Shown here: piece after piece, positions 1 through 38,248 of the stretch
How the letters are laid out: each line of letters begins with the position of its first letter
Numbering within the stretch: the first letter of the stretch is position 1
Assembly (NCBI GenBank): GCA_003135255.1
Contig: PLAX01000180.1
Span: forward strand, 1-38,248
Direction of reading: 5' to 3'
Source of the DNA: Candidatus Dormiibacterota bacterium
GTDB taxonomy: Bacteria > Chloroflexota > Dormibacteria > Aeolococcales > Aeolococcaceae
DNA: 38,248 bases
Notes under the pieces: generated by a model
Database searches by the model: none
Told to the model about the DNA's origin: nothing
The model's input: the letters and a program-made list of their open reading frames with translations, nothing else
Made by a program: the position numbers and the translations under genes

Positions 1-25
1 CCTGCAGGCCTTCTCGCCGCGTTGG

Positions 26-1036
26 TCAGACCAGGTCTGAGTTCCGCGGGCTGCTCCCTCGACCCCGCCACTCGAGTGTGGGGTGGCCCGCGCCGATGCG
101 CTCGAAGGCGACGGCCGCGGCGCCCACGAGTGCGGCATCGCCGCCCAGCTCACCCACCTCCACTCGGGGAAGATGGACAAGGTTGATCCTCTTGGCGAGC
201 AGAGCGCCCAGTGGCGCGAGGGCCCCCGACGCGATTCCCATGGTCCCGGAGAGGACCACGAGCTCACAGTCGACGAGCGCCACCGCGGTGGCGATCACCG
301 TCGCGAGCGCACCCAATGCGTCATTCCAAACGCGCGCCGCCGCGGCGTCTCCCGTCGTCGCCCTGGCGATGACCTCCTCGGCGAGGATCGCCTGCTTGGC
401 GGCCATGGTGTAACGGCGGGCGATGGCGGTCTCGGAAGCGAAGGTCTCGACGCACCCGCGGCCACCGCATCCGCAGATCATCCCCGCGGGGTCGAGCGAG
501 ATGTGCCCGATCTCTCCCGCGGCCCCGTGGGCCCCCCGCAGGACGCGGCCGCCACTGATGACGGCGCTGCCCACGCCCAGCCCCATCACCACGAGCAGCA
601 TGTCCGACACATTGCGGCCGACTCCCGTCGCGTACTCGGCGAGGGCGCCGGCGGTGGCGTCGTGGACGAGGAAGACGGGTAGCCTCAACCGGTCCTGGAG
701 GATCCGACCCAACTCCACGTCCTGCAGTTTCAGGTTCGGGCTGCGGTAGACGACCCCGCGGGCCTCGTCGACAAGCCCTGGCACTGCGAGCCCCAAGGCC
801 GACGCCGGTGCGCCATCCCGCTGGGCCACGTCCGCAAGCCGGCTCGCCATCGTGATCAGGGCCTCGATCAGGTCCTCCTGACTGGTCCGGGGCGTGACGG
901 CCTCCTTCCCCGCGACACGGGACCCGGTGCCGTCGACCAGTGCCCCCCGGATGCCTCTTCCGAAGGTGCCCCCGACATCGATGCCGATGACCCGGCTGTT
1001 GCGATCCAATCCCATGGTGTTCCCAGCATGCGCCAC
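26..1036 (-). CDS. ROK-family sugar kinase (glucokinase-like; no N-terminal HTH domain)
   Basis: 336-aa ORF. It has an N-terminal VIGIDVGGT ATP-binding motif and the ROK zinc/Cys signature GHISLDPAGMICGCGGRGCVETFAS. An alternative ATG lies at 1015. Confidence 0.85.
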   Translation of the reverse strand: MAHAGNTMGLDRNSRVIGIDVGGTFGRGIRGALVDGTGSRVAGKEAVTPRTSQEDLIEALITMASRLADVAQRDGAPASALGLAVPGLVDEARGVVYRSPNLKLQDVELGRILQDRLRLPVFLVHDATAGALAEYATGVGRNVSDMLLVVMGLGVGSAVISGGRVLRGAHGAAGEIGHISLDPAGMICGCGGRGCVETFASETAIARRYTMAAKQAILAEEVIARATTGDAAAARVWNDALGALATVIATAVALVDCELVVLSGTMGIASGALAPLGALLAKRINLVHLPRVEVGELGGDAALVGAAAVAFERIGAGHPTLEWRGRGSSPRNSDLV

Positions 1037-1218
1037 TCGCCGTTGCCCCGGCCACGGCGGGTGACGGCGTTACCGCATCATCACCCGTCCGTCAAACTCC
1101 GTTGGGGGGTAACCCAGGCCCGCCAACAGCTATTCGAGACCTTGCCGAAAATGCCATTCATGACGTGAACACGATGGCGGCGGTTGTTGCAAGGCCGTCC
1201 AGGGTGTGATCTGGCTGC

Positions 1219-2613
1219 TCACCCAGCCATGCCCTCGAGTTCCTGGCAGGACGCGGCCACCTGGGCCACGAGTGCGCCGTTAGCGCCCAGACCAGGCTCG
1301 AGAGCATCGAGGATGGCTCGCGCCGCCCGGTATCGCTCGTCCGCGGCCAGGGGGATGAGCTCCCCAGCACGGGGGTCGCTGATCTCGACGTCGGAGCCGC
1401 GGAGATGGGCAAGCCAGGCGCCGATGATCCGCCCGGCCCCCGGTGGGGCGGGCTCTCCCGCCTCCCGGTAGCGGTGGACGACAGGGACCACCCGCTGGAC
1501 GAGCTTCTGCGATCCGTCCCGGGCGATCAGGCTCAGGGTGTGGCTGATCCGCGGGTTGCCCCAGCGAGCGAGCAGCGCGGTGCGGTAGCCGGCCACCTCG
1601 TCGCCGGGGAGCCCGAGGACAGGGGTGACGCCGTCCCACCACTCCTCCAGCCATCCCCGGCACCGCGGGTCGGCCAGGGCCTCGGCGATGGTGGCGTGGC
1701 CCAGCACGGAGCCCGTGTAGGCGAGCAGGGAGTGGCCACCGTTCAGGAGGCACAGCTTCCGCTCCGCAAACGGCCTGACGTCGCTCACGAAGCGAGCGCC
1801 GGCACTCTCCCAGGCGGGCCGCCCAGCCGGGAAGTCTCCGGAGAGCACCCACTCGCTGAAGGGTTCGGTCACCACGGCGCAGCGGTCCTCGCGGCCGGTG
1901 GCCCGCTCCGCCGACGCAAGGTCGGCTGCAGTGGTGGCAGGAGTTATCCGGTCAACGACCGTGGAGACGAACGAGACGCTCGCCGAGATCCAGTCGTCCA
2001 GATGGTGGTACGCCGCCCGGCACATCTCGAGGACCACGGCACGGGTCGCGTCGCCGTTGCCCAGGAGGTTGTCGCAGGGGACGATGGTGATCGGTCCGCC
2101 GTCCGCGATCCGGCGGGCCGCGAGGCCGGACACGAGCCGCCCCGGCATGGTGCGGACCGGGGACACCGGATGGGCGCTCGTCGCGCGCAGACGCTCGATG
2201 TCGGCGGCGACCTCCGGGTGACCGAGATCGAGGTGCCCAGCGCCGTCCAGGTGGTATCCGGCCTCGGTGACCGTCATCGTCACCAGGGCCACCTGCGGCG
2301 ACGCGAAGTACTCCGCCCAGGCTCCGGCATCGTCACCGTCGTGCGCTGCGCTGATGCTGGCGATCACCTCTAACCGGTCGCGCTCGGGGCCGCGCTCCAC
2401 CAGCGTGTAGAGACCGTCCTGTGCCTGCAGCAGCTTCGCGGCCCCGGGGCTCCGACCGGTGAAAGCGGCGATTCCCCATGGCTCCGCGTCCGCGGCGTGC
2501 TCCGTGTACCAGGCCTGGTGAGAGCGATGGAACGCACCCAGGCCGAGATGCACGGCGCGGACCGGCCGGGGCTGGCGGGCCGCCGGCCAGCTCCGGCGAT
2601 CAAGCCGGGTCAA
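1219..2613 (-). CDS. uxuB: Long-chain mannitol dehydrogenase family oxidoreductase, probably fructuronate reductase (D-mannonate oxidoreductase)
   Basis: 464 aa. The N-terminal motif VHLGLGAFHRSHQAWY is typical of the mannitol dehydrogenase family. The TTG start overlaps the uxaC stop (TTGA). The gene sits next to uxaC, manD and kdgK. Confidence 0.75.
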   Translation of the reverse strand: MTRLDRRSWPAARQPRPVRAVHLGLGAFHRSHQAWYTEHAADAEPWGIAAFTGRSPGAAKLLQAQDGLYTLVERGPERDRLEVIASISAAHDGDDAGAWAEYFASPQVALVTMTVTEAGYHLDGAGHLDLGHPEVAADIERLRATSAHPVSPVRTMPGRLVSGLAARRIADGGPITIVPCDNLLGNGDATRAVVLEMCRAAYHHLDDWISASVSFVSTVVDRITPATTAADLASAERATGREDRCAVVTEPFSEWVLSGDFPAGRPAWESAGARFVSDVRPFAERKLCLLNGGHSLLAYTGSVLGHATIAEALADPRCRGWLEEWWDGVTPVLGLPGDEVAGYRTALLARWGNPRISHTLSLIARDGSQKLVQRVVPVVHRYREAGEPAPPGAGRIIGAWLAHLRGSDVEISDPRAGELIPLAADERYRAARAILDALEPGLGANGALVAQVAASCQELEGMAG

Positions 2614-4025
2614 AAGCGGAAGACCTCACGCGGAAGCCGGTGGGCCAGGTCGATGGCGGTCTCCACCGCCTCGTCCTCGTCCAGCCGATGCTCGACCACC
2701 AGCCGGCTCAGGTGGGCGCAGTCGATGCGGCGAGCCGTGTCGTGGCGCACCGGGATGGAGCAGAAAGCCCGGGTATCGTCGACGAATCCGCTCGTCTTGG
2801 CGAAGCCGGCCGTATCGGTGACCGCCGCCCGGAAACGGAGCATCGCGTCCGGCGTGTCGAGGAACCACCATGGAGCCCCGAGGTAGACCGACGGGTAGTA
2901 GCCGGCGAGCGGCGCCAGCTCCCGCGACCAGGTGGTCTCGTCGAGGGTGAAGAGGACGATCCGGAAGTTGGGGTGCGTTCCGTAGAGGTCGAGCAGGGGC
3001 TGAAGAGCGCGAGTGAACTCGATCGCGACCGGAATGTCGGCACCGATGTCGGTGCCGAAGTCCCGCCAGGTCGGCGGGTGGTGGTTGCGGAAGACGCCGG
3101 GGTGCAGCTGCATGACCAGCCCGTCGTCGCAGGACATCCGGGCCATCTCGCAGAGCATGTGCTGGCGGAACGTCCTCCGCTCCTCCGGACTGGCCGTGCC
3201 CCGCAGGGCTCTCGCGAAGAGCTGCGCCGCCTCGGTGGGCGCGAGGATCACGCTGCCGGCGTCAGGAGGGCCCTGGTCGGTCGCGGTGGCCCCGTGGGAG
3301 ATGAAGAAGGCACGCCGAGCCTCCAGAGCCTGGATGTAGCCGCGGTAGGCGGCGGTGTCGATGCCGGCGGCGCTGCCGAGCTGCTCGACGCGGCCGGCCC
3401 AGCCGGGCAGCGACGGATCGAGGTAGGCGTCGGGGCGGAAGGTCGGTACCACCCTGCCCTTCCAGGAGGGGTCGTCGCGCAGGCTGCGGTGGGCGGAGAG
3501 ATCGCCGCAGGGGGCGTCGGTGGTCGCCAGCACCTCCACTCCGAAGCGGTCGAAGAGGGCCCGCGGCCGGTACTCGGGGAGTGCGAAGCGCTCCATGAGG
3601 CGGTCGTAGATGAGGTCCGCGTCGGCGGCGGACGGGCGGATGGGAACGTCGAACACCTGGACCAGCGCCGCTTCGAGCCAGTAGCGGGAGGGGGTGCCTC
3701 GGAAGGCGTCCCACCGCTCACACAGCCGTCTCCAGGTCTGGCGGGGGTCGGCCACGCCGCCCTCTCCGCCGCGCCTCGGGATGCCCAGCTCGGTGAGGGG
3801 CACGCCGTGGGCGTGGAGCATGCGGGTCACGTAGTGATCCGGAGTGATGAACAGCGCCGCCGGATTGTCGAAGGGGCGGTCCTGCTGGAGGAGGACCGGG
3901 TCCACGTGCCCGTGCGGCGAGACGATCGGCAGGCCCCGCACCGTCTCGTAGAGCCGCCGGGCCACCTCGCGCCGGGCCGGTTCCGCCGGGAGCAGGCGAT
4001 CCGGGTGGAGATCGATCCTGGTCAC
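2610..4025 (-). CDS. uxaC: Glucuronate (uronate) isomerase
   Basis: The sequence HPDRLLPAEPARREVARRLYETVRGLPIVSPHGHVDP and the following region match the UxaC N-terminus. I trimmed the ORF to the GTG at 4025, which lies 5 nt after a GGGAGGAG Shine-Dalgarno. The longer track ORF (to 4169) would overlap kdgK. Confidence 0.9.
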   Translation of the reverse strand: MTRIDLHPDRLLPAEPARREVARRLYETVRGLPIVSPHGHVDPVLLQQDRPFDNPAALFITPDHYVTRMLHAHGVPLTELGIPRRGGEGGVADPRQTWRRLCERWDAFRGTPSRYWLEAALVQVFDVPIRPSAADADLIYDRLMERFALPEYRPRALFDRFGVEVLATTDAPCGDLSAHRSLRDDPSWKGRVVPTFRPDAYLDPSLPGWAGRVEQLGSAAGIDTAAYRGYIQALEARRAFFISHGATATDQGPPDAGSVILAPTEAAQLFARALRGTASPEERRTFRQHMLCEMARMSCDDGLVMQLHPGVFRNHHPPTWRDFGTDIGADIPVAIEFTRALQPLLDLYGTHPNFRIVLFTLDETTWSRELAPLAGYYPSVYLGAPWWFLDTPDAMLRFRAAVTDTAGFAKTSGFVDDTRAFCSIPVRHDTARRIDCAHLSRLVVEHRLDEDEAVETAIDLAHRLPREVFRF

Positions 4026-4060
4026 AGAAGCTCCTCCCTGGGTGGCGGGGGTCCCGCCAG

Positions 4061-5143
4061 CTATCGCTGGATACGCGCGGCGCCCCCCGCCGCGACGGCG
4101 CGCACCTGGGCGAGGGTCGCCATCGTGGTGTCTCCCGGGTATCCGGTGACGAGGGCGCCGTGCGCCCATCCGAGACGCAGCGCCTGCTCGGGCGGCTCGC
4201 CCGCGAGCAGCCCGTAGATGAAGCCCGCCGCGAAACCATCGCCGCCGCCCACCCGGTCATAGACGTCCAGCTCGGCGCTGGGCGCCGCGAAGGTCTCGCC
4301 TCCGATCATGGCGACGGCGCTCCAGACATGGCGATTCGCGGAGCGGACATCACGCAGCGTGGTCGCCATCACCGCCAGGTTCGGGTACCGCTCGCGGACC
4401 CGTTCCATCAGGCCCACGAAGCCCTTCACCTCCATGCCTCCCCCGGCGCCGGGCTCGGGGCCCGAGATGCCGAGAGCCTGCTGGACGTCCTCCTCGTTGC
4501 CAAGCAGCACGTCCACGTTCTCCACGATCCGGCCGATCACCGACTGCGCCTGCGGCCGGCCGCCGTGAGTGGCCCAGAGCTTCTCCCGATAGTTGAGGTC
4601 GAAGGAGACCACGGCGCCGGCCGCCTTGGCGGCACGCATTCCCTCGATGATCAGCTCGCTCGTCGACTCGGAGAGCGCAGCGAAGAGGCCGCCCGAGTGA
4701 AACCAGCGGACACCCTCTCCGAAGATCCCGGCCCAGTCGAAGTCACCGGGACCGAGGAGGGCGGCGGCCTCGCCCGCCCGGTTGTAGAAGACGACGGGCG
4801 GCCGGATGCCGAAGCCGCGATCGCTGTACACGGTGGCGATGTTGGGACCGCGCACCCCGTCGTGCGGGGACCAGCGGTAGATGCCCCGGACGCCCATGGC
4901 GCGCACCCGTTCGGCGACCAGCTGGCCGATCGGATAGTCGACACAGGCGGAGGCGACGGCGGTCCGCAGACCGAAGCAGCTGGCCAGGTTGGCTGCCACG
5001 TTGTACTCCGCGCCGCTCACGTGAATGCGGCACTCGGTGGCCTTCTGGAAGGGGACGTCACCGGGATCCAGACGGATCACCAGCGCCCCGAGCGAGAGGA
5101 AGTCCAGCGCTCCGGAGGGCGGAATCTCGAGGCGGGGCGTCAC
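4061..5143 (-). CDS. kdgK: 2-dehydro-3-deoxygluconokinase (PfkB-family sugar kinase)
   Basis: 360 aa. The N-terminus has PfkB ribokinase-like features ([27 protein letters not shown]). The C-terminal anion-hole region is [16 protein letters not shown]. The GTG start overlaps the manD stop (GTGA). Confidence 0.8.
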
Positions 5144-6360
5144 CAGCTGTGCACCGTGCCGTCGACGAGACGGTTGGTCGGCAGGTAGGCGCGCTGGTAC
5201 GGGTACCGCGCGGCCAGCTCCTCGTCGATGTCGACCCCGAGGCCGGGCTCCTCGCCGGGATGCAGGTAGCCGTCCGCGAAGCGGTAGGAGTGCGGGAATA
5301 CCTCGTCGGTCTCCGCGGAGTGCCGCATGTACTCCTGGATGCCGAAGTTGGGGATGGAGATGTCGAGGTGCAGGGCGGCGGCGAGGCAGACGGGGGAGAG
5401 ATCGTTGGCCCCGTGGGAGCCGCTGCGGACGTGGTAGAGCTCGGCGAGCTGGAAGATGCGCCGGAGGTGGGTGATCCCACCGGCGTGGACGACGTCGGCG
5501 CGGATGTAGTCGATGAGCTGCTCGGTGATGAGCTGCTGGCAGTCCCAGATGGAGTTGAAGACCTCACCCACCGCAAGCGGCGTCGTGGTGTGCTGCCGGA
5601 TGATCCGGAAGCCCTCCTGCAGCTCCGCCGGCACCAGGTCCTCGAGCCAGAACAGCTGGTACTCCTCGACCCGCCGCCCCAGCCGGGCGGCCTCGATCGG
5701 GGTCAGCCGGTGGTGGGCGTCGTGGAGGAGCGCAAAGTCGAAACCGAACCGCTCCCGGACCGCCTCGAAGAGCGCGGGTATCTGGTGCAGGTAGCGCGCG
5801 GTGGACCAGTCCGACCCCTCGGCCGTGGTCGCGGCCGCGGGCACGTACCCGGACTCGCGGTGCGCGGTGTCAGGGCTCACCCCGTAGATCGAGCTGATCC
5901 CCTGGATGCCCACCTGCACGCGGACCGCGCGGTATCCGAGGTCCAGGAAACGGGCCACCTCGTCGAGCACCTCGGGCACGGTCTCGCCGTTGGCGTGCCC
6001 GTAGACGGTGACGCCGTCGCGGCTCCGGCCGCCCAGCAGCTGGTACACGGGCAGGCCGGCCACCTTGCCCTTGATGTCCCAGAGGGCCGTGTCGACGGCC
6101 GCGATCGCGGTCATGGTGACCGGGCCGCGGCGCCAGTAGCCGCCCTTGTAGAGGAACTGCCAGGTGTCCTCGATGCGGGACGCGTCCCGGCCGAGGAGCA
6201 GCGGGCAGACGTGGTCGGTGAGGTAGCTGGCCACGGCGAGCTCGCGCCCGTTGAGGGTGGCATCGCCGACCCCGGTGATGCCCTCGTCCGTGGTGAGCTT
6301 CAGGGTCACGAAGTTGCGCCCCGGGCACGTGATGATGACCTTGGCGTCGATGATCTTCAC
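5140..6360 (-). CDS. manD: D-mannonate dehydratase, enolase-superfamily type (ManD)
   Basis: 406 aa. The N-terminus [51 protein letters not shown]...YWRRGPV is the characteristic ManD sequence. The GTG start is preceded by AGGGGTG. Confidence 0.9.
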
Positions 6361-6478
6361 ACTGTCACCCCTGTCGCCCTCATGGCCGGATCTGGCCCAT
6401 CATAGGGAGGCGTGGGGTGGCGCGCATGTCACGTTCCCACCCCGCCAGCAACTGGATGTCGCCGGCGAGCACCTCGAT

Positions 6479-7147
6479 TCAGAGGGGGGGACCTCCCGGG
6501 TAACCGGCCATCGGTCCTGGAAAGGCCGCCTCAGCCCGCGCTTCCAGGCGGGCGGAGTGCCGGCGCAGCAGGAGCAGGCCGGCCACCACGAGAGCGGCGG
6601 CTGCGAGGCCGAGGCCGGCCGCGAGCCACCCGCTGAGGCTGAGGAGCGCGCTGCTCGCCGCGTAGGCCGCGAGCCCGTAGGCCGTGGCCCAGACCACGCT
6701 GCCGGCCGCATTGAAGAAGAGGAAGGCGAGCGGTGGCATCCGGCCCGCGCCGGCCAGCACCCCGGCGAAGCTGCGCAGCACGAGGACGAACCGGCCCAGG
6801 AAGACGACCTTCCCGCCGTCACGCTGAAAGAGGTAGTGGGTCACCTTGACCTGGGGCTGGCCGAGGCCGACGCGCGCGCCGTAACGGATCAGGAGGCGGT
6901 ATCCCCCCCACCAGCCAACGGCGTAGCCGAGGCTGCCCCCGACGATGGGCCCGGCCGCGGCCGCCGCGATGACCCCGCCGATGGCGAGGTGCAGCTTCGC
7001 CGCGAGGGCGGCGGCCGTGAGCAGCGCCGTCTCGCCGGGAAGGAAGGGCACGCAGAGGCTCTCGAGCCCGGCGAGCAGGAATACCGCCAGGTAGCCCCAA
7101 TGCTGGACAAATCCAGACGCGAACCCGGTCAGCGAGGCCAACAGCAC
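6479..7147 (-). CDS. DedA/SNARE-associated family membrane protein
   Basis: 222 aa and hydrophobic. It carries the DedA core motif GYLAVFLLAGLESLCVPFLPGETALLTAAALAA. GTG start. Confidence 0.8.
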   Translation of the reverse strand: MLLASLTGFASGFVQHWGYLAVFLLAGLESLCVPFLPGETALLTAAALAAKLHLAIGGVIAAAAAGPIVGGSLGYAVGWWGGYRLLIRYGARVGLGQPQVKVTHYLFQRDGGKVVFLGRFVLVLRSFAGVLAGAGRMPPLAFLFFNAAGSVVWATAYGLAAYAASSALLSLSGWLAAGLGLAAAALVVAGLLLLRRHSARLEARAEAAFPGPMAGYPGGPPL

Positions 7148-7228
7148 AGCCGGACAATGATGCGTGGGCCAGGGTCTCCGGGGGTGGCCGCGGGGAAGAT
7201 CGCTGCCGGGTCCCTCTCTTCCGTGATC

Positions 7229-7268
7229 TATTTCGTCACGAATATTTCGTCACGAAAGACTTCGTGAA
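7229..7268. promoter_or_regulatory. AT-rich operator/promoter-like island with a perfect tandem 14-bp repeat
   Basis: TATTTCGTCACGAA occurs twice in perfect tandem (7229-7242 and 7243-7256). Each copy contains the near-palindrome TTCGT-C-ACGAA. A third partial copy, TTCGTGAA, lies at 7261-7268. The island is upstream of dedA on the minus strand. Possible -35 TGACGA and -10 TAGATC elements on the minus strand overlap the repeats. Confidence 0.45.
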
Positions 7269-7281
7269 AAACAGATGACCC

Positions 7282-7299
7282 GCCCCGTCCGGACGGGGC
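7282..7299 (-). terminator. Putative intrinsic terminator downstream of glgX
   Basis: A perfect 18-nt palindrome, GCCCCGTCCGGACGGGGC, lies 18 nt after the glgX stop. On the minus strand a TTTTT run follows, but only after a 10-nt spacer, so the terminator is atypical. Confidence 0.45.
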
Positions 7300-7316
7300 C
7301 ACTCCGGCTGGCCCGG

Positions 7317-9533
<2,217 letters not shown>

Positions 9534-9647
9534 GCGGGCGACTCCAGCTGGGGATCGGCTCCCCTCGGGACGGCGCCAGCTCGCAACCGCCTCCGGCGGC
9601 CCACGATACCGTCTCCTCGTACCGATCCGAGGCGATGATACGGGTCC

Positions 9648-11537
9648 ATGACCGCGCCGAGCCCCAGAGCCTGGGGCCTCCTGCCCCACCACGTCAGCAC
9701 CGGCGGCGGCGGCAGCAGCGGCAGCAGCGCGTCCGCGGAGACCGTCGACCTTCTGCTCGCCGCCCTCGGCGCCGATCGCCGCCGCCCCGATCGGGACGGC
9801 GACCGGCCGCTGGTCGTCGTCCAGGGAGAGTGTCCGCGGGCAGGCCGCGCAGGGGAGGGGACCGCGGCGGCGCCGTCGGAGGTCGAGCTCGAGGACGGCT
9901 CCACGCGGGCCTGCGGCGAGCGGCTGCCCGCCGACCTCCCGCTCGGGTACCACCGCCTCCACGCGGGGGGCCGGAGCCGCCTCCTGGTGGTGACCCCGCC
10001 CCGCTGCCACCACCCCGCCGCGCGGGGCTTCGGCTTCGCGGTCCAGCTCTATGCGACCCGCTCGGCGGCAAGCTGGGGTATCGGGGACCTCACCGACCTC
10101 GCCGGGCTGGCCGGCTGGGCGGCGGGGCTCGGAGCCGCGACGCTGCTGGTCAACCCGCTCCACGCCGGGCTGCCCCTCCTCCCCATCGAGCCCAGCCCGT
10201 ACTTCCCCACCAGCCGGCTCTTCCTCGATCCGCTCTACCTGCGCCCCGAGGGCGGCGACACGGGCGTCAGCGACCTGGCGGCAGCCGCCCGCCTGCTGAA
10301 CCACGAGCGCCGGATCGATCGCGACCAGGTCGCCCTGCTCAAGATGTCCGCCCTCGAGCGGGAGTTCATCGACACCGCCCACCCGGGCGAGGTGGAGGCG
10401 GCGCTGGAGGCGCGGCCGCGCCTCCACGACTTCGGCCTCTTCTGCGCCCTGGCGGAGCGCCACGGGAAGGACTGGCGTGATTGGCCGCGCCCGCTGGCGC
10501 GGCGCGACCCCGCGGCGATCCGGGCCGCGGCGGCGGAGCTGGCGGGGCGGGTGCGGTTCCACGCGTGGGTGCAGCTGCAATTGGACCGTCAGCTGGAAGA
10601 GGCTGGCGCTGCCCTCCCGCTGATCCGCGATCTCGCCGTGGGCTTCCATCCGGGGGGCGCCGACGCCTGGCTCTGGCAGGATCTGGTCGTCCCCGGGGTG
10701 ACGGTGGGAGCCCCTCCGGACGCCTTCAACTCGCGCGGTCAGGATTGGGGCATCCCGGCCTTCGATCCTTGGAGGCTGCGGGCGGCCGGGTACGCCCCCT
10801 TCATCGAGACGCTTCGGGCCAACCTCCACGAGGGAGCCGGCCTGCGCATCGACCACGTGATGGGGCTGCAGCGGCTCTGGTGCATCCCGGCCGGGGGAGG
10901 GCCGGCCGACGGCTGCTACCTCGGATACCCCGCCGACGACCTGCTCGGCATCGTCGCCCTCGAGTCGGTCCGCCACCGGGCGACGGTGATCGGCGAGGAC
11001 CTGGGGACAGTCCCCGCCGGATTCCGCTCGCGGCTGCGCCGGCGGGGGCTCCTCAGCTACGTGGTGCTCCTCTTCGAGGACCGCCCCCCCGCGCGCTGGC
11101 CGCGCCAGGCGCTGGCGACGGTGACCACCCACGACCTGCCCACCGTCACCGGTCTCTGGGACGGCAGCGACCTGCAGGCGAGGCGCCGGCGCGGGCTGCC
11201 CGCCAGCGCCTCCGACACCGAGGAGCTGGTGCAGCGCATCCGCCAGGATGGGGGACCGGCCCGCGACGCGGAGAGCTCGGCCGCGGTGGTGCATGCCCAC
11301 CGGCGCCTGGCCGGCTCGCGCTGCACCCTGCTCGCCGCCACCCTCGAGGACGTGGCCGAGGTCCAGGAGCGACCGAATCAGCCGGGCAGCGCGGGCGAGA
11401 GCCCGAATTGGTCCTTGGCGCTGCCCGTGCCCCGTGAACGCCTGCAGGAGCTCCCCATGGCCCGGCAGCTGGCCGGCATATTGGCTCGCAAACCGGTGGG
11501 CCGGCGGCGCCCAGCGGGCAGAGAGCAGGGAGTTTGA
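9648..11537 (+). CDS. malQ: 4-alpha-glucanotransferase (amylomaltase) with an N-terminal extension
   Basis: 629 aa. GH77 motifs seen include QLYATRSAASWGIGDLTDL, LVNPLHA, SPYFPTSRLFLDPLY, GQDWGIPAFDP, LRIDHVMGL, VIGEDLGTVP and TTHDLPT. The first ~130 aa precede the GH77 core, as in long actinobacterial-type MalQ. Confidence 0.9.
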   Translation: MTAPSPRAWGLLPHHVSTGGGGSSGSSASAETVDLLLAALGADRRRPDRDGDRPLVVVQGECPRAGRAGEGTAAAPSEVELEDGSTRACGERLPADLPLGYHRLHAGGRSRLLVVTPPRCHHPAARGFGFAVQLYATRSAASWGIGDLTDLAGLAGWAAGLGAATLLVNPLHAGLPLLPIEPSPYFPTSRLFLDPLYLRPEGGDTGVSDLAAAARLLNHERRIDRDQVALLKMSALEREFIDTAHPGEVEAALEARPRLHDFGLFCALAERHGKDWRDWPRPLARRDPAAIRAAAAELAGRVRFHAWVQLQLDRQLEEAGAALPLIRDLAVGFHPGGADAWLWQDLVVPGVTVGAPPDAFNSRGQDWGIPAFDPWRLRAAGYAPFIETLRANLHEGAGLRIDHVMGLQRLWCIPAGGGPADGCYLGYPADDLLGIVALESVRHRATVIGEDLGTVPAGFRSRLRRRGLLSYVVLLFEDRPPARWPRQALATVTTHDLPTVTGLWDGSDLQARRRRGLPASASDTEELVQRIRQDGGPARDAESSAAVVHAHRRLAGSRCTLLAATLEDVAEVQERPNQPGSAGESPNWSLALPVPRERLQELPMARQLAGILARKPVGRRRPAGREQGV

Positions 11538-11563
11538 TCTCCCCTGAACGAGCCTGGCCGACG

Positions 11564-11572
11564 TGATATAGT
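11564..11572 (+). promoter_or_regulatory. Candidate extended -10 promoter element (TGATATAGT)
   Basis: TGnTATAGT matches the extended -10 consensus TGnTATAAT with one mismatch. It sits in a locally AT-rich patch 46 nt upstream of the small ORF start at 11618. No convincing -35 element. Confidence 0.35.
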
Positions 11573-11617
11573 TGACGGAGCAACTGGGCCGAGGATGCCC
11601 GAACGGAGAGTCCCACG

Positions 11618-11851
11618 TTGACCACAGCGGTGAAGCAGGCTTCGACACGCATCGATATCGAGCTGTTCCAGTGCGCCAAGGCGGAGGCACGCCGCCTGCA
11701 CCGGCCCGTCTACATCGCGGGCGGTGAGATCCACGCCGAACGTCCCCCGCGGACCACGGCGATGGTGTGGCCGAACGGCAGCGTCACCTGGGGCAACCCC
11801 CAGGCCGCCAGCAAGCAGATCGACCGGCGCCACCTCCCCCCCGCCGCCTGA
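11618..11851 (+). CDS. Small hypothetical protein (77 aa)
   Basis: The TTG start lies 7 nt after GGAGAG. Third codon positions are strongly G/C-biased, typical of real genes in this window. No family recognised. The N-terminal TRIDIELFQCAKAEARRL is vaguely ribbon-helix-helix-like. Confidence 0.45.
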   Translation: MTTAVKQASTRIDIELFQCAKAEARRLHRPVYIAGGEIHAERPPRTTAMVWPNGSVTWGNPQAASKQIDRRHLPPAA

Positions 11852-11977
11852 GGCGCGCGCTGGAGCCCCAGGGGGCCGGCTGCGGCCGCCGATCGCGGAT
11901 CCTGGGCGCGGCGAACGCGGTCGGTAAGATCTGGTCGCGATGATGCGCGATCCCCCGCGCCTGCGCGCGGCACGCCG

Positions 11978-12667
11978 GTGACGGCAGCCTCTGCGACCAC
12001 CGCCGAGGATGCGGCCGCCTCCCCCGGCCGGGGGCGCGAACCGCTCCTCGCCGCCTTCGGGATCGTCAAGCGCTACGGGGTCAAGCACGTGCTGGACGGC
12101 GTCGACCTGACCGTTCACCCCGGCGAGGTGGTGGCCCTGGTGGGGGAGAACGGGTGTGGCAAGACCACCCTGCTGCGGATCTGCGCGGGGATCACCCGTC
12201 CCGATGCCGGGAGGGTGGAGGAGCGCGGCCGCATCGGGTACTGCCCCCAGGAACCCGGGCTGCTCGAGCTCCTGAATGCCGACGAGCATCTGGCGCTCTT
12301 CGGCGCCGGGTTTGGGCTGAACCGGAAGGACGCGGTGGCCGCGGGGCGGCAGTTGCTCGAGGAGCTCGACTTCCCGGTCGGCGACGGATCCGTGTCCAAA
12401 GACCTCTCGGGCGGGACCCGGCAGAAGCTCAACCTCGCCCTCGCGCTCCTCGGTGACCCGGAGGTGCTGCTGCTCGACGAGCCCTACCAGGGGTTCGACA
12501 CCGGCTCCTACGTCAACTTCTGGGACCACGTCAGCGGATGGCGTGCCGCCGGCCGGGCGACCGTGGTGGTCACCCACATGCTGAGCGAGCTCTCCCGGGT
12601 CGACCGCGTCGTGGACCTGAGCCATCCGTCGCGCCGCTCGCCGGGCTCTCCGGAGGCCGGGAGGTGA
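11978..12667 (+). CDS. ABC transporter ATP-binding protein
   Basis: Walker A is GENGCGKTT, the ABC signature is LSGGTRQKL, and Walker B is LLLLDEP. GTG start. The stop overlaps the permease start (GTGA). Confidence 0.9.
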   Translation: MTAASATTAEDAAASPGRGREPLLAAFGIVKRYGVKHVLDGVDLTVHPGEVVALVGENGCGKTTLLRICAGITRPDAGRVEERGRIGYCPQEPGLLELLNADEHLALFGAGFGLNRKDAVAAGRQLLEELDFPVGDGSVSKDLSGGTRQKLNLALALLGDPEVLLLDEPYQGFDTGSYVNFWDHVSGWRAAGRATVVVTHMLSELSRVDRVVDLSHPSRRSPGSPEAGR

Positions 12668-13374
12668 CGGAAGCGAAGGCCTTCGTGCAGCGCACCCTCA
12701 TCGTCGCCGAGATGCAGGGCCGCCAGCTCCTCCGCCGGCGGCTCGCCCTCGCCATCCTGGTCGCGCTCCCGGTCGCCCTCTACCTTGCGATGCTGAGCCA
12801 GAGCAAGGAGAACGCGATCGAGTTCGGCGCCCTGGGCATGAGCTGGTCGGTGGCCTGTGCGGCCCTCTTCGCGGTGCTGGCGGCGCGGGAGGCCGAGCCG
12901 CGGCTGGTGCTCATCGGCTTCCGTCCGGCCGAGCTGATGCTCGGACGCTTCCTGCTCCTGCTCGGCGGGGGCACTGCGTTCGCCGCGCTGGTCGGGGTGG
13001 CGATGATGCTGGCGTCCTCTCCGGTCTCGGTCGCCGCGCTCTTCGGCTCGTGCCTGCTGGTCCCCCCGATCGCCGTCTCCCTGGGCCTCGCGGTGGCCGC
13101 CGTCCTGCCCCATGACCTGGAGGGGACGCTGGTGATCATTGGCCTGGTGGGCATCCAGCTGGCCCTCAGCGGGGGGGCGTGGGTCAACGGCATCCTCCCC
13201 ATGAACGGCCCCATCCAGCTCGCCTACCTGGCGGGCGGCTTCCCCGCGGACCCGGTGGGCCTGATGCTCGCGCACAGCTTCGTGTACGTGGTCGCGCTGC
13301 TCGCCATCGCCGCCGCCGGCTGGTCGCTGCGGGTTCGGGTCCGGCGCGGGCGGCCGGCAGCGCCGGCTCAGTGA
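12664..13374 (+). CDS. ABC-2 type transporter permease
   Basis: About 236 aa with around six hydrophobic segments. It is translationally coupled to the ATPase, with a GTG at 12664 inside GGAGGTGA. The track ORF starts earlier (12538) inside the ATPase gene. Confidence 0.7.
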   Translation: MTEAKAFVQRTLIVAEMQGRQLLRRRLALAILVALPVALYLAMLSQSKENAIEFGALGMSWSVACAALFAVLAAREAEPRLVLIGFRPAELMLGRFLLLLGGGTAFAALVGVAMMLASSPVSVAALFGSCLLVPPIAVSLGLAVAAVLPHDLEGTLVIIGLVGIQLALSGGAWVNGILPMNGPIQLAYLAGGFPADPVGLMLAHSFVYVVALLAIAAAGWSLRVRVRRGRPAAPAQ

Positions 13375-14294
13375 GCGGCGGGATCCCGGAGGGCGAGCAC
13401 CTCCCTCGCCAGCCGCTCCTCGCCCTGCGCGCCCGCCATCACGATGTCGAGAACGTGGGGGCTCATGCGCAGCCGGGCGACGGCGTCTGACAGCTCGCGG
13501 TCGGCCGCGTCCAGGACAAAACCGGAGGCCAGCCCGGCGTAGTGGTGCGCCACCCCGAGGGCGGTGGGCTCCTCGCCGAGCTGCGCCATCAGGGCAACCG
13601 TCGGGCCCTTCAGCGCGCGGCCCCCGATGATCGGGGCGATGGCGATCACGCGCTCCCTCTCCAGGTGAGGGCCAATCAGGGCGGTGATCGGGTCCACGCT
13701 GAGCAGAGGGTTGGACGGGCCGATCACCACCAGATCCGCCGCGCGGACCGCCTGCACCGCGGCCGGCGCCGGCACCGCAGCCTCCAGGCCCTCGAAGTGC
13801 AGGCCGCGGACCGGCGGCTCGCAGCGCTTGCCGACGAACCACTCCTGGAAGCTCAGCTCACCGGCGTCGGTCGCGACCCGGGTGCGCACCGGGTCGTCGC
13901 TCATCGGGATGACGGCCGCGTTCAGGCCCAGCCGCCGGCCGATCTCCGCGACCGCCTCCGTGAGGGTCATCCCCCGCCGCCGCAGGGAGGCCCGCAGGAG
14001 GTGGAGGCCAAGGTCGCGATCGCCCAGCCCAAACCAGGCCGGCTCACCGAGCAGACCGAGCATCTCGAGGGCGTGGAAGCTCTCGTCACGAACTCCGAAC
14101 CCCGCGTCGGTGTTGAAGATGCCGGCAAGCCGGTAGAGGACGGCATCGGTGTCCGGACAGACCAGCAGCCCCCACATCTCCTCGTCGTCGGCGGTGTTGG
14201 TGATCACGCTGAGCTCTCCTGGAGCCAGGGCCCGCGCCAGCCCGCAGGCCAGCCGGGCGGCGCCGGTCCCTCCGGCCAGGACCGTAACCCTCAC
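13368..14294 (-). CDS. cofD: 2-phospho-L-lactate transferase (LPPG:FO transferase, CofD/FbiA)
   Basis: VTVLAGGTGAARLACGLA...ITNTADDEEMWGLLVCPDTDAVLYRLAG matches the CofD N-terminus. The GTG at 14294 lies 4 nt after the cofE stop. An alternative ATG at 14345 would overlap cofE. Confidence 0.88.
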   Translation of the reverse strand: MRVTVLAGGTGAARLACGLARALAPGELSVITNTADDEEMWGLLVCPDTDAVLYRLAGIFNTDAGFGVRDESFHALEMLGLLGEPAWFGLGDRDLGLHLLRASLRRRGMTLTEAVAEIGRRLGLNAAVIPMSDDPVRTRVATDAGELSFQEWFVGKRCEPPVRGLHFEGLEAAVPAPAAVQAVRAADLVVIGPSNPLLSVDPITALIGPHLERERVIAIAPIIGGRALKGPTVALMAQLGEEPTALGVAHHYAGLASGFVLDAADRELSDAVARLRMSPHVLDIVMAGAQGEERLAREVLALRDPAAH

Positions 14295-14298
14295 CGGA

Positions 14299-15051
14299 TC
14301 ACCGGAAGAGGTCCAGGTCGGCGGTGCGCACCAGCTCCTGTCCACTGCCGGCGGGGCCTTCGAGTGCCAGCCCGCGAACGACCACCGCGGGGATCCGCCG
14401 GGTCTTGCCCATGACCATCTCGGCGGCCGCGGCGATCTCGTCGGCGACGGCCACCACGGTGGCGTGCAGGGGCATGCCGAAGTCGTCGGGGCTTCCCCGG
14501 TAGTCGACGGTGGCCGGCATCCCAGCCACCCCCAGGGCGACGTTGCAGAGGCCGACCCGCCAGGGGCGGCCGAAGGTGTCGCTGATCACCACCCCGACAT
14601 CCGCCCCCGTCATCTCGGCGATGCGCCGGCGCAGCCCCTCCGCGCTCCGGTCGCAGTCCTCCGGCAGGAGGCAGGCCACGTCCGCCCCGGGCACGTTGGA
14701 CCGGTCGACGCCGGCGTTGGCACAGACGAATCCGTGTCGGGTCTCGACGATCAGGACGCGATCCGCGCGGACCACGCGGACGCTCTCGTCGAGGACGACC
14801 TGGACCATGCGCGGGTCGGCGTGCAGCTGCTCGGCCAGCTCTTGCGCCCGGGGGCTCGGCGCCACCGCGGCGAGGCTGCGCAGCCTCCCCTCCGCCTTGG
14901 AGACCACCTTCTGGGCCACCACCACGATGTCGCCGGAGCGGAGGGGGGCGGCTCGCTCCGCGATCAGCCTGCCCAGGTCGTCGCCACTCGCGATCTCGGG
15001 CAGACCCTCGATGCCGTGGAGCTCGAGCCCGCCGGCCTGTCCGCCGGTCAC
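14299..15051 (-). CDS. cofE: Coenzyme F420-0:L-glutamate ligase (stand-alone CofE, no nitroreductase-like domain)
   Basis: 250 aa. LPEIASGDDLGRLIAE...GDIVVVAQKVVSKAEGR...NAGVDRSNV...ISDTFGRPWR are typical CofE motifs. The GTG start overlaps the cofC stop (GTGA). Confidence 0.88.
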   Translation of the reverse strand: MTGGQAGGLELHGIEGLPEIASGDDLGRLIAERAAPLRSGDIVVVAQKVVSKAEGRLRSLAAVAPSPRAQELAEQLHADPRMVQVVLDESVRVVRADRVLIVETRHGFVCANAGVDRSNVPGADVACLLPEDCDRSAEGLRRRIAEMTGADVGVVISDTFGRPWRVGLCNVALGVAGMPATVDYRGSPDDFGMPLHATVVAVADEIAAAAEMVMGKTRRIPAVVVRGLALEGPAGSGQELVRTADLDLFR

Positions 15052-15668
15052 TCGGTTTCTCCCGTGGCGGCCCGCCAGCGGTCCAGGGTGGCCAGGTCAT
15101 CCGGCTCGTCGAGGTCAAGGGCCAGTGCCGGCTCCCGGTGGACGATCAGCTCCCGCCCCCGCCGCCTCGCCTCGGCGGCGAAGCGGGGGAGGGATGCCTC
15201 CCCGAACTGCAGGTCGAAGTCGCCGATGGGGCGCAGGTAGAGGGCATTGGTGCCCTCGCGGCCGAGCGCCGGAGCCACCACCGCGACCGGCCCCTCGACC
15301 GTCCCCGCATGGTCGAGGAGGCGGCGCAGGCTGCCCGCATCGACGAGGGGGAGATCGGAGCTGAGCACCAGGCAGCCGGAGCCTCCCCGGGCGAGCACCT
15401 CGGCCAGGCCGCGTTCCGCGGCACGGTTCTGACCCGCGGGGTGCTCCTCGACGAGAGCCTCCGCCCCGCACCGCCGGGCCAGGTTGGCCGCTCCCGGGCC
15501 GCCGCAGACTGCAATGGTGTCAGCCACTTCCCGTGCGGCACCCAGCGCCCGGACCGCGCACTCCTCGGCGAGGCGCAGGCGCTCGGCGGCCGAGAGGGCG
15601 GCGGCGAGGCGGGTCTTCGCCGTGCCGGGCTCCTTGATCAGCACGACGATCTGCGCCGCTTGTCCCAT
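15048..15668 (-). CDS. cofC: 2-phospho-L-lactate / phosphoenolpyruvate guanylyltransferase (CofC/FbiD)
   Basis: 206 aa from the ATG at 15668. IVVLIKEPGTAKTRLAAALSAAERLRLAE...LVLSSDLPLV...GTNAL matches CofC/FbiD. The upstream part of the 426-aa track ORF is antisense to the chlI-like gene and was discarded. Confidence 0.8.
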   Translation of the reverse strand: MGQAAQIVVLIKEPGTAKTRLAAALSAAERLRLAEECAVRALGAAREVADTIAVCGGPGAANLARRCGAEALVEEHPAGQNRAAERGLAEVLARGGSGCLVLSSDLPLVDAGSLRRLLDHAGTVEGPVAVVAPALGREGTNALYLRPIGDFDLQFGEASLPRFAAEARRRGRELIVHREPALALDLDEPDDLATLDRWRAATGETE

Positions 15669-15776
15669 CCACCGGACTCTAGACAGCAGGGGTGATGGGG
15701 TGGATGCAGCCACTGGATGAGTCCGGTCGCTCCGAGGTGGGGTGAGCCGAGCGCGGCTGAGCCGCGCCGGCGAGGG

Positions 15777-15876
15777 GCGGCGAGCCCCTGTGAGAAGGGG
15801 AGGGGCCCCCGCGCCGCCTGCGGCGTGGGGCACGGCGAGCCCCTGTGAGAAGGGGAGGGGCCCCCGCGCCGCCTGC
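15777..15876. repeat. Two identical 45-nt copies (55-nt period) of a GC-rich hairpin-forming element in a divergent intergenic region
   Basis: CGGCGAGCCCCTGTGAGAAGGGGAGGGGCCCCCGCGCCGCCTGCG occurs at 15777-15821 and again at 15832-15876 with 45/45 identity. Each copy contains a CCCCT-GTGAGA-AGGGG hairpin and a GGGGCCCC palindrome. The period is not a multiple of 3. Confidence 0.9.
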
Positions 15877-15906
15877 GACGCGGGGAAGCTTTGCGACAAT
15901 GGCGCG

Positions 15907-16959
15907 ATGCAGCGCGGCCGCAGCATCTTCCCGTTCACCGCGATCGTCGGCCAGGGGCCGATGAAGCAGGCCCTCGTGCTCAACGCCATCAACCCCGCCA
16001 TCGGCGGCGTGCTGATCCGCGGGGAGAAGGGGACGGCCAAGTCGACGGCGGTGCGGGCCCTGGCGCGCCTCCTCCCCGAGCTCGAGGTGGTCGCCGACTG
16101 CCGCTTCGGCTGCTCTCCCGACGCCGCCGCCAGCCGCTGCGACGAGTGCGCCGAGCGGCTCCAGCGCGGCGAGACGTTGCCTCGGGCCACCCGGCAGATG
16201 CGGGTGATCGAGCTGCCCATCAACGCCTCGGAGGATCGCGTGGTCGGGTCGATCGACATCGAGGCCGCCATCAAGAAGGGCGAGAAGGAGTTCGAGCCCG
16301 GGGTGCTCGCCGAGGCCAACCGCAACATCCTCTACGTCGACGAGGTGAACCTCCTCGACGACCACATCGTCGACGTTCTCCTCGATGCCGCCGCGATGGG
16401 CACCAACACCGTCGAGCGCGAGGGCGTCTCGGTGTCCCACCCGGCCCGCTTCATCCTGGTCGGGACCATGAACCCGGAGGAGGGCGAGCTGCGCCCCCAG
16501 CTCCTTGATCGCTTCGGGCTCTGCGTGGACGTGGAGGGCATCCGGGATGTCCGGCAGAGGGTCGAGATCGTCGAGCGCCGCGAGGCGTTCGAGGACGATG
16601 CCGAGGCGTTCGCCTCCATCTGGGAGCCCGAGGAGCACGCCGAGGCCGAGCGGATCCGGAAGGCCATCCTCTCCCTCGGCGACGTGGCCGTGGATCGGGA
16701 GATCCTGGTCGCCATCGCCCATCTCGGCATCGAGCTGGAGGTGGACGGCCACCGCGCGGACCTGGTGACCCGCAAGGCGGCCCAGGCGGTCGCCGCCCAC
16801 GAGGGGCGGGACCGGGTCACCCTCGACGATGTCGAGGGGGTGGCGCCCATGGTGCTGGCCCACCGGATCAAGCCGACTGCGGGCTCCCGGCGCGGCCTCG
16901 CCGACATCGGCGAGATCCTGCGCGGACCCGGCAACGGCTCCACCGGGCGAGGCCGGTAG
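15907..16959 (+). CDS. ChlI/BchI-like AAA+ ATPase (chelatase I-subunit family)
   Basis: 350 aa from the ATG at 15907. [40 protein letters not shown] (Walker A), [20 protein letters not shown] (Walker B), [24 protein letters not shown] and the C-terminal helical domain all match ChlI/BchI. There is no obvious Shine-Dalgarno. Confidence 0.85.
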
Positions 16960-16960
16960 G

Positions 16961-17923
16961 GTGGACGCCGCCACCCGCTCGACCCAGCTCCCGTCGGCGG
17001 GTGTCGAGCCTCCGTCGGGGCTCCAGCATCGTCTCGTCCACGGCGACCAGGAGGCCGTGGTCGCCGAGGTCGGCGCGACCCTCCGCGCCTACACGGTGAG
17101 CGGGCGGCCGGTGATCCTCGGCTTTGACGTGACCGAACCGGCGACCAACGCCCAGGGTCAGACGCTGTTGCCATGGCCCGGGCGCGTCGGCAACGGCCGG
17201 TATCGGTGGCAGGGCGTCGACCACCAGCTCCCCCTCGATGAGGCCGGGTTGACCAACGCCATCCACGGGCTGGTCCGCTGGGCGAACTGGACGGCCGATG
17301 CCCCCGCCACCGACCGCGTGGCGATGCGCCACCGGCTCCATCCCCGTGACGGCTACCCCTTCTGCCTGGACCTGATGGCGACCTACGCGCTCGACGACGG
17401 CGGCCTCCGCGTGACCCTCACGGGGACCAACCTCTCCGGGGTACCCGCCCCCTACGGAGCCGGCTCCCACCCCTATCTGGCGGTGGATGGCGCTCTGGTC
17501 GACGGCTGGCGGCTCACGGTCCCGGCGGAGACCCGGCTGCGCACCGATTCGCGGATGCTGCCGACCGGCAGGGAACCGGTGGCCGGCACGGAGTTCGACT
17601 TCCGGGAACCGCGCGTGATCGGGCACACTCAGCTCGACACCGCCTTCACCGACCTGGTCCGCGATCCCGACGGTCTCGCCCGGGTCTCGGTGGAGGCCCC
17701 GGACGGGCGGCGGCTCGTCCTCTGGTCTGACCGCGCCTGCCCCTGGCTGGTGCTCTTCAGCGGGGATTCCATGCGGCCCGCCGAGCGGCGGAGCGGGCTC
17801 GCCGTGGAGCCGATGACCTGCCCACCCGACGCCTTCCGGAGCGGCGAGGATGTGATCGCGTTGCAGCCCGGTGAGACCACCACCGCGAGCTGGGGGATCG
17901 ACGTCACCGGCTTCCGCGGCTGA
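16961..17923 (+). CDS. Aldose 1-epimerase (galactose mutarotase-like) family protein
   Basis: AVVAEVGATLRAYTVSGRPVILGF...LLPWPGRVGNGRY...NAIHGLVRW...GAGSHPYL...LVLWSD...AVEPMTCPPDAF are typical of the family. The GTG at 16961 lies 1 nt after the TAG stop (16957-16959) of the chlI-like gene. The exact start is uncertain. Confidence 0.8.
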   Translation: MDAATRSTQLPSAGVEPPSGLQHRLVHGDQEAVVAEVGATLRAYTVSGRPVILGFDVTEPATNAQGQTLLPWPGRVGNGRYRWQGVDHQLPLDEAGLTNAIHGLVRWANWTADAPATDRVAMRHRLHPRDGYPFCLDLMATYALDDGGLRVTLTGTNLSGVPAPYGAGSHPYLAVDGALVDGWRLTVPAETRLRTDSRMLPTGREPVAGTEFDFREPRVIGHTQLDTAFTDLVRDPDGLARVSVEAPDGRRLVLWSDRACPWLVLFSGDSMRPAERRSGLAVEPMTCPPDAFRSGEDVIALQPGETTTASWGIDVTGFRG

Positions 17924-18111
17924 CCGGACGCCGCCGCGGCGACCCCCTATTTGAATCCGCACAGCCCCTCGTGGAAGTCGCCGGTCGTGATCCAGCGCTC
18001 GATCACCAGGTCGACCATGGCGTCGTCGACCTCGGCCGCACCCAGAGTGCGGGCGTTGGCAAGTTCCCTCTACGCGACCATCCCCTCGAGCGGGCTCGCG
18101 GTGGTCCTCCG

Positions 18112-18519
18112 GTGAGCGCGGGGCTCGCGCTGGGAGCGGCCGGCCCGTCGGGGGCGGCCGGCGTGCTGGTCACCGTCCATGAGCGGCTGGGCTACGCGTT
18201 CCTGATCGTCCTCGCCGCCGGGCTCGTCCTCGCCCTCCTGGCCGTCCGGGATGTGCGGCGTCTGCCCACCGTCCGCGCCTACCTCTGGCTCGCCGTGGCG
18301 GCCCTCGTGCTGCAGGGGATCGCCGGCATCAGCCTGCTCCTCGCCGGCGAGCGCCCCGACGAGGGGCTCCATCTCATGTACGGCCCGCTCGCGCTGGTCT
18401 CCCTCCCCCTCACCGTCCTCTTTGCCCGTGGATGGGCGCCGCGACGGGAGGCGTGGACGTTCGCCGCCGGCTTCCTCGTGGCGCTTCTCTTGGCCATCCG
18501 GGCCCTCATGACCGGCTGA
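18112..18519 (+). CDS. Small hypothetical integral membrane protein (about 4 TM helices)
   Basis: There are four hydrophobic segments: LGYAFLIVLAAGLVLALLAV, AYLWLAVAALVLQGIAGISLLLAG, LHLMYGPLALVSLPLTVLFA and AWTFAAGFLVALLLAIRALM. The start is uncertain, with GTG candidates at 17971, 18112 and 18163. No family recognised. Confidence 0.55.
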   Translation: MSAGLALGAAGPSGAAGVLVTVHERLGYAFLIVLAAGLVLALLAVRDVRRLPTVRAYLWLAVAALVLQGIAGISLLLAGERPDEGLHLMYGPLALVSLPLTVLFARGWAPRREAWTFAAGFLVALLLAIRALMTG

Positions 18520-18650
18520 TCGCGCCCTTCTGACGCCGGCTGCCCCGCTGGAGCCCCGACCCGGTCGCGACCTGAGCGCGGCGGATGTTTGCGAGACCGT
18601 CACGGATGGGCAGCAGCCATGTCGTATGGCCGGCCTAGTGTCAGGGTGCC

Positions 18651-20450
18651 ATGTCTGCATCCGCGCACCGCCGCCGGCTCCGGCCCTGGCAGGTGCTCAC
18701 CACCTGCCTGGTCGCCATCGTGGTCGGCATCGGGGTGGCCGGTGGGGGCGTGCTCGGCGCCTGGCAGGGCCTGAGCGAGAACGCGACCAACATGGTGACC
18801 GCGGCCGCCGCCGGAGGCGTGCCGGTGACCTCCGTTCACTGTAGTGGCCTTTCGCCCGCCTACCCCACCACCTGCACCGACACCCAGGGGACGGTGACCA
18901 TCTCCTGGACCGCGGTGACCGGCAGCACCGGGATCACCGTGGAGCGGGCGACCTCACCGACCGGCACTTACTCGACGATCGCGACCCTGGCCGGCACGGC
19001 GACCAGCTACACGGACACCCCTGTCACCGCCACCTACAACACCCAGTACTACTACGAGGTCTTCTCCGGCGCCGCGGGATGGGCGTCGGCGGCCGACGTC
19101 GACATGGCGCTCTCGCTGCCCCCGGCCGGAGGCACCGATGACACCGTGGGCACCGGGGGCACCCCCTTCAGCCCCGCCAACATCATCGCGATGGCCACCG
19201 CCGGCGGCACCCCCTACACCACCACCACGGATTGGGGGGCGAGCGGCGGCCCGGTGGTCGGGGGCCAGCAGGTCGATGGGGTCAGCTGCGTCTCCGCCAG
19301 CCAGTGCTGGGTCGCCACCCAGAGCGGTGACATCTGGATGAGCACAAACGGCGGCTATGGCTGGGCCCAGCAGACCGTTCCCGGCACCGCGGCGCTCGGG
19401 GCGATCGACTTCCCCACCGCCACCGCCGGCTGGGCGGTGGGGGCGGGGGGCATCATCGACGCCACCACCAACGGCGGCACCACCTGGGTGGCGCAGACCT
19501 CGGGCACCGCCCAGGCGCTCGACGGGGTGAGCTGCGTCTCCGCGACCCAGTGCTGGGTCGTCGGGGCGAACGGCGTCATCCTGGGGACCGTCAACGGGGG
19601 CACCACCTGGACGTCAGAGACCTCCGGCACCACCCAGCTCCTTGCCGCCGTGAGCTGCGTCTCGACCACCCACTGCTGGGCGGTGGGCAACCAGGGCGTC
19701 ATCGTGGCGACCGCCAACGGCGGCACCACCTGGGGCGCCGAGACGAGCGGCGTCAACGGGAACCTCACCGGGGTGAGCTTCGTCAATGCCAACGACGGAT
19801 GGGTGGTGGGTCAGAACGGGGTCCTCCGGGTGACCGTCAACGGCGGGACCACCTGGACGGCACAGACAGCGGGAACCGGCCAGAGCCTCGATGCGGTGAG
19901 CATGGTCAGCGCCACCACCGGCTGGGCGGTCGGGGTGGGCGGGACCATCCTCGCCACCACCAATGGCGGCACCACCTGGACGGAGCAGGGCGCCGGCATC
20001 AACCAGCCCATCAATGCCATCAGCGCCGTCAACGCCTCGGACGCGATGGTCGGCCTCACTCCGGGAGGAGGGACGCCCAGCATCCTGACCACCACCAACG
20101 GGGGCGCCAGCTGGGTCCTGCCCTCCAACCAGTATGTGCAGTGGACCTTCGGTCCCATCGTGGCCACCGGGGCGCCGGTCACCTCGGCGGTGGTCACCCT
20201 GGTAGACCAGGCCAGCCAGTCCCCCAGCTCGACCGCCCAGACCTACCTGCTGGTCTCGGCCAACGCGGGATCGAGCTGGACGCCCTTCGTGATCGCCAGC
20301 CCGACCGCCAACCTGGCCACCCAGACCGTGGCCGTCGGCTCCGTCATCGGCAGCGCGGCCGCAGTCTCGGGGATGGAGCTGCGCTACGTCATCAGCGACG
20401 GCAGCGGCTTCACGAGCACCTTCGACCTGGTCCACGTCGACATCAACTGA
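18651..20450 (+). CDS. Membrane-anchored or secreted protein: N-terminal signal anchor, FN3-like domain, 7-blade Asp-box/BNR (Ycf48-like) beta-propeller, C-terminal ~105-aa domain
   Basis: 599 aa.
- The N-terminus is an RRRLR basic patch plus a hydrophobic helix.
- [43 protein letters not shown]...YYYEV is FN3-like.
- There are seven roughly 41-aa repeats, each ending in [ST]xNGGxTW (an Asn variant of the SxDxGxTW Asp-box).
- The C-terminal domain is unrecognised. Confidence 0.85.
19270..20126 (+). repeat. Intragenic tandem repeat (7 propeller blades, 123-nt register)
   Basis: The Asn codon of the NGG(T/Y/A)(T/G/S)W motif falls at 19347, 19470, 19593, 19716, 19839 and 19962, an exact 123-nt spacing. 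The seventh is at 20097, which is +135 nt. Confidence 0.9.
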
Positions 20451-20560
20451 CCCTGACGGAGCGAGGCGCGGAGCCCAGGGCTCCGGTCCGGAGCGGAGGG
20501 GCGGCCGGCACCGGCACCCGTGCCGAGGGCGCGGACGCCCGGTTCGAATACGATGCCGCG

Positions 20561-22372
20561 GTGCCCTCGGTGCTTCGCGACGACATCCGCAACTTCTCGA
20601 TCATCGCCCACATCGACCACGGGAAGTCGACGCTGGCCGATCGCCTGCTGGAGGTGACCGGGACGGTCGCCCTCCGGGACATGCAGGATCAGCTCCTCGA
20701 CACCCTCGACCTGGAGCGGGAGCGGGGCATCACCATCAAGGCCCAGGCGGTGCGGATGGAGTACACAGCCCGGGACGGGCGTCCCTACGAGCTCAACCTC
20801 ATCGACACGCCCGGCCACGTGGACTTCACCTACGAGGTGTCGCGCGCCCTGGCCGCCTGCGAGGGCGCGGTCCTGGTCGTCGACGCCACCCAGGGGATCG
20901 AGGCCCAGACCCTGGCCAACGTCGACCTGGCCCTCGAGCACGACCTGGAGATCATCCCGGTCATCAACAAGATCGATCTCCCCGCCGCCGACCCCGAGCT
21001 GGTGCGCCGCGAGATCGAGGAGGTGATCGGTCTTCCCGGCTCCGGTGCCATCCTTGCCTCGGCCCGCCAGGGGATCGGGATCGAGGAGGTCCTCGAGGCG
21101 GTGGTCGCCCGGGTGCCGCCCCCGCACGGCGACCCCGAAGCGCCCCTGACAGCCCTGATCTTCGACGCCAAGTACGACGCCTACCGGGGGGTGGTCGTCT
21201 ACGTCCGGGTCATGGACGGCTCCGTCCGCCCCGGTGAGCGGATCCGGATGATGGCGACGGAGAAGGAGTTCGTCGTCGACGAGGTGGGGGTGTTCCGGCC
21301 GGTGATGACCCCCACCGACGGGTTGACGACCGGCGAGGTCGGCTACCTGATCGCCTCGATCAAGAACGTCCGGGACTCCAAGGTCGGCGACACCGTGACC
21401 CTGGCCGACCGCCCCGCCGCCGCGGCGCTCCCCGGCTATCGCCACGTCACGCCCATGGTCTACGCGGGCATCTTCCCGATCGACTCGGACGACGTCCAGG
21501 AGCTGAAGGAGGCGCTCGAGAAGCTCAACCTCAACGACGCCTCGCTGGTCTGGGAGCCGGAGTCCTCGGCGGCCCTCGGCTTCGGCTTCCGCTGTGGCTT
21601 CCTCGGCCTCCTCCACATGGAGATCGTCCAGGAGCGGCTGGAGCGCGAGTTCAACCTCGCCCTGATCACCACCGCTCCGACGGTCGCGTATCGGGTCCGG
21701 CTGCGCAGCGGCGAGGTCATCCCCGTGGACAACCCGGAGAGGCTGCCCGACCCCTCGGCCATCGACGAGATCGAGGAGCCCCGCTGCACCGCGACCATCC
21801 TGGTGCCGAGCGCCCAGGTCGGCACCGTCATGGAGCTCTGCCAGGAGCGGCGTGGCGAGTTCCGCAACCTGGAGCACCAGGCCGGCGACCGGGTGGCCCT
21901 GACCTACGACCTCCCCCTCGGCGAGATCATCCACGACTTCTACGACCAGCTCAAGTCGCGGAGCCGGGGCTACGCGTCGCTCAACTACGAGCTGACCGGG
22001 TTCCGGGCCGAGCGGCTGGTCAAGCTCGACATCATGGTGGGAGGGCAGCGGGTCGACGCCCTCTCCATGATCGTCCACCGCGACCGGGCAAACCTCCACG
22101 GGCGCAAGCTCGCCGAGCGGCTCCGCAAGCTCATCCCCCGGCAGCTCTTCGAGGTTCCGATCCAGGCGGCGGTGGGCGGTAAGATCATCGCCCGCGAGAC
22201 GGTGTCGGCGATGCGCAAGGATGTCCTGGCCAAATGCTACGGTGGGGACATCACCCGCAAGCGCAAGCTGCTGGAGAAGCAGAAGGAGGGGAAGCGACGG
22301 ATGAAGCGGGTGGGCAGTGTGGAGATCCCCCAGGAGGCCTTCATGGCCGTCCTGCAGATGGACGAGGACTGA
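20561..22372 (+). CDS. lepA: Translation elongation factor 4 (LepA/EF4)
   Basis: [43 protein letters not shown] and a LepA-specific C-terminus ([23 protein letters not shown]) are present. I trimmed the 940-aa track ORF to the GTG at 20561, giving 603 aa. Confidence 0.95.
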
Positions 22373-22547
22373 TGACGACACCATCGGCAGCAACATCGAC
22401 GATCCCGCCGGCAGATCCCGGCCGAGCCGCCTGAGCGTGGCTCCGCCCCGCCACCGTCGCAAGCGCCGTCCCTCCCGGGTCGTCAGCAGCCCGCCCCCGG
22501 CCGCCGAGCCCGAGCCCGCTCCCTGGCCGCCCCCGCGCCGGGGTCTC

Positions 22548-23549
22548 ATGGCGTCCCTGTTGGGTCCCCCGCGCCCGGCCTCCCCGCGCCCGGTCTCCTC
22601 GCGCCCGGTGCGGTCAATGGCGGGACCCGGTCCCGCGGCCAACCTCGGCCCGATATGGACCCGAACCGACTACTACGCCCTCTCGGCCGTCACTGCGCTG
22701 GTGGTCCTGGTCATCGGCCTCGTCATCGGCCTGACCGACACCACCAGCACCACCGTGCAGAAGAACCCGGCCCCGACCGCAACCAGCTTCACGGTGGCGA
22801 GCGGCGACGGCAAGACGCTCATCTGCGGCGCCAACGCCGCCATCCAAGTCGGCGGCCAGGAGGCTCACATCGCTGCGATCGACGGCGATCAGGTCACGCT
22901 TGCGGCACCGCTCAGCTCGGTGCCCGCCTCCGGCGCGACCGTCAGCCAGAGCACGCTGGGCCCCGCCACGGTCGACACCTGCGCGGCGGTGGCGGCCAGC
23001 CCGGCACCCACCACCACCCAGTTCACCCTCGCCGGCGGGGCCGGCGTGGACTTCGTCGCCGCCGGCATCCTCGTCGACGGCCAGCAGGCGACGGTCAAGT
23101 CCGTCGACACCACCACCTACCGGATCAGCCTCTCGAGCCCGCTCGCGTCGCCGCCCGCCGCCGGTACCCCGGTCACGCAGCAGCTGTACACGACCGGCAG
23201 CCTGATCGGGGGCATCGTCGGCCTGGCGATCTCCGAGATCGCCATCGTGCTGCTCGCGGTGGCCGCGCTGGTGGCGCGCCCGATGGCTGCCAGGCTCCGC
23301 AGGAAGGACCGTCCGCGGGTCGTGGAGGTGCTTGTCTTCGGTGCCATGGTGGCGGTGGTCGACACCCTCGTCTACTACCTGGAGGTGAGCGCGCTCGGCT
23401 CCACGACCGGCACCGGGGTGGCGGTGGCCGAGCTCGCCGCCGCGGCCTCCGGCTTCGTGCTGGTCCCGTTCGCCTTCCCGATCATCGCGCGCTGGTTCCG
23501 CAGGCCTCCGCGGCAACCGCGGGGGATCCCGGGACCGGCCGGCCGGTGA
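22548..23549 (+). CDS. Hypothetical multi-pass membrane protein with an internally duplicated extracytoplasmic module
   Basis: - The N-terminus is Pro/Arg-rich.
- TM1 is YYALSAVTALVVLVIGLVIGL.
- Two related modules of about 57 aa follow (approximately 22779-22949 and 23010-23183).
- About three more TM helices follow.
- GC3 bias is strong.
- The start is uncertain: ATG 22548, ATG 22617 or an upstream GTG. Confidence 0.6.
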   Translation: MASLLGPPRPASPRPVSSRPVRSMAGPGPAANLGPIWTRTDYYALSAVTALVVLVIGLVIGLTDTTSTTVQKNPAPTATSFTVASGDGKTLICGANAAIQVGGQEAHIAAIDGDQVTLAAPLSSVPASGATVSQSTLGPATVDTCAAVAASPAPTTTQFTLAGGAGVDFVAAGILVDGQQATVKSVDTTTYRISLSSPLASPPAAGTPVTQQLYTTGSLIGGIVGLAISEIAIVLLAVAALVARPMAARLRRKDRPRVVEVLVFGAMVAVVDTLVYYLEVSALGSTTGTGVAVAELAAAASGFVLVPFAFPIIARWFRRPPRQPRGIPGPAGR

Positions 23550-23570
23550 CCGCCGGCGAGCCCCGGTGAG

Positions 23571-24746
23571 ATGACGGATGCGCGCGCGGCCGGCCGCGCG
23601 CGCATCCGGTCGCTCTACCTTCACATCCCCTTCTGCGAGCGGCGCTGCGAGTACTGCGACTTCGTCAGCCTTCCCGGTCGCGATCGGGAGGCCGAGTACG
23701 TCGAGGCGCTCCGGTCCGAGGTCCGCGGACTGGCCGCCCGGCTCGGCCGCCTCGAGCTGGACACCGTCTTCGTCGGCGGCGGGACGCCGAGCTTCGTCGA
23801 CCCCGACCGGCTCGGCGGGCTCCTCGACGAGGTGCGGGCGGGCTTTGTCCTCGCCCCCGGTTGCGAGGTCACCCTCGAGGCCAATCCCTCCAGCACCTCC
23901 GAGGGACGTGCCGCGGCGTGGCTCGAGGCCGGCTTCAACCGGGTGAGCCTCGGGATCCAGAGCCTGGAGCCGGACATCCTCACCTTCCTCGGTCGTGTCC
24001 ACGATCGCGAGCGAGCCCTCGCCGCCGTCGGCGAGGTCCGCCGTGCCGGCTTCTCCCGGATCAGCTGCGATCTGATCTACGCCGTCCCCGGCCTCGACGA
24101 CACCCGCTGGCGTTCGACCCTGGAGCGGGTCGCGGCCCTCGGTCCCGGCCACGTCTCCGCCTACGAGCTGACCGTCGAGGCGGGGACGCCGCTGCACGCG
24201 AGCGTGCGGCGAGGCGAGAAGCCGGCCGTGGATCCCGAGGCGGCCCTCCGCCAGCACCGGATCGCCGTCTCGGTCCTCAGGGCGGCCGGCCTTCACCAGT
24301 ACGAGGTCAGCAACTATGCGCAGGTGGGCGAGGAGTGCCGCCACAACCTCGTCTACTGGCGCCGTGGTCACTACCTCGGTGCGGGACTCGGCGCCCACGG
24401 ACACCTTCCGGCCGGGGTGGGCACCCTCGTCGACGTCCCGGTCCCACCTGGCGCCATCGGCATTCGCTACTGGCACGGACGCAGCCTTCCCGCTTACGTG
24501 GAGGGCTCTCGCGCCGGCGTCCTCCCCATCGAGGGCTCCGAGGCGGTCACGGCGGCCGACGCCGAGGCGGAGCGCATCCTGCTCGGTCTGCGTCTCGCGG
24601 AGGGGATCGCCGTCTCCCGGCCCCTCGGCGAGCGGGCCGATGCGCTCGTCGCGGCCGGCCTGCTCTGGCGTCGCGACGGCCGTCTCGGCGCCACCGCGCA
24701 GGGGCAGGAGGTGCTCGACGAGGTGATCCGTCAGCTCGTCACCTAG
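23571..24746 (+). CDS. hemW: Radical SAM heme chaperone HemW (HemN-like, oxygen-independent coproporphyrinogen oxidase family)
   Basis: LYLHIPFCERRCEYCDF carries the CxxxCxxC radical SAM motif. VFVGGGTPS, LEANP, NRVSLGIQS and a C-terminal HemN_C-like region are present. The position downstream of lepA is conserved. Confidence 0.88.
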   Translation: MTDARAAGRARIRSLYLHIPFCERRCEYCDFVSLPGRDREAEYVEALRSEVRGLAARLGRLELDTVFVGGGTPSFVDPDRLGGLLDEVRAGFVLAPGCEVTLEANPSSTSEGRAAAWLEAGFNRVSLGIQSLEPDILTFLGRVHDRERALAAVGEVRRAGFSRISCDLIYAVPGLDDTRWRSTLERVAALGPGHVSAYELTVEAGTPLHASVRRGEKPAVDPEAALRQHRIAVSVLRAAGLHQYEVSNYAQVGEECRHNLVYWRRGHYLGAGLGAHGHLPAGVGTLVDVPVPPGAIGIRYWHGRSLPAYVEGSRAGVLPIEGSEAVTAADAEAERILLGLRLAEGIAVSRPLGERADALVAAGLLWRRDGRLGATAQGQEVLDEVIRQLVT

Positions 24747-24899
24747 CAGCTCGGGCACTCCGTCGTCAGGTCGGGTGGCGGCGCTGTGGTCATCTGTAAC
24801 GCCGCCGCTGAGGCGCCATGCCCGGCCAAGACGGAGGGGTCACAGTGTCGCCGCAGGGCTTTCGAAGTGGCATGCGGTTGGGCGACGATTGCATCAATC

Positions 24900-25169
24900 A
24901 TGCGCCGCACTTCTGGTTCTCCAGGCCGTCAGCCCGTGCCCGAGACTATCGTCACGGAGCTTCTCCGTGCCGGGCTCTCGCGGAGCACCGTGCTGGCCAT
25001 GGAGGGCTGGAAGGCGCAGGAGGTGTTCGACCTGCTCCACTCCGCACACCTCGGCGACGGCCACCGCCAGAGCCCCGAGTTCCGCTCGCGGAGCCACGGT
25101 CTCGGCTCCCTGGGCGGTCCGGCGAGCTCGCCGGCCGGACCGGTGCTAGGATTTAGCACTCACGACTAG
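24900..25169 (+). CDS. Possible small protein (about 78-89 aa) between hemW and hrcA
   Basis: The frame has very strong G/C third-position bias from about 24936 to 25150. The peptide is ...PETIVTELLRAGLSRSTVLAMEGWKAQEVFDLLHSAHLGDG.... Candidate starts are the ATG at 24900 and the GTG at 24936, neither with a clear Shine-Dalgarno. The TAG stop lies inside the CIRCE spacer. Confidence 0.3.
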   Translation: MRRTSGSPGRQPVPETIVTELLRAGLSRSTVLAMEGWKAQEVFDLLHSAHLGDGHRQSPEFRSRSHGLGSLGGPASSPAGPVLGFSTHD

Positions 25170-25179
25170 CGAGTGCCAA
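25153..25179 (+). promoter_or_regulatory. CIRCE operator (HrcA binding site)
   Basis: TTAGCACTC-acgactagc-GAGTGCCAA matches the consensus TTAGCACTC-N9-GAGTGCTAA with one mismatch in the right arm. It lies 37 nt upstream of the hrcA ATG. A possible -10 element, TAGGAT, abuts it at 25147-25152. Confidence 0.9.
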
Positions 25180-25215
25180 GGTGGCTCCGGGTGGAGCCGC
25201 CGGTCCGGGAGAGCC

Positions 25216-26301
25216 ATGGAGAGCTGGATCCCTCTCGATACGCGCAAGGAGCAGATCCTCAAGGCGGTGGTCGCGGACTACACCGCCACGGGGGTGCCGG
25301 TGGGGTCGCACGCCCTCGCCCTGCACCTGGCGAGCTGGTCTGCCGCCACCATCCGCAACGAGCTGGCGACCCTGGTCGAGGTGGGCTACCTCCTCCAGCC
25401 CCACACCTCCGCCGGCCGTGTGCCCAGCGATCGCGGCTACCGGTACTACGTCGATTTCCTGATGCAGGAGGAGGGCCTTCCCGGGGGCGTGCGCCGTCAG
25501 CTCGAGCCCCGCCTGGCGGTCATGCCCGCCGACATCGAGGGGGTCCTGGAGCTGGCCGCCCAGGTGCTCGCCGTGGCCGTCGACGCTCTGAGCATCGTCA
25601 CGGGTCCCCGGGCCCGCAGTGTCGCCGTCAAGCACCTGGACCTGGTCTCGCTCGATCCCGGTCATGCCCTCCTCATCCTGGTGCTGGACGGCAACGTCAT
25701 CCGCCAGCACCCGATGGCCCTCAGCCGTGAGGCCGACCAGGAGGAGTTGAGCCGGCTCGCCGGTGGCCTCAACGCCGAGATCGTCGGTCTCGACGGGGCC
25801 CAGATCGAGTCCAGCCCGGGCAGCCATCCGGTGCATCCGCTCCGCTCCGAGGTCGTCGCCGACATCGCCGCCTTCCTCCACTCGGTGGAGTCCCGGCAGG
25901 ACACCCTGATCGTTCACGACGGGGTCCGCAACCTCCTTCACCAGCCCGAGTTCGGCGACGTCCAGCGGCTTGCCCAGGTGCTGGAGCTGGTCGAGGAGGA
26001 GCGGGTCCTCGGTGAGCTGCTCGCCGCGGCGTTCGAGGAGGCCGGCTCCGGTCCGGACCAGGGAGTGGCAGCTGGCGGCGCGCCCACCGGGCGTCCGGTC
26101 ACCGTGGTGATCGGCACGGAGTCCGGGATTTCACAGCTGAACGGCTGCAGCCTGGTGTTGACCACGTACCGGGCCGGAGAGGGGAGGGGTGGCACGGTGG
26201 GGGTGCTGGGCCCGACCCGGATGCCCTACTCGCAGGTGGCCCCGCGGGTGCGCTTCGTCGCCGATCGGGTTGGCGAAGCGGTGACGCGGGTACTCAGTTG
26301 A
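25216..26301 (+). CDS. hrcA: Heat-inducible transcription repressor HrcA
   Basis: LDTRKEQILKAVVADYTATGVPVGSHALA...SAATIRNELATLVEVGYLLQPHTSAGRVPSDRGYRYYVD is the canonical HrcA N-terminal winged-helix region. 361 aa. Confidence 0.93.
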   Translation: MESWIPLDTRKEQILKAVVADYTATGVPVGSHALALHLASWSAATIRNELATLVEVGYLLQPHTSAGRVPSDRGYRYYVDFLMQEEGLPGGVRRQLEPRLAVMPADIEGVLELAAQVLAVAVDALSIVTGPRARSVAVKHLDLVSLDPGHALLILVLDGNVIRQHPMALSREADQEELSRLAGGLNAEIVGLDGAQIESSPGSHPVHPLRSEVVADIAAFLHSVESRQDTLIVHDGVRNLLHQPEFGDVQRLAQVLELVEEERVLGELLAAAFEEAGSGPDQGVAAGGAPTGRPVTVVIGTESGISQLNGCSLVLTTYRAGEGRGGTVGVLGPTRMPYSQVAPRVRFVADRVGEAVTRVLS

Positions 26302-26329
26302 CCATGTCCGCTGATCGAGGAGACCGAGG

Positions 26330-27022
26330 ATGAGCGACCCCCCCAGGCGGAGTGTGGACGGGAGAGCCGTCCGCGCCTCCCATGGCGAGCCGCCGTCCCG
26401 TCCCGGCGGCACTGCCTCCGGGGCCGCGGGCCCGGGTGCCCACGGAGCCGGCAGGGAAGCCCAGGCCGCCCCGGCGAGTGACGCTCCTCCTGACGCCCCG
26501 GTGGTTCCGGCCACCGGCCCCGAAGCCGTCACAGAGGCGGAGGTCGAGAGCCTGCGGGCCGAGCTCGCCGAGCGGAGTGACCAGTTGCTGCGCCTGGCCG
26601 CCGACTTCGAGAACTTTCGCCGGCGCAAGGCCCAGGAGCTCGCCGACCGGGGTCGGTACGCGTCCGAGGAAGCCGCCCAGGCGCTCCTTCCCGTGCTCGA
26701 CAACCTGCGTCGCGCCGTTGGCCACTCGGCCGGGGACGGGGGTGGCCAGCAGCTCCTGGACGGGCTGCGGATGGTGGTGATCCAGTTCGAGCAGGCGCTG
26801 AGCGCGATCGGAGTCGAGACCGTCGAGACGGTCGGCGCGCGCTTCGACCCGTCGGTGCACGAGGCGATCGGCGGTGAGGAGTCCGACGGGGTCAGCGAGG
26901 ACACGGTGGTCGCCGAGCTGCAGCCCGGCTACCGTCTCCATGACCGTCTCCTCCGTCCCGCGCTGGTACGGGTCGTGCACCCGCGTCGCGGCCGCAGCGC
27001 CACTGCGGGACCCGAGGTCTGA
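26330..27022 (+). CDS. grpE: Nucleotide exchange factor GrpE (with a low-complexity N-terminal extension)
   Basis: LLRLAADFENFRRRKAQE, LLPVLDNLRRA and VGARFDPSVHEAI are GrpE motifs. The ATG is preceded by GAGGAG/GAGGA. The stop overlaps the dnaJ ATG (TGATG). Confidence 0.92.
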   Translation: MSDPPRRSVDGRAVRASHGEPPSRPGGTASGAAGPGAHGAGREAQAAPASDAPPDAPVVPATGPEAVTEAEVESLRAELAERSDQLLRLAADFENFRRRKAQELADRGRYASEEAAQALLPVLDNLRRAVGHSAGDGGGQQLLDGLRMVVIQFEQALSAIGVETVETVGARFDPSVHEAIGGEESDGVSEDTVVAELQPGYRLHDRLLRPALVRVVHPRRGRSATAGPEV

Positions 27023-28140
27023 TGGCCACGGTCAAGCGCGACTACTACGAGGTCCTCGGTGTCAAGCGCGACGCGAAACCCGAGGAGTTGAAACGCGCGT
27101 ACCGCAAGCTCGCCATGGAGTTTCACCCCGACCGCAACCAGGGTGACAAGGCTGCCGAGGAGAAGTTCAAGGAGGTGGGCGAGGCCTACTCCGTCCTGAG
27201 TGACCCTCAGAAGCGCCAGCGCTACGATGCGTACGGCCACAGCGGTCAGCAGATGCCCGACTTCGGGCAGTTCTCCTTCGACTCGGCCTTCGACCTCTTC
27301 GACATGTTCTTTGGGGGAGGGCGGCGTTCCGCGCGCGGGTCAGGACCGCAGCGCGGCTCCGATCTGAGGATGTCGGTCGACATCACCTTCGAGGAGTCGG
27401 TCTTCGGCGCCAAGCGGACCGTGGAGGTGCCGCGTGCCGACACCTGCCCCGACTGCCTGGGGAGCGGCGCGGCGCCGGGGACGACACCGCACACCTGCCC
27501 CGACTGCGGGGGCAGCGGACAGGTGCGGCGGGCGATGCAATCCATCTTCGGCCAGGTGATGAACGTGACCGCATGCCCGCATTGCCATGGCACCGGAAAG
27601 CTGGTGGACAACCCCTGCCAGCGCTGCCGCGGCCGGGGGCTCGTGGAGGCGCGCAAGACCATCGAGGTCTCCATCCCCGCCGGGGTCGATGGCGATGTCC
27701 AGGTGCGGGTCTCGGGTGAGGGCGAGGCAGGACCGCAGGGCGGGCCTCACGGTGACCTCTACCTGAGCTTCCGGGTCGCGCCCCATCCCCAGCTGATCCG
27801 CCGGGGCCAGGACCTCGTCTACGAGCTGCCGGTCTCGGTCACCCAGGCTGTGCTCGGAGACAGGATCACGGTCCCCACGGTGAGGGGCGAGACGGAGGTG
27901 GATCTGCCCGCCGGCACCCAGCCCGGCCGCGTGATCAAGATCGCGGGGCAGGGGGTCCCCCATCTCCGCACCGGGCGACGCGGCGACCAGATCTGCGTCG
28001 TCCGGGTGGTGGTGCCCGCTCACATCTCCGCGAAGGACCGGAAGCTCTACGAGGAGTTGGGGGGCCGCGACGGGAAGCCGGTCGAGGTCAGGCGCGGCTT
28101 CTTTGACCACCTGCGCGACTTCTTCGCCCCGGCGGAGTGA
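27022..28140 (+). CDS. dnaJ: Molecular chaperone DnaJ (type I, with a four-CxxCxGxG zinc-finger domain)
   Basis: The J-domain is RDYYEVLGVKRDAKPEELKRAYRKLAMEFHPDRN. A G/F region follows. The zinc-finger repeats are CPDCLGSG, CPDCGGSG, CPHCHGTG and CQRCRGRG. Confidence 0.95.
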   Translation: MATVKRDYYEVLGVKRDAKPEELKRAYRKLAMEFHPDRNQGDKAAEEKFKEVGEAYSVLSDPQKRQRYDAYGHSGQQMPDFGQFSFDSAFDLFDMFFGGGRRSARGSGPQRGSDLRMSVDITFEESVFGAKRTVEVPRADTCPDCLGSGAAPGTTPHTCPDCGGSGQVRRAMQSIFGQVMNVTACPHCHGTGKLVDNPCQRCRGRGLVEARKTIEVSIPAGVDGDVQVRVSGEGEAGPQGGPHGDLYLSFRVAPHPQLIRRGQDLVYELPVSVTQAVLGDRITVPTVRGETEVDLPAGTQPGRVIKIAGQGVPHLRTGRRGDQICVVRVVVPAHISAKDRKLYEELGGRDGKPVEVRRGFFDHLRDFFAPAE

Positions 28141-28182
28141 CGCCGGGCGTGGCAGTCAGCCAGCGGACCCACGTCTGACCTC

Positions 28183-29871
28183 TCAGCCGGCTTCGGCCTT
28201 CCTCGCGCGCTTGTCCCGGTACATGTTGGTGTCGGCGCGACGCAGCAGCTGCGCCGGCTCGCCGCCGTCCTCGGGGAAAGCCGCCTGACCGATGCTGAGC
28301 CCGACCGGGACCTGCCGTTCGTCGACCGTCATCGGCTCCTCCATCCGCTGACGGACCTTGGCGCTGATCAACTCAGCCTGCACGGGATCCGCATCGACGG
28401 CCACGATCACGAACTCGTCGCCTCCGATCCGGGCGACCGTGTCCGACACGCGAACCGACGCCTGGAGGCGAGCCGCCGTCTCCCTGAGCACGGCGTCGCC
28501 GGCGCTGTGCCCCAGCGCGTCGTTGAGGGCCTTGAATCCGTCGATGTCCAGGACGAAGAGGGCCATCGGCCGGCCCGAGCGGCGGGCGTTGGAGATGCCG
28601 TGCTGGAGCCGGTCGTTGAAGAGGAGGCGGTTGGGCAGGCCGGTCAGGGGGTCGTGCATGGCCGCGTCCTCCATCGCCGCCGACTGGATGATCAGCGCGG
28701 CCTCGGTCTGGTCCCGGCCTCGGAGCGTCCGGTTGACCATGACGACCGCCGCCAGAAAGAGGAGCGCGAGGGCCGCGCAGATGCTGAACACCGCCACTCT
28801 GAGGCTGGCCACCGCCGCGAGGGTTGAGCTGGGCAGCCACGCGCGTACAACCCACGCGGCCCCGCTCACCGGGCTGTACGCGGCGGGGCCGCCCGCTCCG
28901 TTGTCATCCAGTTCGACCACGCCGCTCCTCAAGGCCTGGTCGGCGGCCGTGGTGATCGACGCCTCCGGTGTCCAGCTGGTCACGATGCTCGCGCCATCTG
29001 ACGGCGCGGCCACCACCCCCAGGACCATGCCGCCGGCTCGGTCCAGCACCAGCAGCTTCATCCCCTGGGCTCCGGCGAGCGATTGGAGCGACGAGAGAGA
29101 CCCGCCGAGCCCGTATTGCTCGGCCAGGAAGCCGCCGGCCGTCCCGCCTCCCTCCAGGACCGGGACGACCACGTCAATGGCGGGAGCGCTGAGCGAGGAG
29201 GGGGCCGCCACCGCGAGGGAGCCAGCGCGAGCCGTGCTCGCGCCCCACCCCGCGGGAAGACCGTCCAGAGGGTCCTGGTCGCCGGTCCAGAGAACCGGCG
29301 ATCCCGCGGCGCTGGTCAGGACCAGGCCCTGGCTCTTCCCCTCGGCCGTGGCGAGGGCGGTGAGGTCGGCCATGGCCGCGGGGTTCGCCGTGGTGCTGCC
29401 CTCCGCCACTGCCAGGATCGGCAGGCGGTCGGCGGCACTGTCGAGAGCCGAGACCCGGCCGGAGATGACCCGCGCCAGGGAGCCGGCCGCCTGCTCGCCG
29501 GCGCTGGAGAGGCGGGTGTTGACCTGGTCGGTGATGGCCGACCCGCCGAGGGAGGTGCTGAGCAGGGCAACCGTGACCAGGGAGGCCAGTCCGATGGCAG
29601 CCACCAGGGCTGCGGTGCGCCGCCGTACGATCCCGCGCCGGCGGCGCGTGCCGGGGTCGGGGAGGGTGGTGCCAGGCGGCAGGTAGGCGGCCAGCGCGGG
29701 CGGGGCCGGTGCCGGCGAGTCGCCGGGGAGCGGGCGGTCGGCTCTCGAGCCGTGCCCGACCAGGTCTCGCGAGCTCACGGCGACGGTGACCGTGGGGCGT
29801 GCGAGCGCTCCGTCATCCGACCCCACCGCATCGAGCATGGGGCCCCGCCGGCAAGCCACGGCTTGCGCCAA
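28183..29871 (-). CDS. Membrane-bound diguanylate cyclase (two TM helices flanking a ~280-aa extracytoplasmic sensor region, then GGDEF)
   Basis: The C-terminal domain reads DPLTGLPNRLLF...FVLDIDGFKALNDALGHSAGD...RVSDTVARIGGDEFVIV. It has an intact GGDEF motif and an RxxD I-site 5 residues upstream. Candidate starts are the TTG at 29871 and the ATG at 29838. Confidence 0.88.
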   Translation of the reverse strand: MAQAVACRRGPMLDAVGSDDGALARPTVTVAVSSRDLVGHGSRADRPLPGDSPAPAPPALAAYLPPGTTLPDPGTRRRRGIVRRRTAALVAAIGLASLVTVALLSTSLGGSAITDQVNTRLSSAGEQAAGSLARVISGRVSALDSAADRLPILAVAEGSTTANPAAMADLTALATAEGKSQGLVLTSAAGSPVLWTGDQDPLDGLPAGWGASTARAGSLAVAAPSSLSAPAIDVVVPVLEGGGTAGGFLAEQYGLGGSLSSLQSLAGAQGMKLLVLDRAGGMVLGVVAAPSDGASIVTSWTPEASITTAADQALRSGVVELDDNGAGGPAAYSPVSGAAWVVRAWLPSSTLAAVASLRVAVFSICAALALLFLAAVVMVNRTLRGRDQTEAALIIQSAAMEDAAMHDPLTGLPNRLLFNDRLQHGISNARRSGRPMALFVLDIDGFKALNDALGHSAGDAVLRETAARLQASVRVSDTVARIGGDEFVIVAVDADPVQAELISAKVRQRMEEPMTVDERQVPVGLSIGQAAFPEDGGEPAQLLRRADTNMYRDKRARKAEAG

Positions 29872-30006
29872 CCGATCGATTCAGGTCGGCCCCTCCCCCG
29901 CGGGCCCGGTGGGCCCAGCTGGTTGGAGCAAGTGTGTCACCGTTGCAACCCCGTCTGCAGAGTGCGACGCGTCAGACGGGTCGAAACCTCCCTGCAAGGC
30001 CGCCGC

Positions 30007-30243
30007 TCAGCGGGGAAGGACGTCGACCCCCTCGATCTCCACCTGCTTGTGGGTGCCGCGGTGACCGGCGACCAGACGGACGCGCGAGGGTGCCACGCCG
30101 GCCCAGGCGGCGACCAGCCGGAGCACGGCCGCGTTGGCCGCACCGTCGATGGGGGGCTGGGTGATGCGCAGCCGCAACTCCCGGCCGTTCCAGATCAACT
30201 CCTCCCTCCCGGCCCGCGGGTGGACCACCACGGCGACGCGCAT
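30007..30243 (-). CDS. DUF167 (YggU/UPF0235) family protein
   Basis: 78 aa. VVHPRAGREEL...LRLRITQPPIDGAANAAVLRLVA...VRLVAGHRGTHKQVEI matches the YggU family. The ATG overlaps the mtaB stop (TGATG). Confidence 0.8.
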   Translation of the reverse strand: MRVAVVVHPRAGREELIWNGRELRLRITQPPIDGAANAAVLRLVAAWAGVAPSRVRLVAGHRGTHKQVEIEGVDVLPR

Positions 30244-31607
30244 CAGCGCTCGTCCCCGCCAGGTTCCGGGAGGATGGTTCCGCGCAGCAGATCGCCCTCG
30301 ACCCTCGTGGCCATGATGGTCTGCATGCGGCCTGTCCTCGTCCCCGTGGTGGGGTCCGCGACCACCTCGTGGTACCCGTCGGTGAGGCCGTGCGCCTCCC
30401 CCGGCGCCACTCGGTCCCAGACCACCCGGTGCTGGCGGCCGACCGCTCGCTGACGCCGCCTGCGGGCGCTCGCCGCTCCGGCGCGGCGGACCTCGGCGCT
30501 GCGCGATCGGAGTAGAGCGTCATCGGCCTGCTGGGGGAGCCCGACCGCCTCCGTGTCGGGGCGCGGCGAGTAGCGAAAGACATGGCAGCCGAGGAACTCG
30601 ACCTCGTCGATGAGGCGCAGCGTGGCCTCGTGGTCCTCCTGGCTCTCCCCCGGGAAGCCCACCATCACGTCGGTGGTCAGCTCGGTGTCGGGGTCCCGAC
30701 GGCGCAGGTCCTCGACCACCCGGAGGTAGCGCTGGCGCCGGTAGCCGCGATGCATGGCCCGGAGCACCTGGTCGCTCCCGCTCTGGAGTGGGATGTGCCA
30801 GTGGCCGCACAGCCGCGGATCGCCGTTCAGCTCGATGAGGTCCTCCGGGATGTCGTTGGCGTTAATGCTGCTGAGGCGGATGCGCACCGTCCCGTCGACG
30901 TCCTCGAGGAGGCGACGCACCAGGGCCGTCAGGTCGGATCCCCGGTCCCGCCCGTAGCTGCCCAGGTCGACGCCGGTCAGGACCACCTCGGCGTGGCCGG
31001 TCGCCACCGCGGCCCGGGCTCGCGCCATCACCACCTCCTCGGGAACGCTCGCCGACGCTCCCCGGGTCCGCCATACCACGCAGTAGGTGCAACGGTGGTC
31101 GCAACCGTCCTGGACCTTGAGAAAGGCTCGGCTGCGCAGCCCTGCCGGAGGGAGGTGGCGGAGCGGGTTCCCGCGTCCCGCCGCAAGGGCGGCGACGTGG
31201 TCCGCGATGCGCAGCTTCTCGGTGTTGGCGAAGACCGCATCCAGCCCCGGGACGGCCGGCCTGCCATCGCTCCCGGCCGCCAGGTAGCGATCCGGGTTGG
31301 CATCCACGGAGCAGCCGGTGAGGACGAGGTGGCAGCCGGGATCGCGGCGACGCAGCCGGTGGAGCCGCTGCCGGGTGGTGGCGTCGGCCTGGAGCGTCAC
31401 CGCGCACGAGTTGAGCACGCGGACGTCGGCGGGCTCGTCCTCGGGGACCACCTCGCAGCCGAGACCCGCGAGCTGCCCCGCCAGCTCGGCCATCTCCGCG
31501 TAGTTGACCTTGCAGCCGAGGGTGGTGAGGGCAACCCGGAGCGGTCCGGCAATGCCCTCGTCGCGGGCCGTCCGCAGCTCAGCGCCCGTGGTCGAGGTCC
31601 CCGGCAC
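30243..31607 (-). CDS. mtaB: tRNA methylthiotransferase of the MiaB/RimO family, most likely MtaB
   Basis: - The N-terminal UPF0004 domain reads TLGCKVNYAEMAEL...LNSCAVT.
- The radical SAM motif is VQDGCDHRCTYCVV.
- A C-terminal TRAM-like region is present.
- The rsmE-mtaB adjacency follows Firmicute yqeU-yqeV.
- The start is uncertain. The GTG at 31607 overlaps the rsmE end by 29 nt. A CTG at 31577 is an alternative. Confidence 0.8.
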   Translation of the reverse strand: MPGTSTTGAELRTARDEGIAGPLRVALTTLGCKVNYAEMAELAGQLAGLGCEVVPEDEPADVRVLNSCAVTLQADATTRQRLHRLRRRDPGCHLVLTGCSVDANPDRYLAAGSDGRPAVPGLDAVFANTEKLRIADHVAALAAGRGNPLRHLPPAGLRSRAFLKVQDGCDHRCTYCVVWRTRGASASVPEEVVMARARAAVATGHAEVVLTGVDLGSYGRDRGSDLTALVRRLLEDVDGTVRIRLSSINANDIPEDLIELNGDPRLCGHWHIPLQSGSDQVLRAMHRGYRRQRYLRVVEDLRRRDPDTELTTDVMVGFPGESQEDHEATLRLIDEVEFLGCHVFRYSPRPDTEAVGLPQQADDALLRSRSAEVRRAGAASARRRRQRAVGRQHRVVWDRVAPGEAHGLTDGYHEVVADPTTGTRTGRMQTIMATRVEGDLLRGTILPEPGGDER

Positions 31608-32313
31608 GGGCGAGGAGAAGCCCGACCGCGACGATGGCGGCCCGGCGTGCCGGCAGCACCCGGGGTCCCAGATGGACCATCTCGGCGCCGGCCTCCCGGA
31701 GGCGGTCGGCCTCGACGGGATCCAATCCGCCCTCCGGACCGACCACCAGCGCCGCCGGACGGGCCGGGTCGATCTCCAGCCGGGCCAGCGGGACGGCCGC
31801 GTCGACCATGCAGACGAGGATGCGCGCGCCCTCCGGCAGCTCCGCCAGCGCTCCGGCCAGGTCGGTGAGCGCTGCCACCCGGGGGACGGCGCCACGGTGG
31901 GCCAGCTCGGCGGCCTCGCGAGCGATCTCGCCCCACCTGCGGAGTCGGGCCGCGGCCCGCGCCGGGTCCGGCCGCGTGACGCTGCGTGCGGCGACGACGG
32001 GGCGGATCGCGGCAGCCCCGACTTCGGCCAGGCCTGCCACCACTTCGTCGATCTCCCGGACCAGCCCCTGGACGACGTCGAGGCGGAGACAGGGCTCCCC
32101 CGAGGCCGGGCGGGACCAGACGATCGAGCCGGTCACCCGCGCCCTCTCCACCGAGGCGACCCGGACCCCGTGCTCCAGGCCGGTGTCGTCGACGACCAGG
32201 ATCAGCTCCCCGGACTGGACGCGGAGGGGCCCGGCGAGATGGTGAGCGGCGTCACCCTCGACCACCAGCGTGCCGTCGACGATCTGGTCCCGGGTGACGA
32301 AGAGACGTGGCAC
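31579..32313 (-). CDS. rsmE: 16S rRNA (uracil1498-N3)-methyltransferase RsmE
   Basis: 244 aa. PRLFV...GDAAHHLAGPLRVQSGELILVVD... forms the N-terminal PUA-like region. The C-terminal SPOUT region includes LVVGPEGGL...E...L...GA..V.LGPRVL. GTG start. Confidence 0.85.
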   Translation of the reverse strand: MPRLFVTRDQIVDGTLVVEGDAAHHLAGPLRVQSGELILVVDDTGLEHGVRVASVERARVTGSIVWSRPASGEPCLRLDVVQGLVREIDEVVAGLAEVGAAAIRPVVAARSVTRPDPARAAARLRRWGEIAREAAELAHRGAVPRVAALTDLAGALAELPEGARILVCMVDAAVPLARLEIDPARPAALVVGPEGGLDPVEADRLREAGAEMVHLGPRVLPARRAAIVAVGLLLARAGDLDHGR

Positions 32314-32332
32314 GGGTCAATGGTGGCGCGTC

Positions 32333-32360
32333 CGTCCCTCAACAGCGGACATGAGGGACG
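32333..32360. promoter_or_regulatory. 9-bp-stem hairpin or inverted repeat immediately upstream of rsmE
   Basis: CGTCCCTCA-acagcggaca-TGAGGGACG begins 20 nt upstream of the rsmE GTG (32313, minus strand). It lies in the divergent region shared with the hydrolase gene. Confidence 0.3.
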
Positions 32361-32540
32361 TCCAGCTGTCGAGGAACGCCGGTGATGCCGGCGGGCTCCG
32401 GGGTGATCCCGGTTCCGCGTCAACGGGGCGTGCCGGGCGAGGCCCGGTCTGACCGCCCCTCGGACAGGCGTTTCCCGTCTCGTCCGGCGCCGGCAATCCG
32501 GGCACCGACCGCCCGGCGCCGTGCCCTACGATCCGGAGCT

Positions 32541-33359
32541 GTGGCTCCGCCTGCTCCCGACCGGCATGTGGTCACGGGCGACGGCGCCCGACTCGCCGTC
32601 AGCGTCCACGGGGACGGCGAGCCCCTGCTCATGATCCCGGGGCTGGGGGCGACCCGGCGGGTCTACGCACCGATCGTCCCCGCGCTGGCGCGGCACCACC
32701 GGGTCATCGTCTACGACCCCCGGGGTGTCGGCGACTCTGATGTGCCCCGCGGGCCCTATCCGATGCCCCGGTTGGCCGCGGACTGCGTCGAGGTGGCCGC
32801 CGGCTGCGGGGCGGAGACCTTCCAGCTCTTCGGCGCCTCCATGGGGGGTCTCACCGCCCAGCACGTCGCCGTCCTCCATCCCGGTCGCCTGACCCGGCTG
32901 ATCCTGGCCGCCACCGGTCCCGGGAGCCACGCGGCCGTCCCCGCGCAGCCCGCGGCGACCGCCGCACTTCTCGGGCGGGGCGCCAGGACGCCGGCCGAGG
33001 CCTACCGCATGGCCTGCACCGTCCTCTACGCGGAGCGCTTCCGGCGCGACCATCCCGAGTTCATCGACGAGGAGGTGGCCTACCGGGCCGCCCACCCGGT
33101 CCCGGGACGCGCCTTCACCGCCCAGTTCCGCGCCACGCGGGACGCCGACATCGGCGACCGTCTCGGCGAGATCGCCGTGCCCGCCCTCGTGCTCCACGGC
33201 ACCGAGGACGTCCTCGTCCCGCTCGCCAACGCGGAGGCGCTCACCAAGCTGATCCCCGGAGCGCGCCGCTACTGGTTCGACGGTCGCGGCCACCTCTTCT
33301 TCCACGAGGACCCCGACCTGACCGCGGAGGTCATGGTCTCCTTCCTCCGCGGCAGCTGA
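32541..33359 (+). CDS. Alpha/beta-fold hydrolase
   Basis: LLMIPGLGATRRVY...HRVIVYDPRGVGDS, the nucleophile elbow FGASMGGL, and C-terminal LVLHGTEDVLVP...GHLFFHEDP are present. The start is uncertain, with GTG candidates at 32541, 32568 and 32382. Confidence 0.8.
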   Translation: MAPPAPDRHVVTGDGARLAVSVHGDGEPLLMIPGLGATRRVYAPIVPALARHHRVIVYDPRGVGDSDVPRGPYPMPRLAADCVEVAAGCGAETFQLFGASMGGLTAQHVAVLHPGRLTRLILAATGPGSHAAVPAQPAATAALLGRGARTPAEAYRMACTVLYAERFRRDHPEFIDEEVAYRAAHPVPGRAFTAQFRATRDADIGDRLGEIAVPALVLHGTEDVLVPLANAEALTKLIPGARRYWFDGRGHLFFHEDPDLTAEVMVSFLRGS

Positions 33360-33407
33360 GGCAGACCTCCGCAGCGGCGGCTGAGGCCGACCTCCGCGTG
33401 GTCGGCA

Positions 33408-33579
33408 GGGTGCTGACGAACCCCCGACGGTCCTGCCGCCCCCATCCTCGGCGATGCGTGCGTCGCCTCCTGCGGGGGCTCGGTCGAATACCTGCAGGTA
33501 TGCTCCCTCGCCTCCTCGTCGGCTCCTTCGCCTCACCGGTCTGGGAACGACATCCCTCGCCGGGGGTTCGTCAGCACCC
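33408..33579. repeat. 172-bp element bounded by perfect 19-bp inverted repeats, with a central 14-bp palindrome
   Basis: GGGTGCTGACGAACCCCCG (33408-33426) and its exact reverse complement (33561-33579) flank 134 bp. The palindrome ATACCTGCAGGTAT (33488-33501) is centred within 1 nt of the element midpoint. The element lies between the convergent hydrolase and rny genes. Confidence 0.85.
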
Positions 33580-33587
33580 CGCTCGGG

Positions 33588-35240
33588 CTACTCGGCGTCC
33601 GCCGGCTCGGTCTCGCCGGGCGATCCGGCCGCGTCGCCCTCACCGCCGCCCTTGCGCTTCTTGCGCCGCCGCCGCCGCTTCGTCGCCGCCCCCGCCAGGA
33701 CCGGCTCCAGCGGCTCCGCGCTGCGCCCGACCTGCACCGGGGCGGTCGCGATCGCCTGGGTCTCGCGGATCAAGGTCACCTTGATGACCCCCGGGTACTG
33801 CATCTCGCTCTCGATCTCGCGGGCGATCTCGCCGGTCAGGGCGGGCATCTCCGGATCCGCCACCTTGCCGGCCTTGACGAAGATCCGGACCTCGCGGCCC
33901 GCCTGGAGGGGAAAGGCCCGTTCCACCTGGGGATGCCGGGTGGCGATGCCCTGAAGCTGTTCGAGACGCGCCAGATAGGCGGCCAGGGTGTCCCGCCGGG
34001 CACCGGGCCGGGAGGCCGAGATGGCGTCGGCGCAGATGGTGAGCATGGCCAGGTCGGTCGACGGCTCCACGTCGAAGTGGTGGGCCTTGACCGCATGGGC
34101 GATGGTGGACTCGACGCCGAGGACGAGCAGCAGCTCGCCGCCGATGATGGCGTGGGACCCCTCGACATCGTGATCCACCGCCTTGCCGATGTCGTGGAGC
34201 GTGCCCGCCTCCCGGGCTGCGCTCTGGGGCAGGCCGAGCTCGGCCGCCAGGACGCCGCAGAGGTAGCCGGTCTCCTTGCAGTGCAGCAGGGCGTTCTGGC
34301 CGTACGAGAAGCGGTAGTGGAGGACACCCAGCAGTTCAGCGAGCTCCGGGCGGCCCTCCATCGCCATCTCCCACATGGCGCGCTCGCCGAGGTCCTCGAT
34401 CGCTGCCGAGAGGCGGCGGCGGGTGCGGAGCAGGAGGGGCGGAACGTCCGCCGCCTGCACGCCGCGGTCGAGCACCTCGATCGAAGCCTGCCGGGCGATC
34501 TCCCGCCCCACCGGGTCCAGGCCGCGGAGGGTCGCCTGCTCCCGCTCGTTGTCGACGCCAAGGTCGGTCCCGGTGGACTCGGCGACGACCTGGAGGGCGG
34601 TGAGGAGTCGCTCGCGGCGGGTCTCGTCGAGTCCCTCGAGGTTGATGGGGGAGAGGCGGGGTGCGGTGTCGACATGGCTCTCGGACTGCCTCTCGACCGC
34701 ACCCACCAGAAGGGTCCGGACCGCGGCCTCCGGCTCGCCCGTCTCCTCGGCGACGAGCTGGGCCACGCGCTCCGCCCGCTCCGCCTCCAGCTCGGTCTCC
34801 AGCTTCTCCAGCACCAGACGCTCGGCCGTCTCACGGTCCGCCGCGGCGTGCTCGGCGACGGTCCGGCGCACCTCCTCCCGAGCCGCCCCGACCTCGGCGA
34901 CCCGCGCGTCGATCTCTTCCCTGCGCTTGCGGTGGGCGAAGCGGCGCTCGTCGAAGATGGCCCGCCGGTCCCGCCAGGTGCGCTCACGCTCGGCCAGGGC
35001 GGCCTCGCGGGCCTCCAGGGCGGCGCTGCGGACGGCGACCTCCTCGGTGGTCGCCTCGCGGATGGCAAGGGACTCCGTCCTCGCGGCGGCGACGATGGCC
35101 GCTGCCTCGGTGCGGACCTGGGTCGGGCTGGGAGGCGCGGCTGCGGCGGGCGGAGGCGCGACCCGGCCCCGCGCCACGAGCACGATCGCGACCGTGGCGA
35201 TGACCAGGACGGCGGCGGCGGCGAAGAGGACTGCGGCCAT
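33588..35240 (-). CDS. rny: Ribonuclease Y
   Basis: - N-terminal TM anchor: AAVLFAAAAVLVIATVAIVLV.
- A long Ala/Glu/Arg coiled-coil follows.
- KH-like segment: TGTDLGVDNEREQATLRGLDPVGREIARQA.
- HD domain: GTLHDIGKAVDHDVEGSHAIIGGELL.
- Conserved YPGVIKVTLIRETQAI near the end.
- A 50-aa C-terminal tail follows. Confidence 0.9.
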   Translation of the reverse strand: MAAVLFAAAAVLVIATVAIVLVARGRVAPPPAAAAPPSPTQVRTEAAAIVAAARTESLAIREATTEEVAVRSAALEAREAALAERERTWRDRRAIFDERRFAHRKRREEIDARVAEVGAAREEVRRTVAEHAAADRETAERLVLEKLETELEAERAERVAQLVAEETGEPEAAVRTLLVGAVERQSESHVDTAPRLSPINLEGLDETRRERLLTALQVVAESTGTDLGVDNEREQATLRGLDPVGREIARQASIEVLDRGVQAADVPPLLLRTRRRLSAAIEDLGERAMWEMAMEGRPELAELLGVLHYRFSYGQNALLHCKETGYLCGVLAAELGLPQSAAREAGTLHDIGKAVDHDVEGSHAIIGGELLLVLGVESTIAHAVKAHHFDVEPSTDLAMLTICADAISASRPGARRDTLAAYLARLEQLQGIATRHPQVERAFPLQAGREVRIFVKAGKVADPEMPALTGEIAREIESEMQYPGVIKVTLIRETQAIATAPVQVGRSAEPLEPVLAGAATKRRRRRKKRKGGGEGDAAGSPGETEPADAE

Positions 35241-35372
35241 GACTGGTGGCTCAGTCTACGGTGGCGACGCCTGCTCGGCCCGCCCCGCTCGGGCGGCCCC
35301 GGCACTTTTCCCCGGTACAATCGGCCGGGCAGTCGTGCAGGAAGCCGTCAGCAGGAGCCGGAGTCCCACCCC

Positions 35373-36689
35373 GTGATCTCTCACCTCACAGGCCGTGTCT
35401 GGACCGACGATCTGAGCGACCGCGTTGGTGAGAGGGTGGAGCTCAAGGGCTGGCTCCACCGGCTCCGCCGGCTTGCGGGGGTCAGCTTCCTCATCCTCCG
35501 CGATGCCCGCGGGACCGCCCAGGTGGTCGTCCAGGATCCCGAGCTGGTCGAGAGGCTCGCCCGGCTGCAGAACGAGTCCGTGATCGGTGTCGCCGGGGTG
35601 GTGGTGGCCGAGCCGCAGGCTCCCGGCGGGGTCGAGATCCACGACCCAGCGGTGACGGTGATCTCGGAGGCCGATGAGGCCCCGCCCTTTGACCTCTACC
35701 GTCCCGTGATCAAGGCGCAGCTGCCGACCATCCTCGACAACGCCCCGGTGGCTCTCCGCCATCCCCGCCGCCGCGCCTATTTCGCCATCCAGGCCGCCTC
35801 CATGGCCGGGTTCCGCTCCGGCCTGCACGATCTCGGATTCACGGAGATCCAGACCCCGAAGATCGTCGGCTCGGCCACCGAGTCGGGGGCCACCACCTTC
35901 GCCCTCGACTACTTCGGCAAGACCGCCTACCTGGCCCAGAGCCCGCAGTTCTACAAGCAGGTGATGGTCGGCGTCTTTGAGCGCGTCTACGAGGTGGGCC
36001 CCGTCTTCCGGGCCGAGCCGCACGACACCGCCCGTCACATCAACGAGTACGTCTCGCTCGACGCCGAGGTCGGATTCATCGAGAACGAGTACACCGTCAT
36101 GGCTGTGCTCACCGACACCATCGCCAGCATGCTGGCCGCCGTCGAGCGGGATGCGGCGGGGGCGCTGGCCCTGCTCGGTTTGGAGCTGCCCAAGGTCCCG
36201 CAGCCCATCCCCGACGTCCACTTCCTGGACGCCCAGGCCATGATCACCGCCGCCACCGGCGAGGACCTGAGCAATGAGCCGGACCTCTCGCCGGCCAACG
36301 AGCGCTGGCTCGGGGAGTGGGCAAAGCGCGAGCACGGCTCGGATTTCCTCTTTGTCCGCGGCTTCCCGATGAGCAAGCGGCCCTTCTACACCCACCCCGA
36401 CCCGGAGCGGCCGGGTTTCGCGGCGGGTTTCGACCTCCTCTTCCGGGGGATGGAGCTGGTCACCGGCGGCCAGCGGCTCCACCGCTACCAGGACTATGTC
36501 GATGCGCTCGTCGGCAGGGGCGAGGATCCCGAGAACTACGCGGCATACCTGATGGCCTTCAAGCACGGGATGCCCCCCCATGGCGGTTTCGCCATCGGGC
36601 TCGAGCGCTGGGTCGCCCAGCTCGTGGACGCCCCCAACGTGCGCGAGACGACCCTCTTCCCCCGGGACCTCAACCGCCTCTCTCCCTGA
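35373..36689 (+). CDS. aspS: Aspartate--tRNA ligase, archaeal/type-2 (short) form
   Basis: 438 aa from the GTG at 35373. An OB-fold N-domain is present. Class II motifs include FTEIQTPKIV, YLAQSPQFYKQ, GPVFRAEPHDTARHINEYVSLDAEVGFI and GGFAIGLERW. The C-terminal FPRDLNRLSP is typical of short AspRS. The upstream 480 codons of the track ORF are antisense to rny. Confidence 0.85.
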   Translation: MISHLTGRVWTDDLSDRVGERVELKGWLHRLRRLAGVSFLILRDARGTAQVVVQDPELVERLARLQNESVIGVAGVVVAEPQAPGGVEIHDPAVTVISEADEAPPFDLYRPVIKAQLPTILDNAPVALRHPRRRAYFAIQAASMAGFRSGLHDLGFTEIQTPKIVGSATESGATTFALDYFGKTAYLAQSPQFYKQVMVGVFERVYEVGPVFRAEPHDTARHINEYVSLDAEVGFIENEYTVMAVLTDTIASMLAAVERDAAGALALLGLELPKVPQPIPDVHFLDAQAMITAATGEDLSNEPDLSPANERWLGEWAKREHGSDFLFVRGFPMSKRPFYTHPDPERPGFAAGFDLLFRGMELVTGGQRLHRYQDYVDALVGRGEDPENYAAYLMAFKHGMPPHGGFAIGLERWVAQLVDAPNVRETTLFPRDLNRLSP

Positions 36690-36797
36690 CCGCCGGCAGG
36701 TGGAGGCCTGGCGCGAGCAGCCGGGTCCGCTCGCCGCCTCATCCGGGTGGACGTGGATCCGCGCGTGGGCCGGCGGCCGGTTGAAACCGGGCCCCCG

Positions 36798-37712
36798 TTA
36801 CCCGGTGGCGGTGCGACCGGCGGGCCCGGTGACCCCCTCGACGATCCGGCGGCAGAAGAGCTGGGCTGCCGGTGGCAGGGTGCGGCGCCGGTCCCAGGCG
36901 ATCGCCATCGTGCGGGCGATCGGCGGGTCGCGGAGCGGGATCACCACCACCCGGCTGGAGGGGGTGGGCAGGGGCATCGGCAGGAGGGTGATCCCCAGCC
37001 CGGCCTCGGCCAGCCCCTGCACGATCGCGAAGTCATCCCCCTCGTAGGCGACGCGCTCGCTCAGCCCCTGGCGGGCGAAGGCGTCGTCGATGACCCGCCG
37101 AAGGCCGGTGCGCGATCGGGGGAGGATCAGTGGCTCGGTGGCGATGTCCCGGAGCGTGACCGACGACCGGCCGACCAGGTGGTGCTCGAGCGGGACCACG
37201 ACCGCGATGCGCTCGCGGAAGAGCGGGACCAGCTCCAACTCCGGGGTGTTGGCCGGCGGCGGGCCCAGGATACCCAGGTCGAAACTACCGTCCAGCACGC
37301 CGGCGACGACCTCGCCGGTGGTGCCCTCCTCGAGGATGAAGCGCACCCCCGGGTACTGGTCGAGGAAGCGGGCCAGCCGCTCGGGCAGCCAGTGGGCGCC
37401 GACCGTGTGGAGGAATCCGAGGTGGACCTCCCCGGTCTCGGCCGACACGGTGCCGGCCGCCTCCGCGACAGCGTCACGCATCTCGCCGAGGATGCGTTCG
37501 GCCCGGCCGACGAAGCGCCGCCCGGCCTTGGTCAGCCGGATCGAACGGCCGATCCGCTCGAAGAGGGGCACCCCCACCTCGTGCTCCAGACGTACGATCT
37601 TCCGGCTGACGGTGGACTGGTCGTTCTGGAGCGCTTCGGCCGCTCGCCCCAGATGCTCCAGGCGCGCCACTTCGATAAAAGTCCGCAAGAGGTCGGCATT
37701 GATGCGATCCAT
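36798..37712 (-). CDS. LysR-family transcriptional regulator
   Basis: The N-terminal HTH reads LRTFIEVARLEHLGRAAEALQNDQSTVSRKIVRLEHEVGVPLFER. A C-terminal LysR substrate-binding domain is present. 304 aa. Confidence 0.9.
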   Translation of the reverse strand: MDRINADLLRTFIEVARLEHLGRAAEALQNDQSTVSRKIVRLEHEVGVPLFERIGRSIRLTKAGRRFVGRAERILGEMRDAVAEAAGTVSAETGEVHLGFLHTVGAHWLPERLARFLDQYPGVRFILEEGTTGEVVAGVLDGSFDLGILGPPPANTPELELVPLFRERIAVVVPLEHHLVGRSSVTLRDIATEPLILPRSRTGLRRVIDDAFARQGLSERVAYEGDDFAIVQGLAEAGLGITLLPMPLPTPSSRVVVIPLRDPPIARTMAIAWDRRRTLPPAAQLFCRRIVEGVTGPAGRTATG

Positions 37713-37713
37713 G

Positions 37714-37800
37714 CATCAATCTGACACCAGCGTGGCTGTTGATGTCAACGACCGATCGGGTTAGCCTATGAGCGGAACCGCGACACGGCGGGTGTCGCGG
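37714..37800. promoter_or_regulatory. Divergent control region with an inverted repeat and a leader hairpin
   Basis: CATCAA (37714-37719) and TTGATG (37739-37744) form an inverted repeat with a 19-bp spacer, starting 2 nt upstream of the lysR ATG. The hairpin CCGCGACAC-ggcgg-GTGTCGCGG (37778-37800) sits just before the GGGGAGA Shine-Dalgarno of the downstream unknown gene. Confidence 0.3.
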
Positions 37801-37819
37801 GTCACAGGGGAGACAAGTA

Positions 37820-38248
37820 TTGCTCATCGAGAACGCTACCCAGGAGGTTCACCGCGCCCGGCAGCGCCACCACCTCGAGGTGGTGGAGCGGACGCGGCTC
37901 CGCCGGCTCGTGGAGCGGGTTGACTCCGCCATCGAGCTCTGCGAGGAGACGCACCTCCAGGGGATGAAGGAGGTTCCGCCGGACGTCGCCGTGCGCGCCC
38001 AGCGGGTCTTCACGTTTGCACGCAAGGCGGTTCGCCTCACCGGCGACGAGACCGCATGCCGTCAGGTCGACGAGACCCTGGCCCGCCGTCACGTCAAGAT
38101 CACCGAGATCATGGACATGCTCTGGACGATCCAGGAGATCGTCTTTGACCTCATGCTCCCCTGGCGCACCGAGCTCCCCGAGGACGTCGAGATGGACGAC
38201 GACGAGCCGGGGGCGGGGGAGTGGCGCCACTTCAACCCCGCCGCCTGA
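37820..38248 (+). CDS. Hypothetical protein (142 aa, predicted helical, acidic C-terminal tail)
   Basis: The TTG start lies 6 nt after GGGGAGA. GC3 bias is strong. The gene is divergent from the LysR regulator. The C-terminus ELPEDVEMDDDEPGAGEW is acidic. No family recognised. The stop codon is the last 3 nt of the window. Confidence 0.55.
   Translation: MLIENATQEVHRARQRHHLEVVERTRLRRLVERVDSAIELCEETHLQGMKEVPPDVAVRAQRVFTFARKAVRLTGDETACRQVDETLARRHVKITEIMDMLWTIQEIVFDLMLPWRTELPEDVEMDDDEPGAGEWRHFNPAA

Follow-up and report, generated by a model that had tools for sequence, protein, structure and literature searches.

A propeller protein with a putative SipW-class N-terminus and its small membrane-protein neighbour in a Dormibacterota contig

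Two co-oriented genes, here called gene 1 and gene 2, lie between an aldose 1-epimerase gene (upstream) and lepA (downstream) in the window, that is, the whole 38,248-nt stretch of Dormibacterota DNA that was analyzed. They raise the question of whether they act as a pair, and of what the larger product, that of gene 2, does. A preliminary description had read them, with these flanks, as a two-gene locus of a small membrane protein and an anchored propeller protein. The flanks were confirmed, both reading frames were found to be open and conserved in homologs, and a functionally characterized family was found for neither protein, in keeping with its statement that neither could be assigned. 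Our best explanation is that genes 1 and 2 are unrelated genes juxtaposed by local synteny and rearrangement, and that gene 2 encodes a fast-evolving, TapA-like exported surface protein; we judge the case for this explanation, taken as a whole, to be evenly balanced. The window also carries sugar-metabolism genes (GH77, UxaC and the aldose epimerase), and no photosystem genes were seen in it. The Rfam scan around the locus returned nothing real; a sub-threshold match to AsrC falls within the coding sequence of lepA.

Gene 2 (positions 18651-20450, plus strand) encodes a protein of 599 amino acid residues with more than 2,000 homologs, among them a family of full-length, ∼600-residue relatives at 55-87% identity. 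According to the AlphaFold model (pLDDT 86, pTM 0.77), the protein consists of a helix (residues 12-36), a β-sandwich (60-164), seven four-stranded blades (∼206-492) and a second β-sandwich (495-598), so that all four parts proposed from the sequence (a hydrophobic N-terminus, an FN3-like module, seven blades and a C-terminal domain) were seen. On the plus strand, the signal-like N-terminus (residues 1-36, with a basic n-region and a hydrophobic core ending in GGGVLG) occupies 18651-18758, and it is followed by an extended segment (residues 37-58, 18759-18824; pLDDT 36-58), which we propose to be donor-strand-like. The FN3-like β-sandwich (residues 59-165, 18825-19145) was supported by a match of residues 68-151 to the Fn3-like PDB entry 3mpc (E = 1e-6) as well as by the model, and it is the best-conserved domain of the protein, with 76% identity in the close family; residues 37-58 are 72% conserved in the same family, which is above the blades.

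The Asp-box (BNR) β-propeller (residues 206-492) is encoded at 19266-20126. All seven of its 41-residue blades carry [ST]xNGGxxW; the stricter [ST]xNGGxTW that had been attributed to every blade fits five of them exactly. The C-terminal β-sandwich (residues 493-599 and the stop codon, 20127-20450) contains one further Asp-box hairpin, SANAGSSW, as had been noted, and ends in an invariant HVDIN, including H595 and N599. When this domain was compared with PDB profiles and Pfam, and when it was modeled separately with AlphaFold and searched with Foldseek, only weak similarities to Ig-like domains, Reelin subrepeats and a sulfite-dehydrogenase Asp-box were obtained, and the homolog search did not show it in other architectures.

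Gene 2 evolves fast. Its dN/dS was 0.31-0.67 with raised dS, compared with 0.05-0.2 for the neighboring genes, and zero, one or two propeller copies are found before lepA. Three blades contain Cys pairs, the propeller has one Arg and no Lys, and the whole ectodomain has three Arg and no Lys. The Cys pairs, the ectodomain poor in Lys and Arg, and the raised dN/dS and dS were all counted in favor of a surface protein.

The N-terminus of gene 2 contains one hydrophobic segment (12-39). When the N-termini of the propeller proteins were aligned by hhalign with those of TasA-like small proteins, a probability of 96.7% (E = 4e-10) was obtained; a repeat gave 96.8% over residues 5-54, with the match restricted to the N-terminus, and a negative control, for which another transmembrane N-terminus was taken, reached 34% and 0.2%. 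With composition correction, BLASTP aligned the TasA-like protein L034_222 with the Dormibacteria propeller protein P0047 at 54% identity over 48 aa (E = 5e-9), and in an anchored comparison 22 of 32 positions were identical between N-termini of the L034 type and P0047. Longer BLASTP alignments between the small proteins and the FN3 region were rejected as composition artifacts, being lost under composition correction and in hhalign; between the FN3-like domain and the body of the TasA-like proteins there is no homology (hhalign 0.3%). The 282-aa protein encoded after lepA was also considered as a further SipW-type substrate and was ruled out by a negative hhalign result.

TasA is cleaved in the context VGGGTWA↓AF (PMC10269814). 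The gene 2 sequence GGGVLG↓AW parallels GGGTWA↓AF, P2' being aromatic, and cleavage by a SipW-class peptidase is probably to be expected before A37-W38. Proteins with a SipW-cognate signal (TIGR04088) and TasA/camelysin (Peptidase_M73) are among the closest known systems, and the motif GGG..G↓AW...EN..N likewise recalls TasA; the remainder of gene 2 is unrelated to the TasA jelly-roll. The TIGR04088 profile itself (SipW-cognate signal, cut-off 19 bits) gave no match to residues 1-70 of gene 2 at E <= 10, and the small proteins of the distant loci L027 and L028 also miss it. Of the previously described basic patch and single hydrophobic anchor, the segment is present, and the word "anchored" is probably wrong, given the SipW-class signal-peptide appearance.

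The genomic context of distant homologs points in the same direction. All four distant homologs with the gene 2 architecture (L027, L028, L029 and L030) lie next to a peptidase and to small secreted proteins, two or three in number. These peptidases score 63-76.5 bits against TIGR02228 (cut-off 51.85) and are of the archaeal, SipW-like type. One small protein, L030_201, passes TIGR04088 (21.5 bits) and is the sole small protein that passes Pfam Peptidase_M73; against PDB sequences, the TasA-like small proteins gave no TasA match. Clusters from peat metagenomes (L034 and relatives, GC 0.70) combine four TasA-like genes with a SipW-like peptidase, and a propeller of the gene 2 type was found in just two of 80 SipW-like metagenome loci. 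As judged by sequence comparison, the N-terminal module is homologous to that of the TasA-like proteins, and the association with SipW/TasA-like clusters is a feature of the distant homologs.

Taken together, the N-terminal match to TasA-like proteins and the SipW clusters of the distant homologs make it probable that the supposed anchor is a signal peptide of the SipW class and that the segment behind it is donor-strand-like, as it is in TapA. TapA, encoded in the tapA-sipW-tasA operon of Bacillus subtilis, carries the donor-strand sequence of TasA. It is a substrate of SipW, a dedicated peptidase of the archaeal type, and its N-terminus has been proposed as the first donor strand (PMC9674648). 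Gene 2 resembles this accessory protein in that the signal peptide and first mature residues are like those of the major fiber subunit, its N-terminal module being common with TasA-like proteins. Beyond this N-terminal logic there is no sequence similarity to TapA, the body of gene 2 consisting of the FN3-like domain, the propeller and a β-sandwich, and in the lineage of the window gene 2 is not in an operon with a peptidase.

By analogy with these systems, we infer signal-peptide cleavage, attachment to a fiber and a binding function for gene 2. In the mechanism that we consider most likely, a dedicated archaeal-type signal peptidase encoded elsewhere would cleave the product near G36↓A37, as for TapA, and the N-terminal strand so released would insert into a TasA-like subunit. 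On the fiber, or at its start, the FN3 stalk, the propeller and the C-terminal β-sandwich would then be exposed as a binding head without enzymatic activity. Alternatively, the N-terminal segment could be shared on account of recognition by the peptidase only, with no donor-strand role.

Biofilm fibers of the TasA/TapA donor-strand type have been studied mainly in Bacillus, with the archaeal bundling pili as their structural counterpart, and to our knowledge a propeller-tipped fiber of Gram-positive style has not been described. A wider proposal, which we advance tentatively and regard as possible but somewhat doubtful, is that gene 2 represents a class of TapA-like accessories in which a SipW-cleaved donor strand would fix an FN3 stalk, a Ycf48-like seven-bladed propeller and a β-sandwich head to donor-strand-exchange fibers of the TasA type in Dormibacterota and neighboring uncultured lineages. 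If this is true, the TasA/TapA fiber system extends to a phylum of uncultured soil and peat bacteria, TasA-type fibers can bear a large propeller head, and some "photosystem II assembly factor-like" proteins of non-photosynthetic bacteria obtain a first functional context.

The alternative that survives best, although we regard it as rather unlikely, is that gene 2 is a type II membrane-anchored surface binding protein whose helix stays uncleaved, with no link to fibers and with the TasA-like similarity as a relic. A single hydrophobic helix (12-36) with a basic cytoplasmic stub would suit such an anchor, and a search of the window and of the ∼20-kb Dormibacteria loci (20 loci) revealed neither a SipW-like peptidase nor a TasA-like gene. 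Moreover, propellers of PF14870 are part of many kinds of surface protein (with dockerin domains, cell-wall-binding domains or Por tails), and a survey of fibrillar adhesins assigned them an ambiguous function (PMC9210967). A plain anchor does not readily account for the conservation of the post-helix segment above that of the blades, for its co-variation with lineage-matched small-protein N-termini, or for the location of all four distant homologs examined in SipW/TasA-like clusters.

The gene 1 reading frame is open over 17971-18519 and its homologs have 135 aa; GC3 was 0.66 in the 5' extension versus 0.92 downstream. Based on the homolog length and the GC3 contrast, the real start is the GTG at 18112, and gene 1 (18112-18519, plus strand) encodes a protein of 135 aa; the lower end of the earlier estimate of about 135-180 aa therefore holds, and the longer form of 182 aa does not. 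Hydropathy supported the four hydrophobic helices that had been described (about 24-45, 55-80, 86-104 and 114-135). The two histidines that had been placed at helix boundaries, H23 (VHERLGY) and H87 (LHLMYG), were invariant or almost invariant in 44 diverse members of a wider family of 202 representatives, and by the positive-inside rule both lie on the outer side, at the ends of helices 1 and 3.

No family threshold was reached by gene 1 and no solved structure matched it; against PDB profiles nothing was significant, the best being a hypothetical membrane protein chain of 7qhm (E = 0.06). Matches to COX15-CtaA were weak and recurrent (17 of the 44 family members, best E = 1e-5, all sub-threshold), with 9.4 bits for the gene 1 of the window against PF02628 (cut-off 29.9). 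Like CtaA/COX15, gene 1 has four helices and two conserved His near the outer face, and two of its homologs are labeled "heme A synthase" by JGI; it differs in being a single 135-aa bundle in another operon context and without a PDB match. The paired histidines in a four-helix bundle, which recall heme A synthase as a resemblance only, suggest a putative heme- or metal-binding helix bundle.

In each of 15 other Dormibacteria species, gene 1 comes at the end of a cluster with the order cytochrome b, CydA-like, ABC transporter, 247-aa, 220-aa and 135-aa proteins. The 220-aa gene lies directly upstream of gene 1 in all 15 loci, and its stop codon often overlaps the gene 1 start codon. In the window, a remnant of its 3' end (∼60 nt, 18053-18112, plus strand) was detected by tblastn with residues 201-220 of the L003 220-aa protein (55% identity) and by blastn (92% identity over 63 nt, reaching into the gene 1 start). 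With this remnant, a rearrangement breakpoint can be placed at about 18050-18066, and the identical junction is present in an independent assembly (L021). In our explanation, gene 1 was ancestrally the translationally coupled end of a respiratory-type/ABC cluster that was cut off in the lineage of the window, leaving gene 1 stranded. With a dN/dS of 0-0.24, gene 1 is still under purifying selection after the loss of the cluster. Its distant relatives adjoin bc-complex genes (Rieske, cytochrome b, cytochrome c) or cof genes, never propellers; gene 1 belongs to a separate respiratory-type cluster that is likewise uncharacterized.

Gene neighborhoods were compared across 15 species-level Dormibacteria loci. 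Gene 1 and a propeller gene are directly adjacent in 8 of them, an opposite-strand MFS gene separates the two in 6, and the propeller is missing in one (L020). What lies between gene 1 and lepA differs among the loci, with zero to two propellers, the opposite-strand MFS gene or a further minus-strand ORF (L006), and in L004 and L005 propellers precede lepA without gene 1. Relative to the L003 counterparts, the propeller protein is 62% identical and gene 1 is 90% identical. Distant propeller relatives are located in SipW/TasA-like clusters and never adjoin gene 1.

Gene 2 also has its own conserved, non-coding upstream block (85 nt, 18566-18650, plus strand). The core of the block, CCTAGTGTCAG (18634-18644, plus strand), has a single occurrence in each locus, ahead of the first propeller gene, and the block is kept in all loci whether gene 1, the opposite-strand MFS gene or the 220-aa gene is upstream. 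It is probably the promoter/operator, or a short leader, of gene 2 itself. The block has no Rfam match, and an RNA structure was weakly supported (consensus only -9.3 kcal/mol, with compensatory changes that all trace to one clade split). Neither a σ70-type promoter nor an intrinsic terminator was detected in 17700-20800, hairpins after gene 1 were no better than those of shuffled sequence, and the core motif was not found before the TasA-like genes of the L034-type loci.

The two-gene reading of the preliminary description was not upheld by these comparisons: its proposed check on neighborhoods confirmed adjacency, in 8 of the 15 loci, and contradicted obligate co-occurrence, with the MFS gene in between, each gene alone elsewhere and a separate block before gene 2. 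Adjacency within one class of organisms is here no evidence of a two-gene system. We consider it very unlikely that the genes form a functional module, for example a Ycf48-like assembly factor and a small heme-binding membrane protein acting on a respiratory complex. Such a module would agree with the adjacent, co-oriented arrangement, with the lack of a detected terminator between the genes, with the outward-facing histidines of gene 1 and with the docking of Ycf48 to a membrane complex from the extracytoplasmic side (PMC10403576). It is largely refuted by the neighborhood data (each gene without the other, the opposite-strand gene in 6 loci, the independent block, the lower identity and variable copy number of the propeller, and distant relatives that never co-occur), and the single Arg of the propeller contrasts with the six-Arg patch of Ycf48.

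The placement of the propeller near Ycf48 and the BNR proteins was itself borne out. Gene 2 passed the threshold of PF14870 (PSII_BNR) with 77.6 bits (cut-off 27), and its top Foldseek matches were Ycf48 structures (5ojr, 8am5 and 2xbg; TM 0.70-0.74, E = 1e-13). Like Ycf48/HCF136, its best match in both sequence and fold, the gene 2 propeller is seven-bladed, of the Asp-box type and extracytoplasmic. Ycf48 carries a conserved six-arginine patch that binds D1 (PMC10403576). This patch is absent from gene 2, which also stays below the NCBIfam equivalog NF010237 (77.5 versus 326 bits) and has additional FN3-like and C-terminal domains. A functional study of non-photosynthetic Ycf48-like proteins was not found in the literature.

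GH74 enzymes need two propellers that form a cleft, and sialidases are six-bladed with an Arg triad; no catalytic signature was recognized in gene 2, as had been stated. That gene 2 is a glycan-active, GH74- or sialidase-like Asp-box enzyme is highly improbable: the GH74 enzyme 6p2l was listed by Foldseek after the Ycf48 matches and sugar-metabolism genes occur in the window, but gene 2 has one propeller versus the tandem, cleft-forming pair of GH74, its seven blades and single Arg give neither the sialidase fold nor the triad, Pfam and NCBIfam returned no glycoside-hydrolase match for it, and relaxed or diversifying evolution is atypical of enzymes. DAIP (6fhp), a secreted, seven-bladed, protein-binding propeller of a high-GC Gram-positive bacterium, was also among the Foldseek matches; it ranks far below Ycf48, is single-domain and has no common context with gene 2. 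Within the propeller, blades 2-6 are mutually 46-63% identical, and a 123-nt tandem repeat is still detectable in the DNA at 19429-19867.

Neighbourhoods were mapped in two sets, one anchored on gene 1 (18112-18519, plus strand) in 15 species-representative genomes and one anchored on the propeller encoded by gene 2 (18651-20450, plus strand). The preliminary description had joined the two genes in one locus, and a functional pairing was not supported by the maps. The propeller gene directly followed gene 1 in 8 of the 15 species loci and was separated from it by an opposite-strand MFS gene in 6; in the Dormibacteria locus L020 the propeller was missing and lepA directly followed gene 1, and in L004 and L005 the propeller gene stood before lepA and gene 1 was missing. 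The propeller was tandemly duplicated in several loci. In L006, a further minus-strand ORF, which by eye resembles a ROK-type sugar kinase, was found between the propeller gene and lepA.

The 85 nt preceding the ATG of gene 2 (18566-18650) were highly conserved whether gene 1, the opposite-strand MFS gene or a 220-aa gene lay upstream, and this non-coding block was far better conserved than gene 2 itself. Every Dormibacteria locus that has a propeller contained a single copy of the core CCTA[GC]TGTCAG, 17 nt ahead of the first propeller gene. The block belonged to no Rfam family, and support for an RNA structure was weak; possible roles are an operator or a promoter, for which TAGTGT, 9 nt upstream of the ATG, would be the -10-like element. 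The propeller gene appears to be its own unit, and it is a fast-evolving one: identity to the counterparts in L003 was 62% for gene 2, 90% for gene 1 and 96% for lepA, the dN/dS of gene 2 was 0.31-0.67 vs 0.05-0.2 for the flanking genes, and its dS was three to four times higher when near-identical genomes were compared.

The earlier reading of the sequence itself was correct. The 599-aa ORF of gene 2 is real and was covered over its full length by a family of about 600 aa, a solved Fn3-like protein matched residues 68-151, within the proposed FN3-like module, and the seven regular blades were confirmed at 41 residues each, every one with [ST]xNGGxxW. In the AlphaFold model, built from 46 sequences (pLDDT 86, pTM 0.77), a helix at 12-36 leads into a stretch modelled with low confidence as far as about residue 58; a β-sandwich (60-164) comes next, then the seven blades of four strands each, and a second β-sandwich (495-598) closes the chain. 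Blades 2-6 were mutually 46-63% identical, and a 123-nt DNA repeat was still detectable in the propeller region. Three blades carried a Cys pair and the ectodomain was almost without basic residues, both of which fit an extracellular protein. The C-terminal β-sandwich contained a single Asp-box hairpin and ended in an invariant HVDIN, and every attempt to assign this domain failed. Antisense ORFs within gene 2 (19355-20242, minus strand) had a GC3 of 0.91-0.96, equal to that of real genes, as a by-product of the Thr/Gly/Ala-rich codon pattern of the propeller; GC3 alone misleads in this genome.

The propeller passed Pfam PF14870, and Ycf48 was its best solved-structure match in both sequence and fold. 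Six conserved arginines of Ycf48 bind D1 (PMC10403576), whereas Lys is absent from the gene 2 propeller and Arg occurs once. As a Ycf48 equivalog, gene 2 missed the NCBIfam cut-off by a wide margin. GH74 and sialidase designs were excluded by the single seven-bladed propeller. In gene 2, a known propeller domain is set in an architecture specific to the lineage.

More distant homologues of gene 2 (41-45% identity) matched it in architecture, down to the C-terminal HVDIN, and stood in a different genomic context. In four such loci (L027, L028, L029 and L030), the propeller gene had as neighbours a peptidase gene and two or three genes for small secreted proteins of 199-230 aa. The peptidase passed the model for archaeal-type signal peptidase I, and SipW ranked second among its matches. 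The first small protein of L030, in which the propeller gene overlaps the gene before it, passed the SipW-cognate signal model and carried Pfam Peptidase_M73 (TasA/camelysin family). The dedicated peptidase SipW cuts TasA at VGGGTWA|AF (PMC10269814). The N-termini of the small proteins, which start ...GFGGLSAWQVTTENDGNAF..., were compared with that of the window propeller. Profile-profile comparison gave a probability of 96.7-96.8%, confined to propeller residues 5-54; with another transmembrane N-terminus as negative control, the values were 34% and 0.2%. The FN3 region was unrelated to the body of the small proteins (0.3%). A metagenome scan with the peptidase retrieved peat-derived clusters (L034, 5649-10561; also L036, L037 and L038; GC 0.70) of four tandem TasA-like small genes followed by a SipW-like peptidase. 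Their small-protein N-termini were 22/32 identical to the Dormibacteria propeller P0047 (54% over 48 aa with composition correction), so the N-terminal module varies in concert in propellers and small proteins, matched by lineage. Each TasA-like gene of these clusters had its own conserved upstream element (..TCTAGTGCATTTGA..), and the 455-aa peptidase had a Pro/Ala-rich N-terminal extension of ~300 aa. No SipW-like peptidase or TasA-like gene was found in the window or the Dormibacteria loci examined, and the gene 2 N-terminus fell below the curated TIGR04088 model.

In B. subtilis, TasA polymerises by insertion of its N-terminal strand into the next subunit, and TapA, which has the N-terminal sequence of TasA and is cleaved by SipW, is the proposed source of the first donor strand (PMC9674648). 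By analogy, the gene 2 protein would be exported, cleaved near G36|A37 and coupled via residues 37-50 to a TasA-like fibre, on which it would display a head of FN3, propeller and β-sandwich. The fast evolution and copy-number change of gene 2 fit such a putative exposed binding head, and a link to SipW/TasA-type fibres is plausible and testable.

The ORF of gene 1 is also real: 135-aa homologues begin at the position equivalent to GTG 18112, and GC3 was 0.66 in the in-frame 5' extension to 17971 vs 0.92 downstream. The protein has four hydrophobic segments; judged by the positive charge of loops 45-55 and 106-113, H23 lies at the outer end of helix 1 and H87 at that of helix 3. Neither histidine varied in the close family, and in the wider set both were nearly invariant. 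Profile search collected 202 representatives of 117-135 aa, which have the histidine pair, a G.RP loop and a C-terminal RA..TG in common. Gene 1 reached no family threshold in family-model searches; COX15-CtaA was the only recurrent weak signal for the family (16/22 and 17/44 members, best E = 1e-5). Distant relatives adjoined Rieske, cytochrome b and cytochrome c genes, or cofD-cofC-cofE, and none stood beside a propeller gene in the neighbourhoods examined. Gene 1 remains under purifying selection (dN/dS 0.18-0.22 vs relatives), and we infer that its product is probably an accessory membrane protein that binds haem or a metal and belongs to a respiratory-type cluster.

Gene 1 lay directly 3' of the 220-aa gene in 15/15 loci, often with overlapping stop and start codons, at the end of a conserved cluster (cytochrome b, CydA-like, 168-aa, 113-aa, ABC ATPase, ABC-2 permease, 247-aa lipoprotein, 220-aa, 135-aa). 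This Dormibacteria cluster was seen at L003 1-6869 and in L005-L020, with a Rieske gene preceding cytochrome b, and its 487-aa protein matched only the N-terminal half of cytochrome bd subunit I. No Pfam threshold was reached by five genes of the cluster (168-, 113-, 247-, 220- and 135-aa), which as a whole is uncharacterised. The window stands apart from the other loci because the entire upstream cluster is replaced. The last ~20 codons (about 60 nt) of the 3' end of the 220-aa gene persist at 18053-18112 and mark where the cluster was cut away in this lineage; the same junction was present in an independent assembly. Gene 1, which belongs to an uncharacterised family of two-histidine membrane proteins, is left stranded without its operon. 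Two variants (L021 4397-4912, from the assembly sharing the rearranged layout, and P0130) had in-frame deletions affecting helix 2 and the outer loop (11 and 7 residues), and may be population variants or assembly errors.

The window has a GC of ~72%, and its closest DNA and protein relatives were MAGs from peat, bog and fen samples that carry the label Candidatus Dormibacteria or Dormibacterota. Local gene order starts with cofD, cofE and cofC (13368-15700, minus strand), 2.4 kb upstream of gene 1, followed by an AAA+/Mg-chelatase-like gene, aldose 1-epimerase, gene 1, gene 2, lepA, a 282-aa gene without assigned function, a HemN-like radical SAM gene, hrcA and dnaJ. The 282-aa protein (22701-23546; start perhaps further upstream, near 22650) directly followed lepA in all loci. 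It had no Pfam match and was unrelated to the SipW-type N-termini; an N-terminal transmembrane segment, a Thr/Ala-rich ectodomain of ~140 aa and three C-terminal transmembrane segments were recognized, and its evolution is rapid (dN/dS about 0.5; 70% identity against 90-96% for neighbours). P0148, a distant gene 1 family member (46% identity), lay directly upstream of cofD-cofC-cofE in unrelated contigs (L023 3184-6128 and L024), and the presence of cof genes near both could be chance or an old linkage.
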